Source of the DNA: an uncultured Verrucomicrobiae bacterium
GTDB taxonomy: Bacteria; Verrucomicrobiota; Verrucomicrobiia; Limisphaerales; Palsa-1400
Assembly: GCA_963702845.1 (NCBI GenBank)
Contig: OY969763.1
Coordinates: 2,816,001-2,880,000 of the forward strand
DNA length: 64,000 nt
Direction of reading: 5' to 3'
The notes under the pieces are model-generated. The model did not search any database. It was not told the DNA's origin and saw only the letters and a program-made list of their open reading frames with translations. The translations under genes were made by a program, and so were the position numbers. This document shows, piece after piece, positions 1 to 64,000 of the stretch; position 1 is the stretch's first letter; each line of letters opens with the position of its first letter.

Positions 1-207
1 CGAGTAAGCCGGAATTGAAACGGTTTATGCGCTCGCTCCAGTCGTATTTGCTGGACCAGTTTTTGACCGTGGGCAATTGCTCGCCGTGTTTGTCGGCGAC
101 GGCTTGCAGAGTACGGCGGTGGCCGAGGCGAAAGTAGGTCGTGAAAGCGTTGAAGGCACGTGGGGTTTCGCCGGGGGAACGGGAAAAGGTTGGTTGACAA
201 CCGACAT
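1..207 (-). CDS. Partial HTH protein resembling phage small-terminase-like DNA-binding proteins (runs off window; probable indel near start)
   Basis: Frame missing from the ORF track reads ...SPGETPRAFNAFTTYFRLGHRRTLQAVADKHGEQLPTVKNWSSKYDWSERINRFNSGLL. The ATG at 207 (MSVVNQPF) is in a neighbouring frame. Confidence 0.45.
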
Positions 208-269
208 GTGTGTCGGGGCTCGCTCCGCTCGGCGTTGAGGGTTGAGGGGCATCTTGTCCATTTCGGATT

Positions 270-296
270 TCCACCTTCGCCGAGGCTACGGCGGAC
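270..296. repeat. REP-like short palindrome (related copy in opposite orientation at about 1089-1116)
   Basis: tccaccttcgccgaggctacggcggac versus cgccatagccttcggcgacggcgga. Confidence 0.5.
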
Positions 297-441
297 GGGT
301 CGGATTGCGGATTGCGAATTGAATCGGGACCAGTTTCTAACATCGATGGCGTATTTGCTGTGTCGGGTGTCGCACAAACTGTTGTTGAGACCGTGTTGGA
401 ATCATTGGAGGTATTCATATTTTTGAAAAACCCTACCAAAG

Positions 442-468
442 TCACTTGGACAAAGACGGTCCAAGTGA
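442..468. promoter_or_regulatory. Palindromic operator-like site TCACTTGGAC-N7-GTCCAAGTGA
   Basis: Perfect 10-bp inverted repeat; identical arms at 23566-23592. Confidence 0.6.
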
Positions 469-587
469 AAATTTTTTGAACAAAAAAGAAGAATTGGCGC
501 AAACGTCTTAAACGCAGGCGGTAATGCACTGAATACGAGTTAAAACATCAACCAAGCGATCGAATTCTTTGACCGTAACCGCCGCGT

Positions 588-760
588 CCGCTGGTGACGA
601 CTCACTAGCGTGGCCGGTATGGCGCAGCTTTACGTTTCCAAGGTGAAATACTTCTTGGCGGCAGGTTACCGGGAAGGAAACCGCAAGGGTGTGTTGCAGA
701 AATTCCCGGAAAATCCCACAAAGAATGTGTAAATGTGTAGGACTGACACTGGACATAGGG
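588..760 (+). repeat. Block shared (inverted) with about 37400-37612
   Basis: ccgctggtgacgactcactagcg-ggccggtatggcgcag-tt-acgtttccaa-gtg-aatactt and the downstream tgtgtaaat...gac-gacac are present in both copies. Confidence 0.75.
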
Positions 761-999
761 ATAATATGATTGTATGCGATGAAGACCTCCCACTCCAACG
801 AGACCACAGCACACACTGGGACGGTGTTTGCTATCTCGGAGATTGTCCTCGGTTTGGCCATGCTGCGTGGCATTGCCCCTTTGGTGGATTTCGCATTTCC
901 CCAGGCGACATCCAAGAGTCCAACGGAGGTTGATGAGACTAAAGCGCAAGATCAACAATAGGGTATCCCAAATGGGCGAGATCAACATTTGGACTAACC

Positions 1000-1078
1000 A
1001 GCAGCTTCCGCTGCAAAATAACCCGTGACTTCGTCGCCACCAGATATCGCAACGCATCCGCCGCATCATCGCCTCCAA
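1000..1078 (-). pseudogene. 3' fragment of a phage terminase large subunit-like gene
   Basis: GGDDAADALRYLVATKSRVILQRKL matches the D-x-x-DALRY C-terminal nuclease motif of TerL; no upstream gene body. Confidence 0.55.
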
Positions 1079-1117
1079 ACCTCCCTTGTCGCGCCATAGC
1101 CTTCGGCGACGGCGGAC

Positions 1118-1229
1118 CGCCAGAGATTTCCAACCTCTGCACTCCGCTCTCTTTTCCAGAAGAGCCCCCTATAAAACCCTTGTTCGCAAATAAAGAAATG
1201 CGAACAATTGTCGCATATCAATTTTGGGC
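1118..1229 (+). repeat. Leader/attI-like block type 2 (copy at 36965-37080)
   Basis: cgccagagattt...ctctttt-cagaag...taaaacccttgttc...ATGCGA-N7-TCGCAT followed by a degenerate core TTTGGGC and an ATG. Confidence 0.65.
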
Positions 1230-1430
1230 ATGACTCACAACCTTCATTCTCTCTTTGCGGTCTACATGGCAATACCGCCTGACGGCAAGCTCTCAGACAA
1301 AACGCCCGGCTGGGCAGTTGTCATGGGCGGCATCGGGTGCGTCGTTACACTCGTGCTCATGTGTGCATTGATCCAAAAGACGCGAAGGGATAAACGGCGC
1401 CAGAAGCACTCCTGGACGCGTCGACAATGA
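1230..1430 (+). CDS. Small single-TM hypothetical protein
   Basis: ATG directly after the leader; hydrophobic stretch followed by a basic tail. Confidence 0.45.
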   Translation: MTHNLHSLFAVYMAIPPDGKLSDKTPGWAVVMGGIGCVVTLVLMCALIQKTRRDKRRQKHSWTRRQ

Positions 1431-1621
1431 CAGAGCCTTGTCATCGTACCTAGCTCACACCCCCCACAACTTCCCCTGAATAATCACGCGCGGCTTCGTC
1501 GTGACCAGATGCCGCAGCTTGCAAAAAATCGGCAGCTATAGAGAAACTCAATTTAAAAATTGAGGACAGCAACGTTTTGCCTTATTGACACGCGCCCTAA
1601 TGGGTGACACCACATCGAAGA

Positions 1622-4507
1622 TTAGGCGAACGCGCGGTCAAGAATCTCTTTTTCTTCCTTCTTATGGACGCGCGGAGAACCGGTCGCGGGGCTCGGCGAT
1701 GCCGGTCGCGAGATGCTGCGGAACGGAACATTTCGAAGCTTTTCACCGACAAGGATGCGCATGTAACGGGAAGCTCCCATGTTTTCAGGCTCTTCCTGGA
1801 CCCAGAAAAATTCAGTCGCTTGAGCATATTGAGCCAGGCCGTCGTTCAAACGTTCGATATCGAGCGGGTAAAGCTGCTCGATTCGCACGACCGCGATGTC
1901 ATCGCGTTTGAGTTTTTGGCGCTGCGTTTCGAGTTCGTAATAAATTCGGCCAGCGCAGAGAAGAATGCGCCGGGCACCGGGATTTTGCGGCGCGATGATC
2001 CGTTGGAATTTGCCGGTCGCGCAGTCGTCGAGAGATGAAACGGCCCGTGTATCGCGCAATAAACCTTTTGGCGTAAAAACAATCAACGGCTTGCGCCATT
2101 GCCGTATCAGTTGCCGGCGCAAACAATGGAAGCACTGCGCGGGAGTCGTCGGATAGACGACCTGCATATTGTCTTGAGCGCACAATGCTAAAAAGCGTTC
2201 GAGCCGCGCGCTGCTGTGTTCCGGCCCCTGCCCTTCAAATCCGTGCGGGAGCAAAAGCACCACGCCGCTGAGGCGGCTCCATTTGTCCTCGGCGCTGGCG
2301 ATGAATTGATCGATGAAGACTTGCGCTGCATTGACGAAATCGCCGAACTGCGCTTCCCAACATACCAGGCCGTCAGGGCAATCGAGGCTGTAACCATAAT
2401 CGAAGCCGAGGACCCCGTTCTCTGACAACGGGCTGTTGATAATCTCAACAGGCGCTTGCTGCGGGCCGAGGTGGCGCAATGGAATATACGGATGGCCATC
2501 TTTGTAGTCGTAGAAAATCGCGTGTCGTTGACTGAACGTGCCGCGCCCGCTGTCCTGACCACTGAGGCGCACTCGAAAACCTTCCGTGCTGAGACTGGCG
2601 AACGCGAGAGCTTCGGCGGTTGACCAATCCAACGGTTGTTCACCGCGTGCCATCTTGCGACGTGCTTCCAGTAATTTAGTGATCTTGGGGTGCGGATTAA
2701 AGTCCTTTGGCAACTCGGTTTGCTTTAGCAAAAGCTGTGAAAGCGTTGCGCGATCGACGCCGGTTGAAACGTTCGACCGTGCAAGTGCATTGGACGAAAC
2801 GGGCGGAAGTTGCTCCGCATTGCGTTCGGACCCGCCGAGGTATTGGCCGCGGCTCCAGACACCAGGTATCTTTTCGACAGGCGTTTGAAACCGTTCGTCA
2901 CGGGCCTCGCTCAGCATTTGTTCCAGTGCTTCGCGACGACGGTGCGCGATGGCATCAGCGTCCTCGCGCGTCACACCTTTGAGCGCGAGCAAATGTTCCA
3001 GATACCCTTCGCGGACCGACTTGCGATCTTCGATTGCCCGGTATAGGACCGGCTGAGTGAACGATGGTTCGTCGCTCTCGTTGTGACCGAGCCGACGATA
3101 ACCATACATATCGATAACCACGTCGCGCTTGAACTCGTTTCGAAAATCCATCGCGAGCCGCACGACCTGCGCAACGGCTTCGGGGTCTTCACCGTTCACG
3201 TGGAAAATCGGGATTTGCAACATGCGCGCGACATCGGTGGAGTAAGTCGTCGAACGGCCCTCGTCGGGAGACGTGGTGAATCCGATTTGATTATTCACGA
3301 CCACATGCAACGTGCCGTGCACTGTGTAACCGGGCAGTTGGCTCATGTTGAGCGTCTCTTGAATGATCCCCTGCCCTGCGAAACTGGCGTCGCCGTGAAT
3401 CAACATGCCCATGCAATGTTCGCCTTGCGTATCGTTCGTGCGATCCTGCTTGGCACGAACACGCCCGAGCACCACTGGATTGACGAACTCGAGATGACTC
3501 GGATTGAAGCAAAGCGAGAGATGAATCCTGGCCCCGGATGAGGTCGTCCATTCGTTGCTGTAGCCCAGATGGTATTTCACGTCACCGTGGCCTACCGGCA
3601 ATTTTGAATCATCGGCGAACTCGCGGAAAATTTGTCGCGGACTTTTGCCAATAATATTTGCGAGAACATTGAGCCGACCGCGATGAGCCATGCCGAAGAC
3701 GATCTCCTTGATGCCTTGAGTCGCGGCTTTCTCGATGGCGAGGTCCAGCAGCGGTATCAAGCTTTCGCAGCCTTCGAGTGAAAAACTTTTTGCGCCAACA
3801 AATTTTTTACGAATGAATTCCTCGAACGTCACTGCATCGGTTAGTCGCGTGAAAATGCGCAGTTGTTCATCGCGGGTGAGTTGAATGCGATTGCGGGATG
3901 TTTCCATCCTGCGCTGCAACCAACGACGCACATCGAGGTCGTCGATGTGCATGAACTGGACGCCAATCGAACGGCAATAGGTATCGCGCATTAACGCGAT
4001 GATCTCGCGCACCGCCATCGGCTTGTCGATTTGCAGCACAACCGACGTCACCGACGTGTTCAGCTCTTCTTCGGTGAACTTGTAAAACTCAGGCTGGAGT
4101 TCCGCCGGAACCGCCGGTTGGATTCCCAATGGATTCACTCGCGCGATGCGATGACCGCGCACCCGGTAATTGCGCACGAGCTGATTGACGCGATCCTGCA
4201 AGCCGGTCGCAGCGCTCGTCGCTTCGCCTCGCCGCTCTGCTGTCGCCGAAAATAATCCGCGTGGCTTGAACGATGGCCCGAGTTGCGACGCGACACGAGC
4301 GTCGCCGTTTACGAGGTTGTCGAAATATTCCTGCCACTCAGGACTGAGCGACCCGGGATCCCGCGCGTAATCGGCATACAACTCCTCGATGAATGGCAGA
4401 TTACTGAACGTTGCGACATCGAGTGACTCCGCGTGCCTGCCCGGAGCAAGTTGAACAGGAGCATCCTTCACCACATCCAAATCTACCCCGCCACAGTGCC
4501 ATGTCAA
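1622..4507 (-). CDS. sucA: 2-oxoglutarate dehydrogenase E1 (start uncertain, possibly about 4471)
   Basis: GMAHRGRLN, GDVKYHLG, NPSHLE, HGDASFAGQG, RGTFSQRH, WEAQFGDF, GPEHSSARLERFL. Confidence 0.97.
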   Translation of the reverse strand: MTWHCGGVDLDVVKDAPVQLAPGRHAESLDVATFSNLPFIEELYADYARDPGSLSPEWQEYFDNLVNGDARVASQLGPSFKPRGLFSATAERRGEATSAATGLQDRVNQLVRNYRVRGHRIARVNPLGIQPAVPAELQPEFYKFTEEELNTSVTSVVLQIDKPMAVREIIALMRDTYCRSIGVQFMHIDDLDVRRWLQRRMETSRNRIQLTRDEQLRIFTRLTDAVTFEEFIRKKFVGAKSFSLEGCESLIPLLDLAIEKAATQGIKEIVFGMAHRGRLNVLANIIGKSPRQIFREFADDSKLPVGHGDVKYHLGYSNEWTTSSGARIHLSLCFNPSHLEFVNPVVLGRVRAKQDRTNDTQGEHCMGMLIHGDASFAGQGIIQETLNMSQLPGYTVHGTLHVVVNNQIGFTTSPDEGRSTTYSTDVARMLQIPIFHVNGEDPEAVAQVVRLAMDFRNEFKRDVVIDMYGYRRLGHNESDEPSFTQPVLYRAIEDRKSVREGYLEHLLALKGVTREDADAIAHRRREALEQMLSEARDERFQTPVEKIPGVWSRGQYLGGSERNAEQLPPVSSNALARSNVSTGVDRATLSQLLLKQTELPKDFNPHPKITKLLEARRKMARGEQPLDWSTAEALAFASLSTEGFRVRLSGQDSGRGTFSQRHAIFYDYKDGHPYIPLRHLGPQQAPVEIINSPLSENGVLGFDYGYSLDCPDGLVCWEAQFGDFVNAAQVFIDQFIASAEDKWSRLSGVVLLLPHGFEGQGPEHSSARLERFLALCAQDNMQVVYPTTPAQCFHCLRRQLIRQWRKPLIVFTPKGLLRDTRAVSSLDDCATGKFQRIIAPQNPGARRILLCAGRIYYELETQRQKLKRDDIAVVRIEQLYPLDIERLNDGLAQYAQATEFFWVQEEPENMGASRYMRILVGEKLRNVPFRSISRPASPSPATGSPRVHKKEEKEILDRAFA

Positions 4508-4515
4508 AAAGCCGG

Positions 4516-5787
4516 CTATTCCTGAATCCCAAAAACCATGCGCCGCAACAAATCAAAGGCCTGTTGCGAGACTGCATATTTGAACGTCTCGCGATCGAAC
4601 GGATAAAATTGCCGCTGCACAATCGTGCCGCCCTCTCCGGCCACGGCGATGTAAACGGTTCCAACCGGTTTCTGCGGTGTGCCGCCTGAGGGGCCGGCGA
4701 TTCCTGTTACTGCGATCGCATAATTCGTTCGTGCGCTTCGGCGCGCACCATCGGCCATCTCGCGCACCACGTGTTCGCTGACTGCCCCATATGTATCGAG
4801 CGCTTCTGCGCTCACACCTAACAGGTCCCGTTTCGATTGATTGCTGTAAGTAATCATCCCGCTCATTAAGACCGCCGAAGCTCCTGGAACATTCGTCAGC
4901 CGATTACAAATCAAACCGCCCGTACATGACTCAGCAACAGCAAGTGTCATTTTTCGATCGCTCAAAAGCTGCACAACGGACTGCTCGATCGTCTCTTCAC
5001 CGACACTGTAAACGTGCGGTCCTAAAAGTAGTTTCACAATCGACTCAGCGCGGGCAACCAAGGCTTCGGCACCTTCACCATGAGCAACGAAGCGCACCGT
5101 GACCAATCCGATGCGCGCACAATAGCCAAGCTCCAAACCTTCTTTCACCAGCGGCGCGAGCGGCGCGTCGATTTTCTCTTCCACCAATGACTCGCCCAGT
5201 CCGGTGGTATTCAGGGTGCGACAAATGAATTTTTTCGTCGGAAACTCACGAGCTAAAAACGGCACGACATCCTCATCAAACATCGGCCGCAATTCGCGTG
5301 GCGGTCCTGGTAACAAAACCAACCAACTCTTCCCTTCGCCGGCGCGCAATCGATTTGGGTTCACTTCCAAAGCGAGTCCCGGGGCAGTGCCATGATTGTT
5401 ATAAAGAACAGCTGCGCCTTCCGGAATTTGCGCCTGACGTTTAGCGTTTTCGGGAATAGGACGTTTCCTCAGCGCGAAATACTTCTCCATGCGCGCGATG
5501 ACTTTGTCATCCACCACGAGCTTTTTGCCGATCAACCCGGCAATCAAATCACGCGTAATGTCGTCGGACGTCGGCCCAAGGCCACCAGTTGTAATCACCA
5601 GATCAGCCCGTCCAAGCGCCTCGCGTACCGCTTCGATGATCTGCTTCCCTTCATCCGCGACCGCTGTTTGACGTGCCACGATATAACCGAGGTCGGTCAG
5701 TCGCCGGCAAAGCCATTGCTGATGGGTGTTCAAGATACCGCCCAGCATCAGTTCGGTTCCCGTGTTGATAATTTCGGTACGGTACAT
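4516..5787 (-). CDS. cinA: Competence/damage-inducible protein A (MoCF-like domain plus PncC domain)
   Basis: GTELMLG, TGGLGPTSDDITR, GTAPG, LPGPPRE, AESCTGG, GAVS, TGIAGPSGG. Confidence 0.95.
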   Translation of the reverse strand: MYRTEIINTGTELMLGGILNTHQQWLCRRLTDLGYIVARQTAVADEGKQIIEAVREALGRADLVITTGGLGPTSDDITRDLIAGLIGKKLVVDDKVIARMEKYFALRKRPIPENAKRQAQIPEGAAVLYNNHGTAPGLALEVNPNRLRAGEGKSWLVLLPGPPRELRPMFDEDVVPFLAREFPTKKFICRTLNTTGLGESLVEEKIDAPLAPLVKEGLELGYCARIGLVTVRFVAHGEGAEALVARAESIVKLLLGPHVYSVGEETIEQSVVQLLSDRKMTLAVAESCTGGLICNRLTNVPGASAVLMSGMITYSNQSKRDLLGVSAEALDTYGAVSEHVVREMADGARRSARTNYAIAVTGIAGPSGGTPQKPVGTVYIAVAGEGGTIVQRQFYPFDRETFKYAVSQQAFDLLRRMVFGIQE

Positions 5788-5790
5788 GTC

Positions 5791-6429
5791 TTACTTTTGT
5801 CGTTTTGTTTGAAGCACCAAGCTCTCCGGCAGTGCAATTAGCTCCGAGTTGCTGGCATTGGGTCTCCACACAATGCGACTGTCGGCTAATATGCGCACAA
5901 CGACACCAACAGTCGAAACGCGCAATGTTTTTACGTTGTCACCAGCTTTAAGCGAGGCCGATTCACATAGACTTTCGATGATCTGTCGCATCGCATCGCC
6001 ATCGAGAACGCCGGCTACGTAGTGTGCAATCGCAGAAGCGACTTCGCGCCGACGCACCACCGGCAGCTCAGCAAAAAGGTAATCGGCAATGGTGCGTGCG
6101 ATATCCGCGAAGGTATTGCCGTTGAAAAAGAGAAAAGGCGCGTTTCGATGGCACGTGCGAAAATACTCCAGGAGTTCCGCTAGTGTGAACTCTTGTGCCC
6201 GGCGGGTTTCCCACTCTTCGCTGACTTTTGCAAAGCTTTCTGAATTCTTGCCGTGCTGCGCTCCACCTCTTGCGCACGCTGCTCGGTTGAGGCCGACGAC
6301 AGACTCCCAGTCCCAGTTTTGGAGAAAAGCGGCTCGGGTTTGTAACGGCTGTTGTTCGCCAGCACTTCCTTGAGCGCTTCCTTTGGCGTGGCGTATTTCA
6401 ACAGGTCCACTCGCACCTTCATCATCCAT
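5791..6429 (-). CDS. Degenerate Fic/Doc-like protein with C-terminal KOW/SH3-like domain
   Basis: CHRNAPFLFFNGNTF resembles the HxFxxGNGR motif; C-terminus LKAGDNVKTLRVSTVGVVVRI. Confidence 0.5.
   Translation of the reverse strand: MDDEGASGPVEIRHAKGSAQGSAGEQQPLQTRAAFLQNWDWESVVGLNRAACARGGAQHGKNSESFAKVSEEWETRRAQEFTLAELLEYFRTCHRNAPFLFFNGNTFADIARTIADYLFAELPVVRRREVASAIAHYVAGVLDGDAMRQIIESLCESASLKAGDNVKTLRVSTVGVVVRILADSRIVWRPNASNSELIALPESLVLQTKRQK
6180..6425 (-). CDS. Small basic protein nested in another frame of the Fic-like gene
   Basis: 81-aa ORF; the two starts overlap in ATGGATGATG. Confidence 0.35.
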   Translation of the reverse strand: MMKVRVDLLKYATPKEALKEVLANNSRYKPEPLFSKTGTGSLSSASTEQRAQEVERSTARIQKALQKSAKSGKPAGHKSSH

Positions 6430-6550
6430 AATGTGCCTTTTTATCGTATCGGTCGCAAGGCGGTTCTTGCATCACACCAGTCAACTATAACGCCGAAGCT
6501 TTGCGCAACAACTCTTGAACCTCCGTCGTTCTGACCTATAGTATCGGCCC

Positions 6551-7033
6551 ATGGCTGAAGACGCGAAATCCAGGGCTAAAAAACGGTTCGTTGATTTTCT
6601 GCAAACGAAAAATCTTCGTCTGACCTCACAACGTCAGGCGATTGTGGATTCGGTTTTCAGCACGGAAGAACATTTCACCGCGGAACAACTTCTCAAGTGG
6701 TCCCGCAAACGTGACAAAACAGTGTCACGCGCCACCGTGTATCGGACTCTTCCCCTGCTCACCGAAAGCAGTTTGGTTCATGAAATGGATTTCGGAGGGG
6801 ATCACAAATTCTACGATCCCAACTACGCCGAGCATCCGCACCATAACCATATCGTTTGCGAGAACTGCGATAAGATTGTGGAGTTTGACAGCGCACAGAT
6901 CGAAAAGCTTGAAGATGAAATGGCGCAGAAGCTCGGCTTTTCGGTAAAGACCCACCGTCTACAAATCACGGGTTCGTGCGAACAACTCAAACGCTCGGGA
7001 TCCTGCAAGCGCAAGAGCACCACTTGTAAGTAG
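6551..7033 (+). CDS. fur: Fur-family transcriptional regulator
   Basis: LRLTSQR, HFTAEQL, SRATVYRTL, HHNHIVCENC. Confidence 0.93.
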   Translation: MAEDAKSRAKKRFVDFLQTKNLRLTSQRQAIVDSVFSTEEHFTAEQLLKWSRKRDKTVSRATVYRTLPLLTESSLVHEMDFGGDHKFYDPNYAEHPHHNHIVCENCDKIVEFDSAQIEKLEDEMAQKLGFSVKTHRLQITGSCEQLKRSGSCKRKSTTCK

Positions 7034-7035
7034 AG

Positions 7036-7347
7036 TTATTTTTTCTTCGTTGGCATCTCCGCCTGCCCGTCGCGCAGCTTCTGCGTGAATTCAAGAACTC
7101 GATCGAAATCAGCCGATTTCAGCTTCGACTTACGCCGCATCTTCACCATCCACTTGTCCCAGTCGGCCTGAGAGTAATTTGCCGGCGGGTAAAACTCGTG
7201 GCACTTGGCGCAGTTGCGCACGTAGATTTTACCGCCATCGGTTTCGTTGCCCCCGCTGCGCGTCGAAGCGAAATGGTCTGCTGCTGGCGCGCATGAGGCG
7301 ACCAGCAGCAGACTCAACACCAAAACTGTTTTGATGATCTGCATCAA
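7036..7347 (-). CDS. Small lipoprotein c-type cytochrome
   Basis: Lipobox-like LVASC and CAKCH heme motif; WDKWMVKM supplies a candidate axial Met. Confidence 0.85.
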   Translation of the reverse strand: MMQIIKTVLVLSLLLVASCAPAADHFASTRSGGNETDGGKIYVRNCAKCHEFYPPANYSQADWDKWMVKMRRKSKLKSADFDRVLEFTQKLRDGQAEMPTKKK

Positions 7348-8153
7348 AAGTTAAATCCAAAAATCAACCGTGCATTCAAACGTTCATGGGCTTCCAGTTC
7401 CAAATTCGGATTATTGTCCGGGCTATCCGGAAAATTATTGCCGAAAACCTGCGGCATAACACTCAAGGTAGCCCACCAACGGTCCGCGCGATAGGCGACG
7501 ACTGGTCCCATATAAAAAGCGTTATTGTCCCACACTTTCCATTCTTCCAGTTCCGCGTTGTCGCGGAATTCGAAACCGACCGCCCAATGCTTCCCGATTA
7601 ACCGCGCCAGGCCGAAGCTCAATTCCGTTTCGCCTTCCGAAGTATGGAAGTGATCCTTCCATTCAGCCTCCTCCGTCAGGTTTAACGCCCACTTCCACTG
7701 ACCATGACGCTGGCCGAGAATGATTTTCCCTTCGATCTCGCCTTCGCTATCGGAAATGCGCGGCTCAAGATACAGCGTCAACCCTACCGGATGATCGGCC
7801 TGGTTCCAAACCTGGTAACGGTTCTCCAGCGAAAATCCGTCCCAACGAAAACCGGAATGCTGATTGCCGTTCGCAGGATCACGAAAACTTTGCTGGTGCG
7901 AATTATAGTACAATTCCGTGGTCCAATTATCGGTGACACCGTATTCGATGGAATCGCGGAATTCCCATTGGCGAAAGTCTTTTTGGCCGACGTTGTCGTT
8001 GCGGCCGGCGCGGGCAGTCACCCACTGTTCAAATTCCCACCCGCCCTTGGGCATGGTTTCAGGTTCGTAGGTGTAGGTGAAAAGACGTTCGTTCGCGGAG
8101 GCGCTGAGCAGGCTTGCTGTCAGGATCGCCAGTGTTGCTATGGTTGATTTCAT
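7344..8153 (-). CDS. Outer-membrane beta-barrel protein (DUF6662-like)
   Basis: Signal peptide, ERLFTYTYEPETMPKG, EYGVTD, alternating beta strands, C-terminal F. Confidence 0.7.
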   Translation of the reverse strand: MKSTIATLAILTASLLSASANERLFTYTYEPETMPKGGWEFEQWVTARAGRNDNVGQKDFRQWEFRDSIEYGVTDNWTTELYYNSHQQSFRDPANGNQHSGFRWDGFSLENRYQVWNQADHPVGLTLYLEPRISDSEGEIEGKIILGQRHGQWKWALNLTEEAEWKDHFHTSEGETELSFGLARLIGKHWAVGFEFRDNAELEEWKVWDNNAFYMGPVVAYRADRWWATLSVMPQVFGNNFPDSPDNNPNLELEAHERLNARLIFGFNF

Positions 8154-8168
8154 GTTCAGTTGTTCTTA

Positions 8169-8213
8169 TTGAGACTCAATCTCAAGAGCGAGTCTATTGA
8201 GACTCAGTCTCAG
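8169..8213. promoter_or_regulatory. Two tandem Fur-box-like palindromes TTGAGA-N5-TCTCA(A/G)
   Basis: TTGAGACTCAATCTCAA (8169-8185) and TTGAGACTCAGTCTCAG (8197-8213), just upstream of the barrel-cytochrome operon. Confidence 0.7.
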
Positions 8214-8272
8214 TGTCAAAGAACAACTGTTTACATTTTTTGTGAAAGCCTGAACAAATTTTGGGGCGCCCT

Positions 8273-8584
8273 TTAAATTCCCAACAAGGCATCTGCCTGA
8301 GTGCGGATTTCGTTCTCCGCTTTGCTCTTCCAGGGCAGCGCAGCGAATGGGAAATCGATCTGGACGTCGAGGTTGTGATTGTCGACTTCCAGCCGGCCCT
8401 GGACGAGAAAACCGACGGCGCGAAAACTGTAGCTGCCTACGTTTTCGACCCACGTTTCCTTCAAATCGCTGACGCCACCAACCTGCGGGCGCGCCTGCGC
8501 GATGAATCCAATAATCCTCTTCTTGGCCTCTTCTGCTTCAAGGCCGTGCGAGATCGATAAGCTAATCCTCGGCATGGCGCCCAC
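8273..8584 (-). CDS. Polyhydroxyalkanoic acid system (PHA_gran_rgn) family protein
   Basis: ISHGLEAEEAKKRI...W...F...GRLEV...PFAALPWKSKAENEI. Confidence 0.75.
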   Translation of the reverse strand: MGAMPRISLSISHGLEAEEAKKRIIGFIAQARPQVGGVSDLKETWVENVGSYSFRAVGFLVQGRLEVDNHNLDVQIDFPFAALPWKSKAENEIRTQADALLGI

Positions 8585-8733
8585 TATAGCAGAAAACCCT
8601 GATTTCGCCAGTTTCCGGCAACCTTCAATACCTTAAACGCCCTACAGTTTGCTGCCGACCATGTTACGAACGTAGACCCCTCAATAATCCTTCCCATTCT
8701 TTTGCGACCTCATCATAGTCAGACAGCATCCAA

Positions 8734-11700
8734 ATGATTCGAGTTCTCGCCAGCATCATTCTGCTTTTGTCCATTCGGGTTGCCACTGCCGCCCAAACGG
8801 ACGACCTCGAGTTTTTCGAAGAAACGGATCAGACCGGTCCTGGTCGCCCATTGCTATCCGTGCCACAGCGCAGATGCGAAAAAAGTAAAAGGCGGCTTGA
8901 AGCTCGATTCGCGGCAAGACCTGTTGAAGGGCGGAGAAAACGGACCGGTGATTGTGCCCGGCAATGCTGAATCGAGCCCGTTGATTGAAGCGGTGCGCTA
9001 CAAGAATCCAGACCTCAAGATGCCGCCTCCGAAACAGGGCAAGCTTTCGGACGAACAAATCGCGGACCTCATCGTCTGGATCAATTCAGGAGCGGCTTCC
9101 CCGGATTCGACTTCAATCTCCAACAAGACTCCCGCGAAGAAGCATTGGGCGTTTCAGCCAGTCAGCGCGCCAGCCATCCCACCAGTTAAAGACAAGAAAT
9201 GGATTACGACACCTATTGATTCATTCATTTTGGCAAAACTGGACAAACTTCAACCCAGTCCGCGCGCTGATCGCCGCACGCTGATTCGACGCGCCAGTTA
9301 TGACCTGACCGGGTTGCCGCCTACACCGGAAGAAGTGGATTTATTTATCAAAGACCGATCACCCAACGCCTACGAGAAATTGATAGATCGATTGCTGGCT
9401 TCGCCCTGTTACGGAGAACGTTGGGGCAGATATTGGCTCGATGTGGCGCGGTTCGCTGACACGAAAGGTTACGTTTACGCCGGGCGTGAGGAAACGAAGT
9501 TTGTCCAATCGTCGGCATATCGCGATTGGGTCGTCGGCGCGTTTAATGAAGACCTGCCTTACGACCAGTTTCTCAAATTGCAGATTGCGGCTGATCAAAT
9601 GGAGGCGGGACGCAATTCGCTCGCCGCCTTGGGTTATCTGACGATGGGACGGCGATTCCTCGGCGTGGTGCACGATATCATTGATGATCGCATCGATGTA
9701 ACGATGCGCGGAATGCAGGGGCTCACCGTCGGGTGCGCACGTTGTCATGACCACAAATTTGATCCCATTCCGACCAAGGACTACTACTCGCTTTACGGAG
9801 TATTCGCGGGTTGTTATGAGCGAACGGTCGCATTGGATGCGCCGTCGATTGCAGCGAAGGCGTTTCTCGAATACGAGACCGAACTCAAAAAACGGGAGGA
9901 TAAGTTTACTGCGACGTTCCATGACAAATGCGAAGAGCAGGCGAAACGATTTCGCGCGAAAACGACCGAATATCTGCACGGTGTTTTGAACGCGGAAAAG
10001 TTTGAGACGGAAGTATTTTATTCTTTTGTCACGGCTGACGACGTCAATCCGGTCGTCGTGCGGCAGTGGCAGAGCTATTTGCTTTCGAAGGCAAAAGAGG
10101 CACATCCAATTTGGGGGCTATGGCACAGCTACGTCGATGCGGCGAAAGCAAAAAAGCCGTTAAGTTCGGTAACGGTTTCAACCAATAAAACAAATCCGCT
10201 TGTTGCCCAGGCATTCAAGACGAATGCCCCGGCATCATTGCATGAATGGCCGACCGTTACGGCAAGTTACTGGTCGCCGCAGATAAGAAGTCGATGGAAG
10301 GCAAAACGCTATCGCCGGACGAAGAGGAATTGCGCCAGGTGCTTTACGGCCCGGATTCACCGGCCGTTGTTCCTCCGGGCGCGATTGTCGATATGGAATG
10401 GTATTTCGACGAACCGACGCGCGTGGAACTCGGCGGGTTGCAGGTGCAGATCGATCAATGGATGATTCAATCGCCGGGCTCGCCGCCTCACGCGGTCATC
10501 TTGGAAGATCGCGCCGTCCAAAAAAATCCGCATGTATTCAAGCGTGGCAATCCCGCTAACACAGGCGACGAAGTGCCTCGGCAATTTTTGGAAGTGTTGA
10601 GCGGGCCGAATCGCAAACCGTTTACTAAAGGCAGCGGTCGCTTGGAATTGGCTGAAGCCATCGGCAGCACAGAACAATCCTCTGACTGCGCGCGTGATGG
10701 TCAATCGTATTTGGCTCCACCACTTCGGTACAGGACTCGTTCGCACTCCGAGCGATTTCGGCACACGCAGCGAACCACCCAGCCATCCGGAACTGCTCGA
10801 TTGGCTCGCGCGTTATTTCATGGATAACGGCTGGTCGATGAAAAAGGTGCATCGACTCATCATGCTTTCGTCCGTTTACCAGCAACGAAGCGATGATCCG
10901 GAGGATGCCAAATGACGCTTCAGGTCGACCCGGAGAACAGGTTGCTCTCGCGCATGACTCGTCAACGGCTCGACTTCGAGGCCATGCGCGATTCGTTGCT
11001 CGCCGTTTCAGCGCAAATCGATTTGAAAGTCGGCGGGCCCAGCGAAGAGTTGTTTAAAGCGCCTTACAGCAAACGCCGTTCGGTTTACGGCTTCATCGAT
11101 CGCCAGTTTCTTGCCGGAGCCTATCGCGTTTTCGATTTTGCAAATCCGGACATGCATAGTCCGCAACGGGCGGAAACAACAGTGCCGCAACAGGCGTTGT
11201 TCCTGATGAACAGTCCGTTTGTGATTGAACAATCACGCGCGCTCGCCGCTCGTGGCAGTGGCAGTAATAAGGAAAAAATCAGCCAGCTCTATCGAATTGT
11301 TTTTCAACGGGAACCGACCAGCAAACAGTTGAATGCCGCCGTTGCATATATTAGTTCCGCCCAAAACGAAACGACGAACACGCAACCAAAACCTGTGCCA
11401 AGTGCATGGCAATATGGCTACGGGGTGTTTGATGAGTCCTCCAAAAAGTTGAAGTCGTTTACTGCCTTGCCCCATTACACTGAAGATGCGTGGCAAGGCG
11501 GGCCGACTTTGCCGGACGCAACGCTTGGTTGGGCACAACTGACCGCGACCGGTGGACATGCTGGCAATGACCCGCAACACGCCGTCATTCGTCGATGGGT
11601 TTCTCCAATCGATGGAACTGTTTCTGTGCAGGGAAAAATCGTTCACGAACGCCCAGCCGGCGAAGGCATCAAAGCCAAAATCATTTCCAGCCGGCACGGT

Positions 11701-12010
11701 TTGTTAAAGGAGTGGACGTTGCACAATAATTCTGCGGACGCGAACATTGGGTCGATCGAAGTTAAAACCGGCGACACGTTGGATTTTTACGTCAGCATCG
11801 CCGTCACACTGAACAGTAACGATTTCCTATGGTCGCCCGTCATTCAGGCGCAAGGCAAAGAGCTCCTCGACGCGAACGGCTACGCTAGAGAATGGAACGC
11901 CAAACGCGAATTCGGTGGCACGCCATCCACTACCCGGCAAACCACTGAGTCCTTTGGAGAAATACGCGCAAGTCCTGCTACTGGCGAACGAGTTTATGTT
12001 TGTGGATTGA
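8734..12010 (+). CDS. Planctomycete cytochrome c / DUF1549 / DUF1553 protein, broken by about 5 frameshifts
   Basis: [75 protein letters not shown], ending ANEFMFVD*. Frame changes near 8820, 10247, 10670, 10910 and 11935. Confidence 0.88.
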
Positions 12011-12038
12011 AAATATTCTAAGTGCTAGGATTAAACCA

Positions 12039-13478
12039 ATGTCCCACCACCAGCCACGATTGGAAGATGCGTTTCTGACGCGACGCCAGTTCCTGCGCCG
12101 ATGCGGCATGGGAATGGGCGCGGTGTCGCTGGCGGCATTGTTGGGTGAAACGGGAATTCTACCAGCCCACGCGGCCGAAGCCGTCAATCCCCTCGCCCCG
12201 AAGCTGCCGCACTTTCCAGCGAAGGCGAAACGGGTCGTTCATTTTTTCCTCAACGGCGGCCCATCACACGTCGACACGTTTGATCCAAAGCCGGCATTGG
12301 CAAAATACGCGGGCAAATCCTTGCCCGGCGAATACATCAAGACCGAACGCAAAACGGGCGCGGCATTTCCATCGCCGTTTAAATTTAAAAAATACGGCCA
12401 GAGCGGAATCGAAGTCAGCGAACTGTTGCCGCACCTCGGTGAGTGCGTTGATGACATGGCGGTGATTCGGTCGATGGTGGCCGAGGTGCCCAATCACGAG
12501 CCGTCGCTCATGTTGATGAATTGCGGTGATGCGGTGCAGAGCCGTCCGAGTTTCGGTTCGTGGACGACTTACGGGCTCGGCACGGAAAACCAAAATCTAC
12601 CCGGCTTTATTTCCATGTGTCCCGGTGGATATCCGGTGAAGGAAACGGATAATTGGCAGTCCGGTTTTCTTCCCGGCACCTATCAAGGTACCTACATCGA
12701 TTCGCAATTCACGAAAATCGAGAAGCTCATCGAAAACATTCGTAGCAATCAAACTTCGTTGACCGACCAGCGGCGGCAACTCGATTTGCTCCACCAGTTG
12801 AATGAAGAACACGAGGCGCGCCGCAAGCAAGATGCCCGTCTCGAAACGCGCATCCAGTCGTTCGAACTGGCCTACCGCATGCAGATGGACGCAGCCGATG
12901 CGTTCGATATCTCGAAGGAACCACGATCCATCCGCGACCTTTACGGGGACGGTGTTCATGGACGACAAACTTTAATCGCGCGCCGTTTGCTGGAGCGCGG
13001 AGTCCGTTTCATCCAACTCTGGCATGGGGCCGGCCAGCCCTGGGACAACCACACCAACATCGAAGCAGGTCATCGAAACCTTTGCAAAGAAATCGACCAG
13101 CCAGCCGCGGCTCTCATCAAAGACCTGAAACAACGCGGCATGTTGGAGGATACGTTGATCATCTTCGGCGGAGAATTCGGGCGCACCCCGACTGTCGAAC
13201 TAAACGCAGCGGGAAAGCCCGACAATGGCCGCGACCACAATCCATTTGGGTTCACCGTTTGCCTGGCTGGTGGCGGCGTACACGGTGGAACCATTTACGG
13301 AGCGACGGACGAGTTTGGTTTCAAGACTGTCGAAAACAAAGTCCACGTCCACGATCTCCACGCGACGTTATTACACTTACTCGGTTTCAACCACGAAAGA
13401 TTTACCTACCGCTACGCTGGTCGTGATTTCCGACTGACGGATGTTTACGGGCGCGTGGTCAAAGACATTCTGACGTAG
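12039..13478 (+). CDS. DUF1501 domain protein (Tat-like signal)
   Basis: TRRQFL, GGPSHVDTFDPKP, ARRLLERGVRF, EFGRTP, GRDHNP, RLTDV. Confidence 0.92.
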   Translation: MSHHQPRLEDAFLTRRQFLRRCGMGMGAVSLAALLGETGILPAHAAEAVNPLAPKLPHFPAKAKRVVHFFLNGGPSHVDTFDPKPALAKYAGKSLPGEYIKTERKTGAAFPSPFKFKKYGQSGIEVSELLPHLGECVDDMAVIRSMVAEVPNHEPSLMLMNCGDAVQSRPSFGSWTTYGLGTENQNLPGFISMCPGGYPVKETDNWQSGFLPGTYQGTYIDSQFTKIEKLIENIRSNQTSLTDQRRQLDLLHQLNEEHEARRKQDARLETRIQSFELAYRMQMDAADAFDISKEPRSIRDLYGDGVHGRQTLIARRLLERGVRFIQLWHGAGQPWDNHTNIEAGHRNLCKEIDQPAAALIKDLKQRGMLEDTLIIFGGEFGRTPTVELNAAGKPDNGRDHNPFGFTVCLAGGGVHGGTIYGATDEFGFKTVENKVHVHDLHATLLHLLGFNHERFTYRYAGRDFRLTDVYGRVVKDILT

Positions 13479-13504
13479 TTGAAGCGGCATAATGCCGCGC
13501 TTCC

Positions 13505-13918
13505 TTACTGGCCCTGACGGCGGCGCTTGACGTTGAGTTGCGTGATCGAATGGGCCAGAGCAGCGGAGACGGTGGCGGTTTCTTCGTCGCCTAAATGTTC
13601 GGCCAAACGAGCTTCAGCGCGTTTGCGCGCTTCTTCTGCTTGCGCCTCGTCAATGCTTTCAGCGCGGATCGCCATGTCGGTCAACACGGCGACGCGGTCG
13701 CCGGTGATTTCAACGAACCCTTCACCCACGGCCAGAAAGGAATCCTGACCGTTTTTGCGGATGATGAGTTCGCCGTTCACCAATTGGGTCATCAATGGGA
13801 CGTGATTCGGGTAGATACCCATTTCACCGTCCACGCCGGGCAAGGTGACCATTTCGACGTCGTCAGAATAGGTCTTTGCGTCCGGCGTGACGATTTCCAG
13901 TTTTAAAGTATTGGCCAT
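13505..13918 (-). CDS. atpC: F1F0 ATP synthase epsilon subunit
   Basis: LEIVTPD, GEMGIYPNHVP, GFVEI. Confidence 0.97.
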   Translation of the reverse strand: MANTLKLEIVTPDAKTYSDDVEMVTLPGVDGEMGIYPNHVPLMTQLVNGELIIRKNGQDSFLAVGEGFVEITGDRVAVLTDMAIRAESIDEAQAEEARKRAEARLAEHLGDEETATVSAALAHSITQLNVKRRRQGQ

Positions 13919-13941
13919 CGACTAGTTGATCCTTGAAGCGA

Positions 13942-15666
<1,725 letters not shown>

Positions 15667-15690
15667 TTAAAAATTTTTTGCGCAAAAAGT

Positions 15691-15750
15691 GCGGCCAAAC
15701 AGGGGCAAAGACTGCCAATTAGTGCCAGAGACGGCCAAAGAGCGCCTTGG
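15691..15750. repeat. Six degenerate 10-bp phased repeats next to an A/T tract
   Basis: gcggccaaac aggggcaaag actgccaatt agtgccagag acggccaaag agcgccttgg. Confidence 0.55.
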
Positions 15751-16517
15751 GCTGTGGGCTGAAACTGCCATTTGTGATGAGGGAGAAAACAGCCGATGAA
15801 TTCACCACAGGGGCACAGAGACTCAGAGATTGCTGGGAAGGAGGCGCTGATCGCCTGATGAAATATGTCAACACCATGGAATCGACTCGTAAATGGACTG
15901 ACCCGTAGATGAGGTTGTTGGCGTCGTTGATGTTCATAATAAAAAAAGAATCCTTTTTTTGGTGTCCGCAGGCGGACTGGTGATTGATTGGATTGAGGAT
16001 TTTGGTGCTCGGTTTTGGTCGCGGTCAGCCACGAGTTTATGGTTGTTTTCTTCATGTTGTATCGTTCGCATAACACGACCGATTGTGACATAAAGTAGCT
16101 ACGCGTCAAAAAATGTAGGGAAAGGAGGGAAACCAGGGAAAGAAATGATAGTTTTAGTTAGAAAAAGGCGGGGGTGGCATGGAAGCTGAGTCAATGTAAA
16201 GGCACAGCGCGGCCAAGCCGCAACCCAAGTCGAGGGGTCGAAGGTCGAAAGTCGAGAGCCAAAAGGGAGCCTATAGCCAATTGGAAAACTTTTGCCAAAA
16301 ATGCGCAACTTTTCCAGATAGCACTAGGATTTGAAACAGGGATCGGAGAAACCACAGAGATACAGAGGTTGTTGGAGTCGAATATAGCCATCCCTGCCTG
16401 CTTTCGGTTGACTGCCCACATTCAGAGGTCCAGCATCAATCAACACGCGACTTAACCTGCAAATCGGCTAATATGGCCAAAACAACTTTATAATCAGTGA
16501 TTAGGCCTTCGCGCGCT

Positions 16518-17132
16518 ATGAGAGCTATTGCAGCATTTCTTCTTCTCGCCGCATGTCATTTGTGTTGTGCGAGCGGCGACACGAATATCATCGCAATGAG
16601 TGATTGGTCGAAGCCCGTCGACACGACGGATGATAGTCTTCGCGTTCGAATGATTGCGGCCTACGGACGTGGACCGGGATTCGGAGGCCCGCACGACGAG
16701 ACGCAGTTCTATTTGGAGTTTCAGAACGTTTCAGGCCCTATCATTTCACCGACTCAGTTTTATTTTGATCCTTCCCGTGGCTTGCGATGCGTGATGAAGG
16801 ACGCCAATGGCAACACGGTGCCTGCTGGTGGAAGTGGCAGCGGCGGCGGCGCTGGCGCGTGTTGGATCACCTTACCGTATGATTCCACGATTCGGCTGCG
16901 CGCCAATATGTTTGGCTACGGCACTAAGCGCGGTGCGGGTTTGATTCTAACTTTGTATCCACCTTATGCATGGGAGTTCAGAGCTGGAGACACCAACAGT
17001 TACTATCTGTCAGGCACGTTTACTGTAACCACGCCGACGAATTTCGTTCCGAAGGATTTCGAGGCTGCTCGTGCTGTGTGGAGTGGCACGCTACAGTTGC
17101 CCAGAATGAAAATTACAGTTCCAAAACCATGA
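16518..17132 (+). CDS. Cassette A1: secreted hypothetical protein
   Basis: Signal peptide; lies between ATTAGGC (16500) and an attC. Confidence 0.75.
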   Translation: MRAIAAFLLLAACHLCCASGDTNIIAMSDWSKPVDTTDDSLRVRMIAAYGRGPGFGGPHDETQFYLEFQNVSGPIISPTQFYFDPSRGLRCVMKDANGNTVPAGGSGSGGGAGACWITLPYDSTIRLRANMFGYGTKRGAGLILTLYPPYAWEFRAGDTNSYYLSGTFTVTTPTNFVPKDFEAARAVWSGTLQLPRMKITVPKP

Positions 17133-17136
17133 CGTT

Positions 17137-17235
17137 GGCTAACAAGGTGCTCGAGCCAACGTCGGTCTGCGTTGGCAGTTCCGCTTTCGCGGTTGACACT
17201 GGGTGCTCGGCGTGGCTCAGCTTGACTCGTTAGAC
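17137..17235 (+). other. attC site
   Basis: GGCTAAC...GAGCC...GGCTCAGC...GTTAGAC imperfect palindrome. Confidence 0.85.
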
Positions 17236-17245
17236 CACATCAAAT

Positions 17246-17692
17246 ATGGACATGCCTACACCGCCAAAAACGACATCGTTCTCACATCAGGCAGCCAAGC
17301 TCAGTTGGGTTTGCCCCATCATCGTCTTCGTGCTTTTGATGTTCACTAGGCAGATTGGCGCGCGAGTGATTATTGAGATGGTTGCACTTTTACTCATCGT
17401 CGTCGGTCTGGTTTTCGGCATCTTCGCTTTGTTCGGGATTTCCAAGCACGGCACGAAGGGCATCCTCGCACCAGCCATTGTCGGCATCATTGTTAACGGA
17501 CTGTTGCTTTTCATTTTTGTCACGAACTTCATGGCGGCGAGAGCCAGAGCGCAGCAGCACACGAGCATTGAGGCTTCGCCAGTCGTAACCGTGTGTTCTA
17601 ACAAGTCGCTGGAGCCAACCTCCGTTGCCGCTGCCAGTTCCGCTGTCGCGGTTCACGGCACGAGTCGACGGTGGCTCAGCTTTCTATGTTAG
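17246..17692 (+). CDS. Cassette A2: 3-TM membrane protein whose ORF reads through its attC
   Basis: Three hydrophobic segments; the stop is the TAG of GTTAGGC. Confidence 0.75.
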   Translation: MDMPTPPKTTSFSHQAAKLSWVCPIIVFVLLMFTRQIGARVIIEMVALLLIVVGLVFGIFALFGISKHGTKGILAPAIVGIIVNGLLLFIFVTNFMAARARAQQHTSIEASPVVTVCSNKSLEPTSVAAASSAVAVHGTSRRWLSFLC

Positions 17693-17694
17693 GC
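17596..17694 (+). other. attC site
   Basis: TTCTAAC...GAGCC...GGCTCAGC...GTTAGGC. Confidence 0.85.
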
Positions 17695-17708
17695 ATCATT
17701 CACGCGCC

Positions 17709-18371
17709 ATGAGTATAGAAGCAACAATGGTCAGCTACTACGCGGAGCGAGCCGCAGAATATGAGCGCATTTATCACAAGCCGGAGCGTCAGGCTGACTT
17801 GCGGCAGTTGCGCATTTTTGTCGAGCGCACGTTTGCTGGTGCTGATGTTTTCGAGTTGGCCTGCGGCACAGGTTACTGGACGGAGATTTTATCGCGCACG
17901 GCTGCATCGGTTGTTGCCACGGACATCAACGAGGAGGTTCTGGCGATTGCCCGTTCCAAGCCCATTGATACTCGCAAGGCGACTTTTCGCATAGCGGACG
18001 CTTATCATTTGCCGGACTCCATACAGAGTTTTACCAGTGGTTTATCGGTTTTCTGGTGGTCTCATGTTCCGAAGGCGAGGCTGCGTGGTTTTTTGCGGGG
18101 CTTCCACCGCATTTTTGCACCCGGTGCGCGGATCGTATTCATCGAGAATTGTTACGCCGAGGGAAGCAGCACGTCGATTTCTCGCACCGATGAGCACGGT
18201 GACACATATCAGTTACGACGGTTGGATGACGGCAGCACACACGAGGTTCTCAAGAATTTCCCGACAGAGTCAGAGTTACGTGCCACCGTGGAAGGGTTAG
18301 CATCAGATGTGCAGGTTGAGTTTCTTGAGTATTATTGGATTTTGAGTTATGTGCCAAGAACTGACGCCTAA
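17709..18371 (+). CDS. Cassette A3: class I SAM-dependent methyltransferase
   Basis: VFELACGTGYWT, TDINEE, ADAY, FWWSHVP. Confidence 0.9.
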   Translation: MSIEATMVSYYAERAAEYERIYHKPERQADLRQLRIFVERTFAGADVFELACGTGYWTEILSRTAASVVATDINEEVLAIARSKPIDTRKATFRIADAYHLPDSIQSFTSGLSVFWWSHVPKARLRGFLRGFHRIFAPGARIVFIENCYAEGSSTSISRTDEHGDTYQLRRLDDGSTHEVLKNFPTESELRATVEGLASDVQVEFLEYYWILSYVPRTDA

Positions 18372-18487
18372 CCAGAGCGCTCCAGCCATTAGCCGCCGCA
18401 CTTGGCTTTTCGCTCGCCGTTGGTATTCTGTTGTCACTGATTTCGGCTGCGTCCAGCCTCGGCGGCTGTGGCTGAGCTGAACACGTT
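18366..18487 (+). other. attC site interrupted in its core by IS110
   Basis: GCCTAAC...CAGCC...GGCTGAGC...GTT|IS|AGAC (20285-20288). Confidence 0.8.
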
Positions 18488-18589
18488 GATATGGCTCTCT
18501 GATTGTCAAGTGGGCAGTGCGATTCGGTTTCCGTTTTTTCACGGTTTTTTCTTTCCGGCATTGAGCAATGGACTGTTGGGTTGGCAGAA

Positions 18590-18790
18590 GCGGCAATCAA
18601 CGACGGTTGATCCTGCTGATATGCGTGAGTTCACCCCGCTCTTGCAACGCAAGTGCTGGGCTTATCGACCTGACCACGGTTCGAGTCGCGGCGCTTCCTC
18701 TCTCTAGGCACGAGGGTTCGTTCGCAAGGAACTTCCTCTTAACACTCACGAGGGTTCGCCTAACCGAGCTGCTCTCTGCCAACTCATCAA
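18590..18790 (-). ncRNA. Candidate bridge/seek RNA in the downstream noncoding region of the IS
   Basis: About 470 nt of noncoding sequence downstream of the transposase; contains CATATCAG, identical to the predicted circle junction. Limits approximate. Confidence 0.45.
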
Positions 18791-18956
18791 TCCACTGCAA
18801 AGTTAAAGTTTTTTTATTTGTTCGGTTTTGCCCAGCGATTCGACCGGGTGAGCGCAGCGGCAGCGTAGCGAGAGCTGGCGCGATAGCGCTTCGGCTCACG
18901 TGCTCATCAGCAGTTGGTTTGCTGATAATCGGTTCGTGCCACTTCATTCTTAAATG

Positions 18957-20138
18957 TTATTTTTTATAAGTTCGGGTTGGATTCAGTTTGTAAACGCGGC
19001 CGCGGCAAGTCCGGATAATTTCCGGCGCAGCTGGTTTTTGCGGCGCTTTGATCTGGCAGGCGATGGCCCAGACAAAGCCGGTCAGTTCCCGCGCAATGGC
19101 CGTGACCACCACCACGCTCTTTTTACGAACCGATAGGAAGCGGAACCGTTTATGCAGTCGCTGTTGAGCTTTCCATGCGATCAAGCGGACTTCTTTGCTT
19201 TGTTTTTCCTGTCGTTTTTGCATGGCCTCGCTGACCTGCGGTTTGAGACGGTAATGCCAGGACGCTTCGGTGAGGACGCGCCGGCAGTGGGTGTTGCCGC
19301 ATTTAGTAATCCCACCTTGGCTGCGTTTTCCGCCGCTGCTGTGCTCGCAGGAAGTCAGTCCAAAAAAACTCATCAGCTGCCGCGGCTCAGTAAAGCGGGT
19401 CATGTCCCCAGCCTCAGCCACCAAAGTCATCCCGTTGAGCACTTGCACCCCACGCAAGCTCATCAGCCCGCGCACCACCGGTTCCCATTTCCAGCCCGAC
19501 AAAGAGTTTTCCACTGCTTGAGTCAGTCGTTCCAGTCGCTGGCTGGCGTCGTCGATCGTATGAATGCATTCCTGAAAGACGATTTGCTGCGCCGGTTGCG
19601 GCATGAGCAAGCCGGAGAGATAACGCTTGTGCGCATCGTTCCAACTGGTCTTGCCGCTGTAACGAAAACCCAGTCGCAACAAAAAGCCTTTCAAACGATT
19701 TCGGGCCTGGCGCTGGTCACACACCGCCGCAGTGCGGGCCCGGATCAAATCGCGGATAGCTTCATCCTCCTGATCAGGCACGTAGATGGCCCTCAGTTCT
19801 CCCGCCCGATAAAGACGGGCCAGTTGCTCGGCATCACGCCGATCAGTCTTCACCCGGTCGGAAGCCTTTTTGGGAATGAGCGAAGGCGACACCACATCGC
19901 ATTGGATGCCTTTGCTTTTAAGATAGCGATGAATGACAAAGCCGCAGGGACCCGCTTCGTAAACAAAACGCAGTTCAATGTTTTGTGCAGATAGTTTTTT
20001 GACGAGCTTTTCGACGGCTTCAAGGGCTCCGCCGATGATGCCGTAGGAACGGACCTCGGTGGTATCCTGCGGCGCGATGGCCACGGCAATAGTTTCTTTG
20101 TGGACGTCCAGACCGAGGTAATGCACGATTTTATTCAT
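18957..20138 (-). CDS. IS110-family DEDD recombinase
   Basis: GLDVHKE, YEAGPCG, KTDRRDA, GLTSCEHSSG, ITKCGN, AIAREL. Confidence 0.95.
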   Translation of the reverse strand: MNKIVHYLGLDVHKETIAVAIAPQDTTEVRSYGIIGGALEAVEKLVKKLSAQNIELRFVYEAGPCGFVIHRYLKSKGIQCDVVSPSLIPKKASDRVKTDRRDAEQLARLYRAGELRAIYVPDQEDEAIRDLIRARTAAVCDQRQARNRLKGFLLRLGFRYSGKTSWNDAHKRYLSGLLMPQPAQQIVFQECIHTIDDASQRLERLTQAVENSLSGWKWEPVVRGLMSLRGVQVLNGMTLVAEAGDMTRFTEPRQLMSFFGLTSCEHSSGGKRSQGGITKCGNTHCRRVLTEASWHYRLKPQVSEAMQKRQEKQSKEVRLIAWKAQQRLHKRFRFLSVRKKSVVVVTAIARELTGFVWAIACQIKAPQKPAAPEIIRTCRGRVYKLNPTRTYKK

Positions 20139-20303
20139 GGGTGTTTGGTTTCTTTCATTGATGCTGAATCAGCCCCGACCCGCCGTCGGGACTCTCATAT
20201 TGCGGATAGGTCGGCACACGCCGATAACCCGCGTAACACCGAGATCAAACACCCATCTGACTTTCTCGTTAAGCCATATGGTCTAGACTGCTTCGCACCT
20301 GCG

Positions 20304-20433
20304 CTACGCACTCCACTTCCAATCGCGGATCTCCGGCATGTCGTCGCCGTGCTCGCGGATGTAATGATTGTGTTCCATGAGTTTGTTTTGGATGGCCTGT
20401 TTGGCGTAGGCAGCCCGCGCGCCCAGTTGCGGG
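20304..20433 (-). pseudogene. xfp: Phosphoketolase 3'-end fragment
   Basis: PQLGARAAYAKQAIQNKLMEHNHYIREHGDDMPEIRDWKWSA* resembles the XFP C-terminus. Confidence 0.75.
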
Positions 20434-20444
20434 TCAAGCGCGAT

Positions 20445-20557
20445 TTGTTGCGCTTGATTCGCAGCGGCAGCAGAACAATAGTCTCCTCAACCAATATGAA
20501 CCAACCGTTCGTATATCAAAATTACCTCGACACCCCGTCGCATAATCATAGTTCGAC
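20445..20557 (+). repeat. Leader plus attI-like site type 1 (copy at 34994-35105)
   Basis: About 105 bp near-identical block ending cgtcGCATAATcataGTTCGAC. Confidence 0.7.
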
Positions 20558-20566
20558 CCAATAGCT

Positions 20567-21112
20567 ATGCTTCGAGAAGCCGCACTCGAATATTTGAAGG
20601 CCAGGAACGCGAAGCCTAGTGAAACGGTTCAGTTGGGTTGGTTTGTCTTCCGGATAATCGCGACTGACCAGGGGCTTGACCTTGAGACATTAGACTTTAA
20701 GGCACTCGCCTCGTTTACTACAGATTTTGAAATTCCTGAGCGTGTTCATTGGGCTCAACAAGAGACGTTACGGCGTCTCGGTGCTTCGGCTATGGCTTGT
20801 ACGTTGAGCCAGCCAGCTCTTGTCAGTCGGTCGTATTCGCCCGGATCGAAACAGGCTTTCATCGAGCGCGGTCAGCTGACAAGCCAGTCCGATTCAGGCT
20901 GGTATGTCGGCGTCCTTGGCGACACATTGGATATGAGACTCGCTAGTTCTTTCGTCCACCAGTCGCTTTACGAGTTGTCTATTCGTGATCAGCGACTGGT
21001 CAGGTTTTGGCTGTTACCGGTCGGCTACCGTGTCTTTTTTGGTGACGATGAACCGAGAATCGAAAGGGTCGAACCAGACGGTGCAGCGAATGCGGCTTCG
21101 CCGCATCGCTGA
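20567..21112 (+). CDS. Cassette A4: Imm33/DUF2185-like hypothetical protein
   Basis: SDSGWYVG and FWLLPVGYRV motifs; bounded by the complementary cores GTTCGAC and GTCGAAC. Confidence 0.65.
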   Translation: MLREAALEYLKARNAKPSETVQLGWFVFRIIATDQGLDLETLDFKALASFTTDFEIPERVHWAQQETLRRLGASAMACTLSQPALVSRSYSPGSKQAFIERGQLTSQSDSGWYVGVLGDTLDMRLASSFVHQSLYELSIRDQRLVRFWLLPVGYRVFFGDDEPRIERVEPDGAANAASPHR

Positions 21113-21126
21113 CATCTTCGTTAGGC
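21068..21126 (+). other. Short (59 bp) attC site
   Basis: GTCGAAC...CAGCGAATGCGGCTTCGCCGCATCGCTG...GTTAGGC. Confidence 0.85.
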
Positions 21127-21129
21127 CAC

Positions 21130-21507
21130 TTGAACATTATAAAAACATTACCGTTTATTCTGCTGCTGGCTCTTGTTGGTTGTGACCGTTCCGGGCAGGA
21201 AGCTGTTTTGGCGCAAACCAGCGAACAAGTCCGGCAATGGGTTCCGATGAGGAGTTCTCTCACTACCGCGCGGCAGAGGATGGAGCAGCATCAATACAGG
21301 TGCTCCGTGACTTCATTCGATAGCCTCGAGGAGATGCAGCGGGTGCGACCGAAAGAAACTGCGATCTGGAAGGAGCGAGTGATCCGAGATCACGTGACAC
21401 AAGCCATCACCAATGTCACCTATTTGGAATGCAAGCAAGAGCATCTGGTCGTTCTTTTACGGTTGGTCAATGGTGAGACGAGCGGAATCTTTTCGGCACA
21501 ACATTAG
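21130..21507 (+). CDS. Cassette A5: lipoprotein
   Basis: LLALVGC lipobox. Confidence 0.65.
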   Translation: MNIIKTLPFILLLALVGCDRSGQEAVLAQTSEQVRQWVPMRSSLTTARQRMEQHQYRCSVTSFDSLEEMQRVRPKETAIWKERVIRDHVTQAITNVTYLECKQEHLVVLLRLVNGETSGIFSAQH

Positions 21508-21599
21508 GCATCATGTGTGCGTCTACACCAAAGGCGGCTAGAATCTGGAAACGGATACTCCTGATGGCAGAAGGTTGTTATATATTTTATGACGCTGAT

Positions 21600-21698
21600 G
21601 CCCAACCATGCGCTTGAGCCAACGCCGGTTTGCGTTGGCAATTCCGCTTACGCGGTCGACATCAGGTGTCCGACGTGGCTCAGCTTGGGTTGTTAAGC
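21600..21698 (+). other. attC site
   Basis: GCCCAAC...GAGCC...GGCTCAGC...GTTAAGC; same family as 17137 and 32975. Confidence 0.85.
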
Positions 21699-21803
21699 CG
21701 CATTTAGAACGCCCTTCGATCGTATCTTTGTTGCGTTCGCTTTTCTCTCTTCCACGCAACTCCACCCTCGCCCTTCAAAACCAAACCCGATACAATCGCG
21801 CCC

Positions 21804-22616
21804 GTGAACGTCATCGCCGAGGAGCAAGCACAGTCAAGTCCGTTGCGAGAAACCCTCGCGTGCATGTTCTATCGATTCGAAGTCATCGCGTTGACGGCCT
21901 GGTTCGTGGCACGCTGGTTGGTTCACGGGGCCTACCTGCACGTTCCGCTTGAATTACCCTCCGTCGACGCCATTACCATCGTCGTCGCAACGCTCGCCAC
22001 CATCTTCGGGTTAAGCCGCTGGTGGCCGAACCAAAATGTCATCGCCGTCTCCTTCCTCACCGTCGCCCTGTCCGGAGTCCTCGAACACGTTCTCACCATC
22101 AGCACAGGCTCGGCCTATCCCGACACCGCTGGCACTGCATTTTTCGGTGTGCCCTGGACTTTGCCGCTCCTCTGGCTCGTCGCCATGCTCAACGCCCGCA
22201 GCGTCGCTCGAATGGTTTTGTGGCCAAAACGCGAAAAAGGCAGCTACGGTTTATGGCTGATTCTCTACACCTCGGTCATGACCGCCTTGGTTCTGCTGGT
22301 AAACGAAGCCGTCTCCGGACGATTCTACAACTGGGGCGCGCTCGTCGCCTTTTGCGCTGTTCGCTTTCTCGCCGCCGTATTCTTTCTCGCCATCGTCGCC
22401 CCGTTCTTAATTCCAAAAGGCGGCGTCATTCCTCCACCGGATTGCGGCCCTGTCACCATCTGGGCAGTTCTCAACGCCTACCTCATCATTGTCGCTGCAA
22501 TCGTACACTCTTGGGAATCCTTTGGCATTCTCGTCGTCCTGAATGGAATCCTGACAACCATCGGGCTGCGCTGGCGCAAAAAACGAAAACCCAAAGCCGC
22601 TACGCAGCAGATATAG
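21804..22616 (+). CDS. Carotenoid biosynthesis (CruF-like) membrane protein
   Basis: Multiple TM segments; Y...G..FFGVPWTLPLLW motif. Confidence 0.6.
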   Translation: MNVIAEEQAQSSPLRETLACMFYRFEVIALTAWFVARWLVHGAYLHVPLELPSVDAITIVVATLATIFGLSRWWPNQNVIAVSFLTVALSGVLEHVLTISTGSAYPDTAGTAFFGVPWTLPLLWLVAMLNARSVARMVLWPKREKGSYGLWLILYTSVMTALVLLVNEAVSGRFYNWGALVAFCAVRFLAAVFFLAIVAPFLIPKGGVIPPPDCGPVTIWAVLNAYLIIVAAIVHSWESFGILVVLNGILTTIGLRWRKKRKPKAATQQI

Positions 22617-23421
22617 CCAGCTCGAACGACGGCACCAGCTCGAACTTCAACGTCACCGGCGACGCTGCCCGCAACGCTTCGCGCATCTTCTCCTCATCCG
22701 CAAACGTGTTCAGCAAATGCCGCCCTTCGCACACGATCTGCAATGGCTCCTCAGAACGAAACGGCCACGGATCAAACCGAACCACATGACCATCCCGGAT
22801 GCTCATCGTCAGATTCATTTGTCCGGCGGCACACGGCACATTTTCAATCACTCGCTCCTCTTCAAAACCGATACACAACGACAGCGATATCCAATCCCAC
22901 ACCGACACTAACCGCGCGTTGCGATCAATGTTTTCGTCCGCCGCCCATTCGCCATAATAAAAATCATTCTGCAACGAAGTCACCAGTGTTCGCTGCCGTT
23001 CTTCCTGGTCGCGCAAAAATTTCTTTTCCAATTCGAACTCACGCGGGGAATTGAATTTCCGACGCCCATCACAGAGGTGGGTAAAATGGAGCGACACCAA
23101 CAGCGCCGGATACCGCCCATACCGCATCATCTTCTGAATACTCTTATGCCACAGTGCCAGCCTGGCTTCGGTCGGCAGTTCCAGAAATGAATACGGCAAG
23201 CCGGTTTTGGCATTAAGCGTCGGCGAATGTTCCCAGTTTAAGTAACCGATATCATGAAGAGCTGCCGCGATGTAAACATCCGCATCCGGTTCAAACGTGC
23301 CAAACGTGTCATTTCCCCAACGGCGCGCAACCTGTCCGGCGACCCATGCGTGAGCCGGTTGACTGATAACAACGATCCCCTCCTCCTCATGCACCCGGTG
23401 CAACATGATGAAACGTAGCAC
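22600..23421 (-). CDS. DUF3891-like protein
   Basis: ISQPAHAWVAGQVARRWGN, HDIGY, ALLVSLH, DWISL, DPWPF. Confidence 0.75.
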   Translation of the reverse strand: MLRFIMLHRVHEEEGIVVISQPAHAWVAGQVARRWGNDTFGTFEPDADVYIAAALHDIGYLNWEHSPTLNAKTGLPYSFLELPTEARLALWHKSIQKMMRYGRYPALLVSLHFTHLCDGRRKFNSPREFELEKKFLRDQEERQRTLVTSLQNDFYYGEWAADENIDRNARLVSVWDWISLSLCIGFEEERVIENVPCAAGQMNLTMSIRDGHVVRFDPWPFRSEEPLQIVCEGRHLLNTFADEEKMREALRAASPVTLKFELVPSFELAISAA

Positions 23422-23565
23422 AACCCCACCATTTCGCTTTTCGGGCGTGCGGGCTGCGAGGCCGACGTTCGGCTCCCGGCCGCAGCAACGTCAAGAGCAC
23501 CCCTGGTTACGAATTACCTCAACGCTCCTCCACAAAGTCATCAAAAACCGCCAAAAAATAAATTT

Positions 23566-23592
23566 TCACTTGGACAGCCTTTGTCCAAGTGA
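23566..23592. promoter_or_regulatory. Palindromic operator-like site TCACTTGGAC-N7-GTCCAAGTGA
   Basis: Second copy of 442-468, also flanked by an AAATTTT tract. Confidence 0.6.
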
Positions 23593-23860
23593 CCTTGCTA
23601 ACCTCGCCCCATGAAAATTGAAATATCCGAAGTATTCGTGCTCCACACCGACTCCATCAACACCGAGGCAACACCCGCACCTATCGGCATAGCCGCCCTC
23701 GAACCTCGCACAAGTCCGGTCGGCACCAACACCAAATCCCGCCGATTTCCGGCTTTTGCCGCTTTATCCCGCTTTTTCTCACTAAAACTAAAAAGATGTT
23801 ATGCCACCCACGATCGCTCCTTCCAAATCGGCGTGACAAACCCGTGACAGAATCGCGCTT

Positions 23861-23910
23861 CATGACGCTCCATAACGGTTCATAACGCCTCATAACGGCT
23901 TATAACGGTT
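23861..23910. repeat. Five 10-bp tandem repeats
   Basis: catgacgctc cataacggtt cataacgcct cataacggct tataacggtt, then gtttttaaaaaaataaaatttt. Confidence 0.8.
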
Positions 23911-23964
23911 GTTTTTAAAAAAATAAAATTTTCGAATTCGTGCCCCGACGCATACAGTTGACTC

Positions 23965-25218
23965 GTGCAGTATCAACCCAGCACATGGGCGATGATCCCA
24001 TTTGGAATCGTTCTAATGGCAATTGCCATTGGCCCGACGCTCTTCCATGCCTGGTGGAACAAACACTATTCCAAAGTCACGCTATCGCTTGCTGCGATCA
24101 CATTGGCATACTACCTGTTCGCCGTTCCAAGCGGGATAACCACCGTCTTCCATACCGCTCACGAATACTTCGGCTTCATCGCGCTCATCGGCTCGCTCTA
24201 CGTCGTTTCCGGCGGCATCCACATCCACGTAGGCCGCGAGGCCACCCCCGCCTTGAACGTTCTCTTCCTCTTCATCGGCGCAGTGCTTGCGAATATCCTG
24301 GGCACAACCGGTGCCTCGATGTTGCTCATTCGGCCGTGGCTGCGCATGAACCAACATCGGGCCGCGACCCATCACGTCGTGTTTTTCATTTTTATAGTCG
24401 CGAACATCGGCGGCTGTCTCACGCCCATCGGCGATCCTCCGCTCTTCCTCGGTTATTTGAAAGGCGTGCCCTTCTGGTGGGTAGTCCAAAAATGCTGGCC
24501 CATGTGGCTGATTGGAGTCGGCTTCCTGCTCGCAATCTTCTACGTGTTCGACCGCCGCAACTACGCGAAGGTAGGGCGCGTCGCTCCGCGCGCGCCGAAA
24601 CTGCCGCACGAAACAGACAAATGGAAATTCGAAGGCTTGGCCAACCTGGCCTGTCTGACCGTCGTTCTGGCTGGAGTGTTCGTCTCCAAACCCCTGCTCC
24701 TGCGCGAAACCATCATGATCGCCGCCGCCTTGGTCTCCTGGGTCACAACCAGGAAATCCGTCCACGACGCCAACCACTTCAACTGGCATCCGGTGATCGA
24801 AGTCGTCATCCTTTTCGCCGCCATCTTTTCCACCATGATGCCCGTCCTCGACTGGCTGCGTCTCAATGCCCACAACGTCTTCGGTTCCCCGCATGTTGGA
24901 ACATATTATTGGGTCAGTGGTTTGCTCTCCGGGGTGCTCGACAATGCCCCCACCTACCTGGCCTTCTTCACCATGATCTTCGGCGGCACCTATCCAGTCG
25001 GAGACCATCTGGATGTGTTTCTCGAAGCCATCAGCGTCGGCGCAGTTTTCTTCGGCGCAGCCACCTACATTGGCAACGGCCCCAATTTCATGGTGCGTTC
25101 GATCGCCATGCATCAAAAGGCCCCCGGCCCAACCTTCTTCGGCTACATCATAAAATGGGCCCTGCCCATCCTCGGACCATTGTTCGCGCTGCTCTGGTTT
25201 CTGTTCTTCCGCTCGTAG
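23965..25218 (+). CDS. Sodium:proton antiporter-like ion transporter (IT superfamily)
   Basis: GTTGASMLLIRP, NIGGCLTPIGDPPLFLG, LDNAPTY, TYIGNGPNFMV. Confidence 0.88.
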   Translation: MQYQPSTWAMIPFGIVLMAIAIGPTLFHAWWNKHYSKVTLSLAAITLAYYLFAVPSGITTVFHTAHEYFGFIALIGSLYVVSGGIHIHVGREATPALNVLFLFIGAVLANILGTTGASMLLIRPWLRMNQHRAATHHVVFFIFIVANIGGCLTPIGDPPLFLGYLKGVPFWWVVQKCWPMWLIGVGFLLAIFYVFDRRNYAKVGRVAPRAPKLPHETDKWKFEGLANLACLTVVLAGVFVSKPLLLRETIMIAAALVSWVTTRKSVHDANHFNWHPVIEVVILFAAIFSTMMPVLDWLRLNAHNVFGSPHVGTYYWVSGLLSGVLDNAPTYLAFFTMIFGGTYPVGDHLDVFLEAISVGAVFFGAATYIGNGPNFMVRSIAMHQKAPGPTFFGYIIKWALPILGPLFALLWFLFFRS

Positions 25219-25235
25219 CCGCCGACGCAATCCAA

Positions 25236-26015
25236 TTACACGTAACCGAGGCGTTTCATCGCCGTCCCGTGATTTGCCATGAATTCCGCCTGCATCGATC
25301 CAGTGAAATAACTGCTGTAATCTGTACCTCCCTCGCGGATAAACATTTTATTTTTTTCCGTAGGGTTAAGGCCGCGACGAGGTTGGGCCGCATCCAATTT
25401 CGACATATTCTCGAAGCTGCATTGCTCCACGGCTTTTTCTATTCGGGCGAGGTCCACAGGAATTTTGCTGAAGACGCACATCCGGATGAGTTCGCCAACC
25501 GGGTTGAGCACCAAATCTTCGTAACGAACGAGCAGAAAGCGAGCGGGCGCGTGATCAATCCAGGAATTGAGGTGGTCGCTCCATCGTCCGTAACCTACGT
25601 TGCCCTGATTGAAGGTGAGCAGGAATTGCTCGAACGTGCTGTCTTCGCTGATTTGTTTGTTCCGGCGATGAAAATGGAAATACGACACAGCCACTTCCCG
25701 GACATTGCGCACCAGGTAGATGACGTTCTGCATTTCCGAACAGTAAGAGAAATGGCTTTTGATGAAGCGCGGCCGCGATTTGAGTTGCTTGATCGATTCG
25801 GGCCGCTCATGCATATCCGGCATGATGTCGTGGACGCTGAAGAAATCGACTTTGCTGCCGGAAAGGTAACTAGCGATCAGAAATCGCAACCAGGTATTGC
25901 CGGAGCGTGGATAGGAAACGAGAAAAACATCATCATCCGCCGAAGTGAACGGCAACGTGGAATTGCGCTTACTGACGGTTTTCGGCCAGAGCTTTTCGGT
26001 AAACTTCAAAGGCAT
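25236..26015 (-). CDS. PAPS-dependent sulfotransferase
   Basis: SYPRSGNTW, IKSH, RNVREVAVS, RYEDL. Confidence 0.9.
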   Translation of the reverse strand: MPLKFTEKLWPKTVSKRNSTLPFTSADDDVFLVSYPRSGNTWLRFLIASYLSGSKVDFFSVHDIMPDMHERPESIKQLKSRPRFIKSHFSYCSEMQNVIYLVRNVREVAVSYFHFHRRNKQISEDSTFEQFLLTFNQGNVGYGRWSDHLNSWIDHAPARFLLVRYEDLVLNPVGELIRMCVFSKIPVDLARIEKAVEQCSFENMSKLDAAQPRRGLNPTEKNKMFIREGGTDYSSYFTGSMQAEFMANHGTAMKRLGYV

Positions 26016-26347
26016 AGCGAAACGTTGTTAAACTGTTCATCTCGCTCCTTTGGTTGCGGCGACGACATCGCCTTTATTGCACGCAAACCCTGTACAGTTC
26101 TGCGCACTAAGAGGAACGCTTTTTTGTTAGCTGCCAACAATATTGGCGAGCTTGGGACTTTTGTAGTGTCTTCCCTCTCACTCGTCAAGCTTTTCCCTCT
26201 CATTTTCAATGGGGTATACCTCACATTCCTCAACTCACCACAAATGTCAGTTCGAGCTATTGAAACAAACCCGTTTCAAAACCGCGTCCACCCCATTGCG
26301 TTGTCCCTCGACTCTAAAAGCCTTTCCGGCCAAAATGAACGAAAGCC

Positions 26348-27544
26348 ATGAATCGTCGGTTGTTGTTGTATTTATCCCTAGCTTGCAATGTTAGCCTCGT
26401 CGTTTTTTTTGGTGTTCGACACTACGATTCAAAGCCAATTCAATCGCCAGCGGAACATCAAGGAACAAACCTCGCGGCCGCATCCACCCTTTCGAAAGTA
26501 ATCCGATTAAATTGGCAATCGGTGGAAACGTCGGATTACAGGCAATACATTCGTAATCTGCGTGCGATCGGGTGCCCGGAGGAAACGGTTTATGACATCA
26601 TCGTTGCAGACGTAAACACCCTTTATGCACTTCGCTTGAAGACCGCAGACTCCGCCGCTCCCTGGCGATATTGGGATGCGGAAGATGAGATCGTTTCGCG
26701 CGAGGAGACCGCCCATCAACGGATGCGACGCGATTTAGAAAAAGAAAAGACGGCTTTGATTAAAAACCTTCTCGGAGCCGATGCCGTCGAGCGGATGAAA
26801 AAATATCAGCTTTGGGGCGGAGAAGAAAACGTCAATCGCAAGCTGGCGTTTTTGCCCGAGGAAAAGCGAGAGTCGCTCAAAGCGCTTCAGCAGCGGTATT
26901 ACGAAATGGAGCAAGAGGCCATGGAATGGGACGCGAACAGCGTATTGACTGATCGCAGCCGCGAAAAAATCATCGAGTTGCGCAAGGTAGAGGATGCAGA
27001 ACTGCGCGCCCAACTTTCGCCGACGGAGCTACAGGAATATGATTTTCGCTTTTCGGAAACGGCTTCGCACCTGCGCCGCGAACTGAATGGGTTCCATCCC
27101 ACGGAACAGGAATTTCGCCAGCTGTATGAATTGCGCAAAACTTACGAGCAGCAGATGGGCGCGAGCCTTGATGTCAGTGATCCAAACGTCATCAAGGCGC
27201 GCGAGGAAAACGAACAACGGCTCGTTCAGCGCGGTAAAGAAATTCTGGGCGAATCGCGCCACGCGGAATTCGTTCGTTCGCAGGACGTGGATTACCAGAA
27301 CGCGTTGCGGCTAACGAAATACATGAATTTGCCTGAAACCGCCGCGGCCGAAGTTTACACGCTCAAGCAACAACAGGACGCTGAAGTTACCAAACTGCGC
27401 AGCAATCCTGACGCTGACGAGGAACAACGCCTCAGACTATTTTTCAATCTCCAGCAAGAGGGTGATGCGCGCTTGCAGCAAATTCTTGGACCTCAGGGCT
27501 TCGATACCTATCGCCAAAACAATCGTTGGTGGATGCGCAATTAA
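26348..27544 (+). CDS. Membrane-anchored helical hypothetical protein
   Basis: N-terminal TM; WQSVETSDYRQYIRNLRAIGCPEET; long helical region. Confidence 0.8.
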   Translation: MNRRLLLYLSLACNVSLVVFFGVRHYDSKPIQSPAEHQGTNLAAASTLSKVIRLNWQSVETSDYRQYIRNLRAIGCPEETVYDIIVADVNTLYALRLKTADSAAPWRYWDAEDEIVSREETAHQRMRRDLEKEKTALIKNLLGADAVERMKKYQLWGGEENVNRKLAFLPEEKRESLKALQQRYYEMEQEAMEWDANSVLTDRSREKIIELRKVEDAELRAQLSPTELQEYDFRFSETASHLRRELNGFHPTEQEFRQLYELRKTYEQQMGASLDVSDPNVIKAREENEQRLVQRGKEILGESRHAEFVRSQDVDYQNALRLTKYMNLPETAAAEVYTLKQQQDAEVTKLRSNPDADEEQRLRLFFNLQQEGDARLQQILGPQGFDTYRQNNRWWMRN

Positions 27545-27571
27545 AAACCCGGCGTTGTTGAACGCCGGGTT
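27545..27571. terminator. Intrinsic terminator-like hairpin between convergent genes
   Basis: aacccggcgtt-gttg-aacgccgggtt. Confidence 0.6.
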
Positions 27572-27601
27572 GCTCAAGTTCGAGCTGGAGATGCGGTCAG
27601 C

Positions 27602-28414
27602 TTACAGGTTATCAACCTTCGCTTCAATCACGGATTGAATGCTCGAAGGCACCGCCGAAAAGAAATTGTAACCGGTCCACGATTCGATCTGGTTTACGGA
27701 CGTGCGGTAGTTCTTCCAGTTGGCCGAGCGGATACCGCTGTTATTCGGGATGTCCACGGCAATCAGACGGGTGGAGGTGGTCACACGTGAAACGTCACTG
27801 GAACCATTTGGCAAGACCATGATGACCTTCCAAGTCGAGGTGGGGACCAGCACTCGTCCGCTATCGATGGTGGCTTTGGAACCGCGTCCACCGCTGATGA
27901 TATAAAGTTCATTTCCCGCCGAAACGAGGGATCGGCAATAATCTTCCAATACAGCCCACGGCCCCTGGTTATTGTCCGGGGTCTGCGGCACGATGTTCGA
28001 CATATAAAACGTCGCGGCATTGTCGGTCGAACTGGCGGTGCGGTCAGCCGAAGGGCACATATGTCCGCGATCATAGCCGCTGCTGGTGTAACTGCCAGTG
28101 GTCACATGATACCATGCTGATGGCAAATTCGAGTCAGACTTGAAACAATCGCAACGCGCGGCACTTCCTAAATCCAGCGGTCCAAGATGCCAGCTCACCC
28201 AATTCGGCACGCCATGGTCACGATGATAAGAATGCGCATATTGCGGCTTGGACATCAGATAATTGGAGGGGAAGTTAACATCGGTGGTCGCTCCACTCGG
28301 ATTTCCCATGGTGAGTTGAACGCTGGCGGTGGACTGGGCGACTACCGCGCTGGCGGTGAGCAGCAGCAGACAGGCTGTAGCTGCAATACGGCGGGTGAGG
28401 TTATTTTTCGACAT
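27602..28414 (-). CDS. Secreted DNA/RNA non-specific endonuclease (NucA-like)
   Basis: YDRGHMCPSADR, NIVPQ..NNQGPW; signal peptide. Confidence 0.93.
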   Translation of the reverse strand: MSKNNLTRRIAATACLLLLTASAVVAQSTASVQLTMGNPSGATTDVNFPSNYLMSKPQYAHSYHRDHGVPNWVSWHLGPLDLGSAARCDCFKSDSNLPSAWYHVTTGSYTSSGYDRGHMCPSADRTASSTDNAATFYMSNIVPQTPDNNQGPWAVLEDYCRSLVSAGNELYIISGGRGSKATIDSGRVLVPTSTWKVIMVLPNGSSDVSRVTTSTRLIAVDIPNNSGIRSANWKNYRTSVNQIESWTGYNFFSAVPSSIQSVIEAKVDNL

Positions 28415-28633
28415 AGGCTTTTTTGATTTTTTGGTTTAAGTGCCGAGGGTCGACTGCGATTGTTAAAGAACCAAAGAAGGGCTGTCAACCGGTTTCGCTC
28501 TGGCGCTCGTTTTAATTTCCAAAGCTCAACAAACAATTAAAGATGGAAAGCGACGGAAGGGACGAACTGAAATCAATCGCACGATGAAGCTGGATCCGTT
28601 GCCAATGCGCTGCTGACGATTCTATGGGCGGGT

Positions 28634-28660
28634 TTCTTCCGCTCGTAGCCGCCAACGTAA
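28634..28660 (+). repeat. Direct repeat of the antiporter 3' end (25204-25230), running into a GTAG-type REP
   Basis: ttcttccgctcgtagccgcc(g/a)acg(c/t)aa; upstream reads LLTILWAGFFRS* versus LFALLWFLFFRS*. Confidence 0.7.
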
Positions 28661-28894
28661 GGCGGCGGATTATTTCGACGTCGCAATTCGCTGCGTTTCA
28701 CGGTTGTTCAACGTCCGGTGAACACGCAGACAATCACCCTGCTTTATGACTTCTTCTGGCACCAAGTAGCGAAATCACTACTTAGCGCAAATAGATTCAC
28801 GATTGACCCGCATCAAAGACGCCTCTGTCAAACAATGTCACACTCGCAAAAAGCACTGGGATGCGTCGGGCTCTCGGCGAGAAAGATACAGAAT

Positions 28895-29018
28895 CCCCCT
28901 CAATGACTTGAGGCGGAGGCGTCGGCGGGTTAACGACAAAGTCGCGAAACGACACAATCTCCGGCAAAGGCTGCGGCACAGCGCCAAGATCAACCGCAAT
29001 GTCAATTTGCTCGCTCAT
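28895..29018 (-). pseudogene. 5' fragment of a RepA/AAA_25-like helicase gene
   Basis: MSEQIDIAVDLGAVPQPLPEIVSFRDFVVNPPTPPPQVIEG, truncated before any Walker A motif. Confidence 0.55.
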
Positions 29019-29038
29019 TCAAAGCACCTGCCTACCCT

Positions 29039-29716
29039 GTGAGCGTGGAACGCCGATGGAAAATTGCGCTTGCAGTCGTTGCGACTGCCGCGATTTCTGC
29101 CGCCGTTCTCCTGACAATCAGGAATGACGAGCCCACATACCAAGGCCGCAGGCTCTCTGAGTGGGTTATCGACGTCAGCACCTATCACTTCGGCATTAGA
29201 ACCAACGTGGCTGAAGGGAGCGTGCCGGTTGAGGCTGTCCTTGCAATAGGAACAAATGCTCTGCCATGGATGGTCAACTGGATTGCCTCCGAACCGACTG
29301 GACAATATGCCCAGTTGCGATGGGAGATTCCGGTGCTCAGCAAGCTCGCGGTACGCGAGACCGCCCTCGTAAGGGGATCGCGCGATATGCTCAATCACTA
29401 TGAGACCAACACAGATCCCGCTGTTCCTTTGATAACCGAACAATTGCAACGCTTGCAACCGTCGCCTGCCGTCGAAGAGCTGGGCTACACACTTCTCAGT
29501 ATCGGGTCCCCCGCCGCGGTAGCAGCACTCTGCAATTGTATCACGAACACGAAAATGTCCGTCGATAATCGGCTGCTCCTGATCTACGAGCTTGAAACGC
29601 ACTGGAGTGTGAGTGATCGCGATATGAACATGGAGGTGGCGTTGACTAACTGCCTTGCCGACCCAATGCCGGAAATTAGGGGAGCAGCTCAAAGATGTCT
29701 GCGGGCCCGCCAGTAG
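29039..29716 (+). CDS. Membrane-anchored HEAT-repeat-like protein 1 (GTG start at 29039 or 29045)
   Basis: TM segment, EPTYQGRRLSEW, IGTNALP, LADPMPEIRGAA. Confidence 0.75.
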   Translation: MSVERRWKIALAVVATAAISAAVLLTIRNDEPTYQGRRLSEWVIDVSTYHFGIRTNVAEGSVPVEAVLAIGTNALPWMVNWIASEPTGQYAQLRWEIPVLSKLAVRETALVRGSRDMLNHYETNTDPAVPLITEQLQRLQPSPAVEELGYTLLSIGSPAAVAALCNCITNTKMSVDNRLLLIYELETHWSVSDRDMNMEVALTNCLADPMPEIRGAAQRCLRARQ

Positions 29717-29769
29717 GCACCACAGTCCACCGATTGAACGAATTTCTTGTTCGGTTGAGTTCATTGAAC

Positions 29770-29880
29770 CCTCAACCCAACGAGTTTCTGCAGCCGTCCA
29801 TCCCTGAAAGCCCCCGGGACACGGACCGCTTGTCGCCACAGCGCCAAGATCAACCGCAATGTCAATTTGCTCGCTCATTC
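29770..29880 (-). repeat. Junction: helicase 5' end fused to primase 3' end
   Basis: Encodes MSEQIDIAVDLGAV joined out of frame to VRVPGAFRDGRLQKLVGLR. Confidence 0.85.
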
Positions 29881-29882
29881 CG

Positions 29883-30128
29883 TCATTTCACTCGCCACAA
29901 GCGCAAGTAGCGCCAATCGGGTTGTTGTTTGACACGAAGCTTCCAACCATTGCGCCGGCACGTCGCATAAATGTTCGGCATCGGCGGCTCGCACAGCAGC
30001 ACGCTGTCGCCGATTTCCATGCTCCGGATCAGCGTTGCCCATTTCGCGCCACGGGCCCAACGGTTGCCCACGGGTTTTGTGGGCGGGAGTGGAATGCTCT
30101 TGTCGATTTTGAACTCAGTCTCACTCAT
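29883..30128 (-). CDS. Small phage-type putative DNA-binding protein
   Basis: MSETEFKIDKSIPLP...MEIGDSV...LRLWRVK. Confidence 0.6.
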   Translation of the reverse strand: MSETEFKIDKSIPLPPTKPVGNRWARGAKWATLIRSMEIGDSVLLCEPPMPNIYATCRRNGWKLRVKQQPDWRYLRLWRVK

Positions 30129-30168
30129 AGTCATTTTCGCTCGCTCATTCAAAGCACCTGCCTACTCT

Positions 30169-30876
30169 GTGTACGTGAAGCGTCAGTGGAAAATTGCGAT
30201 TGCTGGTGCGGCGCTGATTGCAATCGTCGCCGCTATCAAGCTGACCGGCTCCGAACCGGAATACAAAGGCCGCAAACTTTCGGAGTGGATATCTGAGTGC
30301 AAGTACGCTTATTCGGAGGCACAGCCGAAGGAAGCCGCCCAAGCATTGCGTGAAATGTGCCCAACCGCTCTTCCGACACTTGTCGATTGGATAGGTTATG
30401 AAAAGTCGGATCAAACCAAGCGTGTGGAGAACTTCATCTGGGAGATTGCCGAGAAACTTGGCGTGGGAGCAAAGTTCGACCTTATGACGCGAAAAGGAGA
30501 AAACCGTGTAAACACGGCCTTCGACGCGTTCGAGGTCCTCGGGACAAATGCGGCGCCTGCCATTCCACAACTCTCGAATATGGTTATGAATGCAAACAAT
30601 CCCGGTACCGCCGCCAGTCGTGCGCTCTCGGCCCTTGCGTTGATTGGAAAATCGGGAAAACAAACGATTGTCTCGCTGCTGCACGATGCAAACAACCCCC
30701 ACCGCTCGCAAACTCTGGACGGCTTGTTTTACTTTTCTGTCGTGGATCGCGACACTCTCATAAAAGAAATCAACCAACACCTGACAAATTCCGACGTACA
30801 AACGCGCACAACCGCTACCAATCTTTTGCAATCTTTGCGCAAAGTGGAGAAGATGCGCAAATCGGCCGCGCAATAA
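30169..30876 (+). CDS. HEAT-repeat-like protein 2
   Basis: EPEYKGRKLSEW, LGTNAAPAIPQL, VQTRTTATNLL. Confidence 0.78.
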   Translation: MYVKRQWKIAIAGAALIAIVAAIKLTGSEPEYKGRKLSEWISECKYAYSEAQPKEAAQALREMCPTALPTLVDWIGYEKSDQTKRVENFIWEIAEKLGVGAKFDLMTRKGENRVNTAFDAFEVLGTNAAPAIPQLSNMVMNANNPGTAASRALSALALIGKSGKQTIVSLLHDANNPHRSQTLDGLFYFSVVDRDTLIKEINQHLTNSDVQTRTTATNLLQSLRKVEKMRKSAAQ

Positions 30877-30920
30877 CCGCACAAAACTGTTTGTCTCCGT
30901 TCTCATCCGTAATTTCACTC

Positions 30921-31055
30921 CCTCAACCAAACGAGTCTCTGCAGCCGCCCATCCCTGAAAGCCCCAGGAACACGAACCAGTTGCCGCCACAGCACCAAGA
31001 TCAACCGCAATGTCAATTTGCTCGCTCATTCAACGCACCTGCCTACTCTGTGAAC
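30921..31055 (-). repeat. Second helicase/primase junction plus cargo leader
   Basis: Highly similar to 29770-29880, with the same crossover point. Confidence 0.85.
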
Positions 31056-31757
31056 GTGAAACGACGGTGGAAAATTGCGATTGCCGCAGCAGCGCTGATT
31101 GCCATTGTCGCTTCGCTTGAATTGGCAACGCGCGATCCCGAACCGAGTTACCACGGTCGCACGCTTTCGGAATGGGTTTCTGCTTACAAACCGCTGTACT
31201 TCTCTGCTCGTCGGAACGAAGACCTCAACAGCGCAAGAACAAGCGAAGTCGGGCAGGCGTTGCGCGAGATGAATCCAGCCGCGCTTCCCACTCTCGTTGA
31301 GTGGATTGGCTATGAAATACCCACTTCCCCGCCTTATTTCGAATACGCTGTGTCTCGCGTCTTTGGATACGACAGCAGGTTGTACGCAATGATAACCAAG
31401 AAAAAGGCACGCATCTGGGAAACGGTGATAGCCTTCGATGCACTCGGAACGAATGCGTCTCCCGCGATCCCACAGCTCACGACTATGGTCATCAACTCCA
31501 AGCATCCTGACTCTGCTCGGCCTGCGCTTGAGGCTATGGCAGCGATCGGCAAACCTGGAATGCAAGCGATGGTCGCGCTCCTTCACAATCCGAACAACCC
31601 CTATCGGGAAGTCACTTTGGATAGACTTAAGTTGTGTGCTTCTATTGATCAAAAAACGGTGACAGACGAGGTTCGGCAGAGCCTGACTGATGCTGATCCG
31701 CATATGCGTAGCACCGCCCGGTTCGTATTGTACTGTCTCGAGCATTCCTCGCATTGA
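31050..31757 (+). CDS. HEAT-repeat-like protein 3
   Basis: EPSYHGRTLSEW, LGTNASPAIPQL, LTDADPHMRSTA. Confidence 0.78.
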   Translation: MNVKRRWKIAIAAAALIAIVASLELATRDPEPSYHGRTLSEWVSAYKPLYFSARRNEDLNSARTSEVGQALREMNPAALPTLVEWIGYEIPTSPPYFEYAVSRVFGYDSRLYAMITKKKARIWETVIAFDALGTNASPAIPQLTTMVINSKHPDSARPALEAMAAIGKPGMQAMVALLHNPNNPYREVTLDRLKLCASIDQKTVTDEVRQSLTDADPHMRSTARFVLYCLEHSSH

Positions 31758-31823
31758 CGGCTCGTTTGTCTGATGTGAAGCAGCGTTCATCTGTGGTTTG
31801 TTTCGATTCATCGTGGCCGTCTG

Positions 31824-32108
31824 CTAAGACCTCAACCAAACGAGTTTCTGTAGCCGTCCGTCCCTGAAAGCCCCAGGCACACGGACCGGTTGCGAATACG
31901 TAAAAACTTTCGGATCACACCCAAACACCTCGAGCGCGGCCTTCAATCGCCCCTCGTGCAAACGAGTGCGCGGCGCATCAAACCACGCGTGCAAAGATTT
32001 GCCCGCCGTATCAATGATGCAGTGCAGCTTGTAACGAAGCCGCCGCCGAACGTAAGCGAACACCGCGCCGACTTCGTCGCGGCTCAACGTCTCCGATTCC
32101 AAAACAAG
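31824..32108 (-). pseudogene. 3' fragment of a phage/plasmid primase (AEP/RepB-like)
   Basis: LESETL...IIDTAGKSLHAWF...GCDPKVFTYSQPVRVPGAFRDGRLQKLVWLRS* (GKSLH and RxPG motifs). Confidence 0.65.
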
Positions 32109-32117
32109 TGGACCGAG

Positions 32118-32832
32118 TCAGTTTGAAGCCTTCACCGCTGCGACATGCCAGTCGAAGAAAAGTTCGTTGCGTATGTTGCCGTGCGCGGGGGCAGGCGCCA
32201 GATACGAGTAATAGCCGGCGATGGTGACGGCGTTCTGCTGGTCGCTATCCGTCATCGCCCAAGACGATGATGGGATGTAGATTTCGTGCAAGCGCTTTGG
32301 GAGTTCGTCGGGCTTGGTATATGGTGGAGATGAGTACGGATAGCCGAACGGCCTGCTCACCACCTCGGTGTCCAGGTTGGTGACGGTTGACGCGGCTACA
32401 TAGCTCAACGGCACGTGGATGGACGCCGGGTCGGGGTCCACAGACGGTTTCCATTTCAATGCTGCAGTCGGGCATCGGGAAAGCAAGTTGGTCCTCGCCG
32501 TCGAAGCGGGCGCGGGCAGCCCCATGTAAGTGGCGATGTAATAGGAGAGCCGAAGCCGGTTCTGATTATCGGTACTCTTCATAAAAGCCCTGCCAGACCG
32601 GACCGGGCAATTGATCCCCATGTTCATCCGCATAGAGTTGAAGCGCCAAGCCAACCTGTTTCAGATTGTTGATACATTTGGTTCGCCGCCCTTTTTCCTT
32701 GGCCGCGGCTAAGACCGGCAGCAACAGGGCCGCCAGAATCGCGATGATGGCAATGACGACAAGGAGTTCAATTAACGTAAATGCGACAATACGGTGTCGC
32801 CGCCCTGCCGCAAATTGTTGGAACTTCCGCAT
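32118..32832 (-). CDS. Prepilin-type N-methylation / H-X9-DG (DUF1559-like) protein, frameshift near 32575
   Basis: [23 protein letters not shown]...[21 protein letters not shown]. Confidence 0.82.
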
Positions 32833-32974
32833 AGCTCTCCTATACAGACGTTGGCACGTTGCCAATTCGTCGCTCAATTATAGATGGCCGCCAAAGTCAA
32901 AATGTGACAAAAAAAACTTTGGCCAATCTAGCAAAGGAGGGATCAATCCGAAAAGTTAACATGGACCGAGAAGA

Positions 32975-33061
32975 GCTTGAGCCAACGCCGGTGTGCGTTG
33001 GCAGTTCCGCTATCGCGGTTGACATCAGGTGCCCGGCGTGGCTCAGCTAGAGTTGTTAGCT
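32975..33061 (+). other. 5'-truncated attC site
   Basis: Close match to 21600-21698, ending GTTAGCT; R'' box missing. Confidence 0.75.
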
Positions 33062-33069
33062 TTCTCCCT

Positions 33070-33432
33070 ATGACCAAGAAAGAAATCCTCGGCTTGCTCG
33101 CACCCAGCATCGTGTTTCTATGGGTGACTGTATACTTGTTTATTTATGCGGACCTTTACACCCCTGGCGAAAAGGATCAACTCAGGGCGATGCAGCAGAA
33201 GAAGGTGGCTGAAATGGTTCGGAAGGTTGAAAGCGGAGAATACCCACAGAAGCTCGAAGTGATACTTGCGGCGGTGTATCACCAGGAACATGACATCCAG
33301 GACATCGAATCAAAATTCCATGCGGACAAGGCGAGATGCACCGGCTGGTACATGTTGACGGGTATCGCGGCTCAGTTTTACGTCGTCTTTCGCGTCAAAG
33401 CCGGAAGGACCCGTGCCACGGCGAAAAGCTAA
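33070..33432 (+). CDS. Cassette B1: 2-TM protein
   Basis: Bounded by the complementary cores GTTAGCT and AGCTAAC. Confidence 0.7.
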   Translation: MTKKEILGLLAPSIVFLWVTVYLFIYADLYTPGEKDQLRAMQQKKVAEMVRKVESGEYPQKLEVILAAVYHQEHDIQDIESKFHADKARCTGWYMLTGIAAQFYVVFRVKAGRTRATAKS

Positions 33433-33520
33433 CTATCGCGCTGCACTCGACGCGGTGGTTACCTCTGTGTTACATATTGAACGTCACAGGCGCCGCGCGA
33501 GTGAGCGCGGGGCGTTATCC
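33427..33520 (+). other. attC site
   Basis: AGCTAAC...GCACTCG...CGAGTGAGC...GTTATCC. Confidence 0.8.
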
Positions 33521-33524
33521 ACCG

Positions 33525-34133
33525 ATGCGCGCACTAATAACACCGTATACTTTGATTCGCAGAACCGGTGCAACTCTGGCGATGATCGTTACGTGGGCAA
33601 TGTTATCAGGGTGCGCGACCGGAAAGATTTCCCGTCCCCCGGCTGTGGGAGAGAATCAGCTCCGTGAGCGTGCGGTAGTTGCTCCGCCAAACCCGAGTAG
33701 TGGTGATTTAACAAACCAGCCAACGAGTGTTGCCAGCTCCGCTGCGGAAGTTGGCCAGACGCCCGCAGTCCATCGGGCGCCGCTCCAACTGCAAAGCGTG
33801 AAGGCGCGAATGATCGAGCGGTCGAATTCGGGCGCTGCCTACGACAAGGAGCTTATCAGCCGCGTGAACAAACGGTGGGACGGCCTGATTTATACAGCGT
33901 CTCCTCCTTGGCCAACAACCGGGGCGGTATCGGTCGATTTCCGGCTCTTCCCAGATGGACACGTCTCCGATCTTCAGGTGATCAATACCACGGTTGACGA
34001 CCGATTCACGACGGTCTGCAAGCAAGCTATCTTTCAAAGCGCTCCCTTTGAGCCATACCCGAAGGCGCTGTGGGGTTCCGGTTCGAGCACGAACGGCTGT
34101 CGCATGATCCATTTCGATTTCAAGTTTCAATGA
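33525..34133 (+). CDS. Cassette B2: lipoprotein with TonB C-terminal-like domain
   Basis: LSGC; YDKELISRVNKRW...GAVSVDFRLFPDGHVSDL...AIFQSAPF. Confidence 0.75.
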   Translation: MRALITPYTLIRRTGATLAMIVTWAMLSGCATGKISRPPAVGENQLRERAVVAPPNPSSGDLTNQPTSVASSAAEVGQTPAVHRAPLQLQSVKARMIERSNSGAAYDKELISRVNKRWDGLIYTASPPWPTTGAVSVDFRLFPDGHVSDLQVINTTVDDRFTTVCKQAIFQSAPFEPYPKALWGSGSSTNGCRMIHFDFKFQ

Positions 34134-34289
34134 ACCCCGGAGAGTCAGCCAGACCGACCCAACCGCGCGCCAGACATTCTTCTTTAGCAATCGCGACTCT
34201 TGGCATTTGCAACGCCTAGCGTATTCTGTTGTCACTGGCTTCGGCTACGTCCCGCTCCAGCGGCTGTTGGCTGAGCTTGTGTGTTAGGC
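34129..34289 (+). other. Long, partly degenerate attC site
   Basis: Shares gtattctgttgtcactg-ttcggct-cgtcc with the attC at 18366; ends GGCTGAGC...GTTAGGC. Confidence 0.65.
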
Positions 34290-34311
34290 CGATGAGCACA
34301 TCACATATCGC

Positions 34312-34845
34312 ATGAATCGTTCAGCCCGGTTTGTTTTAGGCGTGGCGCTTGTGGCGATACTCCCGCTGTTGCGAAGCTTCCATATTGGCGGCAGTCGCAC
34401 GATCCAATATCGCGGTGAGACGTTCGATCTGAGCAAGGCGTATTTGAGTTATGAGGATTACAAGGACGATCCGAATAACCTTGCCACAAACGAGCGTTCG
34501 AGGATTGAGAGAGCGATCACGAACGCGCCCTTTCCTTTATCCTTTGCGAGTGGCGTGGATATGGCAGGAGCCGTAGTCCATCTCAAGTTTCCTGGTTACG
34601 GCTGCGGCGGTCATGGCAGTTTTCCTCAGAGCGACGGTTCGACGTGTTCGGTTTTCTCAGTCGAGATTCCGATGTGTGACAGAGAGCGTTATTTCATCGG
34701 CCGGAATTCGGGAGGCAAGGTTGCTGTTATTGATGATTTCGTGATGGCATCGGGCACGAATGAAATTACACAGGTTCGGATTGAAGGTAGGCGCATTTTG
34801 TATTACGACGGACGTGGAGTTTTGCTCCGAGAGAAGCAGATGTGA
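34312..34845 (+). CDS. Cassette B3: exported hypothetical protein
   Basis: N-terminal hydrophobic segment; bounded by GTTAGGC and GCCTAAC. Confidence 0.72.
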   Translation: MNRSARFVLGVALVAILPLLRSFHIGGSRTIQYRGETFDLSKAYLSYEDYKDDPNNLATNERSRIERAITNAPFPLSFASGVDMAGAVVHLKFPGYGCGGHGSFPQSDGSTCSVFSVEIPMCDRERYFIGRNSGGKVAVIDDFVMASGTNEITQVRIEGRRILYYDGRGVLLREKQM

Positions 34846-34857
34846 CATGAGACATCG

Positions 34858-34911
34858 GCCTAACCAGAGCGCTCAGCGACGGCGGGTTGACGCTGAGCTT
34901 CGTCGTCAAAC
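34858..34911 (+). other. Short attC site with degenerate core
   Basis: GCCTAAC...GCTCAGCG...CGCTGAGC...GTCAAAC. Confidence 0.65.
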
Positions 34912-34997
34912 TGCTTCGCCCTTCCCCAACGCGCTCCATTTCCAATCGCGGATCTCCGGCATGTCGTCGCCGTGCTCGCGGATGTAATGTTTGTGTT
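34906..34997 (-). pseudogene. xfp: Phosphoketolase 3'-end fragment, second copy
   Basis: HKHYIREHGDDMPEIRDWKWSALGKGEAV*. Confidence 0.7.
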
Positions 34998-35105
34998 GCG
35001 CTTGATTCGCAGCGGCAGCAGAACAATAGTCTCCTCAACCAATATGAACCAACCGTTCGTCTATCAAAATTACCGCGACACCCCGTCGCATAATCAGAGT
35101 TATTT
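34994..35105 (+). repeat. Leader plus attI-like site type 1, second copy
   Basis: Near-identical to 20445-20557; ends GCATAATcagaGTTATTT. Confidence 0.7.
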
Positions 35106-35114
35106 TCAGAAGCT

Positions 35115-35531
35115 ATGAATATGAGGAATATTCTCTTTTTATTGGTGCTGGCGCTACTACCAGCGTGCAGTTCGGTATCTACTTATAAGTCGAGTCCGAT
35201 TGACATCGCACGCTCACCGACTGCTCTTCTCCGAATACAAAACGACACCGAGAACCTATCAAACAACCTTTCTGAGCGGATCAAGGACTTGGGCTTTACG
35301 ACGACGAGGGATGCTGGCCGAGTTGATTATTTCGTGGATGTGGATTACACGACCTTTTTTGATGTGGTCCATCAGACATTTAATCATTTTGACATCGCCT
35401 TCGTTGATGCAAAAACCAATGAGCAAAGAATCCGATCGCGGTATGTTGGCCGGATTGGATTCAATGGCTGCAATGCCGCTCTGGATTTAGTTTTCAAGGA
35501 TCTATCTCGCAAACTGAAGAATGGAACATAA
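35115..35531 (+). CDS. Cassette B4: lipoprotein
   Basis: LLPAC lipobox; stop lies within ACATAAC. Confidence 0.75.
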   Translation: MNMRNILFLLVLALLPACSSVSTYKSSPIDIARSPTALLRIQNDTENLSNNLSERIKDLGFTTTRDAGRVDYFVDVDYTTFFDVVHQTFNHFDIAFVDAKTNEQRIRSRYVGRIGFNGCNAALDLVFKDLSRKLKNGT

Positions 35532-35652
35532 CCAGCTCACTGGAGCCAACACCCGCTGCACTGAGCAAGTCAGACGGCTATTGGAGTCACAACTCTGTGG
35601 TTGCAGCTGCGAGCGCGCCGCCAGCGGTTGTGGCTCAGTTCTGGCGTTAGGC
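35526..35652 (+). other. attC site
   Basis: ACATAAC...GAGCCAAC...GTTGTGGCTCAG...GTTAGGC. Confidence 0.8.
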
Positions 35653-35661
35653 GACTTATTA

Positions 35662-36120
35662 ATGAAACAGAACCTACGCCTTATAACCTGCTTTGCGGTC
35701 GCTCTACTTTTTGTTGGCTGCGCGTCTTGGACCATTCAAGACAGCGCCGCACGCTACGCGAATCGCGATGCTAAGGCATCGGGCAGTCCTTACCGGTACC
35801 GGGTGCGTCACACACCGCAAGGTGTCGTGCTGGAGAAGTACCGCGCGACGCCGCCTAGCGTTGTTGCGGTACCCGCGAATCTTCAACAAACGGCAGGGGA
35901 TGCGAAGCTCACGCAAGACATCCTCGCCGACATTGCGCGCCTGCAGTCAGGGTGGGGAGACACTACTGTAACTCATCTGCTCGATGTCCAGGCACTCGGC
36001 AGCACCAAGGATGGAGTTAAAGAGTCGTGGTTTATCAAGCATGGAGATGGCGCGGTGCGTTATGATGTTTCGCTTACGCAGCGTTCGACCGGTGTCGCTT
36101 TTACTATCAATGTCCCATGA
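35662..36120 (+). CDS. Cassette B5: lipoprotein
   Basis: LFVGC lipobox. Confidence 0.7.
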   Translation: MKQNLRLITCFAVALLFVGCASWTIQDSAARYANRDAKASGSPYRYRVRHTPQGVVLEKYRATPPSVVAVPANLQQTAGDAKLTQDILADIARLQSGWGDTTVTHLLDVQALGSTKDGVKESWFIKHGDGAVRYDVSLTQRSTGVAFTINVP

Positions 36121-36124
36121 TTTC

Positions 36125-36217
36125 GCCCAACAACAACGCTGCAGTGGACGGCGGGACGACGCTGTATTTACAATCCTCAAGTCAGTGGCCTGCCGCCGCT
36201 GAGCTAACATGTTTGCG
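36125..36217 (+). other. attC site (terminal)
   Basis: GCCCAAC...GCAGTGG...CCGCTGAGC...GTTTGCG. Confidence 0.7.
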
Positions 36218-36369
36218 TCCGCTCTCGATAATTCCAACGCTGGATTCCTTTGTCCGTTTGGCATGCTGGTCTGCGATCCGATAACGCAGTTCAACGTTGT
36301 CTCTATTGACTACCTTTGATAGACCAGTGCCGCGACAGACCAAAAATAAAAAGGAAAGAAAAACAACAC

Positions 36370-36903
36370 GTGAAAACTCATACTGCATCCAAAAACCTCC
36401 GACGCGCCCTCAGTTCAGCCATGAGCATAGCCCTCCTGACGCTCTGTGGGTGTGGTACAATCATTACGAGTGGAGACGGTCGGATACCTATCGCTTCGAC
36501 TCCCAACGAAGCCAAAGTCACGATCTACGACATGAATAAAACAGTGGTCGCTATTGGCACCACCCCTGTTGAAATTAAACTTAAAAAAGGTAGCGGCTAC
36601 TTCCAAGGTGCTGATTACCGCCTGGTTGTGGAAAAAACCGGCTTCCAAACCCGTGAGTTCAAGATCACACATAAACTCAATGGCTGGTACTTCGGAAACT
36701 TTTTCCTTGGCGGCGCCATCGGCCTCCTGGCCGTCGATCCTTTGACTGGCGGCATGTGGACTCTGTATCCGGAACGAGTCAACGTGCAACTGACGCCTGC
36801 TAGCGCCAGCATTGACGGCGTCAAAATCTCCGTGCTGACAATCGCTCAACTCTCAAATGAGCAGCGATCGCATTTGTTGCCGGTCCCACGCGCACGAAAT
36901 TAA
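36370..36903 (+). CDS. PEGA-domain lipoprotein
   Basis: LCGCGTII, STPNEAKV, GTTP, NGWYFGN...VDPLTGGMW. Confidence 0.8.
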   Translation: MKTHTASKNLRRALSSAMSIALLTLCGCGTIITSGDGRIPIASTPNEAKVTIYDMNKTVVAIGTTPVEIKLKKGSGYFQGADYRLVVEKTGFQTREFKITHKLNGWYFGNFFLGGAIGLLAVDPLTGGMWTLYPERVNVQLTPASASIDGVKISVLTIAQLSNEQRSHLLPVPRARN

Positions 36904-36920
36904 TTCGGCAATTTGGTTCA

Positions 36921-36949
36921 AGCGCTATGCTTCGGCATAGCGCTTTTTT
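36921..36949 (+). terminator. Intrinsic terminator
   Basis: agcgctatgc-ttcg-gcatagcgct followed by a T-tract. Confidence 0.8.
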
Positions 36950-36964
36950 GGTTTTGATCTCCCG

Positions 36965-37080
36965 CGCCAGAGATTTGCAGCCTTGGACTCCGGTCTCTTT
37001 TGCAGAAGCGCGCCACCTTTAAAACCCTTGTTCCCCTTGTAAAAATATGCGAAACGTTATCGCATATTTATTGTTAGGGC
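36965..37080 (+). repeat. Leader/attI-like block type 2
   Basis: AATATGCGA-N7-TCGCATATT then GTTAGGG; homologous to 1118-1229. Confidence 0.65.
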
Positions 37081-37083
37081 TCA

Positions 37084-37377
37084 ATGACCAGCACACTGAA
37101 ATTCAAACTCACGATTGCAGCACTCGTGGTTGCAGGGCTTGCCTTTTTGGAGGGAATGTCATTGCTGTGTTACTGCCCCGGCCCATTCATGTTCGCTTTG
37201 CCTTTCGCATGTGCAGCTATACTTCTCGGTCCTCGGTGGTCGCTTCGAGTCATCGGCATTTGTTTATGTGCTGCGAGCATCGCGATGGCCGTTCACCAAT
37301 TTCACCGCAAGCAGCACCTCGACGCGATCATTAGGGCCGCACAGGCACACGCAACGACAAACTCTATCAGCAAATGA
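37084..37377 (+). CDS. Small membrane protein (cassette-like, no attC seen)
   Basis: ATG a few bases after GTTAGGG; 2-3 TM segments. Confidence 0.6.
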   Translation: MTSTLKFKLTIAALVVAGLAFLEGMSLLCYCPGPFMFALPFACAAILLGPRWSLRVIGICLCAASIAMAVHQFHRKQHLDAIIRAAQAHATTNSISK

Positions 37378-37399
37378 ACATGACACACTAAAACCGATG

Positions 37400-37530
37400 C
37401 AAGTGTCGGTTCTCACTATTTACACAACTTCTGTTTTTGATGGCTCTTGGGCGAGCGGATTTGACAGGCAAGTCCAACTGCCCATCTCCAGGTTCTCGGC
37501 GATCCATTTTACCCTCATTGTTGTTTCCTT
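37400..37530 (-). pseudogene. 3' fragment resembling the C-terminal HTH of a REP-associated tyrosine transposase
   Basis: KETTMRVKWIAENLEMGSWTCLSN. Confidence 0.45.
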
Positions 37531-37870
37531 CGTAATCTGCCCCCAAAAAGTATTGCACTTTGGAAACGTTAAACTGCGCCATACCGGCCCCGCTAGTGAG
37601 TCGTCACCAGCGGTCGCGACGGTTGACGGTCATATCCCACGCCCCTCGATCCGGAGAGACCCATCGCGTTCTTCGCTCCCTTCGCATCCTTCGCGCGAAA
37701 TCGGCTCAACTTGCAACGCTTGACACATGTCGTGACTTCATGTTAAACCTTGCAGCCGCCGGTGCATGCCGGCCGCCTGCGAAGGCGAATGTTCTTTGAA
37801 ATCACAAAACCGAGCCAAAGTGGCACTGAACACGTGTTGCCGGCGGGTGAGCCGTTTAGGAGAAACAAAT

Positions 37871-37935
37871 GTTTCTCCAAAGTTTCTCCAAAGTTTCTCC
37901 AACCCTTCTCCGAAGTTTCTCCATGTTTCTCCAAA
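37871..37935. repeat. Six 10-11 bp tandem repeats GTTTCTCCAAA
   Basis: Directly visible; flanked by inverted GAGAAAC. Confidence 0.85.
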
Positions 37936-38239
37936 GAGAAACAATGGGAAGGAATGAGCAACAATGAGCAACATTTTTGAATTTTTCCCGGTTTCCGAAT
38001 TTCGACCCATTGACACCCAAAAAAGGAGAGGTAGTGAATCCGGAATCAATCACAAAAATGCGGTTCATGACGCTTTTTGACGTCTAAAACGAAATAATCG
38101 GTGGTTTGAAGCCTTCGCGCGAAATCGCGTTCAACTTGCAGCGCTTGCCCCCTTCGCGTCTACTGCAAGACCGCAAAGGTCACTGACGTTTGGACTTGTC
38201 TGCGCGGTTTCGATACCTAACGTTGTGCCCGGTCCGTTA

Positions 38240-39530
38240 ATGCGTTTGGTTTATAACATTCTGTTCCCGATTTTCTTCGTCCTCAGCGCGCCCTTTTATT
38301 TCCTGAAAATGTGGCGGCGCGGCAATTGGCAAGCGGGTTTCGGCCAGCGCTTCGGAATCTATGACGCCACCCTGCGCAGCACCAGCGGCAAACCCTGCAT
38401 CTGGTTTCACGCCGTCAGCGTCGGCGAAGTCGGCATCTGCGCTCAACTGTTGCGCGAACTCGCCCCAAAACTTCCGAACTACGAGTTTGTTGTCTCCACC
38501 ACCACTTCCACTGGCATGGGAGAACTGCAACGATTGATGCCGCCGGCCGTCCGCAAAATTTACTATCCCTCGGATTTCTACTTCTCCGTCCGCAGGGCAC
38601 TGAACACCTTTCGCCCAAGCGCCTTTGTTTTGGTCGAAGCCGAACTCTGGCCAAATTTCCTCTGGCAAACGATGGATCGCCGGCATCCCGATGTTTCTCA
38701 TCAACGCCCGTTTGTCCGACCGCTCCCTCCGCGGCTACAAACGATTCAATTTCATCTTCGGCCCCATCTTCGCCGCATTCCGCGCCGTCGGTTGCCAAAG
38801 CGACGCTGATGCCGCTCGTCTGAAAGAACTCGGCTTCCCCCCCGAACATGTCAAAGCCGTCGGCAACCTCAAATTCGACGCCGCCAAACCCGGCCCCTCG
38901 AAAATCGACGCCGCCAAACTCCTGCAACAAATCGGCGTTCCATCGAATGCAAAAATTCTCGTCGCCGGCAGCACCCATGCCGGTGAAGAAGCGATCCTCG
39001 CCGGCACCTTCGTGCAACTGCGCGAAAAATTTCCCGACCTCTTCCTCGTTCTCGTCCCGCGCCACTTCGAACGCACGAAACAGGTTTGTGTCGAACTCGA
39101 CAAACGATCACTGCGATACATCCTCCGTTCAGAAATCACCGCGCAAACAACGGCACGAGAACAAAAACCCGAGTGCCTACTGGTCAACACCACTGGCGAA
39201 CTGAAGGCCTTCTACGAAGTCGCAACGCTCGTCTTCGTCGGCAAAAGTTTAACCGCACACGGCGGCCAAAACCCGATCGAACCCGCCGCCCTCGGCAAAG
39301 CCATCGTCACCGGCCCCAACATGGAAAATTTTCGCAGCATCATGGCCGCATTTCGCGCCAACGACGCCATCGTCACTGTCCCCGATGCGGCCGCGTTGCG
39401 CGACAAATTCGCCGAGCTCCTCAAAGACGATGCAAAACGAGCACAACTCGGCAAACGAGCCCTCGCCGTCGTGGAGTCGAACAGCGGCGCAACCGCGCGA
39501 ACCGTCGACCTGATAACCACCAATCTTTGA
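38240..39530 (+). CDS. waaA: Kdo transferase, frameshift near 38685
   Basis: WFHAVSVGE, EAELWPN | INARLS, GNLKFD, GSTHAGEE, VPRHFER, GQNPIEPA. Confidence 0.92.
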
Positions 39531-39625
39531 CGTCTGTCACGGTTTTGAATTGCCTTAAAAGAACCAACATGGCTCAATGACCATAAGATTGCCCCTGACC
39601 ACAACGTATCAACCTACCGTCCCCT

Positions 39626-41891
39626 ATGAAGCCCCAGTTCACTACACGCTGGTTCATCATCTCTTCATTAATAGCTGCGTTGGCCGCGCACGCCGGAAGT
39701 TTTCTCGGCGCAATTTTAACGACGACCAAGGGTCACTGGTCGGCTGATCACGATGCTCGACGGTGCGACCGTCGACATCACCGGCGGCCCCGACGGCAGC
39801 GGATGCATGAAAATGACTTTGGCGACGAACAACGTTGACGGAGGATTTATATTGCCGGACCTTGATCCCGGAAATCGCATCCAAAGCTTCGTAGCGACCT
39901 TCAATGCCACATGGGAAACGGCACCGCGACGCCAGCAGACGGTTTCGCATTCAACTTCGGTGCCGCTCCTGCTAACTCCACTTTCGGCCCGGCGGGAATC
40001 ATTTACGGGGCAGGTCTGACGGGAATCTCTGTCGGATTCGACACTTATGACAATGGCACCGCCGACGACCAGGAAGCGCCAGAATGCTGCGTGCGCATGT
40101 ATCTCACCCGGCAATTCGCCCCAACTCGTCGCGCGTCGCAAGCTGACAAACCAATTGAAGACAGGCGGCGGCTATGTTCCGGTCATGATCCGCATGAACG
40201 TCGGCGGAACATTGGACGTGTATTGGAACAACGTAGCCCTTTTCACCAACTTGTTTTTGACCGGGACCGAAGCAACCGGTTGGCGCTTCAGCTTCACCGC
40301 TAAAACCGGCGGCTTATATCAAGAGCATTGGATCGACGATCTAAACATCACGACAGTGCAGCAACCGTCCTATCGCCACTACGTCAAATCCGCCTATCCG
40401 ATCGGCAATAATTCCCTCGCCAACGTCACCAATGCCATCGTGCAAATTCCACTACAAAACGACGTCGATACGAATCTGACCACAATGACATTCAACGGTG
40501 TTCAAGTCCCGATCACATGGACCAGCAACGGTGCGGGCAAACCAGTTGCGACCTACGATCCGCAAGGCTTGCCCCCCGGCTCTGTCAACACCGCGACGAT
40601 GAGCATTGTCGATTCCAGCGGGCCCGCCGAAGTGATGACGTGGACCTTCAGCATCACCAACGCGCCTTTATGGACCCTTGCCCCCGGTTCGCGACCCTAT
40701 CTTAGCGCAACCAGCGAAACCACGGTCCCAAAATGCCGAAGTCTAGCCTATAATCCATTGTCAAACGTCGTCTATATCGCCAGCAGAGAAACTGCCGCCA
40801 ACGGCAACATTTATGTCCTCGATGCCAATACGGGCGCTGATTTGTTCCAATTGAACACGGCAGTCGTCACCGCCACCGGCAACCTTCCATTAAACTGTGT
40901 TGCTGTGGGCGACGATGGCACCGTTTACGCCGCCAACGAACCGACTGCAAACCAAACCGGCATGATCTATCGCTGGCGTTTTCCGGATAGCAGCACCCCC
41001 GGCGAAGTTGTCTATCAAGGTGTGATCAGTGGTAGTTACCGGACTCTGGACTGTTTTGACGTGCGCGGGAATTATACGAACGCTCTCTTCCTAACCGATG
41101 CGCAACAGGCAGCCGTCTCCTTTCTGTTTACAACGAGTGACGGAGTCAACTGGACCCCAAATTCTTTCACTCATCCTTACACCGGAACGCAAATTGGGCG
41201 GCAAATACAATTCGGACCGACCAACACTTATTTCCTCAAAAAGAAACAAGCGTCCACCAGTACGCCTGCCCTTCCGTTAGACCTGCTCACCGCCTACAAC
41301 ACCACGCCGGGCGATCAGTCGAGCGCAACAGTTTTAAGCTCCGTCGCGGATTATCATTATCAACTCGGTGCAATGGGCATCGATATCAGCAACAATATCG
41401 GCGCCGGCGTGTTCTTTTCTTCCGTTGCCGGCGATTACGACCGTCTCTATCTATATGATCTCTCAAATCTCAACAGCCCATTGATGGTCGCCACCTACAA
41501 CGCCCCACTGGCCGGCAACGGTAGCGCCCAGCAATGCTACAATTTCCCCGTCGCGCACATCGCCAACGCCAACTGGATCGCGCAAGTCGCCATCGGCGGC
41601 GGAAAGATTTTCGCCATCGATGCCAACAACGGCATCATCGCCGTTCCGGAATTCCCCCCAGCAAAAACCATCATTGTCCCTCCGCCGGCCCCAAAAATGT
41701 CGGTGGTATCCAGCAACGGTTCGGTCGTGATCTCGTGGCCGGTCACGGGCGCTGGCGAAGTTTTGCAGGCAAACCCGACACTCGCTTCCGGAAATTGGTT
41801 GAACACCGGCCTCTCGCCTGTGACTGCAAACGGCACAAACACCGTGACCATCACTCCGACCAGCGCAAATTTTTATCGCCTCGCGAAGTGA
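39626..41891 (+). CDS. Secreted protein: lectin-like N-terminus, beta-propeller-like region and Verrucomicrobia-type C-terminal domain; about 3 frameshifts in the 5' part
   Basis: PADGFAFNFG and FDTYDNG lie in shifted frames; C-terminus VVISWP...LQ...W...NFYRLAK. Confidence 0.65.
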
Positions 41892-41936
41892 GCTGATTTG
41901 CAATTTAGAACGAATCCTGACAACTTGATTTGAAAT

Positions 41937-42248
41937 ATGTCCAGTATTGGAAAACTGATGAAACAGGCTGCTCGCATGCAGCAGCAGATGACCGAAATCC
42001 AGGCCCAGCTCGCGGCGCGCAAAGTTGAAGGAACCAGCGGCGGCGGCGCCGTCAAGGTCACCGCCACGTGCGACGGTTCGCTCGCCTCCATCAAGATTGA
42101 TCCGCAGACGCTCAATCCGAATGACGCGCAGTTGCTCGAAGACATGATTATTGCTGCGGTGAACCAGGCGTTGGCTCAGGCGAAGGAAATCTCCAGCGCT
42201 GAAATGGGCAAAGCCACTTCCGGATTCAATATTCCAGGACTGACTTGA
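41937..42248 (+). CDS. ybaB: YbaB/EbfC nucleoid-associated protein
   Basis: MKQAARMQ, SGGGAVKV, LEDMIIAAVNQA; upstream of recR. Confidence 0.93.
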   Translation: MSSIGKLMKQAARMQQQMTEIQAQLAARKVEGTSGGGAVKVTATCDGSLASIKIDPQTLNPNDAQLLEDMIIAAVNQALAQAKEISSAEMGKATSGFNIPGLT

Positions 42249-42856
42249 TGGCCGCCTTGCCCGACGCCATCACGAACCTGATCGCCGCTCTCGGAAAACT
42301 TCCCGGCATCGGCCCGCGTTCCGCCGAACGCCTCGCTTTGTTTTTAGTCCAAAGTGAAAGCTCCGCCGTGCGCGACCTCGCTAACATGCTCGTGCAAGCG
42401 CGCGAAAAGGTGAAGCTCTGTTCAATTTGCGGAGCACTGACCGAATACGATCCTTGCGCTGTCTGTTCAGATGCGAGACGCGATGCATCAATCATTTGCA
42501 TCGTCGAACGTCCGACCGACATTCTTAGCATCGAAAAAATGGCAGGCTTTCGCGGCAAATATCACGTGCTCGGCGGGAAAATTTCTCCACTGAACGGCGT
42601 CGAACCCGAAGACTTGCGCATCGCCGAATTGGAACAGCGGATGACTCGCGAACCAATCAAAGAACTGATTCTCGCATTGAGCACCGACGTCGAAGGTGAC
42701 GCGACGAGTTTCTATCTCGCAAAACGTTGGAAGGACAAAGACATCAAAGTTTCACGAATCGCGTATGGCCTGCCCGCCGGCAGCGGCCTGGAGTTCGCCG
42801 ATGAAATCACGTTGAGCCGCGCACTGGAAGGCCGGCGCGCCATGGACCAATTGTAA
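42248..42856 (+). CDS. recR: Recombination mediator RecR
   Basis: LPGIGPRSAER, C4 zinc finger, YHVLGG, EGDAT. Confidence 0.97.
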   Translation: MAALPDAITNLIAALGKLPGIGPRSAERLALFLVQSESSAVRDLANMLVQAREKVKLCSICGALTEYDPCAVCSDARRDASIICIVERPTDILSIEKMAGFRGKYHVLGGKISPLNGVEPEDLRIAELEQRMTREPIKELILALSTDVEGDATSFYLAKRWKDKDIKVSRIAYGLPAGSGLEFADEITLSRALEGRRAMDQL

Positions 42857-42858
42857 GT

Positions 42859-43473
42859 ATGCCAGTTCCGTCCGTTGTAGTTTTCGATTTGGGCAAAGTC
42901 CTCGTGGATTTTGACTACGGCATTGCTTCCAGCAAAATCGCCAAAACTTGCGGCATGGAATTAGCCGCGGTGAAAAAGGTTATCGATCAATCGCCGTTGC
43001 TCTATCGCTTCGAAACCGGTCTGATTACGAACGAACAATTTTACAAAGAAATTTGTTCGCACACCGGCTTCCGAGATTCGTTCGAAATATTCTGCGGCCA
43101 TTTCGCCGACATTTTCTGGGAGATCGAACCAATGATCGCGTGGAACGCGACGCTCCGTCGCAAGGGAATTCCGACCTACATTTTTTCGAATACAAACGGT
43201 ATCGCTGTCCGCCACATCCGTGAACGCTTCCCGTTCTTTGCGAATTTCAACAGCCACATCCTGTCTTATGAGCACGGCTGCATGAAACCAGATGCCGCAA
43301 TTTATGAAGTCGTTGAGAAACAAACCGGTCGCAAAGGTGCGGATATTTTCTATATAGATGACCGTTCCGAGAACATCGAAGCAGGTCTCAAGCGCGGTTG
43401 GCAGACGCACGTTCATTCAAACCCGCAGCAGACGTTTGATGTCGCGAAAAAATTAGGCCTACCTCTGGACTAG
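42859..43473 (+). CDS. HAD-family phosphatase
   Basis: FDLGKVL, SNTN, KPD, IDD. Confidence 0.9.
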   Translation: MPVPSVVVFDLGKVLVDFDYGIASSKIAKTCGMELAAVKKVIDQSPLLYRFETGLITNEQFYKEICSHTGFRDSFEIFCGHFADIFWEIEPMIAWNATLRRKGIPTYIFSNTNGIAVRHIRERFPFFANFNSHILSYEHGCMKPDAAIYEVVEKQTGRKGADIFYIDDRSENIEAGLKRGWQTHVHSNPQQTFDVAKKLGLPLD

Positions 43474-43515
43474 TTTCTTCTTCCGTCTTTTTGCAACATC
43501 GCTACGATTTGTCGC

Positions 43516-44268
43516 GTGCGAGCCATCATCATTGCAGCAGGTCGTGGACGGCGTTTGATGCCGACGACCGCTGATTCTCCGAAGTGTTTTGCAGAGGTAA
43601 AAGGCAAACGTTTGCTGGACTGGTCGCTGCAAGCGTTTGCGGCCAACGGCATCAAAGACGTTTGCTTCATCGGCGGATACCAGATTGAAAAAGTGCGCCG
43701 TGATTATCCGTATTTCACGTTCCGCGTTAACGACAATTGGGAAAACAACAATATCCTAGCCTCGCTCATGTATGCCGAGGACTTGATGAACGAGCCCTTC
43801 ATCTGCACGTATGCAGACGTCCTTTACACCGCCGACGTTGTCGCCCGCCTGTTGCAAGGCCGCGGGGATATTGTCCTTTCAGTCGATACGAAGTGGCTCG
43901 ATAGATACGTCCATCGCACCATGCATCCACCAACCGACGCGGAAAAAGTGACGACACAAAACGGACACGTCACGCGTGTTCATCGCGGCATCGCGACCGA
44001 AGAAGCGCACGGAGAATACACCGGCCTTGCGAAGTTTTCAGCCGCAGGCGGTGAAGCTCTGCGCAAACATTTTCATCAACGCCGCGCACAATTTTCCGGT
44101 AAGCCGTATCGTGAAGCAGCGGTTTTCGAGAAGGCTTATCTCATCCATCTCTTGCAAGACATGATCGAGAACGGCGCGAAAATGGCACACGCGGACACGC
44201 CGGGTAGTTATATGGAAGTGGACACGCAACAGGACTTCGAACTCGCAAAGCAACTTTGGCAAGGATAA
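43516..44268 (+). CDS. Phosphocholine cytidylyltransferase-like nucleotidyltransferase
   Basis: AAGRGRRL...PKC, EVDTQQD. Confidence 0.85.
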   Translation: MRAIIIAAGRGRRLMPTTADSPKCFAEVKGKRLLDWSLQAFAANGIKDVCFIGGYQIEKVRRDYPYFTFRVNDNWENNNILASLMYAEDLMNEPFICTYADVLYTADVVARLLQGRGDIVLSVDTKWLDRYVHRTMHPPTDAEKVTTQNGHVTRVHRGIATEEAHGEYTGLAKFSAAGGEALRKHFHQRRAQFSGKPYREAAVFEKAYLIHLLQDMIENGAKMAHADTPGSYMEVDTQQDFELAKQLWQG

Positions 44269-44271
44269 CAC

Positions 44272-45336
44272 ATGGCAAAAACACTCTTCCCCACTTCGGT
44301 TGTCGGATCGATGCCGCGTTCGGCCTTCGTTCTCGACTTGATCAACGACAAACCGCCGCTCTCCCCCGAGCGTTACGAAAAGGAAATGGACGCGGCCATC
44401 CGTTACATCGTCGCGTTGCAGGAGCATGCGGGTTTGGACGTAGTGACAGATGGCGAATGGCGACGTAAATCGTATATTGGCGTCATCGCCGAATTGGCGC
44501 ACGGTTTCGAACTCGGTTACAATCCTGAAGATGGACGCCCGTGGACGATCGTCGTCGACAAGCTTTCCGCCAAAAAACCCGGCTTCATCGCCAACGAAAT
44601 CACGTTCCTAAAAAAACTCACGAATCGAACGATCAAAGCCACATTGCCCTCCCCTGCTCTATTGGGTGAACGCATGTGGCATCCGGAAAGATCGAAGAAG
44701 GCATACCCGAACCGCGATGATTTTGTCCGTGATTGCGTGCCGGTGTTGCACCGCGAATTGGAACTAATCAAAAAAGCCGGCGCTGATATCGCGCAAATCG
44801 ATGATCCGCACCTTTGCCTTTTCGTCGATCCCAAAGTACGCGCGCAATATTCGAATGCCGATGCAGCAGCGGATTTTTCCGTCGATATGGTCAATCAGCT
44901 TGTCGATGGCGTGAAAGATATCAGACTTGCCGTGCATCTTTGCCGTCGTGCCGGTGCGCGTGTCCGTGGTGAAGCGCAATTCCAAGGCGGCTACGATCCC
45001 ATTCTCTCCCAGCTAAACCGGTTGAAAGTAAATCATCTGACGATGGAATTCACCGCGCCGGGTGCTGGTGACATGGCCGTGTTCAAGAAATTGCGTGAAG
45101 ATCTCGAGATCGGCTTGGGCTGCGTCAGCGTTGCGCCCGGACAAGTGGACTCGGCAGAAACGATCGTCAAGCGTGTTGAACAGGCGCTGCAATTTCTCGC
45201 GCCGGAACGAATCACTTTGAATCCAGATTGCGGTTTCGCTCCTGGCTCAGGCGCTGTCGTGAGCATGGACGAAGCCTACCAGAAACTGCGGAACGAAGTC
45301 GCCGCCGCCGAAATCTTACGCGCGAAGCACGGCTAA
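44272..45336 (+). CDS. Cobalamin-independent methionine synthase II family (single barrel)
   Basis: VGSMPR, DGEWRR, QIDDP, HLC, E, NPDCGF zinc ligands. Confidence 0.88.
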   Translation: MAKTLFPTSVVGSMPRSAFVLDLINDKPPLSPERYEKEMDAAIRYIVALQEHAGLDVVTDGEWRRKSYIGVIAELAHGFELGYNPEDGRPWTIVVDKLSAKKPGFIANEITFLKKLTNRTIKATLPSPALLGERMWHPERSKKAYPNRDDFVRDCVPVLHRELELIKKAGADIAQIDDPHLCLFVDPKVRAQYSNADAAADFSVDMVNQLVDGVKDIRLAVHLCRRAGARVRGEAQFQGGYDPILSQLNRLKVNHLTMEFTAPGAGDMAVFKKLREDLEIGLGCVSVAPGQVDSAETIVKRVEQALQFLAPERITLNPDCGFAPGSGAVVSMDEAYQKLRNEVAAAEILRAKHG

Positions 45337-45599
45337 CCGGCGGCTTGTTTGGCCTGCACGGCTTTAGCCATCGCACTGACCGATTGCAGAGTTTCCTTTG
45401 CTTTGGCGGCGTCAGGAATTTTCAGGCCGAAGTTTTTGTCGAGAGCTACGACGAGTTGAAGGGCGTCGACGGAATCGAGGCCAAGGCTCCCGGGACCGAA
45501 AAGCGGCTGGTCGTCACCGATTTCGGCAGGAGTAATTTTGAGCATCAAGTTTTCGACCATGATTGCTTTGATCTGTTGTCGCAGTTCAGCTTCGTTCAT
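45333..45599 (-). CDS. Acyl carrier protein
   Basis: GLDSVDAL. Confidence 0.92.
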   Translation of the reverse strand: MNEAELRQQIKAIMVENLMLKITPAEIGDDQPLFGPGSLGLDSVDALQLVVALDKNFGLKIPDAAKAKETLQSVSAMAKAVQAKQAAG

Positions 45600-46331
45600 T
45601 CAGACTAATCCTCCATCAATTTTCAAAACAGCACCAGTGACATAACTTGCGTCGTCACTGGCAAAAAAGAGTATTGCGCCGGTGATATCTTCCGGCTTGG
45701 CAAGGCGGCGCATCGGGATGCGCTGGCGAATGGCGTCGAGTTCCTGCGCGGCAATGCTGTTGAGGGCTTCAGTCTCAACGTAGCCGGGGCAAATCGCATT
45801 GACCGTGATGCCGATGCGGGCGACTTCTTTAGCGAGCGATTGTGTCAACGCAACGACGCCTGCTTTAGCAGCGGCATAATTGGTTTGCCCAGCGGGAGCA
45901 ACGATGGCGCTCAAGGAAGCGATGTTGATAATCCGGCCTCGGCGCTGGCCGATCATTGTCGGCAACACTGCCTGACATCCGTGGAAGACGGAATCGAGAT
46001 TGGCGTCGAGAACGCTCGTCCATGATTCCTGCGACATCGTGGCGAGAAGACTGTCATCGTGACGACCGGCGTTATTGACGAGGACGTCGATGCTCTTGCT
46101 GCGCTCGGCAATTGTGGCGACGCATTTTTTCCATGCGTCAGGTTTGGTGACGTCAAGTGTTATGCAGGCGCAGCGGTTCGGGAATTCGTTCGCGACCTGG
46201 TCTGCGTGGTCGCGTCGTTCTCGGACGGTAAGCCAGACAAAGTCTTCGGGATTGCGGCGTAAGAACGCTCGTGCCATTTCCGCGCCGAGCCGGCCATTGC
46301 CGCCGGTGATGATAATAGTGCGTTGGGCCAT
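45600..46331 (-). CDS. 3-oxoacyl-ACP reductase (FabG-like)
   Basis: TGGNGRLG, NNAG, YAAAKAG. Confidence 0.9.
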   Translation of the reverse strand: MAQRTIIITGGNGRLGAEMARAFLRRNPEDFVWLTVRERRDHADQVANEFPNRCACITLDVTKPDAWKKCVATIAERSKSIDVLVNNAGRHDDSLLATMSQESWTSVLDANLDSVFHGCQAVLPTMIGQRRGRIINIASLSAIVAPAGQTNYAAAKAGVVALTQSLAKEVARIGITVNAICPGYVETEALNSIAAQELDAIRQRIPMRRLAKPEDITGAILFFASDDASYVTGAVLKIDGGLV

Positions 46332-47363
46332 CTATTTATTTTGCACGAAGCATGCGCCAACGGCTTGCTGGAGACAACCACCGATGCTGACGAGAGCGTT
46401 GTTTGCGGTGTTTTGTTTAAGGGCATCGACCGCGGCGACACATTGCCATGCCGAACCCGCCATCATTCCTTCACCGAGAACTGTCTTGGGAGAAATGCGC
46501 GGCTGTGACCAATCAGACCAAACAGCATCGTCCGACTTGTCGTAGTTTTTCAAACCCACGCGGCTATCGCACAATAACGAAGCCTCACTGGCGAGCGGCA
46601 TCAAATCGGCGCGCACGTGTTTTGTCGCGCCAAGTTTTTCCGCTTGGTTTGAATAGAGATGTGGGTCGGTAATGCCGGTGAGTTCAACGGCGCTGGAGCC
46701 CTCCACGCGTTGTCGGTTTGAAACATACAACGCACCAGCCCCCTCGCTACAAACAACACGGGGTGAAAACAAATGAAACGCATCCAAAATAGGCCAGTCG
46801 ATTTCCTCAGCACCGACCACGACACAACCGTCAACGAGGTCCTGATCGAGCCAATCTGCAGCGAGCGCCAAACCTTCTAAAAACCCGCTGGTGTCACCGA
46901 GCAAAGTGTAATTGATAGCGGGACTCGGAAGCACGGCGGCGACGTGACTGCTGGGAGCATTGAAAACCGTTTCGGCGAAGACGAGCGGGCTGGCGGTTGC
47001 GGGATCATGCCAGGCTTCGTGGTAAAAGCGGCGCGTAAATTGGACACATCCGGCGAGCACACAAAGGACGATGCCGATGCGTTCGGTTTTTGGATCGGCC
47101 TTGGCATCAGCAATGGCTTGCAAGGTGGCACTGGCGGCGAAACTGGTAATCGGTGTTGTCCGGCGAAGGCGCGCGTTGGCAAAAATTGCTGGAACTGGAT
47201 TCGGCGGAGGCACGCGGCGGCAGGCCAATGGTTGCAACCAACCCGGTCGCTGCACGCAGGCGTTTGCGGGAACCTGGTCGTTGGCCAATGCATTGCGCAA
47301 TGCTTCAACGCTCCAGCCAACTGGCGACACTGCACCTATTCCATTTACGAATACGCGCTTCAC
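46332..47363 (-). CDS. Non-catalytic ketosynthase (chain-length-factor-like)
   Basis: KS N-terminal fold, SPLVFAETVFNAP; GDTSG in place of the catalytic Cys. Confidence 0.75.
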   Translation of the reverse strand: MKRVFVNGIGAVSPVGWSVEALRNALANDQVPANACVQRPGWLQPLACRRVPPPNPVPAIFANARLRRTTPITSFAASATLQAIADAKADPKTERIGIVLCVLAGCVQFTRRFYHEAWHDPATASPLVFAETVFNAPSSHVAAVLPSPAINYTLLGDTSGFLEGLALAADWLDQDLVDGCVVVGAEEIDWPILDAFHLFSPRVVCSEGAGALYVSNRQRVEGSSAVELTGITDPHLYSNQAEKLGATKHVRADLMPLASEASLLCDSRVGLKNYDKSDDAVWSDWSQPRISPKTVLGEGMMAGSAWQCVAAVDALKQNTANNALVSIGGCLQQAVGACFVQNK

Positions 47364-48613
47364 TCCGCCCTCCGGAAAATGACGCTGGCATTGGCACCAC
47401 CAAAACCAAAAGAGTTGCTAAGCGCGTATTGGAGCGGCGCGTCAGTCGGTTTGAGGACCAACGGAAATTTGCAAGCGGGGTCGGCAATTTGCGTGCTGCA
47501 CATCGGCGGCAACCATTGACCTTGCAGCGCCATCAAGCAAATAGCGGCCTCGACCGCTCCCGCCGCTCCAAGCAGATGGCCGACGCTGGCTTTCGTGGAA
47601 CTCACATGCACACGCGACGCAGCTTCCCCTGCCCAGCGCGAAATCGCGGCAGCTTCGGCGGCATCGTTTAGAGTCGTTCCTGTGCCGTGCGCATTGATGT
47701 ATTTGATCTGTTCGGTTTTCAACCCAGCCGATGCACACGCTGCAGACATCGATGCCAAGGCAGCGTTTCCTTCAGGTTGAGGCTGCGTCAGGTGGTGGCA
47801 ATCCGTCGCTGCTCCGTAACCGACGATTTCACCGATAGATTTTGCACCGCGCGCTTGAGCGTGCTCGGCGGATTCAAAAATAAAAACTGCGGCCCCTTCA
47901 CCCAAAGCCAAGCCATTGCGATTCGCATCGAATGGACGGCATTGTGTCGGCGACAGTGCTTGGAGCGAATCGAAACCAGTGAAAACCATTTCGCAAAGCG
48001 CATCATACCCGCCGGTCACCACAACGTCCGCCTGGCGATTGCGCACCATTTCAAACGCGTGCCCGACGGCGTTGGAACCGGACGCGCAGGCGTTGGCGAT
48101 GGTGATGGTTTGTCCAGCGATTCCAAGGGCCTCGGCGAGCGTTGCGATTTGGGTTTGTGCGAGATACTGCAGGACGCGCGTAGCTTGTTTTGTTTTTGCA
48201 AGCGGTTGTTCGATGGCCGTTCGATAATAGGACTGCCCCATGGTCATGCCGCCACTCGTCGTTCCGAGAACGATAGGCGTTTTGTGCAATGACGCCGCGC
48301 TCAGATCCAGTTTGGATTGGCCCAGCGCTTCATCAGCAGCGGTGAGCAAAAGTTCCGCGGCGCGATCAAGGCGGTGCGTGGCGCGCGAGTGCAACTTCAT
48401 TGTTGGGACATCGGACGGGATGTCCGCTTCCGCAGCGACTTTGGTGCGATGCTTTGACACATCAAACAAAGTCACGCCACGAAAAGCGCGGCGTCCGGTG
48501 CGAAAACCTTCCGCGTTTTGATTCCAGCCCCGCCCCAGAGACGTAATGATGCCGACGCCGGTAATCACGACGCGAGCAGATGACGATGAGCCCCTTGGAC
48601 GCGGAAAAAGCAC
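47360..48613 (-). CDS. Beta-ketoacyl-ACP synthase
   Basis: ANACASG, HGTGT, GHLLGAAG, NSFGFGG. Confidence 0.92.
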   Translation of the reverse strand: MLFPRPRGSSSSARVVITGVGIITSLGRGWNQNAEGFRTGRRAFRGVTLFDVSKHRTKVAAEADIPSDVPTMKLHSRATHRLDRAAELLLTAADEALGQSKLDLSAASLHKTPIVLGTTSGGMTMGQSYYRTAIEQPLAKTKQATRVLQYLAQTQIATLAEALGIAGQTITIANACASGSNAVGHAFEMVRNRQADVVVTGGYDALCEMVFTGFDSLQALSPTQCRPFDANRNGLALGEGAAVFIFESAEHAQARGAKSIGEIVGYGAATDCHHLTQPQPEGNAALASMSAACASAGLKTEQIKYINAHGTGTTLNDAAEAAAISRWAGEAASRVHVSSTKASVGHLLGAAGAVEAAICLMALQGQWLPPMCSTQIADPACKFPLVLKPTDAPLQYALSNSFGFGGANASVIFRRAE

Positions 48614-48827
48614 TGCGTAAAGAAGTCTTAAACGCTATGTGTTTTCAAGGTTAAACGTGTGTTTTGCGGGCATTACATTTTGAATGTGGCCATTCCGTTC
48701 TGAACTATTGGGCATTGCCTCCAACATCGTTTTGCTGTTTTGGACGAACACACCAACATCTAGCCACATGCTAGCATCGCACTGGCGAGTATCTGATAAG
48801 GGGAAACCGCCAAACATGTATCCGAAA

Positions 48828-50018
48828 TTATTCCGACTTCGCCAATCTGCCATCGCTTCGAACGCGCAAACGTTGGCCGCGCCAAATGACGGTGTTGCCG
48901 ACAAACGAAAGAGCCCAAACGGCAACTCCCAAAAGATCGCTGACCGGCGCCAGCCAGAAACAGCTGAGATGTTTGTTCGATTGCGTCAGCCTGCTCTGCA
49001 GATGGATCGCAGTGATCATGCGAAAGAACAAAAAGCCAGCGGCACAGAGCGCGGCTTCTGGATCAATGATCATCCAAAGCACAGGCCACACCGAGGCGTT
49101 GTTCAGGATGCTCATAAAATATGGCAACGGTTGGCAGATGCGGATAGTGCGCGCCCAACGTAATTGATGCGCCCAAACTTTTCCCCATGATTGCTGCGCT
49201 TCGTAGCAATCAACGGCGATTGTTGAGAACTCGATACGCTTTCCGGATTTGGCAACGCGGCGGCCAAGTTCGTAATCGTCGGCGAGATAATCAGCCAGTG
49301 CTTTGAAGCCGCCGATTTTTTTAAGCTGCGCCTTCGGCAAGGCCATGACAGCGCCGAGAGCAAACTCAACTTTCTGAATGCTACGCGATTGCAGGACCTG
49401 GCTCCAAAAATCGGCGTTCACAGCCACCGCTTCCCAGCGCATCGCGAGCGTGCTCGGATTAGCGAGACGGTAAAAACAATTCACTAGACCGATCGTTGCG
49501 TCTTCAAACATTGGCACCACGTTCGCCAAAAACTCAAATGGGACGAACACATCGGAATCGCTAACAATGACCAACTCGTGCGCGATTGCCGGTTCCAGTT
49601 GGGCAAGGCTGGAAACTTTTCCGTTCGTGCCGATCGTCTGGTCGCAGATTATCAATTCGGCGTTACACTTCGGGTGCTCAGCCATTAGCTCGCTGACGAC
49701 GGTGCAAACCGGGTCGTCAGGTGACGCGACACCGAAGAGAATCTGCACAGGCCCGGCATGCTGTTGAGTCATCCAGCTTTTAAGGCAGCGTTTGGTTTCG
49801 GCATCGCACCCGCGTAAAGGTTTTAAAACCGTGACACCCTTTGACGAAGGCGGCGCGAGACTTCGGCGATGTAACGGAAAACGGCACGCCACGGCCCAGC
49901 GCCAAAACGTCAGCGCCAAACTTAAGTAGGCCAATATGGCAAACGCCAGTTTCAAGGTGGAGACACTAAACAGACGCGGTCGCGTCAGCAAGCGGCTTGA
50001 GGCATGGCGCAGATACAA
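48828..50018 (-). CDS. HpnI / ceramide glucosyltransferase-like GT2 (start probably about 49955)
   Basis: KPLRG, NGKV, SDSD, LADDY, QLRWARTIR. Confidence 0.87.
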   Translation of the reverse strand: MYLRHASSRLLTRPRLFSVSTLKLAFAILAYLSLALTFWRWAVACRFPLHRRSLAPPSSKGVTVLKPLRGCDAETKRCLKSWMTQQHAGPVQILFGVASPDDPVCTVVSELMAEHPKCNAELIICDQTIGTNGKVSSLAQLEPAIAHELVIVSDSDVFVPFEFLANVVPMFEDATIGLVNCFYRLANPSTLAMRWEAVAVNADFWSQVLQSRSIQKVEFALGAVMALPKAQLKKIGGFKALADYLADDYELGRRVAKSGKRIEFSTIAVDCYEAQQSWGKVWAHQLRWARTIRICQPLPYFMSILNNASVWPVLWMIIDPEAALCAAGFLFFRMITAIHLQSRLTQSNKHLSCFWLAPVSDLLGVAVWALSFVGNTVIWRGQRLRVRSDGRLAKSE

Positions 50019-50059
50019 ACCGCTTGCTGACGCGCCCGGCTCTGCTAGCCTGCCGCGCG

Positions 50060-51463
50060 ATGAGTTCGCTTCTGATCACCGGCGGCCGTGTTATTGATCC
50101 GGCAAATCATTTCGACGCTGTTGCTGATGTGCTTGTCGAAAACGGGAAGATTTCTGCATCGGGCACCGACGCGGCACTGAAAGCTCCCAAGAAAATCGAG
50201 CGCTTCGATGCCAAGGGTTTGATCGTGTGTCCGGGCCTCATTGATATTCATGCACACCTGCGCGAACCGGGGCAATCGTCCAAAGAAACAATCGCGACCG
50301 GCTCGGCTTCAGCCGCACGCGGCGGATTCACTTCTGTCGTGTGCATGCCGAATACTTCGCCTGCGATTGATAACGCCGGAACCGTCGCCCTTATTCGCGA
50401 AAAGGCCGCGCGCGAAGCTTCCATTAACATTTTCGTCGCCGGTGCGATCACGAAAAACATCGCCGGTGAAGAACTCGCGCCGATTGGCTCACTGAAAAAG
50501 GCTGGGGTCATTGCGATCACAGACGATGGCCATTGCATCCAAAATCACGAATTGATGCGGCGCGCTCTGGAATATGCCGGAATGTTTGACCTCATCGTCA
50601 TGGATCATTGCCAGGATTACTCGATGGTTTCCGACGGTGTCGTCCATGAAGGTTATTGGAGTGCGGCTTTGGGTTTGCGCGGTTGGCCGGCGCTAGGTGA
50701 AGAATTGATCGTGGAAAGAAACATTCGATTGGCCGAGCTAACTGGCACGCACATCCACTGCCAACATTTGAGTTCGGCGCGAAGTGTCGACCTGATTCGC
50801 GAAGCTAAAAAGAAGGGCATTCCAATTTCTGGAGAAGCTTGCCCGCACCATTTCACCCTGACCGATACGACGATCGCCGGAAGCGACAAGTTTTGGAACA
50901 GCGACGGCAAAGAGCTCATTGCGGGCGGTGGCGAGTTACCGCAATGGCCGGTGTATGACACAAATTTCAAAATGAATCCGCCGTTGCGAACCGCTGCCGA
51001 TCGCGCTGCGCTGATTGAAGGATTGGCCGATGGAACGATCGAAATCATCTCCAGCGACCACGCGCCGCATTGTGATTACGAAAAGGAAGTGGAGTTTGAC
51101 TATGCGCCGTTCGGCATTACCGGTTTTGAAACCGAGCTACCGCTGTCATTGATGCAACTTTATCACACCAGCAAGCTCTCCCTGCCCGCTTTGATCGAGA
51201 AGTTTACCAGCGCCCCAGCGCGTCTGCTGAAACTGAACAAAGGCAATCTCAGCAACGGTATGGATGCTGATATCACGATCATTGATCCCGATAAGAGTTG
51301 GCTGTTCAAAGCTGACGAGACCGCCAGCAAGAGCAAGAACACGCCCTTTCATAATTGGCCGATGCGCGGCAAAGCCGTTGCGACAGTGGTCGCCGGAAAA
51401 ATCGTCTGGAAGGAATCGGATTCTGTGTTAGTGTCAAATACTAGTGCAGCAATGACAGAATAA
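50060..51463 (+). CDS. pyrC: Dihydroorotase
   Basis: DIHAHLREPG, MPNT, CPHH, KMNPPLR, DHAPH. Confidence 0.95.
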   Translation: MSSLLITGGRVIDPANHFDAVADVLVENGKISASGTDAALKAPKKIERFDAKGLIVCPGLIDIHAHLREPGQSSKETIATGSASAARGGFTSVVCMPNTSPAIDNAGTVALIREKAAREASINIFVAGAITKNIAGEELAPIGSLKKAGVIAITDDGHCIQNHELMRRALEYAGMFDLIVMDHCQDYSMVSDGVVHEGYWSAALGLRGWPALGEELIVERNIRLAELTGTHIHCQHLSSARSVDLIREAKKKGIPISGEACPHHFTLTDTTIAGSDKFWNSDGKELIAGGGELPQWPVYDTNFKMNPPLRTAADRAALIEGLADGTIEIISSDHAPHCDYEKEVEFDYAPFGITGFETELPLSLMQLYHTSKLSLPALIEKFTSAPARLLKLNKGNLSNGMDADITIIDPDKSWLFKADETASKSKNTPFHNWPMRGKAVATVVAGKIVWKESDSVLVSNTSAAMTE

Positions 51464-51494
51464 CCGCCACTCACCCGGCAATATCTATACACCC

Positions 51495-51941
51495 ATGAAA
51501 AAAGTTATCGTCGCTCTACTCGCCTGTTGGGCCGCTTTCCAAGTCGCCGCGGCTGACAAACTCGACTGGCAAACGGACCTTACGAAAGCTCAGGCGCAGG
51601 CCAAAAAAGAAAAGAAACTCGTCCTGCTCAACTTCACCGGTTCGGACTGGTGCGGATGGTGCATCAAACTGAACCACGACACGTTTTCCAAACCAGAATG
51701 GGCGACCTACGCCAAGACGAACCTGGTTCTCGTCGAAGTGGATTTTCCCCACTCCAAAGAACTGCCGGAATCATTAAAAAACGCGAACGACGCCTTGCAG
51801 AAGAAATATAAGGTGGAAGGATTTCCGACTATCGTTGTGGTAAAGCCGGATGGCACCGTGGTTTGGACTAATGAAGGCTATCTCGCTGACGGACCGAAAG
51901 CCATGATCGACGAAATCGAGAAAGCAAAAAAAGGAGCCTAG
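51495..51941 (+). CDS. Exported thioredoxin-family protein
   Basis: FTGSDWCGWC, GFPT. Confidence 0.9.
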   Translation: MKKVIVALLACWAAFQVAAADKLDWQTDLTKAQAQAKKEKKLVLLNFTGSDWCGWCIKLNHDTFSKPEWATYAKTNLVLVEVDFPHSKELPESLKNANDALQKKYKVEGFPTIVVVKPDGTVVWTNEGYLADGPKAMIDEIEKAKKGA

Positions 51942-52007
51942 TTGCTTAAAAACAATTTTAATATTGCAAGCGTGGCTGAATCAGCCACGCTTTTTTCTCA
52001 ATAAATA

Positions 52008-53165
52008 ATGAATCGTCCCGCTGTTATCGCTCTTGAAGATGGATCTGTTTTTCGCGGCACCGCCTTTGGCGCCAGCGCTGAAGCTTGTGGTGAAGTGTGC
52101 TTCAACACTTCGATGACGGGTTATCAGGAAATTCTCACCGACCCGTCCTACAAAGGCCAAATCGTTGCGATGACTTACCCGCTCATCGGCAACTACGGCG
52201 TGAACACACACGACGTCGAGTCGTGGCAACCGCACGTGGCTGGTTTTATCGTGCGTGAGCTTTCGCCCATCGTGAGCAATTGGCGCGCAGACATGTCGCT
52301 GCCGACGTATTTGGGAAAGAATGGTATCCCCGGAATTCAAGGAATCGATACACGGGCGTTGACCAAGAAATTGCGCGTGCGCGGTGCGTTGAATGGTTTC
52401 ATTACCACAAAAGAAATTTCAGACGCGGAAGCCATCGATCGTGCGAAGAATTGGCCCGGATTGGTCGGTGTCGATTACGTGAAGGAAGTCACACACAAGA
52501 AGCCGTTCCTGTGGGATGAAAAAGATGAGCAAAGCGGCGATTTTACGCTGCCCGTTGGCAACACCACTCGCGCTATCTTCGGACCGTTGCCGACTGCCGA
52601 TATTCCGATTGTCGCCTATGACTTCGGAATGAAATACAATATTTTGCGGCGTTTGCGTCAGCTTGGATTCAAACCCCAGGTGGTGCCGGCAACGACGCCT
52701 GCCGAGGAAGCCCTGAAATACAAACCTGCTGGAATCTTCCTTTCCAATGGCCCCGGCGATCCGGCGGCGCTTGGTTACGCTGTGCAAGCGGTTTCTCATT
52801 TGGTGAAGAGCGGCGTCCCGATTTTTGGGATCTGTCTTGGGCATCAGATTCTCGGACAAGCATTCGGCGGCAAGACTTTCAAACTCAAGTTCGGTCATCG
52901 CGGCGCCAATCAACCGGTCAAAGACTTGAATTCAGGTAAAGTCGAAATCACTTCGCAGAATCATGGTTTCGCCGTAGATGCAGCCTCTCTGCCAAAAGAC
53001 GTGCAGGTCGATCGCATCAATTTAAACGACCAAACGGTTGAAGGCATGCGCCACAAAACGAAGCCGATATTCTGCGTGCAATATCACCCAGAAGCTTCCC
53101 CTGGACCGCACGATTCAACGCCGCTGTTTGCTGAGTTTCGGCAGTTGATCGAGAAGAAGGGTTAA
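52008..53165 (+). CDS. carA: Carbamoyl-phosphate synthase small subunit
   Basis: GYQEILTDPSY, SNGPGDP, GICLGHQ, QYHPE. Confidence 0.98.
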   Translation: MNRPAVIALEDGSVFRGTAFGASAEACGEVCFNTSMTGYQEILTDPSYKGQIVAMTYPLIGNYGVNTHDVESWQPHVAGFIVRELSPIVSNWRADMSLPTYLGKNGIPGIQGIDTRALTKKLRVRGALNGFITTKEISDAEAIDRAKNWPGLVGVDYVKEVTHKKPFLWDEKDEQSGDFTLPVGNTTRAIFGPLPTADIPIVAYDFGMKYNILRRLRQLGFKPQVVPATTPAEEALKYKPAGIFLSNGPGDPAALGYAVQAVSHLVKSGVPIFGICLGHQILGQAFGGKTFKLKFGHRGANQPVKDLNSGKVEITSQNHGFAVDAASLPKDVQVDRINLNDQTVEGMRHKTKPIFCVQYHPEASPGPHDSTPLFAEFRQLIEKKG

Positions 53166-53216
53166 CTGAAAACGCTTCTACGCGTCGGCGACTGAACCCT
53201 CCACTCGCTCGTAGAT

Positions 53217-53690
53217 TTATTTGCTCTCTTTCGAACCACGTTCGATCAGGCGCTTCGTTAAAAACACCAGACCGCCCATTTGGATCCATTCAGACACGAT
53301 ATTACCGACGACCTGGCCCCATTTAGAATTTGCGTCCATGCGAAAGTAGAGAATCGCCCAGCCAATCCCCGTGATCGAAAGGAAGATCAGCAGCGAATGG
53401 CACATCAAGAAGTTAAAGATTCGATTCGAATAATGGCCCCGAAACGGTCTGCTCTCCGCTGACCCAATCTCAATAAGAAATTTAGTCCCTAAAATAATGA
53501 CGACCGATCCGCTCCAATCCGCTATCGCATTACCATAAAACGCTCCCATGTGCGTCGTCGGGTCAGAGTTACAATAAAGTCCAATCCACAAAGCCAGTAG
53601 CGCGATCGCCACGATGCTGAGCGAGTGTTTGTGAATAAAGCGCGCCAATGGTGAACGATGTTTTTTCCAGGCGGGTTGGTCGGATTTCAT
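53217..53690 (-). CDS. Small membrane protein
   Basis: Four TM segments; internal repeat GNAIADW / GNIVSEW. Confidence 0.7.
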   Translation of the reverse strand: MKSDQPAWKKHRSPLARFIHKHSLSIVAIALLALWIGLYCNSDPTTHMGAFYGNAIADWSGSVVIILGTKFLIEIGSAESRPFRGHYSNRIFNFLMCHSLLIFLSITGIGWAILYFRMDANSKWGQVVGNIVSEWIQMGGLVFLTKRLIERGSKESK

Positions 53691-54643
53691 TTGTCTCGTT
53701 TCAGTGTTTGCGCGAGAAAGGCGAGCACGCGCTGCTCGTATTGTCCCTTCACAAATGCATGCAGATTGACGTGCCCTGCCCCTTCCACTGCCCAAAATTG
53801 CTTTGGCTCAACCGCGGCGGCAAACAACTCATTGGCTTCAACAAGTGTTGTTTGATGATCCTCCGTTCCCGCCAGGAAATATTTTGGAACCGATACTTTG
53901 CTCACGCCATCGATTGGTCGGAGTTGGTTGGGACTGATATCAAGGCGCAGACCCAACTGACACGTCAAAAGCGGTGTGAAAATTTTTCCGACCGGCCCGA
54001 GTCGCATCACCATGCGATCTTCAGTTGCGCGCACGATATCGGGATAAACGCTTTCCAGAATCATCGCATCGACTTGTAACGGTGGATTCGCAAGCAGCGC
54101 GGCGGCTCCTCCCATTGAAACACCGATGAGACCGATTTTTGCCTTCGGGTTCCTTGTTCTCGTAAACTCCACTACTGCTTGTGCATCTCTGCTTTCCAGA
54201 TAGCCGAAAGTGATTTGTTTTCCCGGACTTTCACCATGTGCTTGAAAATCGAACAGCAAAGTTCCGTAGCCAGCTTCGTGTAAGAACCGCGCGCGGCCCA
54301 TCATATCGCCGCGACAACCCCGGACACCGTGCATCAGAATGATGACCGGCGCGTTGGAGTCGGGCGACGCAAAGAACCATCCGCTCAAGTCCGAACCGGA
54401 CGCGCTTTGAATCTTCACCGTTTCTGCGCGTAAATCTGAGGGCAATGGACCGGATTGGCGTCTGGAAGGCGCGGTGAGAAAGCCACCTACCAGCCACGTG
54501 ATGGATAATCCTGTCAGGAATAGGACCAAAATCGATATCGATAAAACCTTTTTGCGGACAAATGTCATCGCTGCCTCAAAATTTTTATTTGCAAAAGCCA
54601 GAACTCCATACGAGGTTTCCGCTAGATAGAGGGGCATTGTCAA
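53687..54643 (-). CDS. Alpha/beta hydrolase (start possibly 54568)
   Basis: HG, GVSMGG, GAGH. Confidence 0.9.
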   Translation of the reverse strand: MTMPLYLAETSYGVLAFANKNFEAAMTFVRKKVLSISILVLFLTGLSITWLVGGFLTAPSRRQSGPLPSDLRAETVKIQSASGSDLSGWFFASPDSNAPVIILMHGVRGCRGDMMGRARFLHEAGYGTLLFDFQAHGESPGKQITFGYLESRDAQAVVEFTRTRNPKAKIGLIGVSMGGAAALLANPPLQVDAMILESVYPDIVRATEDRMVMRLGPVGKIFTPLLTCQLGLRLDISPNQLRPIDGVSKVSVPKYFLAGTEDHQTTLVEANELFAAAVEPKQFWAVEGAGHVNLHAFVKGQYEQRVLAFLAQTLKRDK

Positions 54644-54756
54644 GATTCCATTGCGTGGTAAATCTTCAGGTGAACTCAGTTCGATGATGATTTGAAACCC
54701 GGTAGTCGGGAACAGCGACGGAAGCCAGCAAGCCGTCTCGCCAAAGTAGTAGTTGC

Positions 54757-55134
54757 ATGAACACTAGATTGTACGTGGGGAATCTTTCCTTCGACACGAC
54801 GGAAAATGATCTCCAGGACCTGTTTGGTCAGTTTGGTCCAGTTTCGGACGTTAACCTGATTACCGATCGCATGAGCGGGCGCTCCCGTGGATTTGCGTTT
54901 GTGACCATGGGCACCCCGGAAGCAGCGCAGGCCGCCATTCAAGGAGTGAGCGGTAAAGATATTGGTGGTCGCGCGATCACCGTCAACGAAGCCCGTCCGA
55001 AGGAAGAAGGCGGTGGCGGCGGTGGCGGCGGCGGCCGTGGAGGTGGCGGTGGTTACCGTGGCGGCGGCGGCGGCGGTGGTGGTGGTGGTGGCCGTGGCGG
55101 TGGTGGCGGCGGACGCCGGGAATACTCACGCTAA
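54757..55134 (+). CDS. RRM RNA-binding protein with Gly-rich tail
   Basis: LYVGNL (RNP2), RGFAFV (RNP1), VNEARP. Confidence 0.95.
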
Positions 55135-55147
55135 GGTTTGTTTTTCA

Positions 55148-55178
55148 CGCGGCGGGCGTAACACCCCGCCGCGCTTTT
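55148..55178 (+). terminator. Intrinsic terminator
   Basis: cgcggcggg...cccgccgcg followed by ctttt. Confidence 0.7.
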
Positions 55179-55221
55179 AATTCTTCTTTCGCGATTTCGC
55201 GAACCGAAGCAACTTAGTCTC

Positions 55222-56229
55222 ATGAGACAAGCTTGCTGCGTCCTTTTAATTTTTTCGTTTGCCGCATTCTCGCGCGCTGCTGAGAAGGATTTGCCACGCG
55301 GTGTCGAAGCCAAGCAATACACCGGCTGGGAAGAATGCGTTTTTCTCAATGCCTCTGAAACACCCGTTCAGGCGATCATTGTTCCCGCGATTGGCGGTCG
55401 CATCATCAACTTCAGTTACGACAACGACAACATCCTCTTTGAGAATGCCGCTTCCGCCGGCAGAACTGTTGCCGATAACAAAGGACCGTTCTGGGCCAGC
55501 GGTTATCAATGCGACATCGGTCCCGAAATCGGGCATATCCCGCCACACGATCAACTTTGGATCGGGGCCAATACCTGGAAAGCGCCTCACGATTACAATG
55601 TGAACCTAACCAGTCAAACGGATACAAACCTCGGCATTGCCATCGATAAACAAATCGTAATGGCACCCGACACCGGGGAGCTCGGGATCGTGCAGCGATT
55701 GCGCAACGAATCGAGCAGCGCGAAATCCTATTGCCTATGGGATCGCAGCTTGTGCAAAGGCGGTGGCTACGCCTTTTTCCCGCTGAACAAACATAGTCAC
55801 TTCAAGCATGGGTGGTCAGTCCGCGCGAGAGTCGAAAATAATTACGTTTACGACAGCGAGAACCCTAGCCTGCCCCAGGTCCAAATTCTCGACGGTGTGC
55901 TCGTCACTGAAACATTTGGGGAACCGAGCAAGATCGGCGCGGACAGCGACGCAGGTTGGGTCGCTTATGTGCGCGGCAAATTACTTTTCGTGAAATATTT
56001 TCCGTACAATCGGAAGGGCAAATACACGGATGGCGGCAACTCTGTTGAAGTCTATTTCGATCAACGCGTCGCCGAAATTGAACCGCTCAGTCCCGAAACA
56101 AAACTCGAGCCCGGCCAAAACTTCAGCTTCCCCGAGAAATGGGTGCTGATTCCGTTGAAGAAGGAAGTCACCACCGTGCAACAAGCACGCGATTTGGTGA
56201 AACGAATTCCCCCGTCGCCTTTCAAATAA
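55222..56229 (+). CDS. Secreted protein, galactose-mutarotase-like (DUF4380-like)
   Basis: Signal peptide; VPAIGGRII...NILF; EIEPLSP...LEPGQ. Confidence 0.65.
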   Translation: MRQACCVLLIFSFAAFSRAAEKDLPRGVEAKQYTGWEECVFLNASETPVQAIIVPAIGGRIINFSYDNDNILFENAASAGRTVADNKGPFWASGYQCDIGPEIGHIPPHDQLWIGANTWKAPHDYNVNLTSQTDTNLGIAIDKQIVMAPDTGELGIVQRLRNESSSAKSYCLWDRSLCKGGGYAFFPLNKHSHFKHGWSVRARVENNYVYDSENPSLPQVQILDGVLVTETFGEPSKIGADSDAGWVAYVRGKLLFVKYFPYNRKGKYTDGGNSVEVYFDQRVAEIEPLSPETKLEPGQNFSFPEKWVLIPLKKEVTTVQQARDLVKRIPPSPFK

Positions 56230-56280
56230 CTTTGTAGCAGCCGACGTGAGGAGGCTCTGACTGATTTCGAATTCCGCGAG

Positions 56281-57033
56281 CTACCGGTCCCACATCGCTC
56301 TGTCATCACCTCGCGGATACTGCCAGCCGAGCGAACTGGATTTCAGGGCTTTGGCGTGTCCATCTACGAATGCGCAATTCGCCAGTCCATTATGCCGATT
56401 AAAGACGCGCACCGGATTGCGATGCCATTGATCATTGCGCGCCGCAGGCGTCAAAAAAAGCCACACCCCATATCCTTCCCAGTAGTTTTCTCGATTAATA
56501 GAAGCAATCCAGAGATCCGCATTTGTCTCCTTTACGTTGTCGATATAGGCGGAATCCGCAAACATCACCGTCTCTGACGGTCTTCTGACCGACGACACTT
56601 TGACAAATGGACCCGTGGCCGGGTCGACGTTTTCCGGAAACACACCGAGTTCGTTGAAATTCATGCCGATGCCATAAAGGTTCGTCAACGTCACACCAGC
56701 TTGTGTTGGGAACACATCTGGACAGCTATAAAGCTTCGGACCGCCCTTGGTGTAAGGCCGCAATATATCCGGCCACCACAAATAATCTTGATACGGGATC
56801 AGCCGGTCGGACGGCAACGGATTCACCACGCACGCAATCGGAACAATAATATCCCGAAACTCCCCCGTGTAGAGCGTGCTCGCAATTCCGATCTGGTGCA
56901 TGTTGTTGAGACACGTTGTCGCCCGCGCCTTTTCTTTCGCGCGAGACAACACCGGCAAAAGGAGCGCCGCCAAAATCGCAATGATTGCGATCGCCACCAA
57001 CAGCTCGGTCAACGTGAATGCTTGTTGTCGCAC
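56281..57033 (-). CDS. Prepilin-type / H-X9-DG (DUF1559-like) protein
   Basis: [32 protein letters not shown]. Confidence 0.88.
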
Positions 57034-57041
57034 GGAATATT

Positions 57042-58652
57042 CTATTCAACTGTCAGCCCAACCATAAAGGGAACACTAATTGTTTTATCCGAGACATAAT
57101 CGATCGTCGACAGCGTTAGGTTTGAATGGGGATTGATAAAAGTTGTCCGATACAACACCAGCGATTCGTCGGGCTGCATCCTTTTAATCATCGGGTTCAT
57201 TCCAACCCAGGCTGGTTCGGTCAACGAATCCGTTTTGAGATTCAATGAATTCACACCCGTCTTGAACAACGGAGCCCACCAGTCCCAAACGTTTACCCCA
57301 GGAACAATGCGTAGTTCACTTTTACTGCCATCAGAAAAATGAAGGACCAACTGCCCGATCGGCTGTCCAGCCATCTCGAACGAAATGAGTCCCGCGCCAT
57401 GAAGAATATGAATCTTGCTGCACTGTCGATCGATCCGGATGTCCTTCACCCTCGCTGGATAATCATTTCCCTTCTTATAATGATCAAGCCACCCGCCAGT
57501 AAGATATACAGCTCCCTCAACGTCAAATGGCACACCTCCGAAAATGTGCGTTCCAGTCGGTAACTGCGCCAAATTATCCGAATTATCGCCTTTGTCCCCC
57601 AACGGCCCGTCAGCCAACTTCGTGTTAACGTATGGCTTCAAATCAATCGTCACTGCATCCGTCGTGTCGTTGACTTGTTGCCTCGCCTTGATCTCTTCCT
57701 CCCTCGCCCGTTTTTCACCCGGCCAAACTTCCGCACGAAGTTTTAAGATTTCTGCTCGGTGCGGACTCTTTTTAAACACGCGGTTCATCGAATTATCGAG
57801 GACAGAACCGGGTATGGAAGCAAACCGCTGCCGAAGAGCCGCTTTTTCTGCAGCTTGCCGCTTCGCCGCCACGCTCTTCAAAATCACCGTTGCGGTCCCT
57901 GCCAATAACAAGACAACCGCCGCGCCGATTACCGTTTTCGTTTTTGACCAAGCCATGAATTTTATTGCTCCTTTTACGAGGGTTAAAGTCGAACTACTCA
58001 CGACGACCCCGTGGATCGCCGTGGTAGTTACCGTTCCTGCCAAGCCGATCGGCGCGGCCTGCACCGAGTTTCCCGAAATCGCAGCCACGAGGATGACTGA
58101 GGTAAGCGTGACTCCTTGTTTGCTGAAGAACCGTCGAAGTTTGTCGACCGCGCGCGTCGTTCGTTTGTGCGCTGCCCATTCGCCGATTCCCAAGACGCTG
58201 GCTGTTTCCGATGCCGATTTGTTCTCGAAAAACCGCATCGCCAAAATGGCGCGCTCATTAGAGGTCAGGTTTTCCATCGCTTGCTCTAGAAACGGCGCGA
58301 GTCGGGCCCATGCCTCCTCAGGGCCAAGTTCAGAATTCAACGTCTGCATAGCTGCATCTCGTTCTCGGATTTCCCGGCGAAGTCTCGACCTTAACAGTCT
58401 TTTCGAAGTAAACCGTGTCGTTTCATACAACCAACCCACGAGAACCGTACGCGGGCTCAATCGGTTCGCCTTGCGCGCCAGAATCAGGAAGACCACTTGC
58501 GCCACCTCCTCGGCGTCACGTGCATCACCGACGCGACGCAACGCCGCGGAATACACCATATTCAGATGGCGTTTAACCAGCTCGGCAAAAGCCGATTCCG
58601 AGCCATTATCGGCAAACTCTCGCAATAGCTCCATGTCATCTGGCTCGGCCAT
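57042..58652 (-). CDS. ECF sigma factor with TM segment and beta-sandwich-like C-terminal extension
   Basis: DMELL..F..LVKRH..VYSAA..AQVVF..LARKA; sigma4 region; TM near aa 240-260. Confidence 0.88.
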
Positions 58653-58743
58653 CTAAATAAGTAATCCCCGACCGCGGCGAAATTGGACATCTATTTTCAC
58701 AAATGTCTCCGCCACGACCGGGGATGATGCCCACCCGCACCTC

Positions 58744-60354
58744 CTACTTGAAATCCGCCGCTGAAAAATTCTGGTTCACCTGAATATTTTCCTGCGTTTG
58801 CGTGTAGATAAACTCACCCGACTTCATTGCTTTGGTCGTGTTCTTCATCATCGAATCCATTCTAGCGCGCACCTCCGCTATCGCCTCCGGAGTCACCGGT
58901 TTTTTTTGTACCCGAAGCATCTCGGAAAGGTCGGCATCGGATAGCTTTATTTCAGCCGAACTCATCGTAACGGAAGTTCGGGTGCGCCGGATCAAGTGGT
59001 CCTGTTTGCCAATCCAAAATGTGTTTTTAAGTTTCCCAACTCGCGAAGCCATTTTGCCTGCGAGACCAGCTTGTTTGGGAATTGCACTTGTATCCAACTC
59101 CATCGTGATCACGAAGCAATCCGCTTCGCCAACCTTCTCATCCTTTCCTTTTGTCTGACGCGAACTCCCACTCTTCGCGGAACTCAACATATTTCCCCAA
59201 CCCTGGTTGAAAAACACGGACGGTATCATCGAGGCCGCCAGCGACGACACGCCAGTCGCCGAACCAATTGCCAACTGCATATTCTGAAATTTCTGCACTT
59301 TCCCTTGCACGCCGCCCGCACCAGTCATCTGAAAATAGTCCCCCGTCCCGTCGTTCCAAGTCGCACCTGTGCTGGTAAACGCACCACCGGTTTGTGTCCA
59401 ATCGACGTGATACAATTGCGGGCGTTGCAACCGAATGTTGAATGCTGTTTCCGTGTTTGCACCACCCCCACTCACAAGGACCGTTCCGCTGCTGCTGTAA
59501 CTCGATAGCGCCGCATACGCGTCCATCGTGCCTTTCACGATTTGTTGCGCTGCCGCGTCGCTTCCATTCGCTGTTTTCGAAATCGCCACCGTCGCCACAC
59601 CGCCAATGAATAAAGCTGCTACGCCCACACCGATTGCTGTTTTCGCCTTTGACCATGCCATAAGTTTAAGTGCTCCTTTAACTAGGGTTATTGTTGAACT
59701 GCTGACGGCGGCCCCCTTGGCCGCCGTCGCAGTTACCGTTCCTGCCAAGCCAATCGGTGCTGCCTGCACCGAGTTGCCCGAAATCGCTGCTCCGATGATC
59801 GCGGTCGTAGAAACCACGCCACGCTTGCTAAATAATTTCCGCAGCTTCTCCAACGCGCGGGCAGTCCGTTTATGCGCCGCCTGCTCATTGATGTTCATCA
59901 ACGCCGCCGCTTGCGCCGCGCTTTTGTTTTCATAGAAACGCAAAGCCAACAGCGCCCGATCCTTTTCACCCAATCGCGACATCGCCGTTTCAAGATGTGG
60001 CGCAAGTTGAGGCCAAACACCTTCGTCGTCGGATTGGTTCAAGTGCGATTGCATATACGCTTCCTGTTCCCGCGATCGGCGGCGCGACTGTGCCCGCAAA
60101 AATCCGGCTGCGGTGAACCGCGTAGTTTCGTAAAACCAACCAGTTAACACAGTGCGATCGCCCAATTTGGCTGCTTTTTTTGCGAAGATAACGAAGACAG
60201 CTTGCGTGACGTCGTGGGCCTCGGCATCGCCGGTCAGACGCAACGCCACGGAATACACCAGATTGATGTGACGCCGAACCAGCTCAGAAAACGCTGGTTC
60301 TGATTCCTGGTGCACAAATTGCCCCATCAATTCCATGTCGCTGACATCCTGCAT
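58744..60354 (-). CDS. ECF sigma factor with TM segment and LolA/DUF2092-like extension
   Basis: Same N-terminal module; YAALSSYSSSG...LQRPQLYHV. Confidence 0.88.
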   Translation of the reverse strand: MQDVSDMELMGQFVHQESEPAFSELVRRHINLVYSVALRLTGDAEAHDVTQAVFVIFAKKAAKLGDRTVLTGWFYETTRFTAAGFLRAQSRRRSREQEAYMQSHLNQSDDEGVWPQLAPHLETAMSRLGEKDRALLALRFYENKSAAQAAALMNINEQAAHKRTARALEKLRKLFSKRGVVSTTAIIGAAISGNSVQAAPIGLAGTVTATAAKGAAVSSSTITLVKGALKLMAWSKAKTAIGVGVAALFIGGVATVAISKTANGSDAAAQQIVKGTMDAYAALSSYSSSGTVLVSGGGANTETAFNIRLQRPQLYHVDWTQTGGAFTSTGATWNDGTGDYFQMTGAGGVQGKVQKFQNMQLAIGSATGVSSLAASMIPSVFFNQGWGNMLSSAKSGSSRQTKGKDEKVGEADCFVITMELDTSAIPKQAGLAGKMASRVGKLKNTFWIGKQDHLIRRTRTSVTMSSAEIKLSDADLSEMLRVQKKPVTPEAIAEVRARMDSMMKNTTKAMKSGEFIYTQTQENIQVNQNFSAADFK

Positions 60355-60452
60355 CTACATAGTATTGGCCGGTCAGCGTTGGAACTGGACATTTTATTTG
60401 AACGCCCCAGCGGCGTCAGCCAACCTCAGGCAGCGAACGGCTAGGCCCAGGT

Positions 60453-61877
60453 TCACGCCTTCGGTCGAGAGAAGACGTCGTCGGCCACCGCCTCATTGCG
60501 TTTGACCTCGGTGAACTTAAGCGTCCAGTGTTCCGCTCCGCTCTGGCGCAAAACGAACGGCAATACTAACCCGTCAATCTCCCGATAATCCTCACCATCC
60601 ATTTGATACTGCTGAGCCCCGATTGCGTAATTGATCCGAACCAACAACCCTGTCTGCGTATCGAACCACAATTGCGGCGATTGGTCCTGTAACTTCACTT
60701 CAACAACATAGGCCGAACGTTTGCCGATCGGTTCCTTACCTTTGAGGCTGGCCTTCGGAAGCAGCGCGGCGAGAGAATCACCTCGATAAGCACCCAAAAT
60801 AATTCCCGTCACGAGCGCGTTAACCGGATCCAAATCAGGACCTCCCCATGGAGAGACTTCCCACCCAGCCACTCCATCGAACCCGCGACGGAAAACCGGG
60901 TTACCTCCCGCCTTGAGCACCTCAAGCCAACGATCTGGCGCCTTGACTATCGCCGCGGCGTCCAGCGTTCCTAACCCATCTCCACTTTCGAAAACGCCCT
61001 TCATCGTCAGCGTCGTCGTCTTGTCTGCGCCGGCCATCGGACCTTTGCTTTTCGTGTAGCGCGCAAAAATTTCGGCAACCGTTGGCGATGAAGAAACATT
61101 CTTCGAGACCACCGTTACCGTTCCTGCGGCAAGCAAAACTGCCACACTCGCGATGATACCGACTTTTACCTTTGACCATGCCATAAGTTTGATTGCTCCT
61201 TTTACGAGGGTTGATGTTGAACTGCCGATGGCCGCTCCTTTAGCCGCCGTCGCAGTAACCGTTCCTGCCAAGCCAATCGGCGCTGCCTGCACCGAATTAC
61301 CCGAAATTGCCGTCGCAATGATCGCCGTCGTCGAAACCACACCGCGTTTGCTGTAAAACTTGCGCAATTTATCCAAAGCCCGTGACACGCGTTTTTGCGC
61401 AGTATCCGGGTCAACGCCTAGAATGTTTCCAACTTCGTTGAGCGGTTTTTGCTGGTAGAACCGCAAAACGATTGCGCTACGATCACGCTCGTTGAGTTGG
61501 GCCACCGCTTCGTCGAGCAGCGGCGACATTTGCGCCCATGCTTTCGCATCGGGTTCATTCAAGAGCGATTGCATATACGCCTCCTGTTCGCGGTGCAGCC
61601 GTCGATATTCCGTCCTCCGGGTATTGCGCGCTACGAAATGCGCAGTGCGACAAAGCCAGCCGGCGAGCACCGTCGTATCACTCAGCTTCCCGGCTTTTTG
61701 AGCGAGGATTATAAAAACAGCCTGCGCGACTTCCTGGGCCTGCTCTGGATTCTGAACTTGTCGCAATGCGGCGGAATAGACGAGAGCGATATATCGCTCC
61801 ACCAGCATGGAAAAGGCTTCTTCCGATTGCCGGGAGGCGTAAGCAGACAATAATTCCGCGTCATCCAACTCGCTCAT
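60453..61877 (-). CDS. ECF sigma factor with TM segment and LolA-like extension
   Basis: Same module; KAPDRW, GFDG, WFDTQTGLLVR, DYREIDGLVLPF. Confidence 0.88.
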   Translation of the reverse strand: MSELDDAELLSAYASRQSEEAFSMLVERYIALVYSAALRQVQNPEQAQEVAQAVFIILAQKAGKLSDTTVLAGWLCRTAHFVARNTRRTEYRRLHREQEAYMQSLLNEPDAKAWAQMSPLLDEAVAQLNERDRSAIVLRFYQQKPLNEVGNILGVDPDTAQKRVSRALDKLRKFYSKRGVVSTTAIIATAISGNSVQAAPIGLAGTVTATAAKGAAIGSSTSTLVKGAIKLMAWSKVKVGIIASVAVLLAAGTVTVVSKNVSSSPTVAEIFARYTKSKGPMAGADKTTTLTMKGVFESGDGLGTLDAAAIVKAPDRWLEVLKAGGNPVFRRGFDGVAGWEVSPWGGPDLDPVNALVTGIILGAYRGDSLAALLPKASLKGKEPIGKRSAYVVEVKLQDQSPQLWFDTQTGLLVRINYAIGAQQYQMDGEDYREIDGLVLPFVLRQSGAEHWTLKFTEVKRNEAVADDVFSRPKA

Positions 61878-61940
61878 TACCTATAATTGTCTGCCCGCGA
61901 AAGAATCCGACAATTTAATTTGCGAGAAGCCTGGCGCAGG

Positions 61941-63242
61941 TCACTTCAATCGTGAGACATAGACAAACACCAGCAGGGTTTCCGGCGCGTCCCCCTCGAT
62001 TTTGCTGTTTAAAACAACCGTCTGCCCGGAAGCGACCGCCAAAGTCTGTTCTTTTATGTTGGTTACGCGAATCGAAGGCGACGGCCCATCCACCAAGTCC
62101 CGCAATTCAGCTTCAACCTTCAACGCAATCCTCGAATCCCGCTCAACTACAGGTGTCACACTCAGGGTGGTTCCGACAAACGCGTTTGTGCCGATGGCCT
62201 CGACCGTTTTCTGCATTGAACCCGTCGCTCCCATACCAGTGGCGGTGGTAATACCGGGCGCATCATATAAAGTGACACCCGGGTGTTTATTGATAAGCGC
62301 GCGAAATGCCTTCGTGCTGGGGTCGACAGGAATCACTGGCTTTGCGAACTCCTCGAGAATGGCGCTGACATTCCCGGTTGGAGTTCTGACGAACAAGCCT
62401 TTGATCAAGACCTGCGCTTTTTTGCCGGAATTATTTTTGCTACCGAAGGGGGTTGCCGTCCCTTTGTCAGACAGCGCTACTGTGGCCACGCCACCCGCCA
62501 ATAAAATTCCTGCGGCGATACCGAATGCCAATTTGAGTTTTGCGTAGGTCATAATCTTGAGCGTTCCTTTCACTAGGGTTGAGGTTGAACCGTTGATTGC
62601 TGCGCCACTGACAACAGATCCTGAAATTGTTTGGGCCAAAGAAATCGGGGCGGCCTGCACCGAATTACCCGAAATTGCCGTCGCAATAATTGCGGTCGTG
62701 GAAACCACACCGTGTTTGCTGAAATACCTGCGCAACTTTTCAAGGCTGCGATTGACACGCATCTTGGACGCATCCTCACTTGCGCCCATCGCTGCGCCGA
62801 CGTCCTTAAAATTCTTATCTTGATAGAACCGGAGCACGATTGCGTCTTGTTCCTTCTCGCCCAATCCGGCAATCGCGGTTTCAAGCAGCGGCGAGAGTTG
62901 AGCCCACGCGTCAATTTCTGGTTCATGGCTGCTAGATTGCATGTAAGCCTCCTGTTCGCGTGCAAGCCGGCGGCGCTGTTGTTTCAACGCGTCAGCCGAA
63001 GCAAATCGTGCGGTGCGACAAAGCCACCCGGGAAGAATCGTCTTACTGCTGAGCGAACCCGCCTTGCGCGCAAGAACGATGAACACCGCTTGTGTGACAT
63101 CCTGCGCCAGGTCTGCGTCCGTCACTTGTCGCAGTGCAACGGAATAGACGAGATTAACGTGCCGCGCGACGATCGAGGCAAAAGCCTCCTCGGAGCCCGT
63201 CTCCGCATACCTTCGCACCAAATCCATGTCGTCACTCGTCAT
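61941..63242 (-). CDS. ECF sigma factor with TM segment and secretin-like extension
   Basis: Same module; APGITT...[11 protein letters not shown]...VASGQTVVL. Confidence 0.85.
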
Positions 63243-63640
63243 CTCGCCTATATATGGACGCCCAAGCAGAAAAGTAACTGACTATTTCGCAACCCTAACC
63301 CGCGAAGCCACTCCGAAGCCCCGTAGGGCGACATAATTATAGCCCAGGGTGAAAGCGCGGCCTTGAGGGCCCACGCGAAGCGTCCTCGTAATAACTTGTT
63401 CTGATGTGCGCCGCAACCCTGGGTAAACCGCCTCAATCGCAGATTCACTTTGCCGAAGGCGCGACGAAGGAGTTAAAAACCCATCTTCAGCAAGTGCCGC
63501 CAAACCTGCGCACCCCCAAAAAACCTGTTTGGATATCAATTGCTAGGCCACACTACACGCCCGTGCATTCCAAGCTAAGTATCTTGGCGCTGTGCCTGCT
63601 GATCGCAGGTTGTTCGTCCGTCGACTCTAAAACGACCTGA

Positions 63641-64000
63641 TCATTGTGGCGTCGCGGCTACGTGTGAATCGAAATAGAGTTGATTGCGAACGTTCCCGTG
63701 GGCCGGATTGATCGGCTGATACCAAAAATATTGCGCCGCGGGAAAACCGTTTTGCTGGTCCACATCCGTAAGCGCCCATGACAGGGCCGGATTGTAGATT
63801 TCGCGCAAACGTTTCGGAGCCTCATCCGCGTTCGTAAACGGCGGGGTCTGCGAATGGGGGTAGCCAAACGGTCGGGTCACAACACCTGAATTAATATTGG
63901 TGACAACAGGATTGGCCATGTAGCTCAACGGCATGGTCAACGCCATCAAGGGCGTTCCAGGATCAGCCGAAAACCAATGCCGCGCCGCCGAAGGACATCT
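63641..64000 (-). CDS. 3' part of an H-X9-DG-type (DUF1559-like) protein, paralog of 32118-32832
   Basis: RPFGYP, PKRLREIY, HGNVRNQLYFDSHV. Confidence 0.8.
   Translation of the reverse strand, partial: RCPSAARHWFSADPGTPLMALTMPLSYMANPVVTNINSGVVTRPFGYPHSQTPPFTNADEAPKRLREIYNPALSWALTDVDQQNGFPAAQYFWYQPINPAHGNVRNQLYFDSHVAATPQ

Follow-up and report, generated by a model that had tools for sequence, protein, structure and literature searches.

How could several divergent genes of one family come to be stacked in a bacterial chromosome between the broken ends of two phage genes? The question is raised by a 3.2-kb segment (28896-32108) of the window, the whole 64,000-nt stretch of DNA that was analysed, which comes from a soil bacterium. 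The segment contains three HEAT-repeat genes, all in one orientation and all encoding membrane-anchored proteins, together with one small gene. The explanation considered probable is a grounded Verrucomicrobial prophage-hotspot array, begun by an illegitimate crossover and followed by homologous recombination in the gene ends.

Organization of the Array

The array ends in a 41-codon 5' stub of a phage AAA_25/DnaB-like helicase gene on one side (28896-29018, minus strand, codons 1-41) and in a 94-codon 3' stub of a primase-like gene on the other (31824-32108, minus strand, with the stop codon). Between them, HEAT-like cargo genes are encoded on the plus strand at 29045-29716 (gene 1), 30175-30876 (gene 2), and 31056-31757 (gene 3). 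Gene 1 encodes 223 aa from a GTG start, with an N-terminal membrane anchor, and genes 2 and 3 encode 233 aa each. The family profile is matched by gene 1 with 272 bits and by gene 2 with 333 bits, and gene 3 matches Pfam HEAT_2 (1.7e-5). The small gene (29883-30131, minus strand) has the phage sense orientation, and its product, read from the ATG at 30131, is 82 aa long.

The units are parted by two joints of 112 nt (29769-29880 and 30920-31031), which are 91% identical. Each joint consists of the first 47 nt of the helicase gene and the last 63 nt of the primase-like gene. The primase part of joint 1, the final ~63 nt of the gene (29770-29832, minus strand), is 92% identical to positions 132031-132093 of the genome, and its helicase part, the 15 initial codons (29834-29878, minus strand), is out of frame with the primase end. 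Joint 2 (30921-31029, minus strand) is composed of the 63-nt primase end at 30921-30983 and the 15-codon helicase start at 30985-31029. All claims of the original prediction on the structure of the array were borne out.

Neither an integrase nor a tRNA nor any further phage gene turned up among the 57 ORFs of the window that were scanned, and the lack of a nearby integrase had been predicted. A secreted Endonuclease_NS gene adjoins the array, and an IS110-family transposase is encoded 9 kb from it.

Origin of the Stubs

The stubs themselves have no match in Pfam or PHROG, and they could be identified because full-length copies in the same genome match them. Read from 29018 to 28896, the helicase stub corresponds to residues 1-41 of a 341-aa AAA_25 helicase encoded at 132859-133881 of the genome (90% aa identity, tblastn). 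Downstream of codon 41 the sequence is unrelated, and the open frame continues to 28797. The primase-like stub, read from 32108 to 31827, corresponds to residues 261-354 of a 354-aa protein encoded at 131035-132096 (97.9% aa identity; 93.4% nt identity over 302 nt). The differences from the live genes at the first, second, and third codon positions number 2, 2, and 15 for the helicase stub and 1, 1, and 17 for the primase-like stub, the latter in 17 synonymous and 2 non-synonymous codons. Judged by these alignments, the stubs are the ends of phage genes.

The prediction had named the two genes helicase and primase, and the two names fared differently. The full-length helicase matches Pfam AAA_25 (1.6e-28) and positions 339-546 of phrog_2597 (3.1e-51). 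The 354-aa primase-like protein has no match in Pfam or NCBIfam. Three of four homologues match phrog_2597 weakly, with the best E of 0.0034, at positions 214-315; thus, this gene and the helicase gene match adjacent parts of one profile. The homologous C-terminal region was aligned to a phrog_2597 "DNA primase" protein with an hhalign probability of 91.6%. What we take to be ExD and SGxxxHxW motifs were noticed by eye in the protein, and its AF2 model has a pLDDT of 39.6, which is too low for use. The assignment of the right stub to the C-terminus of a DNA primase is weak, and the gene is called primase-like here.

The Primase-Helicase Interval in Related Phages

Both genes are full-length in resident prophages of the same genome, where one antisense HEAT gene separates them. 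In one resident prophage the order is PD-(D/E)XK nuclease, primase-like gene, antisense HEAT gene, AAA_25 helicase, terS, and terL. Related loci show other states. The site is empty in L029 (G015:C119), where the primase stop codon overlaps the helicase start codon as ATGA, and in L077, where the helicase gene directly follows the primase gene. A single HEAT gene occupies it in L013, L068, and L075. Other cargo is seen in L066, in L067 (one HEAT gene and an HNH-like ORF), and in L076 (one HEAT gene and a Cys-rich secreted protein). Seven loci (L013, L029, L067, L068, L075, L076, and L077) retain each of the two genes to a length of 148 aa or more, and each of these loci has 0 or 1 HEAT gene. 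The presence of empty, single-HEAT, and other-cargo states agrees with the proposal that the interval is an insertion hotspot of this phage family.

A second hotspot was recognized in the same genome at 396.8-398.9 kb, where small genes for membrane or secreted proteins lie between two terL 3' stubs that share 92.8% identity over 125 nt. This is the same pattern as that of the primase-helicase hotspot.

Repeats, Joints, and Leaders

The 63-nt primase-end block is present in three copies (29770-29832, 30921-30983, and 31830-31892) with 87-90% identity. The helicase start together with the leader of the HEAT gene forms another repeat (28974-29073 and 30985-31084, 91% over 100 nt), of which a partial copy is found at 29834-29880. 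The helicase parts of joints 1 and 2 have one difference, at a third codon position, and the two joints share the crossover point, as had been noticed in the original reading. A microhomology of GGTTGCG and GGCTGCG had also been proposed at this point. The two motifs do adjoin the crossover, but an extra base and substitutions are present there in the joints, which are therefore not a clean product of this microhomology. No special site is needed for the shared crossover, since other arrays have other crossover points; one illegitimate event and re-use of the joint are enough.

The leader of gene 1 is 26 nt long (29019-29044, plus strand, TCAAAGCACCTGCCTACCCTGTGAGC) and includes the hexamer TACCCT. 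Leaders of the three window units and of the prophage copy at 131 kb are 81-92% identical, and the leader was found also in L014, L028, L073, and L076. The predicted hexamer TAC(T/C)CT is located 6 nt upstream of the second GTG in all three HEAT genes of the window and in eight more copies from other loci. The stretch conserved across units includes the leader and the first 45 nt of the HEAT coding sequence. Each cargo gene had been supposed to have its own promoter; this was not supported, as neither a sigma-70-like promoter nor a terminator flanking the cargo was found in 28400-32400, and the sequence shows only the conserved 26-nt leader.

The small gene is bracketed by a 20-nt repeat, as described earlier (29862-29881 and 30130-30150). 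The second copy (minus strand, ATGAGCGAGCGAAAATGAC), which separates the small gene from the leader of HEAT gene 2, is a degenerate second helicase start. The final codons of the small gene and the next spacer resemble the primase end plus spacer. No family in Pfam, PHROG, NCBIfam, or PADLOC includes the small gene, and no homologue was found in 30 other genomes of the family; in Atlas, the closest clusters (0.88-0.89) are hypothetical proteins of viruses and serve only as leads. A duplicated helicase start likewise precedes the cargo of L076 and, in L066 and L072, small inserted ORFs.

The duplication of the first 20 nt of the helicase gene at each cargo boundary, together with a crossover that is identical within each array, could be the trace of a cassette system, in which an enzyme such as an HNH-like homing endonuclease cuts at the boundary of the primase stop and the helicase start and units move as in integrons. 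HNH-like ORFs are indeed encoded exactly at this boundary in L066 and L067, although the Pfam HNH match in L067 (E = 0.0045) is below the cut-off. In the window array and its vicinity, however, no gene for an integrase or such an endonuclease is present. The joints have no inverted repeats and no attC-like fold; the z-scores of DNA folding (+0.62, -1.02, +1.87, and +1.06) indicate that they are no stabler than shuffled sequences. With the variety of joints described below, a site-specific or endonuclease-driven system is considered improbable.

Old Cargo and Young Flanks

The three cargo proteins are 28-48% identical (gene 1 against genes 2 and 3, 28-30%; gene 2 against gene 3, 48%), while their flanks, compared in six unit pairs, are 87-96% identical at the nucleotide level for the 47-nt helicase part and 87-95% for the 63-nt primase part. 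The flanks are thus far more conserved than the cargo, as had been stated. Synonymous divergence shows the same contrast. Cargo dS is saturated (0.9 to >2) against ~9% divergence of the joints and about 5-13% of the flanks. For the 22 listed of the 55 pairs with more than 36% aa identity, dS values range from 0.9 to 2.7 or could not be computed (6.0 for one pair and -1 for another), and dN/dS is about 0.1-0.5; for genes 2 and 3, dS is 2.17.

The nearest relatives of the cargo genes are found outside the array. Gene 1 is 81% identical to P0001 from a JGI metagenome and clusters with it and with unit 4 of L073. The nearest outside relatives of genes 2 and 3 are P0010 (78%) and P0003 (57%), against at most 48% within the array. 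The AU test rejects a single clade of the three genes (p = 4.8e-8) and of genes 2 and 3 (p = 0.0014). It is possible that P0001, P0010, and P0003 are members of orthologous arrays carried by sister strains. In a quick tree without outside proteins, genes 2 and 3 and the two prophage HEAT genes of this genome were grouped (SH-aLRT 96), and therefore some diversification is likely to have occurred inside the phage pool of the host.

Differences among the dead primase ends are concentrated at third codon positions: six of eight variable sites in the window and three of four in L073. In total, this is 9 of 12 sites (binomial P = 0.0039), where the window set includes the terminal stub; with the joint copies only, a hand count gives 7 of 10. 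Because these differences are mostly synonymous third-position changes, they imply that the dead primase ends were probably exchanged with live phage primase genes after the joint arose. The gene ends thus look like substrates of homologous exchange, which fits the idea that they act as recombination arms.

These data bear on a plain old tandem duplication in situ, in which the proteins would have diverged fast and the joints and leaders would have been held by regulatory selection or gene conversion. Such a history would account for the identical junction at every unit boundary, for the conserved leader and 45 initial coding nucleotides, and for the grouping of genes 2 and 3 with the two prophage genes when outside sequences are omitted; other chromosomal HEAT paralogues are also tandem. 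It is at odds with the saturated cargo dS beside slightly diverged joints, with dN/dS below 1, with the closer relatives outside the array and the AU test, and with the synonymous-type differences of the stubs and joints, which are unlike the decay of dead DNA. Plain tandem duplication is largely refuted by these data and retains very little probability. Rather, cargo dS, outside kin, and the AU test bear out the description of the locus as a concatenated library of alleles, here old and divergent ones of the hotspot.

HEAT Cargo Proteins

The HEAT genes match Pfam HEAT_2 with 25.4-27.8 bits around the cut-off of 27.7, and gene 3, with 25.4 bits, is below it. The AF2 model of gene 3 (pLDDT 86.6) is an all-helical solenoid, and its top Foldseek matches are designed armadillo-repeat proteins (E 8e-4, TM 0.26-0.28). 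Helical hairpin repeats and a HEAT profile match, the features by which HEAT/ARM alpha-solenoids are recognized, are both present. PADLOC gave no match among the genes of the window. The GC content of the cargo is 52-56% (GC3 55-62%) against 57-59% (GC3 64-69%) for primase, helicase, and terL. This composition, which is unlike the phage backbone, fits the expectation for a moron. From the form and setting of the proteins, it may be guessed that they are anchored in the membrane, bind proteins, and benefit the lysogen, for instance in immunity or superinfection exclusion.

Other Arrays and the Origin of the Joints

Similar arrays were found from one MAG of the same genus (G015) and two metagenome contigs. 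The window joint, with 47 nt of helicase and 63 nt of primase, is present twice. L073 has a joint of helicase 20 nt and primase ~59 nt three times, and L076 has one of helicase 23 nt and primase 36 nt once. G015:C102 has one joint of helicase 43 nt and primase 43 nt and two in which helicase 165 nt and primase 242 nt are separated by REP. Thus, independent arrays have other crossovers, and five joint types in four loci argue against a site-specific mechanism. The architecture shared by the independent assemblies G015:C102 and L073 also bears on an assembly artefact, by which reads of related prophages would have been merged or falsely linked via the 110-nt repeats that they share. Repeats of 47-112 nt with 87-96% identity do lie between the units. 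However, the genome is a single 6.03-Mb contig, the cargo is unique to each unit, and elsewhere in the genome two further HEAT loci have alleles that differ from those of the array, so an artefact is scarcely credible.

The three long arrays (window, G015:C102, and L073) are all outside phage context. Only in L076, on a 2.6-kb contig, was a joint seen that has a long part of each phage gene on its two sides, 212 aa for helicase and 173 aa for primase. On these grounds, assembly inside the chromosome is equally possible as assembly inside a phage. One form of it is serial lysogeny, in which related phages would have integrated in Campbell style into a remnant stub and each deletion of the backbone would have left one more cargo unit. 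The chromosomal position of the long arrays, the limit of one HEAT gene in the seven two-gene loci, the terminal stubs, which are freshly dead copies of live genes, and the joints that differ between arrays, as expected of independent deletions, are all in its favor. The crossover is nevertheless identical within arrays (two joints in the window, three in L073, and two in G015). Independent deletions would differ, and hence the later units, at the least, must have been added at a joint that already existed. The L076 joint, with its long flanking parts of the two phage genes, is also against it. Serial lysogeny is considered unlikely.

The hotspot array proposed at the outset would most likely have begun when the genomes of related phages recombined once by an illegitimate (microhomology) crossover. 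An unequal crossover between helicase position +47 of one phage genome and primase position -63 of the other would leave the outer genes intact and yield a phage with two cargo genes. Relatives with a joint would later undergo unequal homologous exchange with single-cargo ones, by which cargo would be added or swapped and the joint left unchanged. Arrays of divergent cargo would persist, as just ~110 nt of repeat would be left for collapse. The prophage backbone would have been deleted later, and the cargo would have been kept intact by purifying selection. It is a further, doubtful extension that Verrucomicrobial chromosomes keep an integrase-free archive, in which the joint would be a portable pair of homology arms harvesting membrane HEAT alleles from each related infecting phage and widening the exclusion or immunity repertoire, with the same at other hotspots such as the terminase end.

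If the hotspot array has this origin, a bacterium can stack and retain accessory genes of phages with no need for a site-specific recombinase. One illegitimate crossover would make the ends of two essential phage genes a reusable joint, at which homologous recombination can add or swap cargo. The signature is searchable: between divergent genes, a repeated fusion that joins the 5' end of a core gene to the 3' end of the gene upstream of it. Such a search could uncover similar stores in other phyla. The membrane-anchored HEAT family would be the main fast-turnover cargo of little-studied Verrucomicrobial phages and a candidate for superinfection exclusion or immunity.

Comparison with Known Systems

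In the parts of the PeSL report drawn on here (PMC2839356), promoter-early/stem-loop (PeSL) cassettes of T4-type phages are described to shuffle ORFs in hyperplastic regions. As in the array, short conserved repeats lie beside each variable ORF between core genes, and recombination between repeats, without a recombinase dedicated to it, is proposed to delete, insert, or move genes one at a time. The PeSL repeat is an early promoter plus a stem-loop terminator, whereas that of the array consists of two replication-gene ends fused together; a search of 28400-32400 gave neither a consensus promoter nor a consensus terminator, and the repeats fold no more stably than shuffled sequences. Unlike PeSL cassettes, the long arrays sit in bacterial chromosomes with the phage stripped away, and their cargo is mostly many divergent alleles of one protein family.

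Phage morons and hotspots are similar in that a variable, compositionally distinct, opposite-strand gene is placed between core genes that are contiguous in relatives. High turnover of alleles between conserved flanks is common to both. The terms "tandem" and "duplicat" are absent from the main text of a hotspot survey (bioRxiv 10.1101/2024.10.15.618418). Known hotspots, such as those of P2/P4, have one variable cargo block per phage, whereas several alleles are stacked here. In the literature searched, no precedent was found for tandem-stacked alleles with fused gene-end joints that are kept after phage loss.

HEAT-repeat proteins (Imm-HEAT) are listed as immunity proteins in Verrucomicrobia and Planctomycetes in the portion of PMC3482391 consulted. 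Orphan or silent cassettes and polyimmunity loci described there resemble the array in their tandem divergent alleles and a short conserved stretch for homologous exchange. Unlike polyimmunity loci, the array units are complete genes of phage origin. By this analogy, the link of the array to immunity is a lead.

Integron arrays are also stored libraries of co-oriented single-gene units with a short conserved element each. No intI was found among the 57 window ORFs (Pfam), and no attC-type folded site in the joints. Unlike in integrons, the joints differ between arrays, and each unit has its own conserved leader.

In the "genomic accordions" of poxviruses, one illegitimate breakpoint gives a novel junction that is repeated in each unit, and growth proceeds by unequal homologous recombination. 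The same novel junction at every unit boundary is shared with the array. The copies in an accordion are near-identical and recent, whereas the units of the array show saturated synonymous divergence.

Structure of the HEAT Gene Array

The array at window positions 28896-32108 contains three genes for HEAT-like proteins on the + strand, H1 (29045-29716), H2 (30175-30876), and H3 (31056-31757), all starting with GTG, and one small ORF (29883-30131) on the - strand. In the H1-H3 products (~225-235 aa), the N-terminus is basic; a single hydrophobic helix, the conserved motif EPxYxGRxLSEW, and HEAT-like repeats are also present. The units are separated by two joints (29769-29880 and 30920-31031; 112 nt, 91% identical). 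The repeat finder also recognized a 63-nt block in three copies (29770-29832, 30921-30983, and 31830-31892; 87-90%) and a 100-nt block in two copies (28974-29073 and 30985-31084; 91%). On the - strand, each joint consists of the 15 initial codons of one gene (ATGAGCGAGCAAATTGAC...) fused, in a different frame, to the 21 final codons of a second gene.

The array proposed in the original prediction was confirmed: three + strand genes, repeated joints, and stubs (leftover gene ends) that could be matched to full-length genes of the same genome. No integrase, tRNA, or phage gene was found in the window around the array, in agreement with the predicted absence of an integrase nearby. A separate promoter for each unit was not supported, as the scan for sigma-70 promoters and terminators found none associated with the array cargo. 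The joints fold no better than shuffled sequence.

Neither the two stubs nor the small gene was assigned to a family in Pfam and PHROG scans. The small gene had no homologue among the 30 other family genomes searched, and its Atlas matches are all <0.9. A 15-nt direct repeat, TCCGT[C/A]ATTTCACTC, at 29879-29893 and 30906-30920 brackets the entire cargo of unit 2. Read on the phage strand, it resembles the primase stop and the short spacer preceding the helicase ATG, and thus the end of the small gene mimics the primase end.

Other features were recognized in the window. An IS110-family transposase (18957-20138, - strand; DEDD_Tnp_IS110 and Transposase_20) is followed by an Imm33-like protein (20567-21112). 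Four tandem paralogues of 433-536 aa (57042-63242, - strand) combine ECF-type sigma-70 regions 2 and 4 at the N-terminus with a long extension at the C-terminus; one of the four has a weak Secretin match.

Identity of the Stubs

Full-length copies of both stub genes were found by genome search in the 6.03-Mb single-contig genome that contains the window. Its 131-kb prophage shows, at 131-136 kb, the order PD-(D/E)XK nuclease, 354-aa primase-like protein, antisense HEAT gene, 341-aa AAA_25 helicase, terS, and terL. The left stub (29018->28896, - strand) corresponds to residues 1-41 of the helicase with 90% aa identity, and the right stub (32108->31827, - strand) to residues 261-354 of the primase-like protein with 97.9% aa identity (93.4% nt over 302 nt).

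The predicted helicase function is a strong assignment, based on matches to AAA_25 (1.6e-28) and to positions 339-546 of phrog_2597 (3.1e-51). The putative primase is a weaker one. The primase-like protein has no match in Pfam or NCBIfam; three of its four homologues match positions 214-315 of phrog_2597 ("DNA primase") with a best E of 0.0034, and its C-terminal 100 residues align to the clear phrog_2597 primase of a second prophage (hhalign probability 91.6%). Searches of PDB sequences, with the protein and also with its profile, retrieved nothing but chance matches to antibodies, and the AF2 model of the protein from a 4-sequence alignment is too poor for use (pLDDT 39.6). Since the two genes match adjacent parts of phrog_2597, they look like split halves of one primase-helicase, with the cargo at the seam between them.

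The second prophage, at 4.83 Mb, encodes another primase and another helicase; after these come an antisense HEAT gene, a helicase 5' stub of 169 nt, terS, and terL. Thus the HEAT gene travels together with the helicase start.

Terminase gene remnants were also observed. A second cargo stack flanked by stubs lies at C1:396772-398925, outside the window. Its stubs are two terL 3' ends sharing 92.8% identity over 125 nt, and the small genes that they enclose encode membrane or signal helices at the N-terminus. In the 131-kb prophage, a gene downstream of terL matches one of the enclosed genes with 92% nt identity. A lone terS-terL pair (genome 2814199-2816187; window 1-187 and upstream) ends at the first bases of the window, 29 kb from the array; at the aa level, it is 65% identical to terL in the 131-kb prophage.

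The Primase-Helicase Interval as a Hotspot

In a prophage of the same-genus MAG G015 (contig C119, locus L029), the primase stop overlaps the helicase start as ATGA with no insert between them. An exact search with a 20-mer from the helicase start revealed matches in 14 metagenome stretches and at one additional MAG locus; two matches in Paenibacillus and Bifidobacterium genome contigs were treated as chance and left out. The 20-mer had 0 matches in viral contigs. With up to 2 mismatches, it matched 29 of the 401 genomes sampled across the order (a sample without G014 and G015), with clustered copies only in the genome studied here.

Hotspot states were counted over seven loci with at least 148 aa of both genes. 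Among them, the interval is empty in L029 and L077 and holds one HEAT gene in L013, L068, and L075. L067 has one HEAT gene, an HNH-like ORF, and another ORF, while L076 has one HEAT gene and a Cys-rich secreted protein with a joint between them. L066 has an HNH-like ORF and a small ORF beginning with a copy of the helicase start, and L072 has a small ORF similar to that of L066.

The HNH-like ORF (110 aa, CxxC ... CHNRHD) lies at the primase/helicase boundary in both metagenome contigs, L066 and L067; the Pfam HNH match has E = 0.0045 for L067, and L066 gives no match. A possible role is that of a homing endonuclease rendering the site recombinogenic.

The HEAT genes are host-like in composition (GC3 55-62%, versus 64-69% for the phage backbone). 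HEAT paralogues give 15 matches in the genome of the window and are matched in 23 of 31 family genomes. Tandem runs of 2-5 chromosomal paralogues away from detected phage stubs were observed at G014:C445:559-4256, G015:C3:3819-5805, and C1:1734133-1735566.

Divergence of the Cargo and Its Flanks

The joints differ by only 9% and the flank blocks are 87-96% identical in six unit pairs, whereas the cargo is saturated. Cargo divergence was taken from codon-aligned values, as coding identities with lenient gaps are inflated, and dS was obtained for the 22 of 55 cargo pairs with >36% aa identity. H2 and H3 show a dS of 2.17; most of the other pairs fall at 0.9-2.7, one reaches 6.0, and one is uncomputable, with dN/dS of ~0.1-0.5. 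Each gene is closer to a database protein from outside than to the other array members: H1 is 81% identical to P0001 (28-30% within the array), H2 78% to P0010 (30-48%), and H3 57% to P0003 (28-48%).

Quick trees with SH-aLRT support were built leaving out the cut unit c of L028 and both halves of unit 3 of L073, which has an in-frame stop. In the 27-row tree, every window gene pairs with its own outside relative (SH-aLRT 99-100), and the AU test rejects both an H1+H2+H3 clade (p = 4.8e-8) and an H2+H3 clade (p = 0.0014). The saturated cargo dS, the nearer outside relatives, and the AU test argue strongly against plain duplication of units. A tree lacking the outside proteins grouped H2, H3, and the two prophage HEAT alleles of this genome, and therefore these four may represent one regional pool.

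Between the terminal primase stub and its live counterpart, 19 sites differ (1, 1, and 17 at first, second, and third codon positions), corresponding to 17 synonymous and 2 non-synonymous codons, and the helicase stub shows 2, 2, and 15. This third-position excess is unlike the decay of dead DNA; it follows that the stubs accumulated their differences while still functional and lost function recently. Among the dead primase ends, variable sites are distributed 1, 1, and 6 in the window (two joints and the terminal stub) and 1, 0, and 3 in the three joints of L073; pooled, 9 of 12 are at third positions (P = 0.0039). The joints within one array have the same crossover and hence a common origin. 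The bias, in a small sample of 12 sites, implies a putative later replacement of parts of the joints through recombination with live primase genes.

Arrays at Other Loci

The whole 4.25-kb contig G015:C102 is an array of three HEAT genes. Its left part has a ~165-nt helicase stub, HEAT_a, a 242-nt primase stub, and a dispersed REP-like element; its right part has a ~165-nt helicase stub, HEAT_b, an in-frame joint (primase 43 nt/helicase 43 nt), and HEAT_c, truncated where the contig stops. At the left edge, 23 nt of another primase stub remain. The left-flank gene of this array has only a 51% homologue in the genome of the window, at 5.72 Mb, and thus the two arrays are probably at different loci, although the MAG is fragmentary. 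When the synteny of the chromosomal flanks was compared with the two same-genus MAGs, all matches were short and paralogous, and no empty chromosomal site was recovered.

The REP/MITE-like repeat inserted between the stubs of the G015 array has a GC-rich hairpin (CCCAGGGT...ACCCTGGG) and is seen at L028:1328-1454, 1630-1680, and 2877-2996. It has dozens of copies in the genome of the window, including one at window ~63413-63489 (genome 2879413-2879489).

The metagenome contig L073 contains four or five HEAT genes, of which one has an in-frame stop. Three copies of a joint (primase ~59/helicase 20) lie between them, and the array ends in a 345-nt primase stub; its neighbours are chromosomal (MFS transporter, LOG-like, GH10, and PepSY). 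In L076, a joint of primase 36/helicase 23 lies between two different cargo genes, with 212 aa of the helicase on one side and 173 aa of the primase on the other.

The joints of the four loci are thus of five types, and each type is used again within its own array (twice in the window, three times in L073). This variety argues against a site-specific enzyme and is consistent with rare illegitimate events and subsequent re-use of the joints by homologous recombination.

A longer HEAT-family gene was also observed beside a ribosomal-protein operon in an uncultured Verrucomicrobiota MAG contig (L063:5066-6139), immediately preceded by ~66 nt from the helicase start (77% identity). It looks like a solitary domesticated cargo with a stub remnant in a distant genome.

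Proposed Mechanism

An unequal crossover guided by microhomology, joining the helicase start in one phage genome to the primase end in a second, would generate primase - cargo a - joint - cargo b - helicase, with both essential genes still intact. Unequal homologous crossovers between joint-bearing phages and other relatives could then append further units without altering the joint, or exchange individual cargo genes. With unlike cargo, arrays would persist because just ~110 nt of repeat remains to collapse them, and subsequent loss of the phage backbone would leave the array behind.

The stacking may have taken place in phages, as in these steps; it may instead have occurred in the chromosome, through serial integration into a remnant and then deletion. 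All three long arrays are chromosomal, as the latter would have it, while L076 alone hints at a phage setting. The original prediction of a concatenated library of alleles from one phage hotspot is largely right as to what the array is; its working mode, with gene ends acting as recombination arms, is plausible and unproven.

Possible Function of the Cargo

For H3, AF2 gave a confident model (pLDDT 86.6) with an N-terminal helix followed by an alpha-solenoid, for which Foldseek returned only generic designed armadillo-repeat proteins (TM 0.26-0.28). PADLOC assigned no defence family to the window cargo and gave one weak generic HEAT-ARM match, for the L014 allele. The membrane anchor, the antisense place in the replication module, and the many old alleles, together with intact frames and dN/dS <1 after phage loss, suggest, as a guess, that the HEAT cargo might be a binding protein of use to the lysogen, such as a factor for exclusion or for immunity. 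HEAT-repeat immunity proteins of Verrucomicrobia are included in a polymorphic-toxin survey (PMC3482391).

The gene immediately to the left of the array (27602-28414, - strand) encodes a secreted, non-specific DNA/RNA endonuclease (Pfam Endonuclease_NS, 4.7e-54). A link to the HEAT genes, for example as its inhibitors, is a candidate.

Comparison with Known Systems

Tandem stacks of hotspot alleles with fused gene-end joints were not found in the limited collection of full-text literature searched. The nearest described system is the PeSL-mediated modular shuffling of T4-type phages, in which, as described there, recombination of short ORF-flanking repeats yields mini-circles (PMC2839356). The repeats of the window array are gene-end remnants, whereas those described for PeSL are promoter-terminator motifs. 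The concepts of phage hotspots and morons account for the single-cargo state, and the array is kin of phage hotspot and moron shuffling.
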